Shown here piece after piece: positions 1-64,000 of a stretch of DNA of 64,000 bases (its first letter is position 1; every line of letters begins with the position of its first letter). The stretch is from a virus. The notes under the pieces are model-generated. The model saw only the letters and a list, made by a program, of their open reading frames with translations, was not told the DNA's origin and searched no databases. The position numbers and the translations under genes were made by a program. The DNA is taken from the IMG/VR virus record IMGVR_UViG_3300005573_000085. One strand, 5' to 3'.

Positions 1-27
1 ACGTACGGAAACATAAGGTATCTTGAG

Positions 28-540
28 ATGCCGAAGGAGAAGCGCGGACCGTGGGCTCTCGCCTTCAGGAGTTTCAAATACAGGATGTACTGGTTGTCAC
101 TGGACCTCCCCCTTCAGGAAACGATATCCTATGAAAGTTTCCTCAGGGAGAATTGCGCGGGCTTTGATAATCCCGCAAATCAGGGCGAGATAATTGCGTT
201 TGTTGCCGTTTTTGTCGAGCTTGGCGGAACGCTGCGGGATCTTGCGGAGTGGCGCAAAACCATCGGGTGGCGGCTCTGGTCGGAGCCACGTGACGTGCTT
301 AGGTTTGTGAAAATGGGTCTCGGACCCGCTGATTACGAGGCTCATCGGAAGTCGGTATCCATGGACAATCTTGAGAAATTCATTAACGCGGGGTATACTC
401 TTAACGAGTACCTGTTTGTAAGTAAGCTATCGGGGATTCCGCTGGTGGCTGCGAAGGTCGTGAAAAGGCTGATTGAGAAAGGGTACAAGCCTGGGGCCGA
501 ACGATATGATGAAGAAGATGAAGAATTGGACCTTGTTTGA
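28..540 (+). CDS. hypothetical protein with acidic C-terminus
   Basis: 170-aa ORF in the + strand gene run; no recognisable motif. Confidence 0.65.
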   Translation: MPKEKRGPWALAFRSFKYRMYWLSLDLPLQETISYESFLRENCAGFDNPANQGEIIAFVAVFVELGGTLRDLAEWRKTIGWRLWSEPRDVLRFVKMGLGPADYEAHRKSVSMDNLEKFINAGYTLNEYLFVSKLSGIPLVAAKVVKRLIEKGYKPGAERYDEEDEELDLV

Positions 541-568
541 CGGAAAATAACATTTTGGAGGGATTATT

Positions 569-901
569 ATGACAGTGGAGGAGTTGAATGCGGTTTTGGA
601 CAGGGTGTCGCACATGCTTGATACCGAAGGGGTTCCCAATGTGGAGGCTCTCACGCTTTGCGATATGGTGCTGTCCGAAGTGGAGAAGGAGAGCGGGGGA
701 AAGATGGGCGCCATGTCCGCTATTGGCGGAGCGGCCGCAGCGATATTCGGGCTGGCCTCAGGGCTGGGCCTCTTTCTTCCCGGTGTGTTAGGCGCCTACC
801 TTGGATTCAAGGCTGGCGAAAGCAAGAACAAAGCGGATTTCGGGCCTATTATTCTTAGAGCTCAGGCTCTCAAGGCCCGGGCCGACAATATCAAACCATG
901 A
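569..901 (+). CDS. small putative membrane protein (glycine-zipper-like segment)
   Basis: GGAGG RBS upstream; hydrophobic GAMSAIGGAAAAIFGLASGLGLFLPGVLGAYLG segment. Confidence 0.7.
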   Translation: MTVEELNAVLDRVSHMLDTEGVPNVEALTLCDMVLSEVEKESGGKMGAMSAIGGAAAAIFGLASGLGLFLPGVLGAYLGFKAGESKNKADFGPIILRAQALKARADNIKP

Positions 902-930
902 GACTGGAACGGTTGCTTAACCGGGAGGAT

Positions 931-1506
931 ATGATGAAAAAGATTAAACTGTGCGAGAAAGAGGAGATAGGAAAGCTGACCGAGCTTTTCGCGGTCGAGG
1001 GTTACGGTGGGTGGAAAATTCAGGAGGTTACCACCGAGACTCGACTGCTGGACAAGGCCTACTCGGATTTGGACCGCCTTATCGAACATGTGCAGTGGAA
1101 CTTGACTCCGGATTACACCGAGTTCGACCTTGTAGGCACGTTCGTAAATGAGGCCGGAGATGAGGTCGGGATTTACGCGATGCCTTTGGCTAACGAGTGG
1201 GCCCGGTACGAGGATGAGGATGATGAGGATGATGAGGATATGGACGAGGATATGGACGAGGATATGGACGAGGATATGGACGATATGGACGATGACGAAT
1301 ACGAGGCTGACGATGAGGAGTGTGAAGCCTGGGGTTTGCAGCTCAGAACCGAGGTGACGACTCAGGGCGATCCGGATGTGTATGATAGTGTGAAGATGGC
1401 CCGCGAGTGGGCGCAGAGCAAGTACGGCAACCGTGACAGCTACAAGGCGTGCCGGTTTTACTGGGAGAGGGATGACTCCGTTAATACTGCCGAAGGAGAA
1501 TCATGA
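931..1506 (+). CDS. paralog family A member 1 (unknown function), with poly-acidic insertion
   Basis: GGGAGG RBS before ATG 931/934; shares KL.E..ELFAV...GW.I..V.TE...Y.DL / GIYA...WG..R.E...YDS...ARE pattern with the next four ORFs. Confidence 0.8.
   Translation: MMKKIKLCEKEEIGKLTELFAVEGYGGWKIQEVTTETRLLDKAYSDLDRLIEHVQWNLTPDYTEFDLVGTFVNEAGDEVGIYAMPLANEWARYEDEDDEDDEDMDEDMDEDMDEDMDDMDDDEYEADDEECEAWGLQLRTEVTTQGDPDVYDSVKMAREWAQSKYGNRDSYKACRFYWERDDSVNTAEGES
1210..1290 (+). repeat. in-frame acidic microsatellite: GAGGATATGGAC x4 plus GATGAG-type triplet repeats (EDEDDEDDEDMDEDMDEDMDEDMDDMD)
   Basis: 12-bp unit exact at 1234, 1246, 1258, 1270, partial at 1282. Confidence 0.95.
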
Positions 1507-1916
1507 TGGACGAGGTGTGCAGAGTGAAGCTGGCCGAGAGGCGGGACGAGGACGGAATAACGGAGATATTCGCATTCAAACGTCATGACGGGAGGTGGTC
1601 CGTTCAAAACGTAATCACCGAATTTGCGGACGAGGATTACGCTGACCTGAGAGAGGCGATGGAGAATGTCATTCCGAACCTTGACGAGGAGGCCGTGAAA
1701 TACTCCCTGATCGGAAGATTGAAGGACAAGCGGGGAGGAATAGTGGATGTCTATGTAACCGAGTTTCACGAACTGTGGGGAGTCGAACTTAGGTTCGAGG
1801 ACGTGGAGTCTGAGGAGTTCGGAATGTTCAAGAGCCTTGAGAAGGCGCGCGAGGCCGTTGAAAGTCGGCTTGGGAGGTCGCTCAACGATTACCAGCGCAT
1901 GGATATTGCCGTTTAA
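1503..1916 (+). CDS. paralog family A member 2
   Basis: VKLAERR..EIFAF..GRWSVQNVITE..Y.DL ... VYV...WGVELRFE..F.SLEKARE. Confidence 0.8.
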   Translation: MMDEVCRVKLAERRDEDGITEIFAFKRHDGRWSVQNVITEFADEDYADLREAMENVIPNLDEEAVKYSLIGRLKDKRGGIVDVYVTEFHELWGVELRFEDVESEEFGMFKSLEKAREAVESRLGRSLNDYQRMDIAV

Positions 1917-1936
1917 TCGGAGAGGGTGGTAAGGGA

Positions 1937-2416
1937 ATGGAGAAGGTCAAACTTTGCGAGAAAAGGATTAAAAACGGGAGCGGAAGACGGGAGGTATTCG
2001 CTGTCAGAGAGGGCAATGGCTGGAGAATTGAAACCGTGGACTCCTATTTTGAGAACCCGGATGTATGCTATGAAAGTTTGAACGAGGCCGTGCTCGCTGT
2101 TCATACTAATTCCGGAAGTGAGGACACAAGATGGTATTTGATTGGCGAGTATTCGGCTGATGACTGCGGGGAGGAGCGCATGCAGACCCTTCCGCTTGCA
2201 ACCGAGATTGGCATATACGCCATCGAGCTTGAGGGCGAGGATAAATGGACTATCGAGCTCCGATCGGAGGCGGCTGTGGAGAGGGAGGATTACGTTTTAA
2301 ACAGCCTGTCCAAGGCGTGGGACCGCTCGTGGTGTCGATACAGCCTGAAAAACGACTATAAGTGGTATACGCCCTGCGGCTTGGCTACTGTCAAGCCCAA
2401 AGGGGATAATAACTAG
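1937..2416 (+). CDS. paralog family A member 3
   Basis: VKLCEKR..EVFAVR..GWRIETV..PD..YESL ... GIYA...WTIELRSE. Confidence 0.8.
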   Translation: MEKVKLCEKRIKNGSGRREVFAVREGNGWRIETVDSYFENPDVCYESLNEAVLAVHTNSGSEDTRWYLIGEYSADDCGEERMQTLPLATEIGIYAIELEGEDKWTIELRSEAAVEREDYVLNSLSKAWDRSWCRYSLKNDYKWYTPCGLATVKPKGDNN

Positions 2417-2429
2417 ATGGGGGACTGTA

Positions 2430-2885
2430 ATGAGAGAGTTAGGCGAAACAGGGTTGCATGAAATAAAGGTGAGCGAGACAATGTTAGGGGGCTTCGAACT
2501 CGAGGAGGTTTTCGTGGTCAGGGATTGCTTCGGAGGGTGGAGGATTCGGAAAGTGACCACCGAGCTTGAGAGTCCGGACATCACGTATGAAAGCGTGGAG
2601 GATGCGATCAAGGCCGCGCGCTCCGTGATTTCCAACGGGGACCGCATCGACTTTGATTTAATCGGAAACTTCACGGACGAGTGCGGACGAACGATTGGAG
2701 TGTACGCCTATTCCGCAGGCGATGAGTGGGGAACCGAAGTTCAATGCCGAATGGAAGCCATGACGATGGAGGAGCCGGGAGTGTTCGACTCCTCGGAGGA
2801 TGCGCGGGAGGCAATGGTGGCATGGCTTGGAAGCGCCAGGAATAACTACGAAAGTGTCGGCCGGGCTGAAAAGGCGAGCGTATGA
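2430..2885 (+). CDS. paralog family A member 4
   Basis: EVFVVRD..GGWRIRKVTTE..PD..YESV ... GVYAY...WGTEV..E...FDSSEDARE. Confidence 0.8.
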   Translation: MRELGETGLHEIKVSETMLGGFELEEVFVVRDCFGGWRIRKVTTELESPDITYESVEDAIKAARSVISNGDRIDFDLIGNFTDECGRTIGVYAYSAGDEWGTEVQCRMEAMTMEEPGVFDSSEDAREAMVAWLGSARNNYESVGRAEKASV

Positions 2886-2964
2886 GAAAAACGGTCGCTC
2901 GTCAATAACCGCCTGCGGACTGTCTATCAATCGCGGAAACGCGCTATTTAATTTGGAGATTGCA

Positions 2965-3732
2965 ATGGGAAAGCTAGGCAAAGTGAAATTGTACGAAAGG
3001 CGAAACGGAAACGCCTGCGAGGAGATTTTCGCGGTCCGAGACTGCTCCGGAAGGTGGGTGATTCGGAAGGTGATCCTGGAGTGGATTGCACCCGATACGG
3101 GGTATTCGAGTTTGAAAGATGCGAGGAGGGGTTTGAATTTGGGCCCGGACTACGTCCCGTATGAACTGATAGGAAAGCTGAGGCGCGAGCGCCCGCGTAT
3201 GACGGGGGTGTACGCTTATCCGCGCAATGATGGATGGAAGGTGGAGTACAAGGACGAATGCGAAGACTTCATTGGCGCGGGGAATGCGTACGATACGGTG
3301 GAGGAGGCGCGAGCGGACACGGAGTTTTTCCACAGGGAGATAGGCGATGACTATTGGCGCGTGACCGATGATTCGGAGGCCGATAGGTGCGACTTAACGG
3401 ACAAATACGGGAATTGCATGGCCGGGAGCGCGCGTGGAAGGGGTTGTAAATCACCGGAGGAGCGGCACGCAGCCATATGCGAGGAGCTGACGTCCGTTTA
3501 CTCCGCGAAGAACAGGGCCTACGGGGATTCGTTTCTCAATGTGAGACGGATGCTGGGACAGGCCTCGGTGGTTGTCAGACTACTGGACAAGGTTTTCAGG
3601 TTCAAGACTCTTGTCGAGAATCCCGACATCCCCGACAATTCGGAAAGCGTTATCGATACGTTAAAGGATCTGGCCAATTACTGTATCATGGAGATTATGG
3701 CCATCGAGAAAGACGAGGAAATTCTTAAATGA
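2965..3732 (+). CDS. paralog family A member 5 fused to DUF1599 (nucleotide-modification-associated domain 1)
   Basis: GGAG RBS before ATG 2965; N-half has family A pattern; C-half ICEELTSVYSAKNRAYGDSF..VVRLLDKVFRFKTL..ESVIDTLKDLANYCIM matches the DUF1599 signature. Confidence 0.8.
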   Translation: MGKLGKVKLYERRNGNACEEIFAVRDCSGRWVIRKVILEWIAPDTGYSSLKDARRGLNLGPDYVPYELIGKLRRERPRMTGVYAYPRNDGWKVEYKDECEDFIGAGNAYDTVEEARADTEFFHREIGDDYWRVTDDSEADRCDLTDKYGNCMAGSARGRGCKSPEERHAAICEELTSVYSAKNRAYGDSFLNVRRMLGQASVVVRLLDKVFRFKTLVENPDIPDNSESVIDTLKDLANYCIMEIMAIEKDEEILK

Positions 3733-4289
3733 AAAATCTTGAAAGTAAATTATTGGCAACGGCACCCTACCTTCTATCGGCCGTAGCCCTGACGGTTATC
3801 ACCGTAAGCGCTCCGACATCGGTTTTGGCCGGGCTTTGTTTTCCCATCGCTCTTTGCACGTTGGCGCTTTCGCTGACACTGCCTTTGCTTACGCTAATAT
3901 TGATGTCCATTCTGCTCTCCTCGCTTCAGACACCGGCAGTGGTGAAGCTAAGCAGAACGATGACAACGGATGACCAGGCGCTCATGCACGTTATACTGGA
4001 GGATATGGGCGCCCCGGTGACCGGTCTGCTCTTCGCATCGTTGTTCATCATTCCGTTGCTTCTCCTTTCCCGTGTCGCCCTTCCGGACGTATTCACAAGG
4101 GTCGCCATCATATACTGCGGGCTGATCGTAGTGTACGTGTGCGAGGAGTTCGAATATGTGGCCAAGGCCGCCAAGGGCCTGCTGCTCGAGGAGTTTTATT
4201 GGAAGGTGAAGGAGTTTGACTTCATATCCTCGATGAACTCAAGCGATGATGTCGAGGAGCTGACAGCCACGAAGGATGGCAAGAAATAG
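3729..4289 (+). CDS. multi-pass membrane protein
   Basis: About four long hydrophobic segments; ATGA overlap with upstream stop. Confidence 0.75.
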   Translation: MKNLESKLLATAPYLLSAVALTVITVSAPTSVLAGLCFPIALCTLALSLTLPLLTLILMSILLSSLQTPAVVKLSRTMTTDDQALMHVILEDMGAPVTGLLFASLFIIPLLLLSRVALPDVFTRVAIIYCGLIVVYVCEEFEYVAKAAKGLLLEEFYWKVKEFDFISSMNSSDDVEELTATKDGKK

Positions 4290-4356
4290 GTTTTAAAATA
4301 TCCGCCTTGCTGTAGTTTTCACGAGGAGGCGAATTCGCGCCCTCCCTTTTATTGGC

Positions 4357-4362
4357 TATAAT
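4357..4362 (+). promoter_or_regulatory. candidate sigma70/sigmaA -10 box (TATAAT)
   Basis: GCTATAATA in the intergenic gap ahead of 4426; same core recurs at 5020, 9867, 16585, 19622 and on the - strand at 56274 and 59877. Confidence 0.5.
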
Positions 4363-4425
4363 AGACATGGGAATCACCCGTCCATGTCTTAGTAGGTTTC
4401 CCCTCAAAGGGGAAGGAGTTGTGCG

Positions 4426-4950
4426 ATGAGAAGTACGGTTAAAGGTTTTAAGATTATTTTGTCCGTCATTTTGCTGGGCGTACTGTCTGTTGCGTCCAAG
4501 GCTCAGATTAACGCGGTTCAGGTTGAGAGCATAGTGGGGACCTCCAGCGGCTCCAATGTGATAGCGGGACCGGCCAAGCAGACATACGAGATCAATATCA
4601 CGTATGTCACGGGCATCGCCCCGCCATCCTGGTATGCTCAGTATGGATTGGCGTTGTACGATGGGCAATATATGATGGATGGAAATTTCGTCTACGGTGA
4701 TAGCGATGGCAATCAGTGCGATTGCAGTACCCTGCGTATCACCAAGTATTCGCCCCCGGAGATAGATGCGTTCACTCGTGTCGTATATCCGTGTGCACTG
4801 AGTCCTGGAATTTTTGCATTCTACGACACGGCCTATTTTAAAATCACAAGGACGATTGTGAACGATGCGCCTAAAACGCTGGTCGATTTCACGATTAAAA
4901 ATTACAAGGGGCAGGTGTGCCTGCACTCTTCCGGATATTTAAACCAATAA
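4426..4950 (+). CDS. exported beta-rich protein with N-terminal signal peptide (moron-like)
   Basis: Basic N-terminus, hydrophobic core and ASKA cleavage-like site; bracketed by its own -10 box and terminator. Confidence 0.7.
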   Translation: MRSTVKGFKIILSVILLGVLSVASKAQINAVQVESIVGTSSGSNVIAGPAKQTYEINITYVTGIAPPSWYAQYGLALYDGQYMMDGNFVYGDSDGNQCDCSTLRITKYSPPEIDAFTRVVYPCALSPGIFAFYDTAYFKITRTIVNDAPKTLVDFTIKNYKGQVCLHSSGYLNQ

Positions 4951-4966
4951 CGGGGTTTCGGAATTC

Positions 4967-4995
4967 AAGGAGGCTCGAACAGGGCCTCCTTTTTT
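4967..4995 (+). terminator. intrinsic terminator
   Basis: AAGGAGGC-loop-GCCTCCTT followed by T run. Confidence 0.8.
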
Positions 4996-5082
4996 ATGTC
5001 AGGATTTCCGAGGACAAGGTATAATAACTATGATTTGCGATAAATTTACACACCCGTATTGCGAGGTTAAAAGGAGAATTGC

Positions 5083-5805
5083 ATGAGTGACGATGTTCGA
5101 AGGGCGGCAATAATCATTCCCGTTCACAATGCTCCGGAGTGCGTCACGGAGCTTCTGGACAGCATGAGCAAGACCGAGGTGGCCGAGATACAAATAGAGA
5201 CCATATTTGTCGATGACGCAAGCGACAAGGAGACCTCGGACATATTACTTAAGTATTGTCTGGAGAATGACTGGTGCGAATACCTAAGGAATAACACGCA
5301 GCAGCTATTCACCCGAACGGTCAATCGGGGAATACGAAGCGCGTCCCGGGACAATGATTTCTACGTCTGCGTGAACACGGACTGCGTTCTGAAGTACGGA
5401 TGGCTCAACCATCTTATCGAGCCGTTCGACTCCCCGGAATGCTATGGCGTGGCCATTACGGGATACTACGATGGAACTCCCGAGGACGAGGATGGATGGG
5501 AGGAGTGCTTCTATCCCAAAAGACTTAACGCCCCTGACTACGTGACGGGGCATTGCATCGCGTTGGATGCCAAGGCTTTACGGGACCCCATGCTTGGCGT
5601 CTTTTGCGAAACGGATTTGCGGCAGGCTCACATCGGTTCGGAGCGTGAGTGGTGCTGGCGCGCGGCTCAGTTAGGGTACAGGATGTTCTACGTGAAGGGA
5701 AACCTTTGCGTTCATGACAAGGGAGGTCCGAGCTGGAACAGGGATTTGCGCTGGCTGGCGTCCTTCGATTACTCCCAGCTGTGGAAGGGGAGCGACCAGT
5801 TGTGA
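5083..5805 (+). CDS. glycosyltransferase family 2
   Basis: IIIPVHN, IFVDDAS, VNRGI, VNTD motifs of the GT-A fold. Confidence 0.85.
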   Translation: MSDDVRRAAIIIPVHNAPECVTELLDSMSKTEVAEIQIETIFVDDASDKETSDILLKYCLENDWCEYLRNNTQQLFTRTVNRGIRSASRDNDFYVCVNTDCVLKYGWLNHLIEPFDSPECYGVAITGYYDGTPEDEDGWEECFYPKRLNAPDYVTGHCIALDAKALRDPMLGVFCETDLRQAHIGSEREWCWRAAQLGYRMFYVKGNLCVHDKGGPSWNRDLRWLASFDYSQLWKGSDQL

Positions 5806-6275
5806 CAAGGAAAGGAAGCGACCTGGAGGCCCGAGTTTATACGGACGCCTCCATTGACTTCGAGAACGGCATAGCCGCCATAGGGGTCGTCATCGTATCC
5901 TGCGCTGACGACTCGATTGTGGCGGCTTATTCCTCGGTGCTGCCTCGAAGCTCCACCGCAGCCGTGGCCGAGGCCGAGGCTATTTTTTCAGGCGTCAGGA
6001 AGGCCGTAAAACTGGGCTTCGGGAGACTAACCGTTCATACGGACAGCGTAGTCGCGAAGGACGCCCTGGCCCGTCCCTCCGGTAACGAGGACAAGGAGTT
6101 GCATGAGATTCTATTGAAGCTTTACAAGATACGCGGACAGGTGACAAGCCTATCCATCGCAAGGTCATCGAGGGAGGACGTAAGGTTCGCGCACAGGCTG
6201 GCGTTCAAAGCCATGAATAAACGAAGACAAAGGATTGAAAGGGAAGGCGATGTCGGAAATAACAAAAAAGGTTGA
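5802..6275 (+). CDS. rnhA: ribonuclease HI-like protein
   Basis: VYTDAS, AEAEAI, VHTDS, AHRLA catalytic pattern. Confidence 0.8.
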   Translation: MTRKGSDLEARVYTDASIDFENGIAAIGVVIVSCADDSIVAAYSSVLPRSSTAAVAEAEAIFSGVRKAVKLGFGRLTVHTDSVVAKDALARPSGNEDKELHEILLKLYKIRGQVTSLSIARSSREDVRFAHRLAFKAMNKRRQRIEREGDVGNNKKG

Positions 6276-7113
6276 GCTGGTGATAATGAGAGGGTTACCG
6301 GGCTCCGGGAAATCAACCTGGGCGATGGGAAAGCTCAAGGAAAGAAACTGGAAAAGGGTTTCCAAGGATGATCTTAGAAGGATGATTGATAACGGGAAGT
6401 ACTCCGAGGTTAGGGAGAGAACCATAATCATAGCCGAGAGAAGCCTGGTTGATGTTTTGCTGAAGGCCGGGTGCAATGTGATAGTGGATGACACCAACCT
6501 TGACATGGCTCATGTGAATTACTTTAATGAGAAGTACGGTGCCGACCCGAATGTCAGTATCACCATCCAGGATTTCACGGATGTTCCACCGGAGGTGTGC
6601 ATCGAGAGGGATGCGCTTCGCCCGTGTCCGGTTGGGTCCAAGGCGATACATTATCTATGGTCCAGGTATTTGAGGAAGCCGCAGGCCCTTAGGTTCGATC
6701 CAAATCTGCCTACTGTCTGCATCTGTGACATTGACGGCACGATATGCGACAGCATCGGCAGGAAAATACATGAGTTTGACAAGATAGCGGCTGACTTGAA
6801 AACTCCGCACTCCTATCTCATAGAGAGCGTGCCGTTTGAAATCATATTCGTAAGCGGCAGAGAGGACTCCAGCCGGGAGCAAACCGAGAAGTGGATAAGG
6901 GATAACTTTCCCACTGTCAAATGGACGCATCTGTACATGAGAGCCACGGGGGACAGGCGGGACGATGCCGAAATCAAGAGGGAGATATGGAACGACCATA
7001 TCTCCGGAAAGTGCAACGTGGCGGGCGTCTTTGAGGACCGCCCGGTCGTCATCCGCATGTGGAGGTCGCTGGGCCTCCCGGTGTTTTCAGTCGGACCGCT
7101 GTATGAGTTTTAA
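6250..7113 (+). CDS. pseT: polynucleotide 5'-kinase/3'-phosphatase (T4 PseT-like)
   Basis: GLPGSGKST P-loop, VIVDDTN, C-terminal HAD DIDGT, SGR, VFEDRP. Confidence 0.92.
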   Translation: MSEITKKVELVIMRGLPGSGKSTWAMGKLKERNWKRVSKDDLRRMIDNGKYSEVRERTIIIAERSLVDVLLKAGCNVIVDDTNLDMAHVNYFNEKYGADPNVSITIQDFTDVPPEVCIERDALRPCPVGSKAIHYLWSRYLRKPQALRFDPNLPTVCICDIDGTICDSIGRKIHEFDKIAADLKTPHSYLIESVPFEIIFVSGREDSSREQTEKWIRDNFPTVKWTHLYMRATGDRRDDAEIKREIWNDHISGKCNVAGVFEDRPVVIRMWRSLGLPVFSVGPLYEF

Positions 7114-7158
7114 GGATACGACATAACCGATAATTGATATCGGAGAAAGGAATATTTT

Positions 7159-7806
7159 ATGGGCGATATTATGCAAGACTCCCCGAAAGTCGTGGAGCGA
7201 TATCTCGAAGCGGCAAAGCAAGGGGATGCGGATGCGCAATATAACCTCGCATTCCGTTATTGCGAAGGTTATGGCGTGGAACGGAACCCCGCTGAGGCCG
7301 CGAAGTGGTGTCGCAAGGCTGCGGAGCAGGGTCATGTAAAGGCGCAATACAACCTGGGGGTTTTTTACTACAACGGTGCTGGCGTGGAGCAGGACTTTGA
7401 GAAGGCCGCAATGTGGTATTGCAAGGCTGCCGAGCAGGGAGATGCGAAGGCGCAATATAATCTCGGGAAGTGCTACGCCAATGGCGAGGGCGTTACGCAG
7501 AACCTCGCGGAAGCCACGGAGTGGTGCCGCAGGGCGGCCGAACAGGGGCTTGCGGAGGCGCAATATACGCTCGGTGACTGTTTCTACATAGGTCAGGGCG
7601 TTGCTTCGGACTACGTAAAAGCTGCGGAGTGGTACCGCAAGGCGGCCGAGCAAGGGCTTGCGGAGGCGCAATTCAACCTCGGGGTCTGTTACCATAACGG
7701 TGCTGGCATTCCTCGGGACTTCGCGGAAGCGGGGAAATGGTTTCGCAAGGCCGCGGAGCAAGGGGATGAGTATGCGCAACGCATGCCCGGACGTTATCAC
7801 CGATAG
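7159..7806 (+). CDS. Sel1-like repeat protein
   Basis: Five to six 36-aa repeats AQYNLG..Y..G.GV..D..EA..W..KAAEQG. Confidence 0.92.
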   Translation: MGDIMQDSPKVVERYLEAAKQGDADAQYNLAFRYCEGYGVERNPAEAAKWCRKAAEQGHVKAQYNLGVFYYNGAGVEQDFEKAAMWYCKAAEQGDAKAQYNLGKCYANGEGVTQNLAEATEWCRRAAEQGLAEAQYTLGDCFYIGQGVASDYVKAAEWYRKAAEQGLAEAQFNLGVCYHNGAGIPRDFAEAGKWFRKAAEQGDEYAQRMPGRYHR

Positions 7807-7895
7807 GGTTTATATTCTTTAATACTCCGCAAAATGAGGATTCGGAGGCCGCGCGGGGATTGCGATAGCGGCTTCGAGAGGATGGGCGAGAGGAT

Positions 7896-8459
7896 ATGAA
7901 AAAGGATGAGTGGCTGGAGAAGGCGTACGATTTCATGGATGGAAGAGCCAGCGTGCTTGTGAACCTGGTCAACTTCATTAACTCCGGTTTGGTTCCCGGA
8001 AGGCTTTTGAACGGGGCGTCACGGGAGGAAATGGTGGAAAGGATAGCCTCGTTCATTACAAACACCTTTGAGAACTCAAGAGTAAGATATGCTGACTTTA
8101 CGACATATCATGGGGATAATCCTAGATATGTTCTTACACCGGAGGATGAGCGGTGGTGCATTGAGTACCTCACCGATGGCGGAGATTTTCCCGTATTCGA
8201 CCCCGGGTTCGTGTCCTATGAGACCAGGGACCGAAGAATTATCCTGTGGATTTCCCACAGGGTCAGGGAGCATATCGCGTGGCGTAGAGTCGTGAAACGA
8301 AGGACGTATGACTATGACGTCAGGGACCTGGTCCTTGACGAGCTTCTTTCCGTTGCGGATTTAGCGGGCGTGACTAAAAGGGGCGCCTCGGCCGATGAGT
8401 TTATCGCCATGATTACGGATGGAGTGCTTGACGAGGTCAGGGACTTGGTATATGATTGA
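7896..8459 (+). CDS. hypothetical protein
   Basis: 187-aa ORF with GAGG RBS. Confidence 0.65.
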   Translation: MKKDEWLEKAYDFMDGRASVLVNLVNFINSGLVPGRLLNGASREEMVERIASFITNTFENSRVRYADFTTYHGDNPRYVLTPEDERWCIEYLTDGGDFPVFDPGFVSYETRDRRIILWISHRVREHIAWRRVVKRRTYDYDVRDLVLDELLSVADLAGVTKRGASADEFIAMITDGVLDEVRDLVYD

Positions 8460-8486
8460 GCTTTTCTTTTATTCAAAGGAAGTCTT

Positions 8487-9395
8487 ATGAAGGATGCTTT
8501 AAATGACGTTGTAATCACCGGAGGGAGTGGCCGGGCGGGGGGTTCGCTTGGGGACCCGGAGTGCGTGTTTATCGGGGATTGCGAAGGGCCGCCAAGGAGG
8601 CGCGTTGTCGAGATATCAACGCAATACGCCTCGGGCGAGAACGCGACTGCGGAGGATATGATTACTCAAGTAATGCACACAATGTCCGCCCGCCCGGGAA
8701 TTTCCAAGGTCGGGCGGCTGGACGTTCATTATGCGGGGACTGGCGAGCCCACGTTTAACATCAACGTATTCGACACCATCCCGCTTCTTCGGAAGGCGCT
8801 TCCCAAACGGCTGAGCGGCTCCATTCTCCCGGTGATATTTACAATGGCTCCAAGATCCAACATGAACTTCAAAAGCTTCATAGCCAAGTGGATCAATATT
8901 AAGAACGTTGATTTAAAAGGGAATGCCGGTTTGCGACTGGCGATAAACTCCACCGATGATTACGAGCGTGGCTTGATATTCAACGGTCGCTGCATGGACA
9001 TAGTCGAACTTTCGAATGTAATGAGAGAGATGCCCGACCCGGTAGGGGAAAAGTACGTTTTGAGTTTCGCCTCGACCCATCGCAGGATTAATGCCGCGCA
9101 GCTGAGGCGATTGTTTCCTCCCGATAGATTCGCGGTTGAGCTAGACCCGCTGCGCAAGGAGACCCCGGAGGACTGCGGGAGTGCGGCCTCACGTATCAGG
9201 ACCGAGAGACGCCTGAGACAGGAGGGATTCGATACGCTGGCATTCACTTTCCCCGGAGAGGAGGCGGATATCATCCATGACGATGAGGAAGGCGATGATT
9301 TCCCGCTTTTCAAAACGAGACGGGGAAAATCCCGCACCCGTCAGGGTGGCTCCCCGGTGAAAAAAACAAGCTTAATATTAAAGAAAGAGGTATAA
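8487..9395 (+). CDS. RlmN/Cfr-like radical SAM homolog lacking the CxxxCxxC cluster motif
   Basis: ISTQY, HYAG.GEPT, GNAGLRLAINST, G.KY.L.FA motifs recognisable; no CxxxCxxC after STQY and no C-terminal catalytic Cys. Confidence 0.65.
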   Translation: MKDALNDVVITGGSGRAGGSLGDPECVFIGDCEGPPRRRVVEISTQYASGENATAEDMITQVMHTMSARPGISKVGRLDVHYAGTGEPTFNINVFDTIPLLRKALPKRLSGSILPVIFTMAPRSNMNFKSFIAKWINIKNVDLKGNAGLRLAINSTDDYERGLIFNGRCMDIVELSNVMREMPDPVGEKYVLSFASTHRRINAAQLRRLFPPDRFAVELDPLRKETPEDCGSAASRIRTERRLRQEGFDTLAFTFPGEEADIIHDDEEGDDFPLFKTRRGKSRTRQGGSPVKKTSLILKKEV

Positions 9396-9415
9396 TTAAA
9401 GAAAGAGATATAATT

Positions 9416-9757
9416 ATGGATGATGATGCGAAATATTCTGCGGAAGCTGTAAAGGGATGGCGCGAGGCGGCCAAGCAAGGAGATGCCGAAGCCCAGTATA
9501 ACTTGGCGCTCTGTTATGACAAGGGCGATGGCATCGCACAAGACTCCACAGAGGCGGTGAAATGGTATCGTAAAGCGGCAGAAAAAGAGATTGCGGATGC
9601 ACAATATAACCTCGGGGTCTGTTACTACAACGGTGATGGTATAGCGCAAGACTTCATGGAAGCTATAAAGTGGTTTCGCAAGGCCGCGGAGCAAGGGGAT
9701 GTGGAGGCGCAATACAACCTCGCAATCCGTCATATCAGCAATGATGGTACTGCGTAA
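9416..9757 (+). CDS. second Sel1-like repeat protein, truncated by an in-frame TAA
   Basis: Three Sel1 repeats; after the stop the frame continues NPVKAAERW, like NPAEAAKW in the first copy; shares near-identical DNA stretches with 7159-7806. Confidence 0.8.
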   Translation: MDDDAKYSAEAVKGWREAAKQGDAEAQYNLALCYDKGDGIAQDSTEAVKWYRKAAEKEIADAQYNLGVCYYNGDGIAQDFMEAIKWFRKAAEQGDVEAQYNLAIRHISNDGTA

Positions 9758-9924
9758 AACCCCGTGAAAGCCGCGGAGCGATGGAACGGTTGGTGAAAAA
9801 TTCCCAAGGACGCAAGAGGTGAACAGGAAATGTCTGGGAAAGGAAAGGAGGGAAAGCCTAAGCGGCTATAATATACTTGGAATTAACCGCGCGTATTATA
9901 AGATATGCGTATGGAGGTGATACC

Positions 9925-10113
9925 ATGGAGGAAGCGGGCAAGAAATGGATCCAGAAGGCGGATATCAAAAAGGGAGCGCTTCATAAGGATCTAGGCGTTC
10001 CGGAGGATCAAACCATTCCGGTTTCCAAGTTAAAGGCGGCCGCGAAGAAGAAAGGAAAGGTTGGATTAAGAGCCAGAATGGCGCTCAATCTTAGGAAGTT
10101 GCACAAGAAGTAG
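9925..10113 (+). CDS. small highly basic protein (KWIQKA..K.GALH..LGV family)
   Basis: GGAGGTG RBS; 62 aa, K/R-rich; motif recalled from uncharacterised phage proteins. Confidence 0.75.
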   Translation: MEEAGKKWIQKADIKKGALHKDLGVPEDQTIPVSKLKAAAKKKGKVGLRARMALNLRKLHKK

Positions 10114-10228
10114 CCGGAGGGATTTCTTCGGCTCAAGGGTTACCATCCTGACGAGTGTCACGGATTGGTAGCCCTATTTTCACTATGGTTACATTACCGA
10201 AGCCGGAAGGGATCACCCTCCGAGCTTC
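10112..10228 (+). ncRNA. candidate structured leader upstream of ssb (three hairpins with alternative pairing)
   Basis: Hairpins 10112-10133, 10136-10175 and 10199-10228; first and third can alternatively pair with each other over about 19 bp. Confidence 0.4.
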
Positions 10229-10247
10229 CACATTTGAAAGGATGAAT

Positions 10248-10676
10248 ATGATAGTCGTATCTTTGTTTGGTAAAATCTACAACGTGGAGACCAAGACTTC
10301 AAAGGATGGCAAGCCGTTCGTCAGCGCCACTATTCGGGATTCCGTAAGAAACGCTCAAGGCGAATGGGAGAGCCGCTTTATTCGTTTGACCGCGTATGGG
10401 GTTATGGCGGACCGTCTCAACGAGTGCCCGAGAGGCACGGTTGCATGCGTTGAGGGGGTTATGGAGCCTTCGATATATGTCGACAAGGGCGGAACGCCCA
10501 GACTTTCACTGGACGTGAGAGTGGACAGAATTCGCAAGGCCCCGTCCTATCCGGATTCAACCGATGCGGCCGACACATCCTCCGGTGATAACATCCATGC
10601 CGGATTGGATGATCCGAATGAAATCGCGCCTCCGATCGCAAGCGCTAATCCGTTCGCAAGAAGCGGATTGGCCTGA
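10248..10676 (+). CDS. ssb: single-stranded DNA-binding protein
   Basis: OB-fold pattern G.I...E.K.SK.GKP...GEWESRFI.LTAYG..AD....G..V.VEG; acidic/Pro tail with NPF. Confidence 0.85.
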   Translation: MIVVSLFGKIYNVETKTSKDGKPFVSATIRDSVRNAQGEWESRFIRLTAYGVMADRLNECPRGTVACVEGVMEPSIYVDKGGTPRLSLDVRVDRIRKAPSYPDSTDAADTSSGDNIHAGLDDPNEIAPPIASANPFARSGLA

Positions 10677-10700
10677 TAGTTGAATATGATGGCGTTATTA

Positions 10701-10739
10701 GGGTATCCTGATATATAAGAAACATATGTCGGGATACCC
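10701..10739 (+). other. 16-bp intergenic stem-loop without a strong U tract
   Basis: GGGTATCCTGATATAT-AAGAAAC-ATATGTCGGGATACCC. Confidence 0.7.
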
Positions 10740-10762
10740 GACTCTTTAAAAGGAGAAATAAC

Positions 10763-11059
10763 ATGTGGTCCTTGTACTCGCTTACGAATGGGGAGGTCGG
10801 ATTTATAGAGTCCGTGAGATCCCTGGTCTGCATTGAAGGTGAAAGAAAGGAGATATCCAAGGAGTGCGTGACGATTCACAGAGGAGATGAGCTGATTCTG
10901 GCCGTGCGTCTGCCCAAAGGGGCGATTCCGTCCCTGTACTTCCAGAACGAGTCAAACGCCCCGATACTTGGCGAGGTGTTTGACAATCTGGAGATGGATG
11001 ACATTCCCTTTGACGATGAGTCAAAGAGAAAAATCTTCTTTAAGAAGAACGCTGAATAA
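10763..11059 (+). CDS. hypothetical protein
   Basis: AAGGAG RBS, 98 aa. Confidence 0.7.
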   Translation: MWSLYSLTNGEVGFIESVRSLVCIEGERKEISKECVTIHRGDELILAVRLPKGAIPSLYFQNESNAPILGEVFDNLEMDDIPFDDESKRKIFFKKNAE

Positions 11060-11096
11060 CTACTACAAGAAAATAAAATTCCGACAGGGGAAAGAC

Positions 11097-13337
11097 ATGG
11101 ATATTCAGGTTGAAAAAAGAGACGGAAGGATGGAGGAGCTACGCCCCGAAAAGATAACCAACGCTATCAGGGCGTGTCTGATGGACGGAGGCGTTGCGCC
11201 TGACGAAAAGCTGGTCGGAGGGGTAACCAACCTGGTCATGAATAAGATTCTCGGCAACGGCAACCCCATTCATGTCGAGAACATACAGGACAAGGTGGAG
11301 AACTCCCTGATGGAGATGGGGTTGTATGATGACGCCAGAAGGTACATAAAGTACCGGGAGAAAAAGGCCCGGGAGCGAAGCGACAACAGCGTGCCTCCCG
11401 AGGTTCGTCAGAAGATAGAGGAAAGCCTTTTAAACTTTGACAATGAACTGTCCAAGTTTCTGTTCTATCGAAGCTATGCGAGATACAGGGAGGAGGACAA
11501 GCGAAGGGAGACCTGGACCGAGGCGGTGGACAGAACGCTTCAAGCGTATGAAAAGGTGAGCGATAAAATCCCAAAGGATACGCTTTCGGAAATACGCGAC
11601 TACATCATGTCATTGAAGGTCATGCCATCAATGCGCGTTCTTAATTTCGCTGGCCCGGCATTGGACAGGGACAACATACTGGCGTACAATTGCAGTTTCA
11701 TGAACATTGACAGCCTCGACTCGTTTGTCGAGGAGTTGTACATCCTTATGTGCGGCTGCGGGGTCGGCTTCTCGGTTGAACTCTTCAGCTCGGTGGACAA
11801 GCTGCCGAGAATAAGGACTCAGGCGAAGAGGCAGAATCCCGAGACCTTCGTTGTTCCCGACACTGCGGAGGGATGGGCCGAGGCCCTTCGCATCGGACTC
11901 AATGCCTGGTTCGCTGGCCGGGACGTCATCTTTGATTACTCGAATATCAGACCGGCAGGTTCCAGACTGAAAACTAAGGGCGGATTTTCAAGCGGTCCCG
12001 GTCCTCTGAAGGAGCTGCTAGACTTCGTAAGAAACCTGGTTCTATCCAAGCAGGGACAGAAACTAGCGCCTATTGACGCGCATGACATTGCATGCATGGT
12101 GGCGCAGGTGGTGGTCAGCGGAGGCTCGAGGAGGTCCGCCACGATTAGTCTGAGCGACCCGGAAGACTACGATATGCGTACCGCCAAGAGCGGAAGCTTT
12201 TGGATCACGGCCCCGTACAGGGCGCTTTCAAATAACTCCTGCGTGTTCGAGGAAAAGCCCTCGCCAATTGACTTCATGGATGAATGGCTGGCCCTCGCCA
12301 AGTCTGGAACCGGGGAGCGCGGAATATTCAATAGGCAGGCGGCTCTGAAGTGCAGGCCTAGAAGAAGAAAGGCGGCCAAGTTTGGCACCAACCCGTGCGG
12401 GGAGATCATTCTTAGGAATCATCAAACCTGCAACCTTACGGAGGTGGTGCTTAGACCCGATGACACATGGGAGACCGTGCGGGACAAGGTCAGGATAGCC
12501 ACTATTATGGGCGTGATTCAATCCATGCTTACGCATTTTCCATTTCTTTCGGAGGAGTGGAAAAGGAATGCCGAGGAGGAGAGGCTTCTTGGAGTCTCGC
12601 TTACGGGAATACTGGACTGCCCCCTGTTCTCATGTCTTGCGAAGGACCCTCGTAACGCTCAGGCGATCGAGAAAATCGAGGAGCTGAGAAACTACGCGGT
12701 TCGCGTGAGCGAGGAGTGGGCCGATCTTCTGGGGATAAATCACAGCGCAGCCGTGTCATGCGTGAAGCCGTCCGGGTCGGTGAGCATTCTGGTGAACTCA
12801 TCGTCCGGCATACATCCCCGATGGTCCAAGTACTACATCAGAAGAGTGCGCATAAACTCAGGCGATCCGTTGCTGGCTCTGGCCAGGGATCATGGTGTGC
12901 CCGTGTCTCCCGAAGTGGGGCAAAGCGCGGAGAACGCGACCACCTGGGTTCTATCCTTTCCCGTAAAGGCTCCGGAAGGATGCGTTACGAGACATGACAT
13001 AACCGCCCTGGAGCAGCTGGAGCTGTGGCTCACCCTGAGAAAAAGATGGGCCGAGCATTCCGTATCGTGCACGATATACGTGGACGAAAGTGAATGGCTG
13101 GCCGTGGGGAACTGGGTGTACGAGCATTGGGACGCGATAACGGGATTGTCATTCCTTCCGAAGGACAGCGGAATATATCCGCTGGCCCCGTACACGGAGA
13201 TAACGAAGGAGGAGTACGAGAGACTGGCGGCATCCCTGAAACCGATTGATTACTGCAAACTTCCCCGATATGAAAGGGTTGACACGACCCGGATTGAAAG
13301 GGAGTGGGCGTGCACCGGGGACAAGTGCGAGTTGTGA
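11097..13337 (+). CDS. nrdJ: class II (adenosylcobalamin-dependent) ribonucleotide reductase, monomeric RTPR type, with N-terminal ATP cone
   Basis: VEKRDG ATP cone; RRETW, PSMR, YNCSF, GCGVGFSV, GG.RRSA, TNPCGEI, CVKPSGS, C-terminal CTGDKCEL. Confidence 0.92.
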   Translation: MDIQVEKRDGRMEELRPEKITNAIRACLMDGGVAPDEKLVGGVTNLVMNKILGNGNPIHVENIQDKVENSLMEMGLYDDARRYIKYREKKARERSDNSVPPEVRQKIEESLLNFDNELSKFLFYRSYARYREEDKRRETWTEAVDRTLQAYEKVSDKIPKDTLSEIRDYIMSLKVMPSMRVLNFAGPALDRDNILAYNCSFMNIDSLDSFVEELYILMCGCGVGFSVELFSSVDKLPRIRTQAKRQNPETFVVPDTAEGWAEALRIGLNAWFAGRDVIFDYSNIRPAGSRLKTKGGFSSGPGPLKELLDFVRNLVLSKQGQKLAPIDAHDIACMVAQVVVSGGSRRSATISLSDPEDYDMRTAKSGSFWITAPYRALSNNSCVFEEKPSPIDFMDEWLALAKSGTGERGIFNRQAALKCRPRRRKAAKFGTNPCGEIILRNHQTCNLTEVVLRPDDTWETVRDKVRIATIMGVIQSMLTHFPFLSEEWKRNAEEERLLGVSLTGILDCPLFSCLAKDPRNAQAIEKIEELRNYAVRVSEEWADLLGINHSAAVSCVKPSGSVSILVNSSSGIHPRWSKYYIRRVRINSGDPLLALARDHGVPVSPEVGQSAENATTWVLSFPVKAPEGCVTRHDITALEQLELWLTLRKRWAEHSVSCTIYVDESEWLAVGNWVYEHWDAITGLSFLPKDSGIYPLAPYTEITKEEYERLAASLKPIDYCKLPRYERVDTTRIEREWACTGDKCEL

Positions 13338-13374
13338 GGTAACCGGTGACAGGGAGACGGTATGCAAGCATTCA

Positions 13375-13404
13375 AAGGGGCGGCTGAAATCGCAGGCGCC
13401 CCTT
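13375..13404 (+). terminator. GC-rich hairpin after nrdJ (terminator-like)
   Basis: AAGGGGCG...CGCCCCTT stem; weak U tract. Confidence 0.5.
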
Positions 13405-13512
13405 CCGTATAATTTCAACTATAATTTAGATAGGTTTTGATTTTCACCGGAGGGGTGGGCGCCATCCATCCGGACCGAGTAATGTTAAAACTTGTATTTT
13501 GAGAGGCCGGGA

Positions 13513-14208
13513 ATGAAAAACTGTTCACGCCATGTCAGGCGATTAACGGAGTTTAGAGCCAAGCTGCTGGAAGGGGATGACTGTGAGGACGCCTTGGAGA
13601 AGGTGACAAGCTCCCTGATGGGACAAACGGTGCTTCGGACACTGGACGAGACCCTGGAATTTCTAGTGGCGCCTTCGATTATGAGATTTCAATCGGTCGT
13701 TGAGAACGCCAGGGACCTGGCCTTTTCGCTTACGGACCTGGGAATTTATCCCGAATTCTCCGAGCTGCTTATGGACATAGTCAATGACGCGCTCATGGAG
13801 CAGTGGACCGGGAGGGAGTCCTTGGATATCTGGCTGAGGGAGCAGGAGATAACCAGAACGGCCACCGGGGTGGTGGACGCTCAGTTCCGCGAGAAGGATT
13901 TCAAGGTGTTGGTGAATTATATTCGTTCGACTCAGTGCTATTCCGAGCTTCCCGCGTTTTGCGAGGGTTATTCGGGATGGATGTCCGGCAGCGGGCCCCT
14001 TGACAAGCTTTCGTTAAACACCGTGTACGTTCCCACCGATATGTCCAATCCGAGGTACGCGGCAAAGCTGGCGGACGCTTCGCTGCAACTGCTGGATGTG
14101 TTCGAAAAATCCCCGAGGATATCCGCAACGTCCGTGAGGTTGAATGAGTTTTGGAATTACATTGAGGCGCTGCCTCCCGTTAACATGCCGAAAGGAAGGA
14201 ACCTGTGA
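13513..14208 (+). CDS. hypothetical protein
   Basis: 231-aa ORF, predicted helical. Confidence 0.65.
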   Translation: MKNCSRHVRRLTEFRAKLLEGDDCEDALEKVTSSLMGQTVLRTLDETLEFLVAPSIMRFQSVVENARDLAFSLTDLGIYPEFSELLMDIVNDALMEQWTGRESLDIWLREQEITRTATGVVDAQFREKDFKVLVNYIRSTQCYSELPAFCEGYSGWMSGSGPLDKLSLNTVYVPTDMSNPRYAAKLADASLQLLDVFEKSPRISATSVRLNEFWNYIEALPPVNMPKGRNL

Positions 14209-15266
14209 GAATACTAATGCACGTGAACGAACTGGATTACGGAGGGGTTCAGGTCATAGCGGCCACAAGACTTTCCGACTTCAGGAAGCTGGGGCATGAC
14301 GTATTACTTACGTATTTCAAGGACGGTCCCGTGCTTAAAATACTCGAGGAAAATGGGATTCCCCATACGCAGGTTGGGAGTGACTCGGATTTGTTTGAAA
14401 CCGTAATCGCGTTTTCGCCCGATGTTCTGCACGGGCATACGTGCGACCAAGGCACGAGGCTGTCCCCGCTCATAGGGGAGCTGAGAAAGCAAATCAGGTT
14501 TGTCTACGGAGAAACCCTGCATTCGATTGCGAAGAACGAGCCGAGGGATGATTTCAATGTAGTTCATACTCAAGTAGCCAAGAGTCTGAACCCGCACGCC
14601 ACCTTCATACCCTGGGGCATGGACACCGACAGGCTGACCCCGACCATAGGATACGAGGAGTATAGAAGGAAATGGGGAATTCCGAAGGGCGCCTTGGTCA
14701 TCGGGCGCAACTCACGCCTGGACGGTTCCAAACTACCGTATCAGTTCCTGGAGGTTCTGTCCATTCTAAAGGGGATGGAGAAAAGGGAAAACATACTGGC
14801 GTACGGGGTTCTTGGCGGGGAGGGTCCCGAGAGAGACGGCCTGCTGGAATACGCGCGTAATCTGAATATAGCTGAGCGCCTCACCGTCCCCGGTGGAGGA
14901 TATAACGCTGGAGACATATTATCGGGAACGGATATAATAGTCTATCCGACTCATGATGAAAGCTTCTGCGCGGGAGTGGTTGAGCCCATGTATCTCAGGA
15001 AGCCGGTAACCTGCTATCTGAAAGGCGGAATGGGACAGCATGTCATTCATGGCGACACGGCACTGGTCGCATCTGATGCGCGGACCCTTGCATCGCATGT
15101 CCTGTCGCTGGCGCGCAATCCCGAAGCCGCCAAACGCATGGCGGACCGCGCGTTCAATCTGTGCGAAAGGCTGGGATACTGGGACAGGATGAGGGATTCC
15201 AAGGCTCATATTGAAATGTATGAGAGAAGTCTTGAGGGCCGGAATGGCTGGACATCCGCTTCTTAA
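14205..15266 (+). CDS. glycosyltransferase family 4 (GT-B)
   Basis: MRIL...DYGGV, DVLHGH, IGRNSRLD..K, DIIVYPT..ESF..GVVEPM. Confidence 0.88.
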   Translation: MRILMHVNELDYGGVQVIAATRLSDFRKLGHDVLLTYFKDGPVLKILEENGIPHTQVGSDSDLFETVIAFSPDVLHGHTCDQGTRLSPLIGELRKQIRFVYGETLHSIAKNEPRDDFNVVHTQVAKSLNPHATFIPWGMDTDRLTPTIGYEEYRRKWGIPKGALVIGRNSRLDGSKLPYQFLEVLSILKGMEKRENILAYGVLGGEGPERDGLLEYARNLNIAERLTVPGGGYNAGDILSGTDIIVYPTHDESFCAGVVEPMYLRKPVTCYLKGGMGQHVIHGDTALVASDARTLASHVLSLARNPEAAKRMADRAFNLCERLGYWDRMRDSKAHIEMYERSLEGRNGWTSAS

Positions 15267-15315
15267 AGGGAAACCTGAAGCGGCATGCACGCGGGTTCGA
15301 ATCCCGCCCGGTCCA
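15236..15315 (+). ncRNA. tRNA-like RNA resembling an isolated tmRNA tRNA-like domain (G3:U70, A73; no anticodon, no tag ORF)
   Basis: Acceptor GGGCCGG/CCGGTCC+A; T arm GCGGG-TTCGAAT-CCCGC; stemless D loop AATGGCTGGA; 10-bp helix CATCCGCTTC/GAAGCGG(C)ATG capped by AGG-GAAA-CCT; 3-nt linker CAC. Confidence 0.6.
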
Positions 15316-15365
15316 TGTATTTAAAAACGCGAACCACCGCAAACTTAAAAGCGAAGGAAATGAAT

Positions 15366-16169
15366 ATGAAAGTGTGCGCACTCATGTCCGTATGGAACAG
15401 CGCCCCGTTTTTGCCTAACACTCTGAGGGGAATTTATCCCTACTTTGACAGCGTGGTGGTGACCGAGAGTTGCTGGGTGAGGGGATACTCCGAGAGTGAC
15501 TCCTCGCCTGACGGGACGGCCGATATCATCCGGAAGTTTATAAGGGAGGAGGATACCGACCATAAGGTTTTCCTTCATCAGGCCGGGACGGTTGGCTCCC
15601 AGCCGGAGGGAAGGAATAGCGGACTTTATCTGGTCCCGAAGGACACCGAGTATGTCTATATGGTCGACTCGGACGAAACGTATTTCACCCAGGACCTTTT
15701 GACGCTCAGGGCCCTCTTCGACAGAATCGAACCATCCCGGTTTGGCGTCATGCAAGTTCCCGCCAAATGCTTTTACTTTGACGGGACTTATTACCGGGAG
15801 GAGACGTTCGTTCGGGGGTACGAATGGTTCCCGGGTCAAAGGTTCTGGGCGATAGCCTCGATGCTGAACCCCATGAACCGGCCCACCCTTGATCTCGGAA
15901 GTTTGAGGATCGAGATGATGCATTACTCCTACGTCTCCAGGGAGTGGACCAGAGTGAAGGGGTGCATAGGCGAGGACGTGTCGAAGGAGAGATACGAGAC
16001 CTGGTGGAACGAGGTGTACTCGCAATTTGACGGGGATCTTGAAAAGCTTTATTCAAAAAATCAGGGAGGGCCTCACGTATTCGGAGGCGGAGGGCCGTTG
16101 AAAAGATATTACGGTCCGCACCCGGATTACGTGGCGGACCTTCCCATAGTCACAAACAAATGGAAGTGA
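15366..16169 (+). CDS. glycosyltransferase family 2-like
   Basis: MKVCALMSVWNSAPFL, S.DGT..II, VYMVDSDE (DxD). Confidence 0.8.
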   Translation: MKVCALMSVWNSAPFLPNTLRGIYPYFDSVVVTESCWVRGYSESDSSPDGTADIIRKFIREEDTDHKVFLHQAGTVGSQPEGRNSGLYLVPKDTEYVYMVDSDETYFTQDLLTLRALFDRIEPSRFGVMQVPAKCFYFDGTYYREETFVRGYEWFPGQRFWAIASMLNPMNRPTLDLGSLRIEMMHYSYVSREWTRVKGCIGEDVSKERYETWWNEVYSQFDGDLEKLYSKNQGGPHVFGGGGPLKRYYGPHPDYVADLPIVTNKWK

Positions 16170-16186
16170 GGATTGAGAGGGTTACC

Positions 16187-16561
16187 ATGACAAAGGTGAA
16201 AGGAACCGAATACTGTTTTCAGTTTGGCTATCCAAAGGATAGAAATATCAGACACTATATCGAGGATCCGGAGAATGGAAAGGTCGCAGGAGTAATCAGC
16301 ATTCCGGAGAGAATAGTGACCTGCAGGATTAAGCGCAAGGCGGAGGAGAAGCCGGCCGAGGTTGTCTCCATTGGCGTCTCTCTGTGTCGAGGAATTGATA
16401 ATTTCCACAGGGACATCGGCAGAAGGGAGGCGTTGATTCGAGCGCTCAAAAACCTTCCGGTAAAAGGCTCCGAGTCAAAGCGCATCGTATCGCTGTTCTG
16501 GCGTACGTACCTGAGTAATTACGGAGGCGCGGCCTCCCTTCGAAAGCGAGGATTCGCATGA
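16187..16561 (+). CDS. hypothetical protein with T.C.I...G.S.C...D.F...IGR..AL.RA motif
   Basis: Motif resembles the core of phage gp49/gp66-type (Acb4-like) proteins; similarity judged by eye. Confidence 0.6.
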   Translation: MTKVKGTEYCFQFGYPKDRNIRHYIEDPENGKVAGVISIPERIVTCRIKRKAEEKPAEVVSIGVSLCRGIDNFHRDIGRREALIRALKNLPVKGSESKRIVSLFWRTYLSNYGGAASLRKRGFA

Positions 16562-16590
16562 TTGATTCGTCCTTTCATTTGTGCTATAAT
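16562..16590 (+). promoter_or_regulatory. sigma70/sigmaA promoter
   Basis: TTGATT-17 bp-TATAAT with extended -10 TG. Confidence 0.8.
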
Positions 16591-16619
16591 AACAGTATCA
16601 CATGATGAAAGGAAGAGCC

Positions 16620-17282
16620 ATGACGAAATACGAACTTACTCAGGAGATTATTGATAACCTGAAAACAACGTACCCGGACAGCCCGTTGTACAAGAAGACT
16701 TTGTTTGGACAGGACTTCGTATTCACTCATATAGATAGAGCCACATATCGGCTTATCAATGAGTGGATAGAGAGCAATCCCAAGGTCAAGGTATCGGATG
16801 TCGACAGCAAGATGGTGGACTATGCGCTTCTCTGGCCGAAATTCACTCCGGTGGATTGGATGACAATGCCTGCGGGGGCCATCCCCACGCTGGCCAAGCT
16901 AATTCAGGACAAGTCGTACCTAGCCACGGATGATTCGCCCAATGACTGGTATTCAGCCGAAACTCTGGTGGAGAGTACGGTGACGCAAAAGATTTCGGAC
17001 AAGGAAAGGGAGACTTTGAAAAACTCCATCAAAGCCCCGGCTAGAATTGTGACAATTCAGAACAGGGACTTTGTCATTCGAGCCATGATGCGCCCGGAAT
17101 ACTCGGCTCTCATGAAACTTCCCAAGGAGGTGGACGGTGAGGTCGAAGGCGTTAAAGGCTGTGTCATATGGCCCAAGAACGTGCAATGGGAGAAACTCGA
17201 AGCCGGAATCCCCACGGTCATAGCCACGGAGGTTATGAGACTGTCGGGATTCGGGGATACCGGAAACGTAACCGAACTGTAA
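16620..17282 (+). CDS. two-domain internally duplicated protein, tail-assembly-chaperone-like
   Basis: Two copies of FV....R..Y...(ALL/CVI)WP...AG.....A pattern. Confidence 0.55.
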   Translation: MTKYELTQEIIDNLKTTYPDSPLYKKTLFGQDFVFTHIDRATYRLINEWIESNPKVKVSDVDSKMVDYALLWPKFTPVDWMTMPAGAIPTLAKLIQDKSYLATDDSPNDWYSAETLVESTVTQKISDKERETLKNSIKAPARIVTIQNRDFVIRAMMRPEYSALMKLPKEVDGEVEGVKGCVIWPKNVQWEKLEAGIPTVIATEVMRLSGFGDTGNVTEL

Positions 17283-17307
17283 TTCACTTATTTGAAAGGG
17301 GTGTTTA

Positions 17308-17874
17308 ATGGAGACCGAGGGCTTACCGAAAGAGAAGGCTTCCCTTCTTGACGAACTTTTGCAGGACAACGAACCGGATATGTCCCCTCTTCTCGCATGC
17401 TTCAAGGATGCCGAGGAGATGGAGGATGCCATGCGGAATATTTCAATTCAGGTTATAAACGCATGGGGAGCCAATGACAGACTCATACGAATAGAATGCC
17501 CCATAGGAGTGGGGGATCTTATTCGATACAAGCTTTCCAAGGCGGAGATGGGAAATCTTCAGCCGATTTACAACGATCTTAAGAAGGACATCAGGTTTCA
17601 GGAATACGACCCGGATGTAACCGGAGGCACCAGGACCATCAGGATGTTCACCTTCAAGCAGGATATGATGGTGAACGAGATTATCTCTATGTACGGATGG
17701 GCCAACGACCCCAAGGTCAACCTGTACGGTAAGCTCAAGGAGGCGGGGTATGACATACGACCCAGCATGGAGGAGCTGAGACTGATGTATCTTATTAACA
17801 TCGTGCTGGATATGAGGGAGAAGGGACAGACGATAGTGACCCCGTCCTTTGTTCCTCGAAATCTTAAGAAGTGA
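17308..17874 (+). CDS. hypothetical protein
   Basis: AAAGGGG RBS, 188 aa. Confidence 0.7.
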   Translation: METEGLPKEKASLLDELLQDNEPDMSPLLACFKDAEEMEDAMRNISIQVINAWGANDRLIRIECPIGVGDLIRYKLSKAEMGNLQPIYNDLKKDIRFQEYDPDVTGGTRTIRMFTFKQDMMVNEIISMYGWANDPKVNLYGKLKEAGYDIRPSMEELRLMYLINIVLDMREKGQTIVTPSFVPRNLKK

Positions 17875-17904
17875 GCAAATTGTAAAATTTAAAAGGAGCG
17901 AATC

Positions 17905-17933
17905 AAAGGAACTCTCTCAGGAGTTCCTTTTTT
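17905..17933 (+). terminator. intrinsic terminator
   Basis: AAAGGAACTC-TCTCAG-GAGTTCCTTT-TTT. Confidence 0.85.
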
Positions 17934-17955
17934 GTCGGTCGGAAAGGATATTCAT

Positions 17956-18573
17956 ATGGAAAATAGTTTCAAGGAAGCGTGGCTGGCCTTGGACCGGGAC
18001 ATAAGAAATTGCAGCAAGTGCCCGCTGAGAAATCTGCAGCAGGCTCCCCCGGTCCCTGGCGAAGGCGACATGAACTCAGCGCTTCTGATAGTGGGGGAGG
18101 CTTTGGGCGGACAGGAGGTGGCGCAAGGCAGACCGTTCGTGGGCAAGGCGGGAATTGCGTTTCGGGAGATACTTGAAGAGGCCGGCATACCCCCGCACTT
18201 CGCGTACATTACAAACACGGTTCTGTGCAGGCCCACTGAAATAGGCCCCACCGGAAAGTCCAGAAACAGGCCTCCGGATGAGAATGAAATCAAGGCCTGC
18301 AAGCCGTGGCTTGACGCCAGAATAAAATTGATGAAACCGAAGTTCATAATTTGCGTGGGGGCCGTTGCCGCGCGGGCTTTGATATCCCCTTCGTTCTCAA
18401 TTACAAGGGAGCGAGGCTTGCTTACAAGATCCATTTATGACACGCAAGCGATAGCCACCCTCCATCCGGCCTATCTGGTGAGAAAGTCCGGGGAGGAGTA
18501 CAAAGAGGTTCGCAGTCAGATGGTGAGTGATTTAATAATAGCCAGAAAGGCATGTTTGTCTTTATTGAGGTGA
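17956..18573 (+). CDS. uracil-DNA glycosylase family 4
   Basis: CSKCPL, VPGEG, IVGEA.G, GRPFVGKAG, YITNTVLCRP, C..WL, LHPA. Confidence 0.92.
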   Translation: MENSFKEAWLALDRDIRNCSKCPLRNLQQAPPVPGEGDMNSALLIVGEALGGQEVAQGRPFVGKAGIAFREILEEAGIPPHFAYITNTVLCRPTEIGPTGKSRNRPPDENEIKACKPWLDARIKLMKPKFIICVGAVAARALISPSFSITRERGLLTRSIYDTQAIATLHPAYLVRKSGEEYKEVRSQMVSDLIIARKACLSLLR

Positions 18574-18578
18574 CCGAT

Positions 18579-18845
18579 ATGTTCATTATATTCATGACCG
18601 TGATAATAGTCCTTGGCGCATATCTGTATTGGAAAAGAGAAACACCGGAGGAACGGCTCATAAGGGAGACTGTCGATGAAATCGTTACGTATATTGAGAG
18701 TTGCGCGGCCGTAGGGTATAATGTATCAAAGTCCGAGATAGAGGAGCTTATTGTCGATAAGCTGGGGAACCTCGCCCCTGAATCGATTTGCGAGGTAGTA
18801 AGCCTGGTAATTGGCAAAATGAGCAAAGGAGAATTTTTGGGATGA
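18579..18845 (+). CDS. small membrane-anchored protein
   Basis: GAGGTG RBS; single N-terminal hydrophobic helix. Confidence 0.65.
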   Translation: MFIIFMTVIIVLGAYLYWKRETPEERLIRETVDEIVTYIESCAAVGYNVSKSEIEELIVDKLGNLAPESICEVVSLVIGKMSKGEFLG

Positions 18846-19123
18846 AAGCGCTATGCAGATTTACAACAGTGATAGAGGTGACCGATGACGCCACCGAGGA
18901 GGAGATGTTTCGCGAGTTCGTGAACGAGGCGAACAGAACTTTTGCCGCGACTGTTGGCGCGGGAAAGGGAATAAGTACGGTTATGTTCGAAGTCATGGAC
19001 GATGACAGTGATGACTTCGATGACGAGAGTTATTTTATGAACGAGGAGCTTCACGAAGCCGATAGATACGAGGATATGTATGACTTTTCGGATGACAAAT
19101 TCCTGGATACGAACACATACTAA
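18842..19123 (+). CDS. small acidic hypothetical protein
   Basis: ATGA overlap; D/E-rich C-terminus. Confidence 0.65.
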   Translation: MKALCRFTTVIEVTDDATEEEMFREFVNEANRTFAATVGAGKGISTVMFEVMDDDSDDFDDESYFMNEELHEADRYEDMYDFSDDKFLDTNTY

Positions 19124-19141
19124 TCACCGGGAGGCGTGACA

Positions 19142-19324
19142 ATGGAGGACCTGAAAAGTTTAAGCGATATGGAGCTGGCGGAGTTGCACATACGTAATTC
19201 CGCGCTTCCGGACAGCCCTTTAAGGGCCGCGCAGGAACAGCAAATAACATCCGAAATGATGAGAAGACTGAAGGAAAGGGAGGAGGCGGCATTAATCGCA
19301 CCGCCTGCGTTTTATCCGCGATGA
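19142..19324 (+). CDS. small hypothetical protein
   Basis: GGAGG RBS; coupled to next ORF. Confidence 0.55.
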   Translation: MEDLKSLSDMELAELHIRNSALPDSPLRAAQEQQITSEMMRRLKEREEAALIAPPAFYPR

Positions 19325-19611
19325 GATTAAAGTTTACGGATACCGGATTCATGATTTCCGATAGCTCGCTCCCGCTCACCTCCGGTGTGTACGAGGAGGA
19401 GTTCGTCCCGTTCATTGCCGAGATGGCTATAAATATCCTTCCGTCAGGGAGGGCGCTTCTGGAATTTAACGACAGGTATTACAGCATGTCCGCAAGAGAG
19501 CTGGAGGCTATGCTCAAGCTGGCCTCCGTGCACCATGGAAGAGTGCTTGGGCTTTGGACCCTTGTAAAAAGAGGAAAATGGCTTGGGCTTCGTTGGAATC
19601 CCGTAATCTAG
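19321..19611 (+). CDS. hypothetical protein
   Basis: ATGA overlap, 96 aa. Confidence 0.55.
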   Translation: MRLKFTDTGFMISDSSLPLTSGVYEEEFVPFIAEMAINILPSGRALLEFNDRYYSMSARELEAMLKLASVHHGRVLGLWTLVKRGKWLGLRWNPVI

Positions 19612-19618
19612 TTTCTTG

Positions 19619-19627
19619 TGCTATAAT
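19619..19627 (+). promoter_or_regulatory. extended -10 promoter (TGcTATAAT)
   Basis: Perfect extended -10 just upstream of GGGAGG RBS and ATG 19646. Confidence 0.65.
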
Positions 19628-19645
19628 ATATTGGGAGGATCCGAT

Positions 19646-19927
19646 ATGTGGGCCAAGAACTATGACAAATGCGTAAAATGCGGAAGCACCGAGTACCCTC
19701 ACCACGGGCATGGACTCTGTTATGTCTGCTATCAGCGCGAGGTTTGCGGAGTGAAAAGCGAATACAAGCCGAGGCTATCCTGGTCAAGGTACTATGACAG
19801 CTGTGTGCAGTGCCACCAGACGGTGTTTCCCCATGTCGCGAAGGGGTTATGCTCCCGGTGTTATCGGGAGAAAAGAAAAGAGGGAGCGGTCTCAAAAGAG
19901 AACGGAATGTTCAAGGTGAGGGAGTAG
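19646..19927 (+). CDS. tandem zinc-finger protein (two W....YD.CxxC....PH...GLCxxCY repeats)
   Basis: Two repeats with CxxC...H...CxxC ligands. Confidence 0.75.
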   Translation: MWAKNYDKCVKCGSTEYPHHGHGLCYVCYQREVCGVKSEYKPRLSWSRYYDSCVQCHQTVFPHVAKGLCSRCYREKRKEGAVSKENGMFKVRE

Positions 19928-19930
19928 ACA

Positions 19931-20119
19931 ATGGTTCAGATTACAATGACACCGGACGAGCCGGCCAAGCTGATAACCCTTATGGAAAGAACATATGGCG
20001 TTAATCTTGGTATTCTGCAGGGGATAATCAAGGATGCGAACATAACCGGGGAGCTAACCCTTGTGAAAACCATTCCCGGAACTGCGGATACCGTGAAAGT
20101 GACTGTGACCGTACGCTAA
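19931..20119 (+). CDS. small hypothetical protein
   Basis: GGGAG RBS; TAATG coupling with next ORF. Confidence 0.6.
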   Translation: MVQITMTPDEPAKLITLMERTYGVNLGILQGIIKDANITGELTLVKTIPGTADTVKVTVTVR

Positions 20120-20547
20120 TGCTAATCACCGCTAGCGAGATAAGTTCGGAATCCCTGCGCGCGTTGATCAGGGATATGGCGGGCGAGGACTTGGCGAACA
20201 AGTTCTCCAATCTTTGTCAGTCGGTCTCGGTTGACGACTCGGGGCGAATAATAGTCTCTCGAAGGTTCGGAATACTCGGGTATTCGGCCCGGCTGGATGT
20301 GTTGGCGCAGGATGGCGCGCTCATGCTGGAGGTAAGTAGCGCCACGCTTGGCGGCCTATCCTGGTTTGGATATGTAAAATCAAAAACGATAAAGGAGCTG
20401 GGGAAATTCGGCAGAGGGTTTAAAGCCATCCCCGGCCTGAGACTTATTCCAACGAACGAAGGAGTCGCGGTGATGTTCAATCATGTTTCATTTGATTTAC
20501 TGATAATCACCCGAACGGGCTTTCTTCTTTCGGCAAAACTTTCATAA
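20119..20547 (+). CDS. hypothetical protein
   Basis: 142 aa, translationally coupled. Confidence 0.6.
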   Translation: MLITASEISSESLRALIRDMAGEDLANKFSNLCQSVSVDDSGRIIVSRRFGILGYSARLDVLAQDGALMLEVSSATLGGLSWFGYVKSKTIKELGKFGRGFKAIPGLRLIPTNEGVAVMFNHVSFDLLIITRTGFLLSAKLS

Positions 20548-20595
20548 GTCGACTTACTCAATAACGACCGGGGCTGACCCGGCAAGGAGAATCAA

Positions 20596-20949
20596 ATGTT
20601 TGCATCAATCTGGAAGGGTATTAAACGGATGTTCCACCTCCCGGCCGGGAGGGATTCCGCATCCGAAATCCTGGGGCCGACCCTGGACGCATTAAAAAAG
20701 CTGGGAGCGCAGCTCATCAGCGAGGCGGTGAACAACGCCATCTCGACATTGTCAAAGGATGTCACCTCGGTTTCCAACGCGGTTTACACCGAGGTGGACA
20801 AGGCGTTTCAAGGATTTGGCGCGCCCGAATGGGCCGTGCTTATTAACGAGGCGGTAGGGCAGGTCAGCCAAAACGCATCCGTGTCACTCGCGGAGTACAA
20901 GACCAAGCTGTCCGATGCCATTACTAAAAAGCTGGGGCTCACTCCGTAG
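20596..20949 (+). CDS. hypothetical helical protein
   Basis: AAGGAG RBS; followed by terminator. Confidence 0.7.
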   Translation: MFASIWKGIKRMFHLPAGRDSASEILGPTLDALKKLGAQLISEAVNNAISTLSKDVTSVSNAVYTEVDKAFQGFGAPEWAVLINEAVGQVSQNASVSLAEYKTKLSDAITKKLGLTP

Positions 20950-20977
20950 CGTACTATGAATTTCTCATTAACCATGG

Positions 20978-21007
20978 ACGGGCGTCCGCAAGGATGTCCG
21001 TTTTTTT
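20978..21007 (+). terminator. intrinsic terminator
   Basis: ACGGGCGTCC-GCAA-GGATGTCCGT followed by T6. Confidence 0.9.
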
Positions 21008-21325
21008 ATGGAAAGGCTGGAAGGCATGTATTCACCGGTAGACAAGTATGACGGCATAATAGTGGAGGCGCTGGCGGAGTTAAAGGGAGGCGCCTCGGTT
21101 CAGGAAGTCACCGAGAAAGTGTTCGAGAAAAGTCGAAACTTTCTGACAATCGATGACGTAACCCGCGTCACGTCCAACGGGGAGGTGGCATGGAGAAACA
21201 GAATGAGATGGTCCAAGTCCCGTTTGACCAAGGCCGGTCTGGTTGTAAGCTCTCGAAGAGGCTATTGGACCCTGACGGACAAGGCCTTGTCCGCATTAAC
21301 CACATTGAAAGGGAGACGCAAATGA
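21008..21325 (+). CDS. stand-alone Mrr N-terminal (winged-helix) domain protein
   Basis: P...YD..IVEAL.ELKGGASV.EV...V......RMRWSKSRL.KAGLV.SSRRGYW.LT; no nuclease domain. Confidence 0.8.
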   Translation: MERLEGMYSPVDKYDGIIVEALAELKGGASVQEVTEKVFEKSRNFLTIDDVTRVTSNGEVAWRNRMRWSKSRLTKAGLVVSSRRGYWTLTDKALSALTTLKGRRK

Positions 21326-21573
21326 CGCAATATTATGAACTCAAATATCTGGGTGGAAACAGGTTCGGCCTGCCTCCTCAACTTGACGATGACTTCGTTA
21401 TAATTATCGGAGGGTTGACAATGATACCCCCGGAGGATTACACTTATAACGAGCTTGAAAACACCATCAAGGTTACGGATATGGGTGAAAGGAGACTGGC
21501 TAGAATGAGTCTTTCCATCCCCACGGTGAAGGCTTACGGGATGAGACTGGGCGTTCCCAAGAGAAAAAGATAG
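21322..21573 (+). CDS. small hypothetical protein
   Basis: GGGAG RBS; ATGA overlap. Confidence 0.6.
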   Translation: MTQYYELKYLGGNRFGLPPQLDDDFVIIIGGLTMIPPEDYTYNELENTIKVTDMGERRLARMSLSIPTVKAYGMRLGVPKRKR

Positions 21574-21596
21574 TTGGTCATCTGAAAGGAATTGCA

Positions 21597-22295
21597 ATGC
21601 TTAACACCGATTTGGAGGCGAGCGAAATCAAAGTCAGGCCAATCAGGGTTCTGACGGATGTCGATGACCTGAGCGTGTCGCGTTATTACGGAAGCTCGAG
21701 AAGAGCGATAATCATCGATCCCCGGAACGCCCGGGATCTGTACAACGGTCGGATGAGATGCATCCCGGGGCTCAAGTATTATCCGTGGACGAATCAAGTG
21801 CCGCTCTTCGTGTATGAGAAAAGCCCGAAGAGCATGATAACCGGAATGGTCAGGCTGTCCCCTGTTTTCTGGACTACGATATCGGATGGGTCGAGCGCGG
21901 AAATGGAGACCCTCAAGGCGAAGCGTCCGCAGGATTTGCATGGCAGCGAGTATTCAAACGCATATCTGAATTCATCCGCTGATTATCGCACGGTTTGTTT
22001 TTATTTCAAGGACATGTCGTCCTCCGGGCTTTTAAACAAGCCGCTACGGAGTGACGAACGCATCTATGTAAGCGACATAACAAAGGCTTTCAAATTTGAA
22101 TGCGAATATCGACCGGAGATGCTTGGGTTTCTCCCGACTGATATTCGAGTCTTTCGACCATCTCTCAAGCTGCTAACGGACTACCGAAGGGAGCCCTGGT
22201 ATGACAAGCTGATTGAGGATATAGGGAACGCCATTGAAGCGTTCATGAAGGATAACGATATGATACAGGCGAAACGGATACCCTCGGACCGTTAG
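21597..22295 (+). CDS. ASCH/PUA-like paralog B1
   Basis: IIDPRNARDLYNGR, FVYEKSPKSMITGMVRL, C-terminal ITKAFKFECEY. Confidence 0.75.
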   Translation: MLNTDLEASEIKVRPIRVLTDVDDLSVSRYYGSSRRAIIIDPRNARDLYNGRMRCIPGLKYYPWTNQVPLFVYEKSPKSMITGMVRLSPVFWTTISDGSSAEMETLKAKRPQDLHGSEYSNAYLNSSADYRTVCFYFKDMSSSGLLNKPLRSDERIYVSDITKAFKFECEYRPEMLGFLPTDIRVFRPSLKLLTDYRREPWYDKLIEDIGNAIEAFMKDNDMIQAKRIPSDR

Positions 22296-22336
22296 CCCGA
22301 GAGATCCGACTGAGCCGTTTCATGGAAAGGATTGCA

Positions 22337-23035
22337 ATGCTTAACACCAATTTGGATGCAAGCGACATTAAAATGAAGCCCATCAGGGTTCTGATGAGCT
22401 TTGACGAATTGGATACCCGGTACAGGTCGATAAGAACCCTCTCTATTGACCCAAAGGATTCCAAGGATATATATGGAGGAAGGATGAGTTACCTCGTGGA
22501 GCTTAAGCATCATGTTATGTGGTATAACCATCCCATTCTATTCTTCATATATGAGAGAAGGCCTAAGAAGCTTATAACGGGAATGGCCAGGCTGTCGCCC
22601 ATCGTTTGGATTAACATACCGAAGGGCGAGCCGGTGGTCAATAAAATCGATACGGCCATAGTGCGGTCGACCAACGCCTTCATAAACGATACGTGGCTGG
22701 AGCCGTGGCTCGGACCGCAGGAGTGTTACCTGCACTACTACACCGTGAAGGACTCAACGGCCTACTTCTATCTGAAGGATCGGATTTCGCTTGATCTTTT
22801 CCGAAGACAGGCGAAGGACTATCCGTATGTTCATATAAACGAAGTGACGAAGACTTACAGGTTTGAATCGACATATGAGCCCTGGATGCTGGGGTTTGAC
22901 AAAACCGACATTCAGCGTGACTACATCCATACCGAGGACCTGAGCGGAGAGGGAGGAGAGCCCTGGCGCGTCAAGCTGGCCGAGGAGATAAGAAAGGCTC
23001 TTGCCAAGTTGATGGATGACAGTGACATAGCGTAG
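22337..23035 (+). CDS. ASCH/PUA-like paralog B2
   Basis: LSIDPKDSKDIYGGR, FIYERRPKKLITGMARL, VTKTYRFESTYEPW. Confidence 0.75.
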   Translation: MLNTNLDASDIKMKPIRVLMSFDELDTRYRSIRTLSIDPKDSKDIYGGRMSYLVELKHHVMWYNHPILFFIYERRPKKLITGMARLSPIVWINIPKGEPVVNKIDTAIVRSTNAFINDTWLEPWLGPQECYLHYYTVKDSTAYFYLKDRISLDLFRRQAKDYPYVHINEVTKTYRFESTYEPWMLGFDKTDIQRDYIHTEDLSGEGGEPWRVKLAEEIRKALAKLMDDSDIA

Positions 23036-23081
23036 CCGAAACGGAGATTGTCAAGGGAACGGCTATGCGGAAAGGAATGTG

Positions 23082-23780
23082 ATGTCGAACAACGCCTGTG
23101 AAATAAGACCCGTCAGGGTGCTAACCGATTTCAGGGACCCGGAGACGGAGGATTGCCGCTTCAGGATAAGAAGGGTGATAACCATTGATCCGAAGTACGC
23201 CAAGGATATCTATGAAGGAAGGATAAATCGCATTGTCGGAGGGAGAAGTTACATAGAGTGGTACAACGGTATTCTTCCCGTCTTCATATATGAAAAGAGC
23301 CCGAGAAAGCTCATAACCGGCATGGCCAGACTATCGCCTGTCATATGGCTTCTTATCCCTGAAGGTGGTGACCCTCCGGTGAATGACATGAAGACCGTGA
23401 AACTAATGAATGATTCGGAGCTGAAGACCGGCTTTTACTTCATCTATCATGGCGTCATTGAAGCATCCCTGGCTTATTTCCACCTGAGGGATGGCATACC
23501 GTTGGAGCTTTTCAAAAGACAGGTTGGAAACGCATCCAAGATCCGAGCGGCCGACATAACGAAGACCTACAGATTCGAGACCCCTTACGAGCCGTGGATG
23601 CTGGGAATCGAGGAGAAGGAGATCCGGTTATGTCGAACGCACGCCAGGGATATGAGCGCCTATGACGGGGAGCCCTGGCACGACAAACTGAAGGATGAGA
23701 TCAGGGAGGCCGTCAAGACGCTGAAGGATGATAGCGATATAACATGGACCGAGTTGAAATATCCGGAAGGAATGTATTGA
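23082..23780 (+). CDS. ASCH/PUA-like paralog B3
   Basis: ITIDPKYAKDIYEGR, FIYEKSPRKLITGMARL, GIPLELF...ITKTYRFETPY. Confidence 0.75.
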   Translation: MSNNACEIRPVRVLTDFRDPETEDCRFRIRRVITIDPKYAKDIYEGRINRIVGGRSYIEWYNGILPVFIYEKSPRKLITGMARLSPVIWLLIPEGGDPPVNDMKTVKLMNDSELKTGFYFIYHGVIEASLAYFHLRDGIPLELFKRQVGNASKIRAADITKTYRFETPYEPWMLGIEEKEIRLCRTHARDMSAYDGEPWHDKLKDEIREAVKTLKDDSDITWTELKYPEGMY

Positions 23781-23813
23781 AGACGAACGAAGGGCTATAT
23801 GGAAAGGAACGCG

Positions 23814-24512
23814 ATGTCAAACGAAGAGATTGAAATGAAGCCCGTCAGAGTGCTGGTGGATCTCAAGGATGGCAAGGAGTTGAAGAAGCGGGTAAGGAGC
23901 AACTACAGGAACATGAGATGGGTCATGACCATCGACCCGGAGGATTCCAAGGGGATATACGGTGGCAGGACGGGTTATGCCGTAGGATTCGCGTATTACA
24001 TATGGCATAACGCGATTCCGTTTTTCGTATACGAGAAAAGTCCGAGAAAGCTGATAACAGGCATGGTCAGGCTTGTTCCCATTGCATGGCTTCACAAGCC
24101 AAAGAGCGAACCGGGGGTTGGTGAAGTTGGGACAATCAGGATACAATCCGTTCACGAGCTATTCCTCGCAATGTGCGGGGAATCACCGGAGGGCTACGCA
24201 TTCCATACCGTGCGAAGGGAGATCGCCTACTCCTGGCTTAAGGATAGGATCCCGTTTGAGCTTTTCCAAAAGCAGGCGGGGAAGGATAAGTTTGTTTATG
24301 TCAGCGAAATAATGAAAGCTTATGAATTCGAGTCGACATACGAGCCTTGGATGCTAGGACTGGGGGCGAAAGGTCCCCGGTCGGGATTTCACTTGGTCAA
24401 AGATACGAGCGAATACGAAGGAGAGCCCTGGCGTGTGAAGCTAAGCGAGGAGATCAAGGCGGGCGCTGTCTCGCTGGGGGTTGACGAGGATGCGATATGG
24501 AAACGAGTTTGA
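23814..24512 (+). CDS. ASCH/PUA-like paralog B4
   Basis: MTIDPEDSKGIYGGR, FVYEKSPRKLITGMVRL, IMKAYEFESTYEPW. Confidence 0.75.
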   Translation: MSNEEIEMKPVRVLVDLKDGKELKKRVRSNYRNMRWVMTIDPEDSKGIYGGRTGYAVGFAYYIWHNAIPFFVYEKSPRKLITGMVRLVPIAWLHKPKSEPGVGEVGTIRIQSVHELFLAMCGESPEGYAFHTVRREIAYSWLKDRIPFELFQKQAGKDKFVYVSEIMKAYEFESTYEPWMLGLGAKGPRSGFHLVKDTSEYEGEPWRVKLSEEIKAGAVSLGVDEDAIWKRV

Positions 24513-24531
24513 TGAAACGGAGGTTTGACGA

Positions 24532-25026
24532 ATGAGCGAGAGGTATTCCCTGGCGGACTACGATATCGACAGGCTTATAACCGCGACCGAGGAGGAGGTG
24601 GACTACGTAAGAGGGAACGGGGGCGCGTTCTTTGCGCTTCGGAACCTGTCGGAGACTTATCCGCTTGACGCCCTGGTGTATGCCAGATGGCCGTCCAAGT
24701 CCGTAGTCGGAGTGGCCCGGCTGGGCGCCCCGGAAGTTGACACACCGGACAATTTAATGATAAAATATTCAAAGCAGCCGCTGGATAAAAGAAGATTCTG
24801 GAAGTGGAAGAGCGTTCACAAGCAAAAGGCTTACGCCTATCCCGTTCTTAAGTTGCATGTGTTTGACAGGAGCTACTCCATAAAGGATCTGATGCTCACC
24901 AAGTGGCCGCGCGAGGACACCAGGATAGGATACGTCTGGGCGAATCTGGAATACAGACCGACCCTTTCAAAGGTGGCCAAAAGACTGAGAGAGGATATGA
25001 AGGGAATGGATAAATGGGAGGATTAG
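24532..25026 (+). CDS. compact ASCH/PUA-like paralog B5
   Basis: LVYARWPSKSVVGVARL..PEVDTPDNL...KAYAYPVLKLHVFDRSYSIKDL resembles COG4933-type ASCH proteins. Confidence 0.7.
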   Translation: MSERYSLADYDIDRLITATEEEVDYVRGNGGAFFALRNLSETYPLDALVYARWPSKSVVGVARLGAPEVDTPDNLMIKYSKQPLDKRRFWKWKSVHKQKAYAYPVLKLHVFDRSYSIKDLMLTKWPREDTRIGYVWANLEYRPTLSKVAKRLREDMKGMDKWED

Positions 25027-25027
25027 G

Positions 25028-25645
25028 ATGAGGATTGAGAGGAAAGAGTATAACGGGTCAGAGTATGTGAACATTCAAGTTTCCAGACTTGACACCAAGG
25101 GCAAGATTCTGGATATCGTGGACACCACCAATGTCAAAGGAGGCGGCAACGAAGTTAATATCTTTGAAAAAGTCACCATTAACATAGTGTCTTACGGGGA
25201 GAACAAGGAGTCAATCGCTCTGAAATACTTTATGGATTTGGACGAGTTTCTATCCGTGGCTTACGCCATAATGAATAACCGGGAGCTGAATTACAGAAGC
25301 TACAAAGGCACGAAAAGTTCGAAGTATGATTCCGGATATGAATCCCGATGTCTTAGCGTATGCTCCTGGGCCGAAGGCCTAGGAGGAAAAGGCGCCTACA
25401 CCATTGAGATTATCACCGGGGAGGGCGTGGCCGGGGAGCTGGGACAAGTCATGCCGAAGAAGGGGGCGCCAGTAATCTCGTTGAAAATGGTGGTGCCAAT
25501 ACCGGAGGCCAACCGCGCCTTCACTTACGCTTATGCATACTTCAGTTCAAAGGTTTACGATCTTGGAAAGGCCGCGCTCAGAGAGCTGGAAAGAGGCAAT
25601 AACAGAAGTTCGGCAAGTTACAGGGATTACTTGGGTAATTCCTGA
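25028..25645 (+). CDS. hypothetical protein
   Basis: GGAGG RBS, 205 aa, beta-rich. Confidence 0.7.
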   Translation: MRIERKEYNGSEYVNIQVSRLDTKGKILDIVDTTNVKGGGNEVNIFEKVTINIVSYGENKESIALKYFMDLDEFLSVAYAIMNNRELNYRSYKGTKSSKYDSGYESRCLSVCSWAEGLGGKGAYTIEIITGEGVAGELGQVMPKKGAPVISLKMVVPIPEANRAFTYAYAYFSSKVYDLGKAALRELERGNNRSSASYRDYLGNS

Positions 25646-25666
25646 ATTTTTCAACGGGAGAATGCA

Positions 25667-25828
25667 ATGAGAAAAAATCAAAAGCCGTCAGGTGGCGGGA
25701 AAAACGCCAAAAGTTCCGATGTGAAAATACCGCCTGATAAGACATTGGATACGAGCAAGACGCTGCCTCCGTGGTTTAAGAATCTTCAGAAAGGGAACAA
25801 GAATTTAATTCCGCCAAAGGGAAATTAG
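25667..25828 (+). CDS. small basic hypothetical protein (53 aa, below ORF-track cutoff)
   Basis: GGGAG RBS; fills the gap between neighbouring genes. Confidence 0.5.
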   Translation: MRKNQKPSGGGKNAKSSDVKIPPDKTLDTSKTLPPWFKNLQKGNKNLIPPKGN

Positions 25829-25833
25829 TCATC

Positions 25834-26289
25834 ATGAAAACACCTGCAAGCGCTGTTTCACAGCCGAGATTGAAAGCGAGAACTCCGATGACCGAGGAGC
25901 GCAAGGCTCTCCTTAAAAAGTCGGCTGCGGAGTACAGAAACAAATGGAAAGCCATACGAAGTCATCCGATAGTTGAATTTGACAATATGAGAATAGTTCT
26001 TCTTGACCCGTGGAACATAGCCCTTATCGATGCGAAGGCGACACCGGAGGAGTTGGCGACCGGGGCGACCCCTGAGGAGGGCAAGGTCATAGGATACTTC
26101 GGGCATGACCTGAGAGGGGCCGTAATAGCCGCGTTTCGGAGGGCCACCTCTTCGGTAAACGTTAGGAATCTGAAAGAGCTGAGCAATGAAATAAAAAGAA
26201 CGGAAGCCAATCTGAGTAAAATAATAACAAGCGAGATTATGGAAAACCTTAATTGGATAATGGATACTGTTGCGAACAAGGACTCATAA
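25834..26289 (+). CDS. hypothetical protein
   Basis: 151-aa ORF. Confidence 0.65.
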   Translation: MKTPASAVSQPRLKARTPMTEERKALLKKSAAEYRNKWKAIRSHPIVEFDNMRIVLLDPWNIALIDAKATPEELATGATPEEGKVIGYFGHDLRGAVIAAFRRATSSVNVRNLKELSNEIKRTEANLSKIITSEIMENLNWIMDTVANKDS

Positions 26290-26323
26290 TTAACGGTTCG
26301 ACATAATCTCCGGAGAGGAGAAA

Positions 26324-26791
26324 ATGCTTGAGCGCACGACACGATTTTATCTCGCCCCGTATGATGACATAAGGACCCCGCTTCTTTCAATGATAAGCGC
26401 GGCCGCGAGCTCAATTTACATGGAGATATACGGGTTCACACTGCCCGAGCTGGTTGACCTGCTGATATCCAAGGCCTCCTCCGGTGTGTATGTAGGCCTT
26501 CTATTGGATAGCACGCAGGCCGCAGGCAAGGCCGAAAGGGACCAGCTTGAAAGAATAAAGGGTTCGAAAATAGAGTATTACATAGGAACATCCCCGCGCC
26601 ACAGGATAAGACACTCCAAGTTCACAATCGTGGATAGGGAGTGGGTGGAGGATGGAAGCCTGAATTACAGCGCCTCGGCTTTTCTGCAAAACAATTCGGT
26701 TAGGATTTCGAAGGATGCGCAGCTTGCCGAGCTTCTTATCGAAGACTGGAAACGTAACAAGGAATGGATTTTGAAAAATGGAAAAAAGTGA
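26324..26791 (+). CDS. phospholipase D-family (Nuc-like) nuclease, single HKD motif
   Basis: IYMEIYGFT, IRHSKFTIVD..WVEDGSLNYS. Confidence 0.85.
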   Translation: MLERTTRFYLAPYDDIRTPLLSMISAAASSIYMEIYGFTLPELVDLLISKASSGVYVGLLLDSTQAAGKAERDQLERIKGSKIEYYIGTSPRHRIRHSKFTIVDREWVEDGSLNYSASAFLQNNSVRISKDAQLAELLIEDWKRNKEWILKNGKK

Positions 26792-27371
26792 TTTGAAACA
26801 TCCCGAGGAAAGCGCCTCCTCCGAGACAAGGTCCGTGATGCTAGCCCCGCTGAAAGAGACATTCACGGATGTCATCCTGTTTCTTAAGACGGAGAACAGA
26901 AGTTTCGCCTTTGTTTTCGATCGTGAAACTTTCAGGAGGCGATTATCAATGGAAGACCCGAAGGGAGCCTTGGCGTTTCTTGACGCAGACGGAAAGGACA
27001 AGGCCCCTCGTCCGAGATTCGTATTTGATATTTGCAATTTAAACGAGGAGAAATACTCCTATTCCCCGTATGACATCTCGCTGCAAACATACTCCGCCCT
27101 GTCGGATATGATTTCCAGGGTGGAACCCATGGAGTTCAGGATTAAATACGGGGACATACTTGATCAGGAGATCTGCAACGGAAAAAAGCATTACAAGTTT
27201 GACTGGAAGCGAAGGGAGAGCGGTGACAGATACGTATGGCGGGGAATAGTTGAAACAGGCGAGCACGATGAATCGTGCGCCAATTGGACGGTTATCTCCC
27301 CTCTCAGAAAGGAGGCGTTGCTTCTAATGCAGGGCCTCGAGCTGGAGGATTTAAACAGGAAAAGTCAATAG
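26778..27371 (+). CDS. hypothetical protein
   Basis: 197 aa, overlaps upstream stop. Confidence 0.65.
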   Translation: MEKSDLKHPEESASSETRSVMLAPLKETFTDVILFLKTENRSFAFVFDRETFRRRLSMEDPKGALAFLDADGKDKAPRPRFVFDICNLNEEKYSYSPYDISLQTYSALSDMISRVEPMEFRIKYGDILDQEICNGKKHYKFDWKRRESGDRYVWRGIVETGEHDESCANWTVISPLRKEALLLMQGLELEDLNRKSQ

Positions 27372-27466
27372 GACTTAAAAAACATGTCAAAACTTATTGT
27401 GGAAAGGAGAGGGCATTGCCTCGCCACCCTGAAAAGGATGGCGGGTGATGCCAAAAACTTGAAAGG

Positions 27467-27781
27467 ATGAGGAAACGAGCATGCATGCAACGCATGAATA
27501 TAAGAAGGCATATTATTCACTGCGAAAGAAGAGCCTTTGAACGATACGATGAGTTAAGCATCAAGGATATTGCGCCCGCCATTATATCAAAGATCCACCG
27601 AGGCGAAGGGGAGTTTGTGAAGCGACAGTCAAATTCCAAAACCTTATGGAGGGTAACCGTTAACCAAAAGTCATACAAGGTTGTGTATGACAAGAACACA
27701 AAATGTTTGGTGACGTTTCTTCCCGATGACGCCTCGAAATCGCGAGAGCGGGCTGAAACTTGCGGGGAATTCGCCTGTTGA
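27467..27781 (+). CDS. hypothetical protein, possible RelE-like RNase fold
   Basis: H..RRA.ERY helix, RQSNS.T.W.V, KVVYD....LVTFLP. Confidence 0.6.
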   Translation: MRKRACMQRMNIRRHIIHCERRAFERYDELSIKDIAPAIISKIHRGEGEFVKRQSNSKTLWRVTVNQKSYKVVYDKNTKCLVTFLPDDASKSRERAETCGEFAC

Positions 27782-27866
27782 ATTCAGGGCGGGATTCCCC
27801 GCTTTTCCGGTATACTATATAGGCGAAAGCGTTCATGACGCCTAATTTACGAGAGGGGGTTGCAAG

Positions 27867-28085
27867 ATGATGGACGATTTGATATTGACGGGGGATTTGA
27901 AGATCATAGACGCAAGGCTGCGCAGCTTTAGGGAGCATGCCGATGCCGAGGACGTGACAGCTATGTGGCATGACATTACGGTTTTGCAAAATGATTTATC
28001 CTGCCTGCTGGAGGACTGCGTCATATACTATACCAAGTTGAAGCAAAAACACATTGCAGATTCGGCTGTGGAAGCGCGGGACTAA
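27867..28085 (+). CDS. small hypothetical protein
   Basis: GAGGGG RBS, 72 aa. Confidence 0.55.
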   Translation: MMDDLILTGDLKIIDARLRSFREHADAEDVTAMWHDITVLQNDLSCLLEDCVIYYTKLKQKHIADSAVEARD

Positions 28086-28112
28086 TTGCAAGGGGGCGGA
28101 AATCTTAAAACT

Positions 28113-29351
28113 ATGGATATCAAGGACTTTAAAGCCAAGATTGGAAAAATCAATCAGCAGTGGGCCAGGTCCGTCAAGACCACTGATGGCACTCCCAGGG
28201 TGAGGTTCGGCTCCGAACTTCCGGAAGCCAGAGTCATATCAACGGGAAACCCGGCTCTTGACTGGGGACTTGGCGGAGGAATTCCCGAAGGCGTAATCTT
28301 TGAGCTTTATGGCGGAGCGGGAGCGGGCAAGACCGTGACCATGTCCTATGTAATGGCTCAAGTTCAGAAGGCCGGAAAGATGGTTATTTATTACCATACC
28401 GAGGAGAGCTGGAAGCCTGCGAACGCCTGGAAGCTGGCGGGAATTGACGAGAACATGGTGGTCTATATTGACGCCAGAAGAAGCGGGGAGGATGGGGTCA
28501 ATATCATCCGATCCCTGTTACTGGACGAGAACAGGTCTCCGATCGATATCGTGGGAATGATAGTGATAGACTCCGTTTCAGCCATCGCCCCGGAGGCCGA
28601 ACTGAATAGCGTGGGTAATAACGGAATGGAGGGCATGACCGTTGGCAGGCAGGCGGCCATGATGAGCAAGATTCTTCGAATCGCCTGCGGCAGTGGCTGG
28701 CTGCAAAAGGGTTGCATAATTGGATTGGTTAATCAGGAAAGAGCTCAGGTGGGAACCACGCCACTGCCCAATATAACTTCGGGTGGAAACTCCATAAAGT
28801 TTTACCCGAAGATTAGAATACAGCTCAAAGCTCCCAGGGACGGCTATATCCTGGACGAGCAAAAGAACGTAATAGGGCATACCGTGGACTATTACATAAG
28901 CAAGAACAACACGGGATACGCGCCTCCGTTCAGGCGGGGGTCCTGGAAGGTGATATACAACAAGGGCCTCGATGTGCTAGGCCCGGTGCTTGATGAAGCC
29001 ATATCCTACGGCCTTATCCAGCAACCGTCCCGGGCGCGGTACAGGGTGAGATGGCTTGAAGGCTCGGAGATTAAAACATCCGATCCTCTTCATGGAAGAG
29101 CCCAGCTTGAAACCTTTATGGAGAACAATCCGAACGCTCTTGAGGGAACTCAGTCCCTTTTGTCCAGGATTAGAACGCTGCTTCAAACGGAAAAGCTGAC
29201 CTTCTCGGAGGGTGTCGCCTTTTTGGATGGTGTCGAAACGGATATATTAAACGTGGTGATGGAGAGAGCGGATGAATGTGCTGAACTTTCTACGGAGGCT
29301 GAACCCTCCTTTGGAGACGCTACTGACGATAGCCTTCCGGATAACGAATGA
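28113..29351 (+). CDS. recA: RecA/UvsX-like recombinase
   Basis: STG..ALD..LGGGIP.G...ELYG..GAGKT, VIDSV.A, GRQA.MMSK.LR, NQ.R, GG.SIKFY. Confidence 0.93.
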   Translation: MDIKDFKAKIGKINQQWARSVKTTDGTPRVRFGSELPEARVISTGNPALDWGLGGGIPEGVIFELYGGAGAGKTVTMSYVMAQVQKAGKMVIYYHTEESWKPANAWKLAGIDENMVVYIDARRSGEDGVNIIRSLLLDENRSPIDIVGMIVIDSVSAIAPEAELNSVGNNGMEGMTVGRQAAMMSKILRIACGSGWLQKGCIIGLVNQERAQVGTTPLPNITSGGNSIKFYPKIRIQLKAPRDGYILDEQKNVIGHTVDYYISKNNTGYAPPFRRGSWKVIYNKGLDVLGPVLDEAISYGLIQQPSRARYRVRWLEGSEIKTSDPLHGRAQLETFMENNPNALEGTQSLLSRIRTLLQTEKLTFSEGVAFLDGVETDILNVVMERADECAELSTEAEPSFGDATDDSLPDNE

Positions 29352-29358
29352 GGCGTCA

Positions 29359-30147
29359 ATGGACCCGTTTACGGACAACATAGCGGATAATGAAAGAGGT
29401 TCGGAAATAGTGATGGAGTGTCTTAGAACGTTGATGACGGAGGAGGGCGGGGGCGCCAAGGCGCTTATGCCTGATGGAGACTTCTCGGCCGAGATAATGA
29501 TCATAGGCGAGAAGCCTTTGCCGGGAGATGCGAACATTGGAACGCTTCTGGCCGGCTCCATAGAAATGAAAGCGTCCGATTGCGAGTGTTGTCATAACCT
29601 GCAAAAGTGCGCATCCGCGAACTTTCTGATTAAGTGTGAAAAGGACTTCGACCCGTTTATCACGAATTGGAACAATCCCTCCCTCTTCCCTGACACTGCG
29701 GGGGACATCATATCCGACATGGCCATACTGGGGGCGGGCGGTATTCCGGCTAACTTCAGGTTCGTTAGAAAATCCTGGTTTGAGCTATTCCGTAAGATGC
29801 GAACCGAAGTATCCCCCAGGAGGATGGCTTATGTCACCACGCTGGTGAAAAGGCTTGGGGATGCCGGCAATGCCGAAAATGATTTGGCGTGGCTCAAACT
29901 GGAAAGGGAGCTCTGCTCCAAGGCTTCGCTTGTCATTTGCCTCGGAGGCGCTGTGTTCAACGTCATTGCCGGGGATGCCGCTAGCTACGAGAGCGTCATA
30001 GGAAAGGTGACGGACCTTCCCTTCTGGGGAAAAACGCTGGCGTTTCCATCCCTCGAGGAGTTGATGGAGGACAGGAAACGCAACTCCGCGATAGCCGCGA
30101 GCCTGCTGGATAAGGCCCTGGGCGGAGGGACGGAGGATATCGAATGA
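29359..30147 (+). CDS. degenerate UDG family 4-like protein with Cys-rich insertion
   Basis: DGD..AEIMIIGE.P, YVT.LVK, WL..E, LVICLG retained; catalytic Asn and HP motif absent. Confidence 0.55.
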   Translation: MDPFTDNIADNERGSEIVMECLRTLMTEEGGGAKALMPDGDFSAEIMIIGEKPLPGDANIGTLLAGSIEMKASDCECCHNLQKCASANFLIKCEKDFDPFITNWNNPSLFPDTAGDIISDMAILGAGGIPANFRFVRKSWFELFRKMRTEVSPRRMAYVTTLVKRLGDAGNAENDLAWLKLERELCSKASLVICLGGAVFNVIAGDAASYESVIGKVTDLPFWGKTLAFPSLEELMEDRKRNSAIAASLLDKALGGGTEDIE

Positions 30148-30359
30148 GAGAGGACGAGGAGCCTTATGACCTTAAAGGGGCGCCCGGAAGCGATGAGGCC
30201 ATCTCAAACGGCTGCCTGTGCCCTGCGGATGAAAACAGGCATGGCGAAGGGAGGATAACGAATGTGAAAGGCGAGTTCGTAAGAATATTCACAGTATCCA
30301 AACTATGTCCTTTGCACGGTGGTGAACCGCGTAAGGGAAGTTTTCCCAAGGAGGATTGA
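30144..30359 (+). CDS. small Cys/His-containing hypothetical protein
   Basis: GCLCP..EN.HG.G...CPLH. Confidence 0.6.
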   Translation: MREDEEPYDLKGAPGSDEAISNGCLCPADENRHGEGRITNVKGEFVRIFTVSKLCPLHGGEPRKGSFPKED

Positions 30360-30360
30360 A

Positions 30361-30741
30361 ATGTCGAAACTCAGTAGTACGGAGAACGTTCCGCAAATAG
30401 CCGACTCCATGCGCCAAAGACTTAAGACGGTCAGGAGATTGGTGAAAATACTGAACAAGGATTTTGATTATATTGAAACGGAGGTAAGGGATTTAAGGAG
30501 AGAGGTGAACTCCCTGGCCATGTCCGAGGAGGACATCGCGCCTCGCCTGTTCGCCATGATTGATGTCCTGAAATGGGCGTGGGAAAGAGCCAACTGGGAG
30601 CTCAGTCCCGCCCTCAGGCTCTCCGGTGATTTCATCGAAGAGTTGATTGAGAGGATACGAGAGATTGAGCAAATTGATGACAAGCTGTTCATGGAGATAA
30701 CGGGAGCGTCATCAACGATCGACAGAATAAATACATGGTAA
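30361..30741 (+). CDS. coiled-coil hypothetical protein
   Basis: GGAGG RBS; heptad pattern. Confidence 0.65.
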   Translation: MSKLSSTENVPQIADSMRQRLKTVRRLVKILNKDFDYIETEVRDLRREVNSLAMSEEDIAPRLFAMIDVLKWAWERANWELSPALRLSGDFIEELIERIREIEQIDDKLFMEITGASSTIDRINTW

Positions 30742-30754
30742 AAGGATAAAAGCT

Positions 30755-31210
30755 ATGAATAAGTTATTCCCTCCGGACCAAATAAGGACAAAGATAGCCG
30801 GAGTGACAATGGGGGCCGTTGACTCCTCGAACAGGCCGATGAGGCAGATTCACCTGGAACAGATGAAGCAAAAGGGAATCTCCGCGCTCAGACTGGTCAG
30901 GGAGCCCGACAATATCTACGACAGTAACGCCATAGCGATTCATGCCGATTACGGACTAGGCGATGTGCAACTGGGTTACGTGCAAAATAGACACAGAGTT
31001 TGCGTAGGAGGAGGGCACGAGGTGAGAGATTCGTCCCTGACGAAGTGCCCCATCTGCGGAGCCGAGCTGGTCAGAGAGGGATTGGCTACGGAACTGGCGC
31101 ACTGGATGGATGCGGGAATAGAGTTCAAGGCTCGAATTCTCGGTATCACCGGAGGGGGTGATGGCAGATCCCTCGGGTGCAATATCTCCATCGATAGGGT
31201 GGAGTCATAA
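30755..31210 (+). CDS. HIRAN domain protein with zinc-ribbon insertion
   Basis: KIAGVT, L.LVREPDN.YDSNAIAI, LGYV; inserted C...GH...CPIC. Confidence 0.8.
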   Translation: MNKLFPPDQIRTKIAGVTMGAVDSSNRPMRQIHLEQMKQKGISALRLVREPDNIYDSNAIAIHADYGLGDVQLGYVQNRHRVCVGGGHEVRDSSLTKCPICGAELVREGLATELAHWMDAGIEFKARILGITGGGDGRSLGCNISIDRVES

Positions 31211-31215
31211 GACGT

Positions 31216-31806
31216 TTGATATGCGCGGTGGCTGTCACCTTGTCACTGTTACCTCTCACTATAAGGCGTTCCGGAGACAAGGCGGTGGTGCACCGCAAAC
31301 AACTTTCAAGAAAATCCCCGGGCGAAAAGTCGCCAGCGTTCAATGAGAGAACCGAAAGAATCCTGGAATTGTTTACTGGGAGCAAGAGCCGGGCGGCTTG
31401 CATTTCCGCCTTTATCCACAGGGCTTCACGTCTTACCGGGATTAGCGAGCCGGTGATTGTCACAACCGCTTATATTGAAAGCGGCTTTGACATGAATTCG
31501 AAGCCGTGCGTGGGGGTGATGCAAATATGGTTACCGTCATGGAGAAGTGACGGGGACACCCGACTTAACCCGTGGGATCTTAAGGATAATATCCTTCTTG
31601 GAGCTCAGGAGCTTGCCCGCAAGAAGCCCGCTTCGAACACCGAGGAGTCACTTCGCGTAATGTGGGGGCGATACAACGGCTCGGGCCCGGACGGGGCTTA
31701 TGCCGGAAGAGCCCTGAGGGTTTATGAAATACTGGTCAATGATTCATTGCAGGAGATTAAACGAAGACTTCGGAGGGGTGACCTTTGGAAGTCACGGAAA
31801 GGGTGA
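31216..31806 (+). CDS. lytic transglycosylase (SLT-like)
   Basis: AYIESGF, GVMQI, NI..GA..L, RYNG. Confidence 0.8.
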   Translation: MICAVAVTLSLLPLTIRRSGDKAVVHRKQLSRKSPGEKSPAFNERTERILELFTGSKSRAACISAFIHRASRLTGISEPVIVTTAYIESGFDMNSKPCVGVMQIWLPSWRSDGDTRLNPWDLKDNILLGAQELARKKPASNTEESLRVMWGRYNGSGPDGAYAGRALRVYEILVNDSLQEIKRRLRRGDLWKSRKG

Positions 31807-31811
31807 ATGTC

Positions 31812-32678
31812 ATGAATTACGCGCCTATTGGCGACATGGCGCCCAGAAGATGGGAGGGCGCATACGAGAGAAGGCCGTGGGACTGGCTTGTCACTGCGGT
31901 CGTTCCTCACTTGGAAACCCCGGATGTTCTTCCCACCGTCATACGGTCCCTGAGGCTTCAGCATGAGGCTCCGAGGATAATCATAGTCGACACCGGGAGC
32001 AGCCCGGAGACGGCCGATTATCTGGAGACCCTGAGGGCGGAGGATGTTGAGATTCATTATATCAGAAGCGGAGGCTATAATAAAAGAGTGATGCCTGTAA
32101 CCGTGGCCTTGGATCTTGGATTTCAGCTAGCTCAAACCCCGTGGGTTTACTTCACCCATACCGACTGCTTCCCAATGAGGCAAAACCTAACCGAGAGTCT
32201 GCGGGCCAAATGCTCGGCCGCAAACCCCGTGGTAGGCTATGAGATCTCGCCCCGCTCCCCCGTGTCGTCCGATTGGAGGGGAATGGTCGGTCATACATGT
32301 CTCATGGTTCACGCTCCGACCATCAGAAGGCTGGGAATAACATGGGACGTTCAGCGCTGCGTTGAATTACCTGAGTATTGGGCGGGCGTTCGCAATGACC
32401 CCTCGGAATGGCCTGACACCGAAACCGGGTTCAACCTGCTGTTAATCAAACATGGCGTAAGGCCGGATATAATAGGCCGGGAGTACAACCTTCAGCATTT
32501 CATTGACGAAAACATAGATCACGTTAGGTCGTACACGTCCGTGATGCTGCAGCGGCCGCCATCCGACCCGGTGAGACAGGAGACCGAAAGACTGATGGCC
32601 AAGGCCAGACTGGAGTGCGAAAACAGATGTTCGGAATGGGAGTCGGCAAGACGCTCATTTTTCGAAGGGGAGGGTTAA
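31812..32678 (+). CDS. glycosyltransferase family 2-like
   Basis: VTAVVP, IIIVDTGS, YFTHTDCFP. Confidence 0.75.
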   Translation: MNYAPIGDMAPRRWEGAYERRPWDWLVTAVVPHLETPDVLPTVIRSLRLQHEAPRIIIVDTGSSPETADYLETLRAEDVEIHYIRSGGYNKRVMPVTVALDLGFQLAQTPWVYFTHTDCFPMRQNLTESLRAKCSAANPVVGYEISPRSPVSSDWRGMVGHTCLMVHAPTIRRLGITWDVQRCVELPEYWAGVRNDPSEWPDTETGFNLLLIKHGVRPDIIGREYNLQHFIDENIDHVRSYTSVMLQRPPSDPVRQETERLMAKARLECENRCSEWESARRSFFEGEG

Positions 32679-32679
32679 A

Positions 32680-32904
32680 ATGGACGAGGAGCCCGATGGC
32701 GGACCGGTCATACTGGCCGTGTCAATCGTATCGCTTGGCGTCACGCTGATAGGGGGCGTTTTGATGAGCCCGCTTATTATAAGCTGGAGCGCCCCGCTTA
32801 TGGTAAGGGTTATCACCCTGTACGTGATGTCAACGATTATATTCAGTTCAGCCGCTCTTGTTCAGTTCGCAATACTGGACAGGAGAAACAACAAGGAGAA
32901 ATGA
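32680..32904 (+). CDS. two-TM small membrane protein
   Basis: GGGAGG RBS; two hydrophobic helices. Confidence 0.6.
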   Translation: MDEEPDGGPVILAVSIVSLGVTLIGGVLMSPLIISWSAPLMVRVITLYVMSTIIFSSAALVQFAILDRRNNKEK

Positions 32905-32905
32905 T

Positions 32906-33637
32906 ATGGAAAAAATCATACTGTCAAAGGATGCGTACCTGAACTTTTCCCTGGGGGAGTTCGGACGCAGGGCGAAGAGTCCTTACTTTAACGCCAGTGA
33001 CGGGGAGCACTACAAGCTTCTGGCCTTTCTTAGCAACCTGATGCCAGAAGGCTCGCTGCTTACGGATCTGGGAACGTATCAGGGATACAGCGCTTACGCC
33101 CTTTCATTCAATCCGAAGGTGAAAGTCATAAGCTACGGAACGGAGGGCGCTGTCGCCCCCGAGATCCGCTCCCTGATGAATGTGACTTACGTGGAGGATG
33201 ACTACGCCAATCATTGGGACGAAATCCTGGCCTCCAATCTTATAATGGTTGACCTAAACCATACCGGAACGGAGGAGCGGAAAATTTACGACACCCTCAG
33301 GAGCGCGAATTGGAAAGGCGTTCTTGTGTTTGACGATATAAAACTGTCCCCTGAGATGACGGCCTTCTTTGACAGTATCGAGACGCCAAAGTTTGACGTT
33401 ACGGCTTATGGTCATTTCTCCGGCACGGGAATAGCGCCATTAAATATCGAGATGGAGGTGTTCGGTCAGACCGCGCCCGTTGAGAAGTCGGAGGGCGCCA
33501 TCCCGGTCGAGGAGCCGGTAAAACCGAATGATATCATCCCTGTTGAAGAGCGCATAAAGTCGGATGAGACGACTCCTGAAGCCCCCGTCAAACCTTCCAA
33601 GTCAGCTAAGGCCGCAAAGGAGGAGAAGACCGAATGA
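32906..33637 (+). CDS. class I SAM-dependent methyltransferase (Methyltransf_24-like) with Pro/Glu-rich tail
   Basis: EHY.LL, TDLGTYQGYSA, IMVD..H, LVFDDI. Confidence 0.8.
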   Translation: MEKIILSKDAYLNFSLGEFGRRAKSPYFNASDGEHYKLLAFLSNLMPEGSLLTDLGTYQGYSAYALSFNPKVKVISYGTEGAVAPEIRSLMNVTYVEDDYANHWDEILASNLIMVDLNHTGTEERKIYDTLRSANWKGVLVFDDIKLSPEMTAFFDSIETPKFDVTAYGHFSGTGIAPLNIEMEVFGQTAPVEKSEGAIPVEEPVKPNDIIPVEERIKSDETTPEAPVKPSKSAKAAKEEKTE

Positions 33638-33861
33638 TCTATACGTACAGATGCGAGGAGCACGGTGAATTCGAATGTTCGGTGGCGCTGTCCGAACCCG
33701 ACCATAAAAGAAGAGTTAATCGCTGCCCCGTCTGTGGGCGAGAATCCGGCAGAGTGTACCTTCCCGTTGGCATAGCGTTCAAGGGGCCGGGATTTTATGT
33801 GAATGATTATGGTGGAAATGTCAGTGCGCCCGCGAAGGGCGCCAACGGGAAGCCGAATTAG
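33634..33861 (+). CDS. FmdB-family zinc-ribbon protein
   Basis: IY.YRC..HG.FE...CPVCG...RVY....I.FKG.GFY.NDY. Confidence 0.85.
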   Translation: MIYTYRCEEHGEFECSVALSEPDHKRRVNRCPVCGRESGRVYLPVGIAFKGPGFYVNDYGGNVSAPAKGANGKPN

Positions 33862-33871
33862 GATGTTGGAA

Positions 33872-33902
33872 AGCATACGGGGACCTGAACGCCCCGTATG
33901 TT
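33872..33902 (+). terminator. hairpin separating core genes from the methylase-nuclease cassette
   Basis: AGCATACGGGG...CCCCGTATGTT stem. Confidence 0.6.
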
Positions 33903-33938
33903 TGGCGTAAGCGCGCAATATGAAACTAAGATTAAGAT

Positions 33939-35072
33939 ATGATGAGAGGAGACTTGGTTGTGGACCATAAAAATCTTATAATCGCTAAACGTGAAAAAAA
34001 CGATGAATTTTATACCAGGTATTATGACGTTGAAAAGGAAGTTGGAGCTTATCTAGATTATGATCCTAATACGTTTAGGGATAAAACCGTATACTGTAAT
34101 TGCGATGATCCCTATGAAAGCAACTTCTTTAAATACTTCGTATTAAATTTCAGGAAACTAGGACTGAAGCGACTTATTACGACAAGCTATGATTCCTCGC
34201 CCATAGCCAATACCGAGCTTGTATTGTCCCCAGGCGATGAGTCAAAAGCTGGCGCCAATAAGTTTGTTATAAACGAAGTCGGAGACTTTGACAACAAGGG
34301 AGAGTTCAATTTGAAGAGTGTCGCCACGCAATTGCAAGCTAATAGGAATAACGAATGGAGCGCTTTAAAAGGGAACGGGGATTTCAGAAGTCCCGAGTGC
34401 GTGGAACTATTAATGCAGTCGGATATTGTGGTGACAAACCCACCTTTCAGTTTGTTCAGGGAGTTCGTAAAACAACTTTTCGATTACGACAAGAAGTTCC
34501 TGATTATAGGTAACCTGAACGCGGTTACATACAAGGAAGTGTTTCCGTTAATAAAGGGCAATAGGATGTGGCTGGGCGTAAATAATGAGGCTAAAATTTT
34601 TCAAATACCTGAGTACTATATCCAAACCAGTACTTTTAAAGGACAAGATGAAAAAAAATATGCCAAAGTAAGTACTGCGGTTTGGTTTACAAATCTTGAA
34701 CATGGGCGCCACCATAAGCCACTACAACTAATGACTATGGCGGATAACCTTAGGTATAGCAGGCATAAGGATATTAAGGAAAAAGGTTACCAGAAGTATG
34801 ATAATTACAACGCCATTGAAGTGTCGCACACTAACGCCATTCCAAGTGACTATACTGGAGTTATGGGCGTGCCAATTAGTTTCTTATATAAGTATTGTCC
34901 GGAACAATTTGAGATTATCGGAATGGCGGAAGATAACGGTAAAGGTTTTTCTGGTGGGATTTGGGACGGTAAAAATCCGCATTGCGTTATAAATGGACAG
35001 AATAAATTTAAGCGAATTTTTATTAAAGGTAAGGAGAAAAATGAAAACAGTACTGAAAACCTACACGGTTAA
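33939..35072 (+). CDS. adenine-specific DNA methyltransferase, EcoRI-methylase family
   Basis: [50 protein letters not shown]. Confidence 0.9.
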
Positions 35073-36210
35073 GGAGATTTGCGAGGGGTTTGAGTACAAC
35101 GAACTAGAGGAGAAAGGGCTTTTCGGACTTTCCGGAAAGCTAACAATTCAACCCGAGTATCAGCGTAATTACATTTACGCATCTGACGGAGGAAAAAAGG
35201 AGGCTGCCGTCATAGACTCCGTGCTTAAAGGCTATCCTCTCGGACTGTTTTACTTTAACAAAGTGTCCGATGATAAGCTTGAAGTGTTGGACGGACAGCA
35301 GCGTATTACGAGTCTTGGGCGATTTATTATTAAGGATAGGTTTGCCATCCTGGATCGGGATCGAAACCCGCAGTATTTTAGTGCTCTGCCAATGGATAAA
35401 AAGGCTAAAATTTTGGAGACAAAGTTGCTCGTCTACATATGCGAGGGCGAGGAAACCGAGATCAGAGAATGGTTCAAGACTATCAATATCGCGGGCGTTC
35501 CTTTGAACGAGCAGGAATTGCTTAATGCGGTGTATTCCGGACCTTTTGTCACCCTGGCCAAGGCCGAATTCAGCAATAGCCGTAGTCCCAATATTAAAAA
35601 ATGGAGCCTCTATCTAAAAGGAAGCGCCAACAGGCAGGACTTTTTGGAGCGCGCATTGGACTGGGTGAGCAAAGGAAACATCGGGGAATACATGAGTTCT
35701 CATCGACATAGTAACAATATCGATGAGCTGAAGACCTATTTTAATAGCGTAATTGACTGGGCGTCCAGCGTATTCAGGGATGAGAGGGATGAAATGCGCG
35801 GATTGCCCTGGGCGGATCTTTATGAAAGGTACCATGGCAAACCTTACGATCCCAAGGAAGTGTCGGATAAAGTAAGGGATCTTTACGAGGACACTTGTGT
35901 CAGGAATCGCAGAGGAATTTTCGAGTATATCCTGGGTGGCTGCAGCGATCCCCGGTTACTCGATATTAGATTTTTCGAGGACGCAACCAGGAAGAGCGCC
36001 TATAAGATGCAAACCGACAAGGCGCGAGTAGAAGGTGAATCGAATTGCCCGCTTTGCGCTATTGGAGACAACTCCAATAAGACCAGGATTTGGAAGTTTG
36101 AAGAAATGGAGGCTGACCATGTCTCGGCATGGAGCAAGGGCGGGACGAGCGACATCGGTAACTGTCAGATGCTATGCAGAACTCATAATCGCGCCAAGGG
36201 CAATCGATAA
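35041..36210 (+). CDS. GmrSD-like DUF262 protein with C-terminal HNH nuclease
   Basis: QPEYQRNY and LDGQQRITS (DUF262); CPLC...EADHV.AWS.GG.S...NCQMLC.THNR.K (HNH). Confidence 0.9.
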
Positions 36211-36242
36211 AAAGGCGTGAACTCTCATGGAAGGAGATTGTT

Positions 36243-38504
36243 ATGCCAGCCAAGTTCGGGATTACGGAGTTGGGCACCTATTCCCTTATTGACAGCTCCC
36301 AGGAGCTGGCCAGGATTTGCCGGGAGACCATAAGGGACAGGTCCCTGGTCTCCTTTGACATCGAAACAACGGGAACGAATCCCCTTATGGATTCCATCCT
36401 TATGATTTCATTTGCAAGGTGTCCAAGTCACGCCTATGTGTTCATCCCCGGTGAAATAAACATCGCACCGTTTCTCGATGTTCTCGTAACATGCGACATC
36501 ATGAACCATTACATAAAGTTTGACTACGAGTTCATGAAGGCGAAATACGGAATTGACACCAACATATATTGGGACACTCAGGTCACCCACTCGATAGCGA
36601 TATCGGGAATGGGAATGGACCTGGGAGGAAACGGGCTGGGCAATCTCATTAAAAGGTACTTCGGAATTACTTTGAACAAGGCGCTTAGAAAGAACTTCGG
36701 ACATGACGGGGAGTTCACGGACGAGGATATAAGATACTCGGCCATGGATTCCCTGGCGGTTCAAAGATTGTATCCGGTCACCCGCAAGATGCTCAAGGAT
36801 TCGGAGTGCGAGCCCGTCTGGGAGACCATAGAGAAGCCGTTAATCAAGGTTATTTCCAACATGGAGCTTGACGGCATTAATGTCGACTTCGATTCGATAC
36901 TCGCCCTGAGGGACAAGTATCAGGAGAAGGTGAACGAGCTGGAGAAGGAGATAGCGGACCTGACCCGGCACAAGACAACCGTGAAGTCCAGATGCGTTTG
37001 TTCGAGCCGGCCGCGAGGCACCGTGCTCTGCGATGTTTGCTCGGGAAAGAAGAAGGTCATATGCCCCGTCTGCAACGGCAAAAGGAAATCCTCCTGCGAG
37101 AATTGCGGGGGAACGGGCAGATTGATATGCCCTAAATGCAACGGGGTCGGCAGGGTGACCTGCGAAATATGCAAGGGCGAGGGGTACGTTGAAAACGAGG
37201 TTATGGTTTCGGTTAACCCCGGCTCCCCGGCTCAGGTCATAGAATACCTGCGCAACGAGGGAATAAAAATTCCAATGAAGGAGAGAAAGAGCGGAGAGAG
37301 CAGCGAAAGCGTGGATGAGAAGAATCTGGAAAAGATACATCACCCGCTGGCGAAGCTTCTTATCGAGTACAGGGGATACGCCAAGGCCCTGTCCGCCTAT
37401 CTCATACCCTGGAGCACTCCGTGCGATGTGGACCCCGAAGGCAGGTACAACATGACCACCAAATGCATTCATGCCGAAATCACTCAGTCGGATACATCCA
37501 CCGGGAGAACCACCATGAAGCAGCCTAATCTGCAGGCGGTGCCCCGCGAGCTGGAGTTCAGGCATCTGTTCAAGGCGCCCGAGGGGTACAAGATGATTAC
37601 GTGCGATTTTTCGCAGATAGAGCTGCGCGTGATTGCCGAGATATCGGGCGATCAGGCTATGAGGGAGATCTTCGTTAAAAGGGCGAAAATATATGATGAG
37701 CTGAATGCAAAGCTTGCCGAGATAGGCGAGCTTTATTACACCCCTGAAATAGGGGAGATGAGGCCCGATATCAAGGAGCTTCACACCCTTATGGAAAGAG
37801 ACAACGACATTCACAGCCAGACGGCCATTTTAATATTCAAGCTGGATCCCGCCAAAATAGACTGGGACAGCCATGAGTGGAAGAATAAAAGAGCGTCCAG
37901 CAAGTGCGTTTCGTTTGGAATTCCCTACGGGTCCGGGGCGAGGACGGTCGCCATGCGGTCGGACGGAGCCATGACCGAGAAGGAGGCGGAGAAGACCATA
38001 GAAAACTACTTCGCCACCTTCCCCAAGGTGAAACGGTACATAGAGGACTCGAAGAGAAATTACGTAAGGAATACGTGCGATGAGCTAGCCGAGGACATCG
38101 GGGTCGAAAAAGGGAGAGTGTGCTGGTCCGCATCCCCCGGTGGGAGACGAAGATTTTATCTTCTGCCCCCAAGAACCAATACATATGAGGGCGAGGTTGA
38201 GAGTAGAAAAATACACGCATCAATTCAAAGAAAGGCTATAAATCAGCCTATCCAAGGGTGCAGCGCTGATATAACCAAGCTGGCCATGGTGACGTTGGCC
38301 AACACGTTCTCCGAACCAAGATGGGAGAACAAGGTGAAGCTCAGGCTGATGGTTCATGACGAGCTTGTGACGAGCTGCCCCGCTGAGTGGGCGAAGGAGG
38401 TGGCCGCCATACAGATGAAGGTTATGACGGATACGTCAGCGCGATACCTTAAATCGGTGCCTTCCGAGGTGTCGTGCGTGATAAGCGACTGTTGGGAGAA
38501 ATGA
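36243..38504 (+). CDS. polA: family A DNA polymerase (3'-5' exonuclease + polymerase) with a zinc-finger insertion in the thumb
   Basis: Exo FDIETTG, KFD, Y.AMD; motif A DFSQIELRV, motif B K..SFG..YG, motif C VHDEL; 12-Cys insert at aa 251-310. Confidence 0.93.
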   Translation: MPAKFGITELGTYSLIDSSQELARICRETIRDRSLVSFDIETTGTNPLMDSILMISFARCPSHAYVFIPGEINIAPFLDVLVTCDIMNHYIKFDYEFMKAKYGIDTNIYWDTQVTHSIAISGMGMDLGGNGLGNLIKRYFGITLNKALRKNFGHDGEFTDEDIRYSAMDSLAVQRLYPVTRKMLKDSECEPVWETIEKPLIKVISNMELDGINVDFDSILALRDKYQEKVNELEKEIADLTRHKTTVKSRCVCSSRPRGTVLCDVCSGKKKVICPVCNGKRKSSCENCGGTGRLICPKCNGVGRVTCEICKGEGYVENEVMVSVNPGSPAQVIEYLRNEGIKIPMKERKSGESSESVDEKNLEKIHHPLAKLLIEYRGYAKALSAYLIPWSTPCDVDPEGRYNMTTKCIHAEITQSDTSTGRTTMKQPNLQAVPRELEFRHLFKAPEGYKMITCDFSQIELRVIAEISGDQAMREIFVKRAKIYDELNAKLAEIGELYYTPEIGEMRPDIKELHTLMERDNDIHSQTAILIFKLDPAKIDWDSHEWKNKRASSKCVSFGIPYGSGARTVAMRSDGAMTEKEAEKTIENYFATFPKVKRYIEDSKRNYVRNTCDELAEDIGVEKGRVCWSASPGGRRRFYLLPPRTNTYEGEVESRKIHASIQRKAINQPIQGCSADITKLAMVTLANTFSEPRWENKVKLRLMVHDELVTSCPAEWAKEVAAIQMKVMTDTSARYLKSVPSEVSCVISDCWEK

Positions 38505-38505
38505 A

Positions 38506-39042
38506 GTGAAAATAATACATGAAATGTCACTGGTCTCGTTCAATATGATTAAGTACGAGACTGAACGCGAAGCCAAGGGAAGGCTTCATAAGATAATTCT
38601 TGTGCATTGCAATTTGGAGGAGGAGCTCATATATTTCACGAGGGACGAGGACTTCCCTGCGGATGAAGTGATGAGCTTTCTGGCTGCGCTCACCGGAGGG
38701 GCGAGGGTGGGCAACACCATCGTTAATCTTACGCGAATACAGGCTATTTACATTGACACTCAGGACTACGAGAAGTGGGAGTTCAAGGTGAAGTTTCCGC
38801 ATTATGACAATCGTTTCACCCTGATCGATGCGAAAATGCCGATTGATAGGAAGCTGAAGGCGCTGTTTGAAATAATGAGGCTCATGCCCGAGGCGCTGCG
38901 CAACGAGAGCAAGGAGAGCGATGTCGTTATTGATATGCCGGACATAGTCAGAAGGGCCCGGGATATGGCGAATGAAAAGCGCAAGGCCGAGGAGACCGAT
39001 GACGCCTGCGACCCACGGGTGATTTTCAACGTGTCGGTGTAA
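38506..39042 (+). CDS. hypothetical protein
   Basis: 178 aa directly after polA. Confidence 0.6.
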   Translation: MKIIHEMSLVSFNMIKYETEREAKGRLHKIILVHCNLEEELIYFTRDEDFPADEVMSFLAALTGGARVGNTIVNLTRIQAIYIDTQDYEKWEFKVKFPHYDNRFTLIDAKMPIDRKLKALFEIMRLMPEALRNESKESDVVIDMPDIVRRARDMANEKRKAEETDDACDPRVIFNVSV

Positions 39043-39049
39043 TGATCGC

Positions 39050-39079
39050 TTGACATCGATTATGCGGCTGAGCTATACT
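39050..39079 (+). promoter_or_regulatory. sigma70/sigmaA promoter
   Basis: TTGACA-18 bp-TATACT. Confidence 0.75.
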
Positions 39080-39123
39080 ATATACGGAAATCTTAAATTA
39101 CTTAAGTATTCGGGGAGGAGCGA

Positions 39124-40011
39124 GTGATGATAAGCGGGCTGACAATAATACGAAACGGAGTGAGGGGAGCTTACCCCTTCATGGAATCCATCCTCACCGT
39201 TCTTCCCTACGTGGATGAATACGTGGTCATGTACGAATCAAATGACGGAACTTTTGAAGTCTTGGAAAAAATGGCGCGCGTTCATCCGAAGATAAGACTT
39301 TTCGAGGAGAAGTGGGATCTTTCCCAGGGCTCGAGCGTCATAGCCAGCGTGACCAACAAAGGCCTTGAAAAGTGCACCGGGGATTGGGTCATACATAACC
39401 AGGCCGATGAGGTCTACACATCGTGGGCTTTGACCATCGCTGTCGATAGAATAAAAAACGATGAGCCGTTTAACGGGTACCTTGTGAAAAGAGTGCAGAC
39501 CGGGCTTAACTTTCAGGACTATTACATGGGTGAGAGCGGAGCCTGGGTGGCGCGAATAGGAAGAAGGGGCAAAATCTCATCCATTGGGGACGGTCTCACC
39601 ATGCATATCGAAGGCGAAAAGTGGGACTTCCTTGAGGCCGACCCCCTCAACTTTCACCTGTATGATGTCACCAGAACGTTCATAGGGAATTTTCCGGGCA
39701 GGTCAGAATGCCAGGCGGACATATGGTGGATGAACGCCAATCGAAACTCCGGAGGGTGGTTTGGCAAAACCCCGGAGGAGTGGGCCACCAAAGTGGAGGA
39801 AATGAAGGAGGAGGGCTTCCCGGAGGAATGCCTTCTTGAAACATCCCCTTATGAGGATAGGCTTCCCGAGCTGATGAAATTCTGGATAGGGAAACCCTTG
39901 TATTATCCCCGACTCGAGTTGCTGTCCGAGTCCAACACAAGCTCCTTTTCCGATCCGGTTTTTTATACCGAGGATGAGATGAATTGGGAGCTCAACAATC
40001 CAAATCGCTGA
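39124..40011 (+). CDS. glycosyltransferase family 2-like
   Basis: ISGLTIIRNG...YPF.ESI...L.YVDE.VV, S.DGT, C.GDW....QADEV. Confidence 0.8.
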   Translation: MMISGLTIIRNGVRGAYPFMESILTVLPYVDEYVVMYESNDGTFEVLEKMARVHPKIRLFEEKWDLSQGSSVIASVTNKGLEKCTGDWVIHNQADEVYTSWALTIAVDRIKNDEPFNGYLVKRVQTGLNFQDYYMGESGAWVARIGRRGKISSIGDGLTMHIEGEKWDFLEADPLNFHLYDVTRTFIGNFPGRSECQADIWWMNANRNSGGWFGKTPEEWATKVEEMKEEGFPEECLLETSPYEDRLPELMKFWIGKPLYYPRLELLSESNTSSFSDPVFYTEDEMNWELNNPNR

Positions 40012-40046
40012 GGGCTTTGGCCGCCAGTTGAATATCGGAGACTATC

Positions 40047-40667
40047 ATGAAAAGACGATCGGTTATGATGGACATAGACGGGGTTCTCGCCAACGAATCC
40101 CGGCAACTACAAAAGTGGATCTTTCAGGCTTATGGCAAAGGTCCTGGCGATGTTCCCTATATGGGAACGGACTACAGGGTGTACAAGAACATAAGCGGGG
40201 TTTCAAAAGAGGATGTTGCGAAGCTTAGAGAGAACCCCGAGTTCTACAGGACAATGCCGGCTTTCGATGGCGTATCCAATTTCACCAAGCAGATATCCCT
40301 ATGGGCCGACATTCACATCGTCACAGCCCGGCATGAATACCCATCCATAGGTCAGGATACGATAACATGGTTGGAGAATAACGGGATCGAGTTTCTAACG
40401 CTATCCCTCATTCCCGCTAAAAAGAAGGCGAAGTACTGCAAGGACCATGGCATCTCCCTGGCCTTCGAGGACGACCCCAAGACCATAGACGCCATCTCGG
40501 CCATCCTTCCTGTGATAGGCATCAGATGGCCGTATAATGAGAACAAGGACGACAAGGTTATGTTTGCCGATAACTATTACGAAGCTTGCGAAATCGCGGA
40601 TAGTTTCCTGGCGAATGGAGCCCCATGGAAATATTCCCAGTCAGTTAAGAGAATAGCCGGCCAGTAA
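40047..40667 (+). CDS. 5'(3')-deoxyribonucleotidase (HAD, NT5C-like)
   Basis: MDIDGVLAN, HIVTAR, T..WL, FEDD. Confidence 0.85.
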   Translation: MKRRSVMMDIDGVLANESRQLQKWIFQAYGKGPGDVPYMGTDYRVYKNISGVSKEDVAKLRENPEFYRTMPAFDGVSNFTKQISLWADIHIVTARHEYPSIGQDTITWLENNGIEFLTLSLIPAKKKAKYCKDHGISLAFEDDPKTIDAISAILPVIGIRWPYNENKDDKVMFADNYYEACEIADSFLANGAPWKYSQSVKRIAGQ

Positions 40668-40687
40668 AAAAGCGTACGGAGTCATAC

Positions 40688-41404
40688 TTGCACTACGATA
40701 AGGAGCTGAAAAAGAGAATAGAATCCCTGGCGAATAGATACTACGAGGAAAAGGATCTGTTATCCGAAAGGGAAAGGCATAGACTCGAGGAGAAGGTGGT
40801 TGCAGCCACCGAGGAGTATGTGTTCTCCGTTCTGCAAAACAGACCTTATCATTGCATGGACGACATAAGGCAGGCCGCCAGGATTGGAATTGTCAAAGCC
40901 ATAAGAAAATACGATCCCGGCAAGGGGGCGTTTTGCACCTGGGTTTTATGGCAAACCAGGGATACCGTAAACAGGGATAAGAATTCTCATTGGATAAAAA
41001 TTCCAGCATATGTAAAGGATAACCTTGCGAAGCTTAGAAAGTATCTTGAAGATCACCCGAACGATGACGAACGAATACTTGAGTATTTCGGATGGTCTCC
41101 ATCCATGCTGGCGCGGGTAAGGGATGCCGATATTCTTTCCAATTCCAATCTGGAATATGCGAGTGAAGCCTCTGCGGATATGATGGATACGGATATGCTG
41201 GATACGAGTATCGTTCTACGGAAGGAGCTTGACAATCTGGCCGAGGAGGAGAGGCTTCTTGTAAACCTTGTCATCGTTGAAAACAGATCCTTATTTGAAG
41301 TTTCATCGATTACGGGACTGCAGTCCTCCATTATACAGGAGAAAGTGGATAACGCGTTGCTTAAATTAAGGGAGGCTCTGCAACCGGAGGACTTCCACTT
41401 TTAG
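40688..41404 (+). CDS. phage RNA polymerase sigma factor (sigma70 family)
   Basis: Region 2 DDI.QAA.IG..KAI.KYDP.KG.F.TW; region 4 L..L..EER.L...S..EVS. Confidence 0.85.
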   Translation: MHYDKELKKRIESLANRYYEEKDLLSERERHRLEEKVVAATEEYVFSVLQNRPYHCMDDIRQAARIGIVKAIRKYDPGKGAFCTWVLWQTRDTVNRDKNSHWIKIPAYVKDNLAKLRKYLEDHPNDDERILEYFGWSPSMLARVRDADILSNSNLEYASEASADMMDTDMLDTSIVLRKELDNLAEEERLLVNLVIVENRSLFEVSSITGLQSSIIQEKVDNALLKLREALQPEDFHF

Positions 41405-41419
41405 AAGACAGTTTTGCGA

Positions 41420-41449
41420 AGCCATCCCTGAGAAGGGGTGGCTATTTTT
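41420..41449 (+). terminator. intrinsic terminator
   Basis: AGCCATCCC-TGAGAA-GGGGTGGCT followed by ATTTTT. Confidence 0.75.
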
Positions 41450-41486
41450 ATTGGAGTTTGAAATCAGCTTATTGAAAGGGAATAAA

Positions 41487-43226
41487 ATGTCAGACTTTAT
41501 TTTGGATGTCGTTGAGGCGGAAAGAGAGAATATCTTGAACAATACCTCGAAGGAAAACACATTGACGGTCAAGGAATGTTGGAACGTTCTGTTCGATCAG
41601 GACACCCGGTCGAATATTCTTGAAAGGCTGGGCGTCATCGGATGGGATAGTTACGAGCGTGCGATAGAAGCGTTCCTTCTTTTGGGAGGAAGCATCCTGA
41701 TGGTGGGTCCGCACGGGGAAGGTAAAACCATGCTGGCCAAGAAACTGGGAAAAGCCCTGGGCGTTCCCATGGCCACGTATGACGCTTCGAAAAGTGTGTG
41801 GGAGGATATCATGGGATTTCCGGATCCTGCAAAGCTAATGAACCTTGAGCTTAGAAAGGATTATGTCGGCATTCCGAGAATATCCACACCAACGACTATT
41901 CATGGGAAAAGACTTATCCTGGTCGATGAAATCAACAGAGCCACGCCTGAGATGCAAAGCAAATGGCTTGAGGTTATTTTAAATCAGACGGTGATGGGCG
42001 AGGCGACCGGAGCCAAATGGATAATCTCGGCAATGAATCCGGGATACGCGGGAACCAATCCGCTAGATCTGGCGCTGGCCTCCAGATACATGTTCTTCCT
42101 GAACGCGCCAATGGGCGTTAGAATGGAGCCCGCAGCCATCACCCGGGTGTTGGAGCTTGAGAACCCGGAGGAGACTCCGGCCATTATGACTTGGAACAAG
42201 GCGAGAACATTTGATCTTGAGGTGTCGGATGAGTACGCGCCTTTATCCTTCGAGTCACAGGCCAGGTTTGACGAAGCCGCCCGGGTGCTGAAAAGCATTC
42301 TGGTGGTGGCTTCCGATGTCATGCCCGTCATAAGGGAGCATTGGAACGATTCGGTGAACGAGTATATCGTGGCGGTGGCGAAGAACCTTTTATCCGAGGC
42401 CAGCGTGCCAACGGATTTGAGACGATTGAGAATGATGAAGAACGCGCTGCTGGCGTTTCTAGCGCTGGAGGCGCCCGTGTCCGGCAACCGTTCACTACTG
42501 CTGAACTCCGAAAGGGTGAAGGAGCTTGCGCATGATCTGCTGCTGATATCCTACCCGGTGATAGCCGGGCTTGAGGGGCCAACCAGAGCGCAGCTTGACA
42601 CCGCCCATCAAGTCGCCTCAACATTGCTGGAGGATAGAAAGAGTCCCATGTTCATGATAGGCTACGAGGCGGACCCGATTAGAAAGCTGAGATTGCTGTT
42701 TGAGTTCAAGGAAAGGGATTATGTGTTTACGTATAAGATTCTTAACGATCTTCTGCGTCCGGACAAGGATAAGCCATCCGACTCCTCGCCAGCCTACGCG
42801 CCTTTCGCGCTGGCCATGGCACTCCTTTCAGCTTATCGCGAGGGGTTGGTTCTGGATACTCAGTGTCTTAGCATAATCCATGGGGCGATATCGGATTTCC
42901 TTCCCCCTCAGAAGGCTTATCTGATGAATGAGACGGCCCTGGAGAAGGAGTCCGATTTGGCGACCTGCACTGAATTTGTAAAGTGGGTGAATAGCGGAAA
43001 GTACAATGAGAGGCTGGCGAAGTATATCGCGTGCGTTTCCAATCTATCTCTGCACGCTCATGACAAGGCCTCGCTGAGAAGAATGATGGCATCCGTACGA
43101 TCGATGGCCCCAAGCATTCAGTCCTTCCTGGACGAAGCCTACAAGATGCTAATCGAGGTCATACCAATAGCGAACGCGGCAGCGAACAGAACCCTGTTCG
43201 AGCCGGAAAGCGAGGACGAGGAATGA
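41487..43226 (+). CDS. MoxR-like AAA+ ATPase
   Basis: GPHGEGKT Walker A, LVDEINRA Walker B, AMNP, LD.ALASR. Confidence 0.88.
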   Translation: MSDFILDVVEAERENILNNTSKENTLTVKECWNVLFDQDTRSNILERLGVIGWDSYERAIEAFLLLGGSILMVGPHGEGKTMLAKKLGKALGVPMATYDASKSVWEDIMGFPDPAKLMNLELRKDYVGIPRISTPTTIHGKRLILVDEINRATPEMQSKWLEVILNQTVMGEATGAKWIISAMNPGYAGTNPLDLALASRYMFFLNAPMGVRMEPAAITRVLELENPEETPAIMTWNKARTFDLEVSDEYAPLSFESQARFDEAARVLKSILVVASDVMPVIREHWNDSVNEYIVAVAKNLLSEASVPTDLRRLRMMKNALLAFLALEAPVSGNRSLLLNSERVKELAHDLLLISYPVIAGLEGPTRAQLDTAHQVASTLLEDRKSPMFMIGYEADPIRKLRLLFEFKERDYVFTYKILNDLLRPDKDKPSDSSPAYAPFALAMALLSAYREGLVLDTQCLSIIHGAISDFLPPQKAYLMNETALEKESDLATCTEFVKWVNSGKYNERLAKYIACVSNLSLHAHDKASLRRMMASVRSMAPSIQSFLDEAYKMLIEVIPIANAAANRTLFEPESEDEE

Positions 43227-44848
43227 GAAAAGCGAAAAAGTCGGATCAGCCAAAGCCGGAGGACAAGGGCCTCAAGCTCAAAAAGGCCCCGCCCGACTTT
43301 AACTTTGACGAACTTAGACTTGCCGCCCTGCATCTTATCTCCGAAAGGAATCTCCCGGTGATATCGGGCCTGCTCAGAGTGTCCGATTTCATAAGGGATG
43401 ATGACAAGGTGCCGACAGCGGCAATCGGAAGAATAAACGGAAAAGTCACCATTCTATACAATGGGGACTTTGTGTATACCTACGCCTCGACCCCTCTCGG
43501 ATTCTCGACCGTCCTTCTTCACGAGATAATGCATGAGTTGCTGGGGCATCTTAAGATTGAGAATTACCCGGGTGATCGGGAGTTGTGGAACCTGGTGCAG
43601 GATGTCATCATAAACCAGACTCTGTTTCATCTTAACAGGGATGCCGTTAGCGTAAGCGATTACGGCACCTCAAGGCCTACGATAAGCAGAACCAATCCGG
43701 ATCCCGGATTTCATGTTACAAAGCTGTTCGAGGATATGTATCCGCTGGAGGGTCTAACCGCGTTGCTTCGGCCGCCATCCATTCTGGCCAGATTAAGAAT
43801 TCATGAGAAAACGGGAAACACGGTCATAGACAAGATGAGAAGGGAGGTCTATCCAATTCTTCAGACTAGTGGGTCAGGCTATTCAAGAATCTACGGATCG
43901 CCCCGCACCTCGCAGGTGACCGAGTATGATCTTTACAACTTCATATCAAACAACTTTCAACGGAAGGATTACTGCAACATAACGCTTATCGGAGCCATGA
44001 AAGAGGATCAGGAGCCATCCGGGAGAAACGGCAGCGAATCCAAGGGTGACGATGGCGAGAATAAATCCAAGGGGTTTAAGCCCGGAGTTGGCGCTCAGTG
44101 GGATGACTCCACTCTGATAGAGGTTTGCGAGGAGATTGACAGGTCCTCGAGAAATGCCGGCCACAATCCCACCGAGCTGTCAAAACGAGTGCTCAAAAAG
44201 ATTCGAACAAAAAGCAGGGATCTGGAAATGGCGTTTGATCAGGCTCTCCTGAATGGCGCGAAATCCAAGATAGCCGCGCTGCTCGGAGGGCCTCCGAAGG
44301 TTTCGCGCTCGGTCATCCCAAGCTCGGGCATGTCCAGAAGCGATATTCTGAAACTGTCGGCTGGATATTGGCCATTGTTCTTTTCAAAGTCGATAGTCGG
44401 GGATAGGAGACAAAAAGCTCATGTGTATGTGGATGTGAGCGGATCGGTGGATAATTACGTTGAATGGATGTACGGCTGCATTCAGGAGATAGAGAAAAAC
44501 ACCGAGGTGGTAATACATCTGTTCTCCAACAAGGTGTTCGACATAACCAAGGAGGAGTTCGAAAAAAGAGTCGTGCGAACCACCGGGGGGACCGACTTCG
44601 ACTGCGTTGCGGTACACGCTTTGGAGGAGAACAAAAAGACCGGTGACGACAAGTTCGTAATCTTCACGGACGGATACGCAAGTATTAGCGATGAAAACCT
44701 TAGTGGAATACGGGATAAAAAGCTTCTGTTTATCGGAGCGCTCCTGGGGAAAACGAGGGATAGGAACGAGGAGGTCCTCAGAATGTTCTGTCAGAAGGTG
44801 TTTCTTATTCCCGAAATTCAAAACAATAGTGAAAGGAAAAACAAATGA
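43223..44848 (+). CDS. DUF2201-like metallopeptidase-VWA protein
   Basis: HEIMH (HExxH); C-terminal VDVSGS MIDAS, GGTDF, FTDG. Confidence 0.88.
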   Translation: MRKAKKSDQPKPEDKGLKLKKAPPDFNFDELRLAALHLISERNLPVISGLLRVSDFIRDDDKVPTAAIGRINGKVTILYNGDFVYTYASTPLGFSTVLLHEIMHELLGHLKIENYPGDRELWNLVQDVIINQTLFHLNRDAVSVSDYGTSRPTISRTNPDPGFHVTKLFEDMYPLEGLTALLRPPSILARLRIHEKTGNTVIDKMRREVYPILQTSGSGYSRIYGSPRTSQVTEYDLYNFISNNFQRKDYCNITLIGAMKEDQEPSGRNGSESKGDDGENKSKGFKPGVGAQWDDSTLIEVCEEIDRSSRNAGHNPTELSKRVLKKIRTKSRDLEMAFDQALLNGAKSKIAALLGGPPKVSRSVIPSSGMSRSDILKLSAGYWPLFFSKSIVGDRRQKAHVYVDVSGSVDNYVEWMYGCIQEIEKNTEVVIHLFSNKVFDITKEEFEKRVVRTTGGTDFDCVAVHALEENKKTGDDKFVIFTDGYASISDENLSGIRDKKLLFIGALLGKTRDRNEEVLRMFCQKVFLIPEIQNNSERKNK

Positions 44849-46272
44849 AGTTTCTGGTTGGCGTAAATGCGAAAGCCCGAATTGGCGATTCGGGTGACTT
44901 TATGATTTGCAAAATCGATGTGGCTGTGAACGAGAAGGAGCTGGCGGAACTGCTGAGCTATGACGTGATGCCTCTGTCATTGGAGGACGGTCTGGTCGAG
45001 GAGACGAAGTACTCCTCGAGATACAAGGTTGATCCCGCGGTAAGAACCGCGGCCCTGCAATCCATCGTTAATACGAAGGGGCTGGGAAAGGGCAGGATAT
45101 CCGATACGATATCCGTTCCGGGATATTGCCTGGTCGTGAAATCATATGCCGAGGTTAAGAAATACTATCCTCTTCCGAATACACTGCTGGATGAGCTGGA
45201 GCGAACGGGCTCCGATGAGCCACCCATCTATGCGTATCTCAAGGACGTGGGGATTATAAACAAGCACTTGGCCGCCCAAATAAAGGACAAGGCGCTTCCC
45301 GAGCTGTCGGAGGAGCAAATGTGGGAAATGCTCGTTCACCTTATCGGAGACGAGAACTCGCTGACATTCATATATGAGAAGTACAAGGACTATATCGAGA
45401 AGTACCATTCCAGCAGCCGTCTCCTGGAGATGCCGTATCACATAATGGACGAGGCCGAGTACAATGACAAGTTCGAGGACCTGAAGGTGTCGTTCCTGGG
45501 CGACATGGTTCTGGCGGCTCACAAGGCCGCGCCATCGACCAAGACGGCATACGCCTATCCGGTGCGCAAGGCTCCGTTTCTGTTCAAGATTGCATCATCC
45601 AATTACGAATACGATAAGTTCGTGGAGTGGACATCCCCCGGCAATGTGACTCTGTATCCGGAAGGCAAGGATATGAAGGCGAAGGAGCTGCCTTTTGATC
45701 CGAGCGTCAAGGCCGAATTCGACAGAATGAACAAGGATAACGGAGGCGGCAACCAGTCCGCTCAAACCGAACGTTTGCTGGAGATTGAAAACGTTAGTAA
45801 TTATTACCTGCGGAATAGGGGCATAAGCGTTGTCATCGGGGTGGCCTCCATCCCTCCGGGGCTAAGATTTATCATGAACGAGCTGCCTATGACAACGGAG
45901 GTCCTGACAAACATAGCCAAGGATAACGACATTTCCGGGACAAGCTCGTTAAAGAAGCACGAGCTGCTGGAAAGGATTGTCGAGGAACTGCCGGAATTTG
46001 AATCCCCGTTAGTGGGGTACGTTAACACATCGCCTGACGCCTTTGACACATTCGCTCCGGAAATTTCGGATATGGACAACCTCCGGCTTAGACTTAGGTA
46101 CGTCTCCAGAACTACGCAGCGTAGTTCCGATCAGGGAGGGGTTGTTTCCGGATTTCTCAGACCGCTTACGGAAAGGATATCATTGGAGCACTCCTACGGG
46201 AGCCAGTTATTGTCGGTAATACCAAGCTGGGATTCCGAGGAGAACATAGCTCCATCGGTGTATCTGAAATGA
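44845..46272 (+). CDS. large hypothetical protein with Rho-N/HeH-like nucleic-acid-binding motif
   Basis: L..IAK...ISG.SSLKK.ELLERI near the C-terminus. Confidence 0.65.
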   Translation: MKFLVGVNAKARIGDSGDFMICKIDVAVNEKELAELLSYDVMPLSLEDGLVEETKYSSRYKVDPAVRTAALQSIVNTKGLGKGRISDTISVPGYCLVVKSYAEVKKYYPLPNTLLDELERTGSDEPPIYAYLKDVGIINKHLAAQIKDKALPELSEEQMWEMLVHLIGDENSLTFIYEKYKDYIEKYHSSSRLLEMPYHIMDEAEYNDKFEDLKVSFLGDMVLAAHKAAPSTKTAYAYPVRKAPFLFKIASSNYEYDKFVEWTSPGNVTLYPEGKDMKAKELPFDPSVKAEFDRMNKDNGGGNQSAQTERLLEIENVSNYYLRNRGISVVIGVASIPPGLRFIMNELPMTTEVLTNIAKDNDISGTSSLKKHELLERIVEELPEFESPLVGYVNTSPDAFDTFAPEISDMDNLRLRLRYVSRTTQRSSDQGGVVSGFLRPLTERISLEHSYGSQLLSVIPSWDSEENIAPSVYLK

Positions 46273-46511
46273 AACCAGCGACCAAGGAACTCTACCTTAA
46301 AATAAGGAAAATGTCAAAGTCTCGCAAGTTCTCAAGGACGCTTCCTCTTTTGGAGGCGTCCTTCGCATTGATTTATTTGTTCGAGGAAATTGAGGAAAGC
46401 GATCTCGTTAACCGAACGAAAAACGTGATAAGGACTTTTCTAAACGGCAGAAAAGGCGCTCCCGAAAGCGAAACTTTAACGATAGAGGCTGAAAAGGATG
46501 AAGCGCAATAA
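46269..46511 (+). CDS. small hypothetical protein
   Basis: ATGA coupling, 80 aa. Confidence 0.55.
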   Translation: MKPATKELYLKIRKMSKSRKFSRTLPLLEASFALIYLFEEIEESDLVNRTKNVIRTFLNGRKGAPESETLTIEAEKDEAQ

Positions 46512-46773
46512 GAAGATCCTAAGGGTGGAGAGAGAATTAAGAAGCGTAATCAGCGCCATGGGGGACTACTCGCACCACGGACTTGGCCGAAGGCTTACGT
46601 CAAGGGTGAGAATGGTTATCATATCCCTTGCCGAAAGGGAGATCCTACGCCTGAGGCTTACGCAAAGACAAAGGGACGCCATAATAAGGACGGGCATACT
46701 GCCTAAAAAGTACTGGGACATATACGTGGAGCCATCCAATACTAAGGAGGGGTTGGACGGAGATGGAATATAG
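46498..46773 (+). CDS. small basic hypothetical protein
   Basis: 91 aa, coupled. Confidence 0.55.
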   Translation: MKRNKKILRVERELRSVISAMGDYSHHGLGRRLTSRVRMVIISLAEREILRLRLTQRQRDAIIRTGILPKKYWDIYVEPSNTKEGLDGDGI

Positions 46774-46789
46774 AAAGGAAGCGTCAAGC

Positions 46790-47938
46790 ATGGATACATT
46801 CACTACTGCAACTTGCAAGGCGCCTATGACGCCAATATACGATACGGAAACGCTAAAAGCCAAAATGAAAAACGGCAAACTGAAATACTGGACGGGTCAT
46901 ATAGGGATTGAGAATGGAGTTTATTACACGTTCTCATCATACTGGCATGACACCGGAAGGGGGACCTCGGTGATTCAATATAGCGCGCCTTACGAGGTCA
47001 AGGCGGTCAATGTCGGGAAGGCCAACGAGAGAAGGGGTTATGACCAGGCCATGCTCATGATAACCTCGGACTTTAACAATCAGATTTCGAAGGGGTATTT
47101 CGTCAACGATGAGAGCGAGGCGCCACTTCTTCCGATGCTGGCGAAGACTTACGCCCCGGGCAAGTGCGAATTTCCCGCGATAGCCCAGGCGAAGATAGAT
47201 GGTATGAGAGCCATATGGAAAGACGGCAAGTTCATCAGTCGACTGGGCAAGGAAATCCTTCCCGAAGTCACGGAGCATATCCGCCCCTCCGGTGATTTCA
47301 TATTGGATGGCGAGCTATGCCTTCCAACGGAATACGGATTTCAGGATACGATGAAAGCGGCTAAGAAAAAGTGCGACCTGTCCTCGAAGCTTGTCTACCA
47401 CATATTCGATATCATAGATCCAAATATGAAAATGGAGGATAGGATGGCCGTCCTAAGGACGAATTATATGGCGGCCTCTGGAAACCGATTAAACGCTATA
47501 GCGCCTTCCAGCATACCCGGTGCGGTCATTGTCAACGGCTTTGAGGCGGGAAGTCACGAGGAGCTTATGAAGCTTCATGACACTTTCGTCAGTGACGGGT
47601 ACGAGGGAGTGATGATCCGAAAGCGTGGCGCCATGTACGAGATCGGAAGACGGTCCGCAGGATTACTCAAGTACAAGACGTTTATTGATAGTGAATTTGT
47701 CGTTGTCGGCATAAGGGAGGGCGAGGGCAAGGAAAAGGGACTGGCGTTGCTCCAATGCGTGACCAAGGAAGGCGCGCCCTTCGACTGCAGACCGAAGGGA
47801 ACCGATGAATATAGAAGGGAGTTATGGCTGAACAGGGACGCCTATATTGGCGCGAAGGTTACGGTGAGATATCAAAAGCCGCTCGACACCAACATACCGC
47901 GATTTCCGAGAGCCATCGGATTCAGGGAGGATGTATGA
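46790..47938 (+). CDS. lig: ATP-dependent DNA ligase
   Basis: PMLA, AKIDGMR (KxDG), LDGEL, YHIFD, YEGVMIR, LLKYK, VTVRYQ, PRFP. Confidence 0.92.
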   Translation: MDTFTTATCKAPMTPIYDTETLKAKMKNGKLKYWTGHIGIENGVYYTFSSYWHDTGRGTSVIQYSAPYEVKAVNVGKANERRGYDQAMLMITSDFNNQISKGYFVNDESEAPLLPMLAKTYAPGKCEFPAIAQAKIDGMRAIWKDGKFISRLGKEILPEVTEHIRPSGDFILDGELCLPTEYGFQDTMKAAKKKCDLSSKLVYHIFDIIDPNMKMEDRMAVLRTNYMAASGNRLNAIAPSSIPGAVIVNGFEAGSHEELMKLHDTFVSDGYEGVMIRKRGAMYEIGRRSAGLLKYKTFIDSEFVVVGIREGEGKEKGLALLQCVTKEGAPFDCRPKGTDEYRRELWLNRDAYIGAKVTVRYQKPLDTNIPRFPRAIGFREDV

Positions 47939-48138
47939 CAAGAGACTATGGAAGCCCCCTCTTTGACTGGAGCCCCGAAGGGAGCTTCCATCTGGGGGAA
48001 AGACGCGATAAATCACCGGTTATTCACTTATGCGTCTGCGGACGACCGCTGACCGGTGAGTACGCTTATCTTGGCGTTTGCGAAATATGTTTGGAGGAAA
48101 GTTTCCGAGAGGAGCCTCCGGGAAAGGACAAGAGGTGA
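47935..48138 (+). CDS. small zinc-binding protein
   Basis: CVCGRPLT...GVCEIC. Confidence 0.6.
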   Translation: MTRDYGSPLFDWSPEGSFHLGERRDKSPVIHLCVCGRPLTGEYAYLGVCEICLEESFREEPPGKDKR

Positions 48139-48918
48139 ATGAAGAACGGATACGTGATTTATGAAGGGCCCTCCATGATTGACGGAGGGCCCATAGTCGC
48201 GATAGCGACCGGGTTCGTTAACAAGAGCAGGAACATAAAAACGGGACGTATCGTTCAGACCTTTATCATGAGGTCCGACAAGGAACCCATCCCCGCTGCG
48301 GACGAGGGGTTGGATTATTCGGTGTGCGGTGACTGCCCGCACAGACCGGTGAACATGCACAGTTGCTACGTGCAGCTGATCTGGTCTCCGACCATGGTTT
48401 GGCGGTCGTGGAAAAGAGGAATTTACGACTACGCCCCACCGGATGAGCTGACGGAGCTGGCTAAAGGAGCCTCCGTGAGACTCGGGTCCTATGGCGACCC
48501 AACGGCAATTCCCTATGGAATAGTCGAGAGTTTCGTTCGGGAGGCTATAATGAGAGTGGGATATACGCATCAATGGAGAACATGCGATCAGAGATTCAAG
48601 TTCCTTTGCATGGCGTCCGTTGACAACATAAGCGAGGTAAGTCTCGCCAGAGACATGGGTTGGAGATATTTCAGAGTTACGGAGTCCCTGGAAACCAAAT
48701 TAAAAAACGAAGTTGTCTGCCCGGCATCCGCTGAAAGAAATCATTCCACGACCTGCGAGAAATGCAAGGCGTGCGGTGGCGCGGACGGAAGACACAGCAA
48801 TATTGTGATAAAGGTTCACGGATCAAGGAAGGGTCTGTTTGCAAGTCCCGAGGGGAATGGAACTTCCGTCAGAGCCTTTCAGGATATGTCGGAATTAGTA
48901 GGTTCGGGGGAAAAATAA
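48139..48918 (+). CDS. Cys-rich gp88-like protein (putative Fe-S, radical-SAM-related)
   Basis: Y.GPS.IDG.PIV, N.KTG..VQT, CGDCPHR..CYV, RLG.YGDP, GYTHQW, CMASVD, CP...TC..C..C. Confidence 0.6.
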   Translation: MKNGYVIYEGPSMIDGGPIVAIATGFVNKSRNIKTGRIVQTFIMRSDKEPIPAADEGLDYSVCGDCPHRPVNMHSCYVQLIWSPTMVWRSWKRGIYDYAPPDELTELAKGASVRLGSYGDPTAIPYGIVESFVREAIMRVGYTHQWRTCDQRFKFLCMASVDNISEVSLARDMGWRYFRVTESLETKLKNEVVCPASAERNHSTTCEKCKACGGADGRHSNIVIKVHGSRKGLFASPEGNGTSVRAFQDMSELVGSGEK

Positions 48919-48919
48919 A

Positions 48920-49111
48920 TTGGAAAAAGTTCCATATGAAAAAATTAAAGCGGGTCAGAAACTGACACCGGGGGAGTGGGCGGAGTTGATGAGGCTTCCC
49001 ATGTCCGAACGGAGACGGATTCTGGCTGAGCAGGCGGACAAAATCGCCTCATATTACGAAGAGGATACGGAGTGGCGTGAGTTACAGGAAGGAGACGTGA
49101 TTGAATTATGA
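48920..49111 (+). CDS. small hypothetical protein
   Basis: 63 aa, coupled to next gene. Confidence 0.5.
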   Translation: MEKVPYEKIKAGQKLTPGEWAELMRLPMSERRRILAEQADKIASYYEEDTEWRELQEGDVIEL

Positions 49112-49524
49112 AAACCTGGGAAAGAGCCGAAAGAAAAATAGCGGTGGGGGTGCGCGGAAGAAGAACTCCCGGGTCTGGAAACGGTAATATAAAAGGGGAT
49201 GTCATTACGAGGGAGTGGTGCATTGAAGTGAAGGAAACGAGCCGCCAGCCGATGATTTTTCATTTCAACTGGCTGAGAAAGGCGGCCCTGGAGGCGAGCA
49301 GAATGAGACGTAAACCCGCTCTTGTTGTTGAGCTTCATGACGGTTCGAATCTTTGCTTCGTGCCAACCGATGAGGAAGCCAACAAGACGGTGAGCGGCAA
49401 GTTTACAATGTCCCTGAACCGTGGCGATCTCTCCCCCGGTGATGTTATAAGCGTGAGCAGTTTGAATTGGAAGGTGCTGGATCTATCGGAGTTCGAGGAG
49501 GTGATGGACGGAATCAATGAATAA
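49108..49524 (+). CDS. Hjc-like PD-(D/E)xK Holliday junction resolvase
   Basis: WE.AER..A....GRRTPGSG....KGDV.....IEVK.T. Confidence 0.75.
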   Translation: MKTWERAERKIAVGVRGRRTPGSGNGNIKGDVITREWCIEVKETSRQPMIFHFNWLRKAALEASRMRRKPALVVELHDGSNLCFVPTDEEANKTVSGKFTMSLNRGDLSPGDVISVSSLNWKVLDLSEFEEVMDGINE

Positions 49525-50218
49525 TAACACCGGGAGGAACCCTGATATGAGCTGGATGATGGATTATGACACATTTGTTGAATATTTGAAAACCGAGGAG
49601 GGCATAAGCGTGGTCTCCGATGTCGTGTGGAACTCCTCGCCAAGGGACTACGAATGGAACCCTCCCAGGATTGAATCTTCAAGGTGCACCAGAACCCTCG
49701 AAGAGGTCGGGATAATAACCAATCAGTTTCAGTATTGCCACGGGGCGCTGGAGGACTTTAGGAGAAGGTTCGCGCTATTCCAGGCTGAAAGAGGACTAAA
49801 TATGGATATAAGGATAAAGTCCGTGGATGAAATCCCCGTTAGGATAAAGGACAGGGCCGTGAAGGAGGACCTGTCTCAAAAGGATCTGGATGATCTAATG
49901 TTCGATGTCATAGAAAAACTTAGAATTCCGGAAATCCCTGCTCTCTTTCTCAACCTGTCCTTTCCCATGCACTTTCCTCTTGACAGAACCCTGAAAAGCG
50001 TAATCTCATCCTTTCCCACGCTATACGAGTATTGTCTGTATCCCGATGATGTCGAGGCCAGCTGCATGAGGAACCAAGTCTCTTCAAACACCGCAAGGCA
50101 CCTTAAGAAGGCGGCTGAGATGGTGGGGGTGGTTCTTGTAAGATTAAAGGAGGAGGAAAGAGAGGCGGATAAATGGTTTCAGGAATGGAGCTCATCGAAT
50201 CCCTGGCAAGAAGGCTAG
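49517..50218 (+). CDS. hypothetical protein
   Basis: 233 aa. Confidence 0.65.
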   Translation: MNNNTGRNPDMSWMMDYDTFVEYLKTEEGISVVSDVVWNSSPRDYEWNPPRIESSRCTRTLEEVGIITNQFQYCHGALEDFRRRFALFQAERGLNMDIRIKSVDEIPVRIKDRAVKEDLSQKDLDDLMFDVIEKLRIPEIPALFLNLSFPMHFPLDRTLKSVISSFPTLYEYCLYPDDVEASCMRNQVSSNTARHLKKAAEMVGVVLVRLKEEEREADKWFQEWSSSNPWQEG

Positions 50219-51237
50219 GTCCGTATGAAAGAGAATCCGCGTCAAAGTACAAGTTTAATTGTCCCGTTTGCGGGGGCGCTCAAACCCTGCACATAAACCC
50301 TAAAAAAGATGGTGGTCCTGGCATATGCATAGGATGCGGCTTAAGAACAAATTCTGTCGCAATCCTCCATCTTAAGGGAAAGGACGCTAAAATAGCCGTG
50401 CGCGAAAAGCCTAAAGTCGATATCGATTGGGAGGACGTATCGCGTATTTGTCAGTTCCTAGTGGACAACGCATCCCTGCGCCCGGTCCATGAGAAATGGC
50501 TGTCGAGCAGGGGAATAAGGAGCAACCTCTCCTCACGACCTAGGATAAACTCCATGCTGGTCAGATCAAGCGACAAGGCTTTTCATCTGTTGCTGGATAA
50601 TTTTCCCGTTGAAAAACTGGTCAGGTGCGGGTTCTGCATAATGAGAGATGGCGAAACTCCAAGGGCACCTGGCTTTCTTACGCCAAACAGAATACTAATA
50701 CCTTACTTTGACGTAAACGCCAAGCCCGTGTATATGAGAAGCCGATACGCAGGCTCCGCTGGAACGCTGAGGTATCTGGCCCCTCCCAATCTGCCGGGCT
50801 CCGGATTCTCATGGGGGTGGGAGACCATACTCCCGGGATCCGAGTATGTTATCATAACCGAGGGGGAGTTAAAAGCCCAGGCCGCCAAGCAGTTGGGCTT
50901 TCCATGCGTGGCCCTTCCAGGCATGCATGCCGGCTATGTCAGCATGGCCGAATCCTGCGGAGCCAAAGGCGTAAAAAAGGCGTATGTCATATTCGATACG
51001 GAAACCGATACATACTCCAATGGCGAGCTTAAGATGCAGGGGGTGAGAGCGTCTGCGGAGGCTCTGCAAAATACGTTACTTGAGTATGGAATCAAGTCCG
51101 TACTCTGCGAGTTGCCCGCGCTTAACAAGGGCAAGACCGATCTGGACGGGTTCATACTGACACGAAGGTCCGAATCAATCAGGGACCTGATTATGTTGAT
51201 GATATCATCCGACAGGAGTCCCGTTGGCCCACCCTGA
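50185..51237 (+). CDS. DNA primase (Zn finger + DUF3854-type TOPRIM)
   Basis: CPVC...CIGC; RILIPY; ITEGELKA, VALPG, VIFD.E, DLDGF. Confidence 0.82.
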   Translation: MELIESLARRLGPYERESASKYKFNCPVCGGAQTLHINPKKDGGPGICIGCGLRTNSVAILHLKGKDAKIAVREKPKVDIDWEDVSRICQFLVDNASLRPVHEKWLSSRGIRSNLSSRPRINSMLVRSSDKAFHLLLDNFPVEKLVRCGFCIMRDGETPRAPGFLTPNRILIPYFDVNAKPVYMRSRYAGSAGTLRYLAPPNLPGSGFSWGWETILPGSEYVIITEGELKAQAAKQLGFPCVALPGMHAGYVSMAESCGAKGVKKAYVIFDTETDTYSNGELKMQGVRASAEALQNTLLEYGIKSVLCELPALNKGKTDLDGFILTRRSESIRDLIMLMISSDRSPVGPP

Positions 51238-51490
51238 TAGTTTCTATGAGGGCCTTATTAGAATGCTGGAAAGGCGATCGGACAACGCCAATCTCATGGA
51301 GTGCCGGACAAATCCGGCCATGAGAAAAGTTGTCGAACTGTGCCAGGAAAGCTTTATCGAGGAAGGGTTCAACGCCAGACTTCTTCCAAAGGTCAAGGCC
51401 CTCAAAAGGCTGGCCTTCTTTAACAAGGCCGACAATGTCAACCCGTTCGGATTAAGAGGCTCGAGAAGAAAGGCGACAAGGGGACCCTGA
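51224..51490 (+). CDS. small hypothetical protein
   Basis: Last + strand ORF before the strand switch. Confidence 0.5.
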   Translation: MAHPDSFYEGLIRMLERRSDNANLMECRTNPAMRKVVELCQESFIEEGFNARLLPKVKALKRLAFFNKADNVNPFGLRGSRRKATRGP

Positions 51491-51509
51491 CGGTCTCCTT
51501 GTCCTCCTT

Positions 51510-51544
51510 AAAAAAGCGGAAGCCGCCTTTCGGTGGCTTCGCTT
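51510..51544 (-). terminator. intrinsic terminator at the convergent strand junction
   Basis: On - strand AAGCGAAGCCACC-GAAA-GGCGGCTTCCGCTT followed by T run. Confidence 0.85.
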
Positions 51545-51557
51545 ACTTCCATAATAA

Positions 51558-52733
51558 TCACTTCACTTTTGCTTTGGCTCCGTACTTCTTCTTAAGGCTT
51601 TTTACAGGTTCGTGCATTACACCGGGGCCAGGGACCAGGTCGGGCATTCCCAGGTTTTTCATTTCTTGTTTGATTGATTCCAAATCCACGTTATCGGGAT
51701 AGCACTGCCACCTGAAAGGGCAGTATCCGCAAGGGCTTTTGTTTTCGGTGAATCCGTAGTCCCTCGGAGGAAGGGTGTTGGCGTCCACGTATTCGTATAT
51801 GGAGACTATCTTTTCATTTATAATTGATAGAACCTCTTTCCTTACGGGGTACTCGAACACTTTGACAGGCAGGTTCAGCAGGCTTTCCCTGTTCTCATAT
51901 TCGTTCGAGTCGACATCCTTGCCTACGTATATGAAGATTATTGAATCAATACCCAGGTAATCGGCATACAGACTGGCCTGAAGTATGTGCTCCGACTTGG
52001 GCTCCGTTAAGGCCCCGTACGAACCCATGGAGTTCCCGGCCATAAGAACCGTTATCAGCTCCTCCCCGTTATCGGTGTTCAGCTTGTACACCGGATGGGA
52101 TTTCACACCGTACTTGGAGCTAACCTCTCTTGAGTGCTGAAACCTGGAAAGCTTGCGGGACATTCCACCGGAGGTTGTACGCTCCCACGCCAGATTTATA
52201 AACTCGGGCGGATTGTCCTCCTCTCTGATTCTATGCTTTCCTCCGTCCCTTATCCCAAGAACCCAGAACCTGGGCTTGTCGGTTATGCTTTTTATCTCTA
52301 TGAGATAAGGTTTTCCCGAAGGGTCCGGGACATAGGAATTCAAACCGTCCCGGCCTGTTTTCCTAAGCGGAACGGTTACCGCATCACAATGCCCGATAAT
52401 ACGCCTTTCATGGTCTATTATGGGAATCTCGCATCCCGAAGTCTCCCCCTCCAACTGCTCCCAATCAAGAGACCCATCCGAAGCTAATTTAGTTTTAGCC
52501 TTTACCCATCCCAGCTTCACCAAGCCAAGCTGCAGCGTGTCATGCAATGCGTTACCCACGTCCAGTATGATGGCGGAATGCGCGCCCTCCGGCAGCCCCT
52601 GATATCCAAGAACCTGATAACCTATTCTGCGTCTGCACATGCCGATGGAAGACCCTCGAATGTACCTGTTATCCCTCCCGCTTGGCCCCTTGACCACCAT
52701 GGCCTTGGCTAACTGAATCTTTGTATCAACCAC
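51558..52733 (-). CDS. Cas4-like PD-(D/E)xK exonuclease with Fe-S cysteines
   Basis: SSIG.CRR, GNALH, GHCD, IEIKS, H.LQ..LY, CGYCPF...C. Confidence 0.85.
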   Translation of the reverse strand: MVDTKIQLAKAMVVKGPSGRDNRYIRGSSIGMCRRRIGYQVLGYQGLPEGAHSAIILDVGNALHDTLQLGLVKLGWVKAKTKLASDGSLDWEQLEGETSGCEIPIIDHERRIIGHCDAVTVPLRKTGRDGLNSYVPDPSGKPYLIEIKSITDKPRFWVLGIRDGGKHRIREEDNPPEFINLAWERTTSGGMSRKLSRFQHSREVSSKYGVKSHPVYKLNTDNGEELITVLMAGNSMGSYGALTEPKSEHILQASLYADYLGIDSIIFIYVGKDVDSNEYENRESLLNLPVKVFEYPVRKEVLSIINEKIVSIYEYVDANTLPPRDYGFTENKSPCGYCPFRWQCYPDNVDLESIKQEMKNLGMPDLVPGPGVMHEPVKSLKKKYGAKAKVK

Positions 52734-53397
52734 GCCTTTTCCTCTTTCCAAGGATGTAGTTTATGTTCCTTTCCCTTGCTAGAAGATCCTTTATAATCTC
52801 CTTCTCCTTTAGCAATTGAGTTGCGGTAAGATTTAGAAATCTGCAAATATGAACATCGGGAATATTATCGTGCCAGGCCATCTTTACCAACAGTCTTTGG
52901 CTTTCGCTTAACTTGCAAAAGCCGACACCGGAAGTGACACCGGACACCCAGTCCGCGTCTATGTCCACATCAGGTTCGGCCATTACGGGAAGCTCGTCCA
53001 GGGGATCCTCCATGAGAAGAGGCCTTATGTAGCTGTGAAGAACATACTTGTACGAGGTGTATATGTTATTGTGAAATCTGGCGGTTTCAAGAAGAGCGAT
53101 ATGACATATGTGAATTAGTTCGCTGGCTTCGTATTTTCTTAGCCTTCTCTTGATTATGTCCGCTGTGAAATTCAGGTCCTTGCTTCCGCAGGTCGAGATG
53201 AATTTCACCGTGTCAGAGTCGTTCGGGTTGTAACTACCGCTAAAGAACAGCTTCAGATACTTCCCCATCAAGGCCTTGAAGGCCTTTAGCAGCTCCTCGG
53301 CAGCCTCCATGTCGCCATCCCTGTACCTGGCGATCAAGTCATTTATTTCCTTGGATGATAATCCTCCCTTAAGAGGAGGCTTGTTATCTCTTATCAT
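52726..53397 (-). CDS. second, divergent sigma-factor-like protein
   Basis: LI..YR.GD.EAAEELL..F..L..KY (regions 1.2/2); LS..QR.L....I..FL (region 4). Confidence 0.65.
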   Translation of the reverse strand: MIRDNKPPLKGGLSSKEINDLIARYRDGDMEAAEELLKAFKALMGKYLKLFFSGSYNPNDSDTVKFISTCGSKDLNFTADIIKRRLRKYEASELIHICHIALLETARFHNNIYTSYKYVLHSYIRPLLMEDPLDELPVMAEPDVDIDADWVSGVTSGVGFCKLSESQRLLVKMAWHDNIPDVHICRFLNLTATQLLKEKEIIKDLLARERNINYILGKRKRRG

Positions 53398-53522
53398 AGC
53401 GCTTATATCCTCCTCTTAAGCCTATGCGCCAGGGCCGCCTCAGCTTTCAATGATATTTCGTTCATAACCCCTCTTTGACGAGCTATTCGTAACTTGCAAC
53501 CCGGGAAAGCCGATATCAATCC

Positions 53523-53693
53523 CTAAAACTCGTCATAATCCTGCGTTCTTCTTAAGGAAACTCGTTTAATCGGTTTCTTTTTCGTCTTTGACGGTCTCCT
53601 TTCAGACTTTCTCCTGCGTTGAACCTCCCTCATGTTCTCCTTCATTTCCTCGCTGTCGGACAGCTCAGCCCAAAACTCCTCGTTCTCTCTCAT
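53523..53693 (-). CDS. small charged hypothetical protein (56 aa, below ORF-track cutoff)
   Basis: GGAGGAG RBS; MRENEEFWAEL...QDYDEF. Confidence 0.55.
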   Translation of the reverse strand: MRENEEFWAELSDSEEMKENMREVQRRRKSERRPSKTKKKPIKRVSLRRTQDYDEF

Positions 53694-53702
53694 CGCCAGT
53701 CT

Positions 53703-54056
53703 CTACTCCTCCTTGATTTTGGATATCCTTCCGAGGCCCCTCGGGTCCTCCATATTCTCCCACTTCTCCCACTCCTTGCTGTAGGCTATGGAAGCCGACA
53801 TTACACCGGGGCGCTGGTCGGGATGAAACATGGGGGCGCGGAATCTCATTTCAAGGTATTTCTTTTTGAACTGTATTAAATCAGTGTGCTTGCAGATAAG
53901 ATTGGGCGGCTTTCTGGCTTCGCACCAGACGCACTCCTGGGAGTGCGGATCGTAATTGGTGCATCCCAGGCAGCACTCACAGGCGTGAAACGAGGGGCAT
54001 CTTGCGCTAAGATGGGTGGGGTAGTTTTCACCCCTGAATGCGGGAGGGGTGTCCAT
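53703..54056 (-). CDS. Cys-rich hypothetical protein
   Basis: CP..H.CECC.GC...C.WC...C.H. Confidence 0.65.
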   Translation of the reverse strand: MDTPPAFRGENYPTHLSARCPSFHACECCLGCTNYDPHSQECVWCEARKPPNLICKHTDLIQFKKKYLEMRFRAPMFHPDQRPGVMSASIAYSKEWEKWENMEDPRGLGRISKIKEE

Positions 54057-54730
54057 TACTCATCGTCTCCTTGCTCCAAGGCGTTAAGATTGTCTATTCT
54101 CTTTTTCAGCGTCTCCGCGAAATCCGGAACCTCCCTGAGAAGAATATCCCCATAAGGTATGACAAGCTCCTCGTCCCTGTCATCCAGGTCAGCGAAGTTT
54201 ATGACGAAGGCGCTATGATTTCTGTATCTTACGATATCACCGGGGGAGAGGGGCGGGCGCTTATATTCCCCGCCTGCGAGGCGCTGACCTCTGCCAACCG
54301 AGACCACCACACCCTTGCAAGGCCGCTCCACGACCTGGTCGGGCAGGACTATTCCCCCCGGTGTGACCTTTTGCACCGTGTCATCGAGAGGTCTGACGTG
54401 AACGTAATTCCCCATTGGTTCGATTTCATCTTTTCGGTGTTTCATTTTAATATAGATATCCCCTTCGCTAATGACGTAAAGATTGGGCGGAAGACCCATG
54501 TCCGAATAGTCGGTCTTCTCCGGTCCGTGTCTCATAAAGAACACGTAGTCCCCTATGGCGACATTGGGTGGAAACATATTCCCGTAGTAATCGTAAATTC
54601 CCTCGCCTACATCCAGAACCCTGCCCCATCTGGGCGTGTCTATCGCCTGGTCCGGAAGAAACAACGAACCCTTTTTCTTGGCGGGCTGTATTGTCTCTAT
54701 CAGAATGTAGTTGTTGGTCGCAATGCTCAT
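54056..54730 (-). CDS. groES: tandem (two-domain) GroES/Cpn10 co-chaperonin
   Basis: Two copies of (N)Y.LI/V......G...LPD......G.V..VG.G......V..GD.V.... Confidence 0.85.
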   Translation of the reverse strand: MSIATNNYILIETIQPAKKKGSLFLPDQAIDTPRWGRVLDVGEGIYDYYGNMFPPNVAIGDYVFFMRHGPEKTDYSDMGLPPNLYVISEGDIYIKMKHRKDEIEPMGNYVHVRPLDDTVQKVTPGGIVLPDQVVERPCKGVVVSVGRGQRLAGGEYKRPPLSPGDIVRYRNHSAFVINFADLDDRDEELVIPYGDILLREVPDFAETLKKRIDNLNALEQGDDE

Positions 54731-55200
54731 TCACTTCTCCTAAAGATTATTCTTATATCCCATCCGCCTCTTATTCTTTCGAGTTCGGGAAGACTTAAAA
54801 CTTGCTCCAGTGACAAGCTTTTTCTGTCTCCGCTGTCCCTCAGCCTCAAATACTCATCAATATCCAAAATGAAGGCCCGCTTTTTCCTGCCGGTTCCGTA
54901 ACAGATCAGGATGACGCCAACCCCACCGGCATTCTTCATCTCGGATAGAGCCTCCACCTGATGCTTTTGGACTCTTGCAAAAGGAAATAGGCCAAAGACT
55001 CTGGAAGCCTTGCATTCAATGGCCGCAGGCACCCCGTCATACACCGCGAAGAAATCGTATGCACTGTCAATCTTGTAAGATCCGCCACTCTCTCTGACGC
55101 CCTGGCTTACCGGGAGCTTTCGTATGTGAATGCTAAACGCTTTCGCTCCCTCTTTTATTTCTCTTTCAAATATCAGGCCTGATCTATTGGTTGCCGTCAT
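54727..55200 (-). CDS. recU: RecU-like Holliday junction resolvase
   Basis: NR.G..FE..I, YDF..VY.G....IECK, V..HQ..AL....GG...IL. Confidence 0.82.
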   Translation of the reverse strand: MTATNRSGLIFEREIKEGAKAFSIHIRKLPVSQGVRESGGSYKIDSAYDFFAVYDGVPAAIECKASRVFGLFPFARVQKHQVEALSEMKNAGGVGVILICYGTGRKKRAFILDIDEYLRLRDSGDRKSLSLEQVLSLPELERIRGGWDIRIIFRRSE

Positions 55201-56255
55201 TACATATTGACAATCGAGCTTACGTTCTCAATTATCTCCTCCGCAGTTACAAACGCTATTCCGCGTCTGGGCTTGCCGCTCTGCACCGAATAATCGATGA
55301 CTCTTAACGGACCGTTGCTACTTGGCACCGTAAGACCGCTTTCAACAGCGGCCGTCATCAGCACCATTGGTCCGTCAACTGCCGCACATACGTGGCTGAT
55401 TCCAGTGTCGATTGAAATGGTGCATTTCGCCAGTTTGCAAAGAGCGGCCACCGTCTTGATATCCAAACCCTCCAGCCACTCGACATCGTTGACGTCTATC
55501 CTGGGTTCGTTTTTGGCCGCGAGAAATACGAAGTCGTATTTATCCTTGAGAGCTTCAATAACCTTGTTCCACACCGAGGCGTCTATCATCTTATTGGCGT
55601 AGCCTAACGGCTTTTCACCGGGGTGGTAGAGGTGATGCCTTGAGGTGCAGCTGCTTGACAGCGCGGCACAAACAATAACAGGCTTTGAATGATTACTCAG
55701 GTAATCCTTCGCAGCCTTGATGTTCGAGGAGTCGATAACCAGATCATAATGCGTATCGCTTAAAGTGACACCAAGCTGGTCCGCAAAGCCGTGAGAAAGA
55801 TGAGGCTTTTTTATGGAAAACACGTTCTCCATTTTCTCGCCCTTCTCGTCATAGCAGTTCTCCACTTTTGTAACGGAGGTTCTTCTGCCGCACCAACCCA
55901 TGGCGGCTCCGGGATCCAGAATACAGAAAAGATCCCCGTTCGGCCTTTCCCACAGCTTGCCGGAAACCGTGGTGTCGTATAGAATGTTCTCGCAATCCTT
56001 GATATCGGGAGGCTTGGGTGATAATTTTTCAATAAGTTTCATTCGGTCCGTATCGGAAATAAATTGCAAAATGTCAATGTAAGGATTGCCCTCGAGCATC
56101 CTTTGAAACGAGGCGTCCTGAGCGAACATGGCCACCTTGTATTCAGGGCCAAGCCTTCTTTTAAACTCCCTTACTGCCGGTGTTGTCATTAATGAATCAC
56201 CGAGAAGATTATGGTTAATCAGTATGGCTAACGCCATTTCCATTTTTCCTTTCAA
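55200..56255 (-). CDS. glycosyltransferase family 9 (heptosyltransferase-like)
   Basis: LGD.LM.TPA.R, AAL...A...IS.DTG..H..AA. Confidence 0.85.
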   Translation of the reverse strand: MKGKMEMALAILINHNLLGDSLMTTPAVREFKRRLGPEYKVAMFAQDASFQRMLEGNPYIDILQFISDTDRMKLIEKLSPKPPDIKDCENILYDTTVSGKLWERPNGDLFCILDPGAAMGWCGRRTSVTKVENCYDEKGEKMENVFSIKKPHLSHGFADQLGVTLSDTHYDLVIDSSNIKAAKDYLSNHSKPVIVCAALSSSCTSRHHLYHPGEKPLGYANKMIDASVWNKVIEALKDKYDFVFLAAKNEPRIDVNDVEWLEGLDIKTVAALCKLAKCTISIDTGISHVCAAVDGPMVLMTAAVESGLTVPSSNGPLRVIDYSVQSGKPRRGIAFVTAEEIIENVSSIVNM

Positions 56256-56273
56256 AATAACCTATTCACGGGT

Positions 56274-56282
56274 ATTATAGCA
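56274..56282 (-). promoter_or_regulatory. extended -10 promoter (TGcTATAAT)
   Basis: Perfect extended -10 on the - strand between dnaB and the GT9 gene. Confidence 0.6.
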
Positions 56283-56289
56283 TAAACCA

Positions 56290-58272
56290 TCACACCCCTC
56301 CGTAGATGATATCCAAATAGGTCTCCTGGTTCTCCGCCTCCTTCAGTCTGGCCTGGGAGGGCCACTGCTGAAAGACAATGATGCTGTTGAAATCGGACAC
56401 CTTCGACTTCAGGAAGTGAGCCTCGACTATCGGAAGGTCAACTTTCTCCCCGTCCGGCTTTTTACCGGTCCAGAAAACCTTGGCCTTTCCCTTGTTCAGT
56501 TTCATGTCGTTGTGTATTCCTATGACGACCTTCGCTGAGTAAGCCAGGAAGTTATTTCCCTTAAGGTCCTCGAGGGTCGGACGCCTGCCCCCGTTTTTTC
56601 TAAGGTGGGTCGAGGCTATGAGCACGGAATCGGTTCTAACTATGAGCCTGTTCAGCTCCTTGGTCACCGATTCGGACCTGACGTAAGGGTCATCGCTTTT
56701 AACCATCGCCTCTATGTCATTAAGGGAGTCGAGTATGACCACGACTTTTGCCGAAGGGTTTTCCCTTCTTATCTCCTCGGTCTTCGATATGATGAATTTA
56801 ATATCGGATTGCGATCCGTTGCCATTCGACCCGCTTTCCCACATGAGAAGTCTGCCGCTGTCGACCCAGGACTTGAATTCATTGCAGGCTTTTACAAATC
56901 TGTCTATCTTGTCGGGGTCAATCACGTTATTCATGAAGTCAACGGTATTCATGTCAAGGTGAGCCATTGCCGCGATATACTGCGTTATTCTTTTGCTCTT
57001 TGGGTCATCCATCGTAAAGTCAACGACTATCGCGTCCCTGTTTCTCGCCAGGATGTTCCTGGATAGAAAGGTGAGAACCTGACTGTTATGAACTACGAAG
57101 TCATTGGCTAAAAATGTGTGGTCCTCCTCGACCTCAAGGCATCTGCACGGGACAAGCCCTTCGGGATTAATGCTTGTAATTTTATCGGCTATGAATTCAC
57201 CGGGGAAACACCCCCTGCGGGGATAGTGACTCGCTATCGCAGCCCGCTTTTTCCCGGTGAGAGGTATGACCTCCGCGAACCTGGCTATGTCCTCCGGGTC
57301 GGAGATTGAAAGCCTCCATGAAGGATGCCCTCTCCTTTTCAAATAGGAGCGATGCTTCGAACTCAAAACGGAGTTAATTCCCAACCGAAGAAGCAGCCTC
57401 TGAATTCCCTCCAGCGCGCCTCTCTCCGCGGAGTAAAACTTAAGAACGATTGTTCGCCCGATGTCAAGCACCGTTCCGTTGCATGCGAAGAACGAGGCCA
57501 GGAAATGAGCTATCCCGCGGTTGTCTAGCCTGAACACCCAGTCGGGCGCCCTTCTTGAATCGGAAAGGCTTTCGACTATTCCGCTGTCAATCAACCAGTC
57601 CCGGATTCCTTCGGATACGTAAACCCTTCGGGTCCTCTCGACCGCCAAACCTTTAAACCCTTTGCGCCCGATAAGATTTAGTATGTCGGCAGCGCCCTCC
57701 CTATCGGGATACGCTATGGTGACGTTGAACGACCTGTCATTCATCGTCACATGTCCATCTCCTATGAAGTACCCCGCAAGTCTCGCATCCTCCGGCCCGA
57801 ACCTCACGTCATTCGGTCCTGCGGAAACATTGCGGACCAGTGCCAACTTGTCGCTCACCGTCAGATCCTTCGCGTTTTTCCAACCACCGGGGGTGAGGAA
57901 CGGGTGGTCGAGCGCGGCAACAACCTCTCTTCCGGTCCGCGTCCTTATTCTCAGGCACTCCAGCTTTCCCTGCGTGTAAACGTTAAGAACCCTCCGCGCC
58001 CTTCCCCTGTGGGTTATCACCTCGTCCCCGATTTTAATCTCCCTGAGCGGCTTATAGGAGCCATCGCCCATTAAAATTGGAGTGCTCTCGTCAACGGGCT
58101 TTCCGAAATTGGCGACTCCGCCCACCAGAAGCGACATGCCGCCCTTCATTCCCTTGAGGGCGTAATTCATACGATCGCTTCCCCAGTCAAGATAATAGGC
58201 CTTTTCCTTCTTGCATTCAGCCAGCCATCTCTCGAAATCCTGCGCGTTACTGATTATATCCTCTGTGTTCAT
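56290..58272 (-). CDS. dnaB: DnaB-like replicative helicase (C-terminal RecA-like domain only) interrupted by an intein
   Basis: Walker A GVANFGK|S split by the intein; VVILDSL, STHLRK, LKG...L.Y.AKVV, K.K. Confidence 0.88.
   Translation of the reverse strand: MNTEDIISNAQDFERWLAECKKEKAYYLDWGSDRMNYALKGMKGGMSLLVGGVANFGKPVDESTPILMGDGSYKPLREIKIGDEVITHRGRARRVLNVYTQGKLECLRIRTRTGREVVAALDHPFLTPGGWKNAKDLTVSDKLALVRNVSAGPNDVRFGPEDARLAGYFIGDGHVTMNDRSFNVTIAYPDREGAADILNLIGRKGFKGLAVERTRRVYVSEGIRDWLIDSGIVESLSDSRRAPDWVFRLDNRGIAHFLASFFACNGTVLDIGRTIVLKFYSAERGALEGIQRLLLRLGINSVLSSKHRSYLKRRGHPSWRLSISDPEDIARFAEVIPLTGKKRAAIASHYPRRGCFPGEFIADKITSINPEGLVPCRCLEVEEDHTFLANDFVVHNSQVLTFLSRNILARNRDAIVVDFTMDDPKSKRITQYIAAMAHLDMNTVDFMNNVIDPDKIDRFVKACNEFKSWVDSGRLLMWESGSNGNGSQSDIKFIISKTEEIRRENPSAKVVVILDSLNDIEAMVKSDDPYVRSESVTKELNRLIVRTDSVLIASTHLRKNGGRRPTLEDLKGNNFLAYSAKVVIGIHNDMKLNKGKAKVFWTGKKPDGEKVDLPIVEAHFLKSKVSDFNSIIVFQQWPSQARLKEAENQETYLDIIYGGV
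57085..58098 (-). mobile_element. 338-aa intein with LAGLIDADG homing endonuclease, starting with Pro
   Basis: Block A PVDESTPIL, block B A.LDHPF, block C LAGYFIGDG, block E FLASFFACNG, block F PCRCLEV, block G VVHN/S. Confidence 0.9.
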
Positions 58273-58284
58273 TGTATTTAGCGG

Positions 58285-58311
58285 AAAACCACCGCTCCTC
58301 AGGGCGGTGGG
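58285..58311 (-). terminator. intrinsic terminator-like hairpin upstream of dnaB
   Basis: On - strand CCACCGCCC-TGAG-GAGCGGTGG-TTTT. Confidence 0.65.
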
Positions 58312-58378
58312 TTAATTCCCTCTCCTTTTCCCGATAAGTTTTTAGTTTAATAAAACAATGAATTGCCGTTTCCCCCGC

Positions 58379-58747
58379 CTAAAGCAGGTCCTCCTCAAGC
58401 ATGACCGGCTCGAGGATACCATCCGTGTTCACCGAAAAAGCCTTCAGGATAGCCCAGGGAAGGTTGACGTCCGAAAAGGTGACATTATCGTTAGCCCTTC
58501 GCACGAACCAGCCGCGACCGGTGTCGGTGATATCGGTGTGCACGTAAAAAGGCTCGCTACCGCTCCTAATCATATAGGCTAGGTAGTGAATATCAATGTC
58601 GTTCGGATATTCAACCCCGTCAGAGTCAACCCAGTAATAATTTCCATCGTTATCGTAGCTCCACAGAAGATCGTTGTGAAACACCCAGTGGCTTACAATC
58701 GCCCACTGAACGTTGCCCGGCAGTCCGACAAACTCCTCTCGCGTCAT
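58379..58747 (-). CDS. hypothetical protein
   Basis: GAGGG RBS, 122 aa. Confidence 0.65.
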   Translation of the reverse strand: MTREEFVGLPGNVQWAIVSHWVFHNDLLWSYDNDGNYYWVDSDGVEYPNDIDIHYLAYMIRSGSEPFYVHTDITDTGRGWFVRRANDNVTFSDVNLPWAILKAFSVNTDGILEPVMLEEDLL

Positions 58748-58782
58748 TTACCCTCTCCTATTAACAACCGCCTTGTTGCGAA

Positions 58783-59502
58783 CTACTCCACGTCCTCGTC
58801 ACCGTCATCCTCCGAAATGGACAGTGCGTTATCCTTGTCGGCTTGCGCCATTGGTATCCACTCGGACTCCAGAACCCAGGGGTCGGAACCGCGATTTCTA
58901 TCGGTGGACCCTATTCTCCAAAGATCTATGGCCTGTAAAATCACATCGAGCTCGATTCCGGATGACAGCAAATACCTAAGTATTCCGATAAGCTTTTTCC
59001 TATCGACATGTTCGGGCTCAAGCTCGCTTACGTAGTAGTCAGCCAGGTTCTCGAGGGTGAATGACTTAACCCTTCGCACTCCGCCCGAAGAGATAACCGC
59101 CCCCGTGTCCTCGTCATATTCGGGCGGGACTACGATTTTCAACGCGTGATGCGTGTATTTTTCAGTGTCCGACAGAAGGTTGACGTTGTTGGAGTCCGAG
59201 GTGGGAGGGATGGGAGGGATGGCGTCTGAAAATCGGTCGCACGAAATTTTGCTGTCTCTCACCTGCAGCAGCCTGTCCCTTATGGTTTGAATCGTCCATC
59301 CCCGGGCGAGCCTGTCTTCGAGGATCGCCATCGAAGACCTCCAGTGGGGGTTTGTCTCATAGCCGTCCTTGAATCCCTCGGAGCGGTCCGACACCGCGTA
59401 GTTCTTCGCTATGTGTCTGAAGAAATAGTCAAGGAGCAGCTCCTTGTCAGTCAGTTTGGTCTTCGCCATCCGGCTCGCCTCCTTCGAAATCATTGCCGTC
59501 AT
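58783..59502 (-). CDS. hypothetical protein in the helicase operon
   Basis: 239 aa, acidic C-terminus. Confidence 0.65.
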   Translation of the reverse strand: MTAMISKEASRMAKTKLTDKELLLDYFFRHIAKNYAVSDRSEGFKDGYETNPHWRSSMAILEDRLARGWTIQTIRDRLLQVRDSKISCDRFSDAIPPIPPTSDSNNVNLLSDTEKYTHHALKIVVPPEYDEDTGAVISSGGVRRVKSFTLENLADYYVSELEPEHVDRKKLIGILRYLLSSGIELDVILQAIDLWRIGSTDRNRGSDPWVLESEWIPMAQADKDNALSISEDDGDEDVE

Positions 59503-59809
59503 CCAGGTAGTCCTCTAGCGCTCGTCTGTTCACTATTCTGGAGGAGCCGTCCCTTTCATAGATACAGTAAGCCGTGTCCTCTCTCATAAGGATATTCTCC
59601 TTTTGCACGTAATTGGACATCTCGGACAGCTCGTATTTCAGCATATTAAGAAACAGGTCCAGGTTATCTTCGCTAAGATATTGAACAATGGCGGCCGCCA
59701 TCATTCGTATGGCTTTGTCCTGTACGTCATTGGGTTTAAGATTATACCCCACTCTAAACTTAATGTCGATATCCTCGTTGGAAGGAACATTGATTGTTAT
59801 AGCGCTCAC
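59447..59809 (-). CDS. hypothetical protein
   Basis: AAGGAG RBS; first gene after the consensus promoter. Confidence 0.7.
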   Translation of the reverse strand: MSAITINVPSNEDIDIKFRVGYNLKPNDVQDKAIRMMAAAIVQYLSEDNLDLFLNMLKYELSEMSNYVQKENILMREDTAYCIYERDGSSRIVNRRALEDYLDDGNDFEGGEPDGEDQTD

Positions 59810-59876
59810 CGGTTTCTCCTTTTATAAAAATAGAGGACGAAACGATATTCGCCCTCTCTTCGCCTTTTCCTCTATC

Positions 59877-59905
59877 ATTATACGCCATTCAACATGAAAT
59901 GTCAA
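59877..59905 (-). promoter_or_regulatory. consensus sigma70/sigmaA promoter driving the - strand replication block
   Basis: TTGACA-17 bp-TATAAT, perfect consensus. Confidence 0.9.
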
Positions 59906-59915
59906 CAGCGAAGGC

Positions 59916-60467
59916 TCAATTCCAGTACAGGCTTATTTCCAGATGCGGCATGACCGGCTGATTCCCTCCTTGGACCTCTCCGGTGGTTTGCACTTGTATG
60001 TATATGGGATCGGATAACGCACCGGGGAGGTTGGCCGGGGCGTTAACATATAGAAAATGATCGGCCTGTCCGTCAAAAAGCCACAACCCGCTGACCGCCA
60101 CCACCGAAGTGGAAGACACCGGAGGGGTGAAGGCCGAGGCGGGGGTGGTGCCTATCATGAAATAGCATCCGCTAGGAGCCACGTAGTTGGGGCACCATAC
60201 TCTCATTCCCATTAAGCCGTTGTCAGCCGTGCTAATAACCTTGAGCCCGAATATGAACTCGTAACTATTGGAGCCCTGCATTACGGGATATATGGCTGAC
60301 CAATCGATGGAGGCTTGAGGCCCCGTGGCGAGGTTTGAGCTCGACAGGTCCACCACCCCACTAAGAGCCTCAATGGTGGCTCCCGCTCCGTTGGTTAGCG
60401 AAAACTCCGTAACTTCATTTGGAGTCCAAGCCGTGGTTCCTTGTACGTAAATAAATGTAGGTTCCAT
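59916..60467 (-). CDS. putative virion structural beta-sandwich protein
   Basis: AAGGGGG RBS; Thr/Ser/Pro/Gly-rich beta pattern; directly follows the repetitive fibre-like gene. Confidence 0.6.
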   Translation of the reverse strand: MEPTFIYVQGTTAWTPNEVTEFSLTNGAGATIEALSGVVDLSSSNLATGPQASIDWSAIYPVMQGSNSYEFIFGLKVISTADNGLMGMRVWCPNYVAPSGCYFMIGTTPASAFTPPVSSTSVVAVSGLWLFDGQADHFLYVNAPANLPGALSDPIYIQVQTTGEVQGGNQPVMPHLEISLYWN

Positions 60468-60476
60468 ATAGCCCCC

Positions 60477-63400
60477 TTACACTTCATATTCCCCTTCGTC
60501 CAATGGTAAATCATTAACGGTGATGACCGGCTTGTCCGGATCCATCGTTCCCTTCGGATAGTATATTCTATATGTCCATCTATACTTCGGGCCGAATGGA
60601 ACTCTAAGAGTCACTTTTCCGGTATTGCCAACGACCGCTGTGACTATTCCATTCCCCACGGCTATTCCACTCATATCGGTGCCCTTGGGCATCACATCGA
60701 CAATCGCGCCTTCAGCTATCCTGCTTTTACCGTACGGGTCGGTGGCTGTAAGTATCGGACCCAGGGATATATCCAGCCTAAAGCCTGAATAATCAGGCGC
60801 GGTGTACGGCTTGCCAGGAATGGCGATGATTAGATGAGAAGTTAGTTGACCGTAAATAGGGGCTCTTACGGTCATTCCGGTATTGACGAACCCGCTGGCG
60901 TATGCGAAGTTGGTGATAACCTCGCTTTCGGAAATACTTGAGTAATCCGTAAACACCGGGAGGGTGACCTCGGTATCAAGATCGGAAATGTGGACGACAT
61001 CGTCCGGAGCGGATGCGACAGTATAAGAAGTTACGCCATCCGATAGATAAGACACGTCATTTATAGCAAGAACAAGGCCTATCACCTGCGCGTTTTCCCG
61101 AACAGCCGCACCGTCAATGAGCACGTACTGAGGGGGAAATCCCACCCTGTCCGATAGACCGGAAAAATCATTGATAATCAAGGACTGAATAACGGAAAGC
61201 GCCACGTCCATGAACGAAGCATAGTCGTAAACCCCTGAAAATCCCTGAGAGACGGCCCCATCCGAAGACTGAGCGCTATCGGACAGGAAGTTGGAGCTGG
61301 CCGCTTCCCCGCTGTCAACCCCCGCTATGGCGTCCGCAATCGAGGATGATATTCCCATAGGGGATGTTGAATCCGAAATAGCGGATGAATCAAAGGCGGA
61401 TGCCAGCACCCCTATCAGGTTTATCTTATCCGATACGAGGCCAAAGTCGGCCAGGATGTAATTCGCGGGGTTGGCTACGGAATCGGACGCCATTATGGAG
61501 TCGGTCTCCGCAATCAGGACGGGATTGGGCAGCAGCGTATCGAACACCGTTATCGGGTCAAGGGCTATTGCCGTGATAGCCGAGCTTACGCCATCGGAGA
61601 ACGAGGAGGAGTCGGCCACCAGCCCTTGAGCCAGCGAGAGCTGTATTGCATCGGAGCCTGCAACCGGATCGATAACCCCTATTACCGGAAGACTGGCCAC
61701 GGACTGGTCGCTGGCTATCGACAAATCCAAGCCCGTGAAAAATCCCGAAGCCTGCGAGAAGTCATAGGCTAGCAGAGAGTCCTGAATTGAATTCGAGGAC
61801 GAGGCTTCAGGCGCGTCCGAGGCTGACGCTGAGTCCCCCACCCCGGTGAGAATTCCCATGGTGATTACGGTATCCTGAACATTGCCATAATCATACAGTA
61901 TCTTCGAGCCCGGTATGGCGGTAAGGTCAATGGCCGATATGAAGTCATACAGTTCCGATATTACAAGGGCTGACTGGGTTATATCCAATACGGATGCCGA
62001 GTCTAATGACAGGGATTGCGCGGCCACCGAATATATGTCATTACCCAACGCAAAGTCCGAGGCGTCCGTCATTGAATACGAAGTCAGAATATCGCTGAAC
62101 GTCACGGAGTCGGGAATGGCGAGAGACGAGTTGGCGGAGGATACGTCCGTCCCCGTTATCGAATCGTAAATGGAAGCAAGAATTCCAAGAGTGCTTACGG
62201 TGTCCTGAACGTTCCCGTAGTCGTAAAGTATTTTCGCACCCGGTATCAGGGTGAAGTCGGATGCCGATATGAAGTCGTAAAGCTCGGATACTATCGGAGC
62301 CGACTGAACGGCATCGGTCGCGGATACGGAATCTGAAGGCAGCGATTGCAGAGCCACCGAATATATGTCCGCGCCTATCGCCAGGTCCGATGTGTTCGTC
62401 ACGGAATAGGATGTCGAGATATCCGCACCTAATGCCAAATCGGATACGCCCGCCATGGAATTGGATGACAGAATATCCACGCCTGACGTTAAGTCCAACA
62501 CTCCGGCTGCGGAGTACGAGGCGAGAATGTCAGCGCCTGATATTAAGTCAGATATATTCGTTCCTGAATTGGAAGCGAGAATATCCGCGCCTAGCGTTGC
62601 ATCGGACGCGGTCGCCATGGAATTGGAAGTCAAAGCGTCAACGCCCGATGCCAGGTCCGACATGACGGGCGCGGGGCTGGAATTTAGGATGTCATTGAAT
62701 AGCGCGGAATCTGAAAAAGCGGTGGTCGCACTGGCCGAGGATACGTCCACCCCGGTTACCGAATCATATATCGAGGTGAGAACGCCCAGTGTTATGACAG
62801 TGTCCTGAACGTTTCCGTAATCGTAGAGTATTTTCGCACCAGGTATGGTAGTGAAATCGGATGCCGATATGAAATCGTACAATCCTGACAGTACGGGAAC
62901 GGACTGAATCGCATCAGTCACGAATATTGAATCGGAGAGCAAGGGTTGCACGGCTATGGAATACATATCCCCGCCCAAGGCCGTATCCAATATGTTTATC
63001 ATGGAATTAGAGGTCAGGGTGTCCCCGCCCAGCACCAAGTCCGATAAGCCTGTCCTGGAATAGGACGTCAGGATGTCCCCGCCCAGCACCAAGTCCGATA
63101 AGCCTGTCCTGGAATAGGACGTCAGGATGTCCCCGCCCAGCACCAAGTCCGATAAGCCTGTCCTGGAATAGGACGTCAGAATATCCAACCCCAACGCCAG
63201 GTCCGACACACTCAGCGCAGAATAGGAGGTGGAGGTGTCGATACCTGACACCAGGTCTGCGGTGTTTGTCACGGAATTGGAGGCTAGGACATCACCGCCC
63301 AGTATGAAGTCCGCCAGGTTTGTCGTGGATGAGGATGTCAGGATATCGGCACCCAGCGCCATATCCGGCAGAGCTGACGTTGAATAGGAGGCCAAGGCGT

Positions 63401-64000
63401 CACTAAACGCTGCGGAATCGGGAAGAGCGAGAGACGAGTTGGCGGAGGTCGCATCGATTCCGGCTATCGAATCATATACCGAGGCTAGAATTCCCGGAAT
63501 TATGACTGTATCCTGAACATTTGCATAATCGGACACTGTCTTCGGACCGGGTATCGTGGTGACATCGGTTGCGGAGATGAAATCGTAAAAGTCGGAGAAG
63601 GCGTTTATCGAACCCTGAGCGTCAAGAGCGGAGGAGAAGTCGATTACCCGAGTATTCGTAATTGAAAACAGCGCGTCAAGGACGGATATGTAATCCTGAT
63701 TTGCCGTGGCGGCCGAAGCGGACAAGGCGTCCAAGGAACTCAGGCTGTCGAATACGTAGGAATAGACAGCCCCGTTTATGAAGTCCGAAGACGCGAACGA
63801 ATCGAATACCGAAGCGTTTGCCGCCCCCTGCGCATAGTCATAAAACACGGAGAAATCAGTGGTGCCTGCGCCACCGCTCCCGGTGGATGCGTCCAATACA
63901 GCGGTATTATCTGCGGTGTTGGATGAGACGCTTCCAGTAAGGGAATTAGCGGAGGTGAGAAAATCCGAGGTTGCACCGCTTCCTTTTGGTATCGTACTAT
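60477..64000 (-). CDS. very long Ser/Asp/Ala-rich repetitive protein, probable virion fibre or surface protein (5' end outside the window)
   Basis: Frame has no stop from 60477 to the window edge (more than 1170 aa); 18-aa D-periodic repeats and four longer YDFISA..IPG.K..DY.NVQDTV modules. Confidence 0.8.
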   Translation of the reverse strand, partial: STIPKGSGATSDFLTSANSLTGSVSSNTADNTAVLDASTGSGGAGTTDFSVFYDYAQGAANASVFDSFASSDFINGAVYSYVFDSLSSLDALSASAATANQDYISVLDALFSITNTRVIDFSSALDAQGSINAFSDFYDFISATDVTTIPGPKTVSDYANVQDTVIIPGILASVYDSIAGIDATSANSSLALPDSAAFSDALASYSTSALPDMALGADILTSSSTTNLADFILGGDVLASNSVTNTADLVSGIDTSTSYSALSVSDLALGLDILTSYSRTGLSDLVLGGDILTSYSRTGLSDLVLGGDILTSYSRTGLSDLVLGGDTLTSNSMINILDTALGGDMYSIAVQPLLSDSIFVTDAIQSVPVLSGLYDFISASDFTTIPGAKILYDYGNVQDTVITLGVLTSIYDSVTGVDVSSASATTAFSDSALFNDILNSSPAPVMSDLASGVDALTSNSMATASDATLGADILASNSGTNISDLISGADILASYSAAGVLDLTSGVDILSSNSMAGVSDLALGADISTSYSVTNTSDLAIGADIYSVALQSLPSDSVSATDAVQSAPIVSELYDFISASDFTLIPGAKILYDYGNVQDTVSTLGILASIYDSITGTDVSSANSSLAIPDSVTFSDILTSYSMTDASDFALGNDIYSVAAQSLSLDSASVLDITQSALVISELYDFISAIDLTAIPGSKILYDYGNVQDTVITMGILTGVGDSASASDAPEASSSNSIQDSLLAYDFSQASGFFTGLDLSIASDQSVASLPVIGVIDPVAGSDAIQLSLAQGLVADSSSFSDGVSSAITAIALDPITVFDTLLPNPVLIAETDSIMASDSVANPANYILADFGLVSDKINLIGVLASAFDSSAISDSTSPMGISSSIADAIAGVDSGEAASSNFLSDSAQSSDGAVSQGFSGVYDYASFMDVALSVIQSLIINDFSGLSDRVGFPPQYVLIDGAAVRENAQVIGLVLAINDVSYLSDGVTSYTVASAPDDVVHISDLDTEVTLPVFTDYSSISESEVITNFAYASGFVNTGMTVRAPIYGQLTSHLIIAIPGKPYTAPDYSGFRLDISLGPILTATDPYGKSRIAEGAIVDVMPKGTDMSGIAVGNGIVTAVVGNTGKVTLRVPFGPKYRWTYRIYYPKGTMDPDKPVITVNDLPLDEGEYEV
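63020..63179 (-). repeat. 54-bp tandem repeat x3 (SDLVLGGDILTSYSRTGL)
   Basis: Near-exact copies at 63020, 63074 and 63128. Confidence 0.95.

Follow-up and report, generated by a model that had tools for sequence, protein, structure and literature searches.

The family A DNA polymerase encoded in the window, that is, in the whole 64,000-nucleotide stretch of the virus record IMGVR_UViG_3300005573_000085 analysed here, carries at the tip of its thumb an insert of about 76-80 amino acids with twelve cysteines. The insert occupies the same site as the thioredoxin-binding domain (TBD) of T7 gp5 and is, judged by sequence and model, a CxxCxGxG array of the CR type (DnaJ/BSD2/SSUH2-like). The best explanation we can offer, to which we give even weight, is that it forms a zinc arm on the thumb of a replicative PolA, derived from a four-cysteine knuckle, which could hold the duplex or dock replisome partners. 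The features on which this reading is based are collected in table 1.

Table 1. Location of the polymerase gene, its domains and the elements of the thumb insert
Feature	Residues (aa)	Position	Strand	Basis or remarks
polA gene, family A DNA polymerase	753 in total	36243..38504	+	ORF, Pfam, PDB sequence matches, AF2
3'-5' exonuclease domain	14-184	36282..36794	+	PF01612
Thumb helix H, end LEKEIADLT	216-240	36888..36962	+	DSSP of AF2 model, helix 216-240
Ascending stalk beta strand	241-250	36963..36992	+	strand 243-250 (full-length model); strand 4-13 of insert-only model = aa 241-250
Cys array	251-310	36993..37172	+	six Cys pairs; three predicted Zn(Cys)4 sites
Descending stalk beta strand	315-324	37185..37214	+	strand 315-322 (full-length model), 78-87 (insert-only model)
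VNPGS motif and helix H1	324-338	37212..37256	+	alignments; helix 329-338 in model
Second clade-specific insert	486-517	37698..37793	+	helical; between motif A and DIH motif

The polymerase core

The gene is one unbroken open reading frame (36243..38504, plus strand) for a 753-aa protein, in which an N-terminal 3'-5' exonuclease is present and the 5' nuclease domain is absent. Pfam DNA_pol_A (PF00476) matches with E 1e-70 (239.1 bits, cut-off 34.3) and DNA_pol_A_exo1 (PF01612) with E 3.7e-14 (53.3 bits, cut-off 23.6); the PDB sequence matches are Taq, Klenow and Bst Pol I. In an alignment of 20 PolA sequences the DEDDy residues of the exonuclease (D39, E41, D94, Y165 and D169) occupy invariant or nearly invariant columns, and so do the catalytic residues of motifs A (D455), B (R550, K554, F558, Y562 and G563) and C (H705, D706 and E707); all of these residues align to Taq as well. 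The full-length AF2 model (pLDDT 87, pTM 0.84) has the Klenow-like right-hand fold, with Klenow, Bst and Taq among its Foldseek matches (TM 0.81-0.85 by target, E ~1e-31). On this sequence and model evidence the product is a phage replicative family A DNA polymerase in which both the polymerase and the proofreading sites are intact. Its core is not T7-like, and the nearest relatives outside its clade are the bacterial Pol I enzymes, at ~30% identity.

Position and composition of the thumb insert

Helix H of the thumb aligns to LEAEVFRLAGHP of Taq and to ELLRKLTE of T7, and the VNPGS motif is the counterpart of FNL(S/N)S in E. coli and Taq and of FNPSS in T7. In the HMMER alignment to Taq, residues 250-345 of the query stand opposite just residues 195-212 of the Klentaq chain, which is why the insert is counted as ~80 extra residues; it begins with ...TTVKSR and ends with ...NEVMVS, and bacterial Pol I enzymes have only ~5 residues at this site. 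When aligned with MAFFT, the thioredoxin-binding segment of T7 gp5 (~aa 260-333, before FNPSS at 334) falls into the same gap, which on the query side covers residues 241-322, ahead of VNPGS at 324. The multiple alignment thus bears out the placement proposed in the initial annotation, between the helix ending in LEKEIADLT and the NPGS motif and at the site used by T7. Its list of twelve cysteines and its coordinates (36960-37215, corresponding to aa 240-325) hold as well.

The twelve cysteines (251, 253, 263, 266, 274, 277, 285, 288, 296, 299, 307 and 310) make up six pairs, in order CVC, CDVC, CPVC, CENC, CPKC and CEIC. The first pair is C251xC253, and the CxxC units that follow start at 263, 274, 285, 296 and 307, with a period of exactly 11 residues. 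The strict CxxCxGxG pattern is restricted to repeats 4-6 (CENCGGTG, CPKCNGVG and CEICKGEG), repeats 2-3 stop at CxxCxG, and repeat 1 reads CxC. Altogether, 12 of the 26 cysteines of the polymerase fall within 60 residues, which has an estimated probability of ~6e-5 (hypergeometric, corrected for the possible positions of such a segment).

Class and predicted fold of the insert

A profile of the insert matched 2638 proteins at E<=1e-3, of which 180 reached E<=1e-10, with a best E of 5e-26. The matches inspected are tandem CxxCxGxG arrays, eight of the ten that were scanned match Pfam BSD2_CRD and/or DnaJ_CXXCXGXG, and in an alignment of 50 sequences all six Cys pairs of the insert are in register with such arrays. 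The profile matches also illustrate that arrays with a highly variable number of repeats are common among unrelated proteins. As the full-length AF2 model left the Cys array unresolved (pLDDT <50), the insert was modelled alone with the 50-sequence alignment. The best of the five resulting models (pLDDT 79; the other four 52-64) combines a long stalk of two strands with short strands symmetric about residue 46. Compared with BSD2 (6ekb) it gives a Z of 5.1 over 61 of 62 residues with an rmsd of 4.2, at moderate model confidence; it also matches the DnaJ CRD and, with TM by query up to 0.72 and a best E of 2.6e-6, SSUH2/CR-type clusters of the AFDB. The DnaJ-type class named in the initial annotation agrees with the profile search, with the Pfam families of the matches and with the fold comparison; however, the strict pattern is confined to half of the repeats and the insert itself scores below the Pfam gathering thresholds (BSD2_CRD 16.5 bits vs 27; DnaJ_CXXCXGXG 13.5 vs 32.7).

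According to the model, a hairpin is the most likely form of the insert, its two-stranded stalk bearing three predicted Zn(Cys)4 sites. The predicted sites are most likely nested, with repeat 1 pairing with 6, 2 with 5 and 3 with 4, an arrangement to which the secondary-structure pattern and superpositions of modest Z both point. With the DnaJ CRD, the BSD2 CRD and SSUH2 (PF00684, PF25436) the insert shares the CxxCxGxG chemistry and, on the predicted model, probably also the hairpin with zinc sites placed across opposite limbs. Several differences can also be listed: in DnaJ and BSD2 two zinc sites are built from four knuckles, with a long tip loop, whereas the insert has six knuckles, three predicted sites and a strict 11-residue period; its first pair is CxC, its repeats 2-3 are devoid of the second Gly, and it is located in a polymerase thumb and not in a chaperone.

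Other thumb-tip elements of family A polymerases

In the broad classification of PolA enzymes (PMC10201439) the TBD precedes H1, and thumb-tip inserts are described as placed to interact with nascent dsDNA. The T7 gp5 TBD (cluster 5 of that classification) resembles our insert in four respects: the same H/H1 site, a length of ~75 aa, a basic character, and a replicative proofreading phage PolA as the carrier. On the other hand, the two are unrelated in sequence and fold, and the alignment reveals no shared residue pattern beyond the flanks. In T7, host thioredoxin imposes order on an otherwise flexible loop, whereas the Cys-rich CR-type array should fold by itself.

The phiKMV-like PolA enzymes (cluster 13, PMC10201439) likewise have a long structured extension of the thumb tip in a phage PolA, which was modelled to project 60-70 A and was suggested to contact nascent dsDNA (PMC10201439). 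That extension, however, comes after H1 and consists of ~100 aa of beta strands with no reported metal site, in contrast to a zinc-finger array located before H1. The thumb hairpin of the plant organellar polymerases (POP) and the Pol gamma AID are further extras of the PolA thumb region that are tied to processivity or partner binding (PMC10201439), but they come from unrelated lineages, have another topology and lack both cysteines and metal. No description of a 12-Cys zinc-array thumb was found in the literature searched, and zinc and cysteine are never mentioned in the classification cited above (PMC10201439).

Charge of the insert and its possible role

The insert has a pI of 9.0 and a net charge of +8, and the remainder of the enzyme a pI of 5.9; basic patches lie within the Cys array at K269-K271 and K280-R281-K282. 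Charged positions are much more strongly conserved than the remaining residues of the insert. When the window enzyme (P0001) is compared with its closest relative (P0002), the insert is 62% identical overall and 12/12 Cys are kept, and 13 of the 14 basic residues are identical vs 12 of the 40 other non-Cys/Gly residues (Fisher p = 7e-5). Conservation of the GKKK loop extends to the relatives with four cysteines, whose overall identity is only ~50%.

What function could such an arm perform? The answer given here is our best guess from the analysis as a whole. The thumb tip would be extended at the H/H1 junction by a two-stranded beta stalk bearing a CR-type zinc-finger hairpin, and the three nested zincs could make this a rigid, elongated and strongly positive arm. 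The arm may reach across the duplex as it emerges from the active site, or it may capture the acidic tails of replisome partners; either contact would act as an electrostatic hold and could thereby raise processivity and couple the polymerase to the replisome with no need for a host cofactor. The stiffness that thioredoxin gives in T7 would here come from the zinc ions. In favour of this reading, the window contains no ORF with a thioredoxin-type CxxC, and PHROG scans of ~50 of its ORFs found no sliding clamp; the sole clamp-related match was a weak clamp-loader match on an ATPase. More tentatively, and with somewhat less than even confidence, the arm might be regarded as a self-contained, zinc-stiffened module for processivity and replisome coupling, the length of which is tuned from one to three zincs and which could be transplanted to the H/H1 junction of family A polymerases. 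It would then accomplish alone what requires host thioredoxin in T7, and would represent a third, convergent, and the first metal-based, solution to processivity among PolA enzymes.

Family A polymerases gain processivity and replisome contacts at the tip of the thumb, as exemplified by the T7 TBD, the phiKMV extension and the Pol gamma and POP elements, and a compact zinc-finger array there would mean that such an element can be built in a new way that depends on no cofactor. Two implications are highlighted. First, if the arm alone raises processivity, it could provide a small graftable module for Klenow, Bst and Taq-type enzymes, a kind of transplant already made with the T7 TBD; second, if our explanation is true, the uses of CR-type (DnaJ-like) fingers widen from chaperones to DNA replication.

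The characterised CR-type fingers (DnaJ, BSD2 and anti-TRAP) bind proteins, not DNA, which favours an arm that is purely a protein-docking module, tethering or recruiting the polymerase at the fork through the phage SSB, helicase, primase (encoded at 50173-51237) or helicase loader, or through a host chaperone or factor. This would also agree with T7, where the basic loops of the TBD at the same site bind the acidic C-terminal tails of helicase and SSB. Moreover, acidic tails or linkers are present in the window in a 239-aa protein (58786-59502), in the UvsX-like recombinase and in the SSB candidate (10155-10676). The 239-aa protein has weak helicase-loader/DnaD-type leads (Atlas, score 0.90, rank 74; structural TM all <0.5). 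However, the C-terminus of the helicase encoded in the window (56290-58272), a candidate partner, is not acidic, and the conserved positive charge is equally consistent with contact to DNA. A prediction of the complex between aa 205-345 of the polymerase, which cover thumb and insert, together with 3 Zn, and the C-terminal part of the SSB candidate (aa 115-173) returned no answer (score 0.00) and is evidence neither way. We consider pure docking improbable but worth serious attention; it overlaps with the best explanation and does not exclude it.

Relatives and probable origin of the insert

Within the public data searched, the 12-Cys form is confined to two proteins, the window enzyme and the metagenomic relative P0002, which is 70% identical to it; the insert with all of its cysteines is present in an independent contig (L002). 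At this site a 4-Cys knuckle is carried by three relatives, and P0006 lacks the insert altogether. Word searches restricted to this region returned the 12-Cys form from P0001 and P0002 only and the 4-Cys form from P0004 and P0003 only. The insert was not found in any other PolA examined. A scan of IMG/VR found no relatives, and a metagenome scan found only distant PolA enzymes (<=31% identity) with no Cys clusters in the polymerase; CxxC pairs in these matches belong to neighbouring Clp-like genes and were rejected as a polymerase feature. These searches and the literature survey above bear out that the architecture is rare and, within the literature searched, undescribed.

In 50,697 phage records, tblastn with the insert as query gave three matches, all in huge phages; the single match inspected belongs to a protein other than a polymerase, whose C-terminal CxxCxGxG array is acidic. 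P0153 (752 aa) has its repeat match at 262-328, a similar position; it is not a polymerase, and the positional similarity is therefore a coincidence.

The two 12-Cys sequences branch in the tree from within the 4-Cys forms, as a derived pair. The insert was originally described as grafted into the thumb; the site is correct, but grafting is overstated, since relatives carry the 4-Cys knuckle at the same site and the 12-Cys form therefore looks like an expansion in place. A knuckle with a single zinc would on this account have grown into the 12-Cys arm. No 33-bp tandem repeat was found in the DNA of the array, which argues that the array is old and maintained.

The divergent states within the clade also bear on whether the insert has any role in replication. 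On the one hand, P0006 manages without the insert, which is thus unnecessary for the fold and perhaps also for replication; the clade shows 0, 4 and 12 Cys; the thumb tip accepts very different inserts across PolA families (PMC10201439); and CxxCxGxG arrays of variable number are widespread in unrelated proteins. It could be assumed that a self-folding zinc repeat has grown at a permissive loop as a tolerated embellishment, kept only since misfolding would be harmful. On the other hand, the basic residues have been selectively kept at the modest identity of the insert, the GKKK loop persists in the 4-Cys forms, and an old, maintained array does not suit this view. An insert with no specific role is distinctly unlikely. 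The same natural series of 0, 4 and 12 Cys makes the role of the arm length directly testable.

Redox sensing and mobile origin, two unlikely alternatives

Twelve closely spaced thiols could also form a redox or metal sensor, in which Cys oxidation or zinc loss would unfold the arm and switch the polymerase by the redox state of the host. Zinc-thiolate centres can be redox switches, as in Hsp33, and thiol-disulfide activity is reported for DnaJ-type fingers. However, the Cys pattern corresponds to a structural scaffold of Zn(Cys)4 sites, and no redox partner was found in the window, either as a thioredoxin or glutaredoxin gene or as an ORF with a thioredoxin-type CxxC; a sensor of this kind is very unlikely.

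Although P0003 and P0006 carry inteins elsewhere in polA and the helicase gene of the window has one, it is hardly credible that an intein or some other mobile element left the insert behind, or that it reflects an artefact of assembly or annotation: 76 aa are far below intein size, intein termini and any Hint/intein Pfam match are absent from the polymerase (as the initial annotation had held for the termini), the inteins of the relatives are at other sites, the insert is in frame within a single ORF, all its cysteines recur in the independent contig, and three further proteins have a shorter homologous knuckle at this site.

A second insert

Apart from the thumb, residues 486-517 of the polymerase cannot be aligned to Taq. 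This stretch is kept in P0002, P0003, P0004 and P0006, and is modelled by AF2 as helices with pLDDT >90.

The polymerase and the site of its insert

By sequence comparison, Taq, Klenow and Bst Pol I are the closest solved relatives of the window's PolA (P0001). Superposition of its AF2 model, built from a 20-sequence alignment (mean pLDDT 87, pTM 0.84), on Klenow, Bst and Taq gives TM values of 0.81-0.85 by target. In the 20-sequence PolA alignment, exonuclease residues D39, E41, D94, Y165 and D169 and the residues of motifs A (D455), B (R550, K554, F558, Y562, G563) and C (H705, D706, E707) occupy invariant or nearly invariant columns; because of this conservation, the protein looks active as both polymerase and exonuclease. 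The closest isolated-phage polymerases, among the matches listed that span most of the query, are about 24% identical, and none of the records reaches 60%.

The Cys residues of the thumb insert (aa 241-322) stand at 251/253 and then as CxxC at 263, 274, 285, 296 and 307, a strict 11-residue period, exactly where the initial annotation had placed them. Twelve of the 26 PolA Cys fall within 60 residues (hypergeometric estimate, corrected, ~6e-5), and all twelve are kept in an independent relative, P0002. HMMER aligns Klentaq chain 104-195 with query 156-250 and chain 212 onward with query 345 onward, leaving about 95 query residues opposite 17 Taq residues. In the multiple alignment, query LEKEIADLT is the end of helix H, and query VNPGSPAQVIEYL pairs with bacterial FNxxSxxQL and T7 FNPSSRDHIQKKL. 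The gap between helix H and this landmark, about 5 residues in bacterial Pol I, is filled by aa 241-322 in the query and by the thioredoxin-binding segment in T7 gp5 (~aa 260-333, FNPSS at 334). A published classification puts the thioredoxin-binding domain (TBD) before helix H1 and the phiKMV-type insert after it (PMC10201439). Since the landmark alignment and this classification agree, the earlier proposal that the insert occupies the TBD site holds.

PolA thumb-tip inserts are already known (T7 TBD, phiKMV, POP and Pol gamma AID), and in that classification of 19 PolA clusters zinc and cysteine are never mentioned (PMC10201439); a phage polymerase review mentions zinc for primases only. In full-text literature searches, a zinc finger in a PolA thumb was nowhere described. 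Because such inserts are known and the literature searched is without a zinc finger at this place, we regard the array as a new form of thumb-tip insert, uncommon, clearly defined and open to direct testing.

A second clade-specific insert, about 32 aa long, is found between motif A and the DIH motif; AF2 predicts it to be helical (pLDDT >90), and it is kept in the relatives P0002, P0003, P0004 and P0006, and has no counterpart in Taq. A third segment extra to Taq covers about aa 603-650.

Class and predicted fold of the insert

The insert stays below threshold in Pfam (BSD2_CRD 16.5 bits, GRXCR1-2_C 14.5, DnaJ_CXXCXGXG 13.5). The inserts of P0001 and P0002 were combined into a profile; among 1.84 billion representative proteins it matched 2638 at E<=1e-3, of which 180 reach E<=1e-10 (best 5e-26). 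The top 30 are long tandem CxxCxGxG arrays, often with an 11-residue period (motif tally; three read whole), and Pfam BSD2_CRD and/or DnaJ_CXXCXGXG is present in 8 of the 10 matches scanned. Six Cys pairs are in register across fifty near-full-length segments, and the best insert-only model from this 50-segment alignment has a mean pLDDT of 79 (52-64 in the other four). Two strands (aa 241-250 and 315-324) make up its long stalk, and four short ones are arranged symmetrically around the array's midpoint. BSD2 (6ekb) matches model residues 10-81 with Z 5.1 (61 of 62 residues); the DnaJ cysteine-rich domain and anti-TRAP are also among the best structural matches, and AFDB clusters of SSUH2 and 'CR-type domain' proteins reach TM by query of at most 0.72 (best E 2.6e-6). 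Both the arrays retrieved and the structural matches bear out the DnaJ-type character first assigned to the repeats. The model points to a DnaJ/BSD2-like hairpin, in which knuckles of the ascending and descending limbs would pair 1+6, 2+5 and 3+4 around three predicted zinc ions. Whereas BSD2 has a long tip loop, the third predicted zinc site would take its place in the window's insert.

Distribution, origin and charge

Five close relatives came out of word-based searches through 5.8 billion proteins, and region-restricted word searches added nothing to them. P0002, 70% identical, carries the same 12 Cys; P0003, P0004 and P0005 (~50% identical) have the same stalk with a single CxxC-x9-CxxC knuckle (CPxCKNRGKKKLxCxxCxGxGK), closest to long-form repeats 3-4; P0006 is without the insert. 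Clustered CxxC is absent from the other 115 best PolA homologs and from the PolAs of 80 metagenomic loci, phage records hold no match to the insert inside a polymerase, no relative was found in IMG/VR, and the top 150 of the 2638 profile matches include no polymerase. A maximum-likelihood tree, with bacterial Pol I as root, places 4-Cys P0004 as the first branch of the clade and the 12-Cys pair as derived sisters (support 100/100). The 12-Cys arm is best read, on this phylogeny, as an in-place expansion of the 4-Cys knuckle; no DNA-level repeat is left in the insert. P0006, a long-branched fragment whose placement is uncertain, joins 4-Cys P0003 and P0005 (86/93); it may have lost the insert.

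The insert holds 14 Lys/Arg against 6 Asp/Glu (net +8, pI 9.0), and the rest of PolA has a pI of 5.9. The P0001 and P0002 inserts are 62% identical; 13 of the 14 basic residues are identical, the fourteenth being R to K, compared with 12 of the 40 other non-Cys/Gly positions (Fisher p = 7e-5), and the 4-Cys relatives have the GKKK loop as well. Because basic residues are kept far more than others and the loop recurs, the positive charge is, judged from these sequences, under selection beyond the zinc scaffold alone.

CR-type arrays also occur in other phage proteins: in the uncultured huge phage LR745206.1 (635 kb), a 469-aa non-polymerase protein (L005 2011-3420) has about ten CxxCxGxG repeats at its C-terminal end, an acidic array opposite in charge to the PolA insert.

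Possible role of the arm

Behind the primer end, the PolA thumb tip touches the duplex; Klenow without it has lower DNA affinity and processivity. In T7, processivity is increased by the TBD together with thioredoxin, and basic loops of the TBD bind the acidic tails of helicase and SSB. Because these roles are known and the arm occupies the same site, we propose with moderate confidence that a rigid, conserved-basic arm would add an electrostatic hold on duplex DNA, dock replisome partners, or do both, and would need no host cofactor. A motif search found no thioredoxin-type ORF in the window, and no sliding clamp was recognised among about 50 ORFs scanned, where the sole clamp-related match was a weak clamp-loader match on an ATPase. 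The SSB candidate has an acidic linker and the tail end ...ANPFARSGLA; a 239-aa protein adjoining the helicase gene has a strongly acidic tail (SEDDGDEDVE) and weak helicase-loader/DnaD-type leads only.

Docking of proteins only is a more doubtful reading, favoured by the known binding of proteins by CR-type fingers. That the insert is a tolerated embellishment is unlikely, and a redox or metal switch is improbable indeed. An intein remnant or artefact deserves hardly any credence.

Genomic context

The window is phage-like, with nearly all genes to ~51 kb on one strand, and encodes ribonucleotide reductase, a UvsX-like recombinase, sigma factors, ligase, primase, a DnaB-like helicase with an intein, polynucleotide kinase and the SSB candidate. 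Around polA, the P0002 and P0004 contigs have kept the gene order. The genes directly upstream of polA look like an inserted cassette: their GC is low (0.427 vs ~0.50-0.53), and the syntenic P0002 contig lacks them, having a 259-aa gene, a 105-aa gene and then polA. The 178-aa ORF is likewise missing 3' of polA in the P0002 and P0004 contigs, which have a glycosyltransferase-like gene directly there. The weak match of the 213-aa ORF falls on internal positions 479-624 of 1445 in a phage DNA polymerase family; the ORF may encode a stand-alone exonuclease-like protein.

Coordinates of PolA segments and other features of the window
Feature	Position	Strand	Remarks
SSB candidate	10155-10676	+	phrog_44, E 8.6e-7
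213-aa ORF	17932-18573	+	weak match to phrog_17, E 6.4e-6
Methyltransferase-like and DUF262-like/HNH genes	33939-36210		directly upstream of polA
polA	36243..38504	+	one unbroken ORF, 753 aa
3'-5' exonuclease domain	aa 14-184 of PolA		Pfam, E 3.7e-14
Family A polymerase domain			Pfam, E 1e-70
Second PolA insert	37698-37793		aa 486-517
178-aa ORF	38506-39042	+	starts 2 nt past polA stop codon; no Pfam or PHROG match
DnaB-like helicase	56290-58272	-	intein with LAGLIDADG domains
239-aa protein	58786-59502	-	adjoins helicase gene

The window's PolA is free of inteins, which its relatives P0003 and P0006 carry at conserved motifs. In P0003 there are two, one at motif B and one ahead of the SADITK motif; in P0006 (793 aa, 30.9-kb contig) a single intein, containing an HNH domain, follows TGR. 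The P0006 protein ends soon after the motif B sequence CLSFGIP, a possible site of a split or interruption in its gene.
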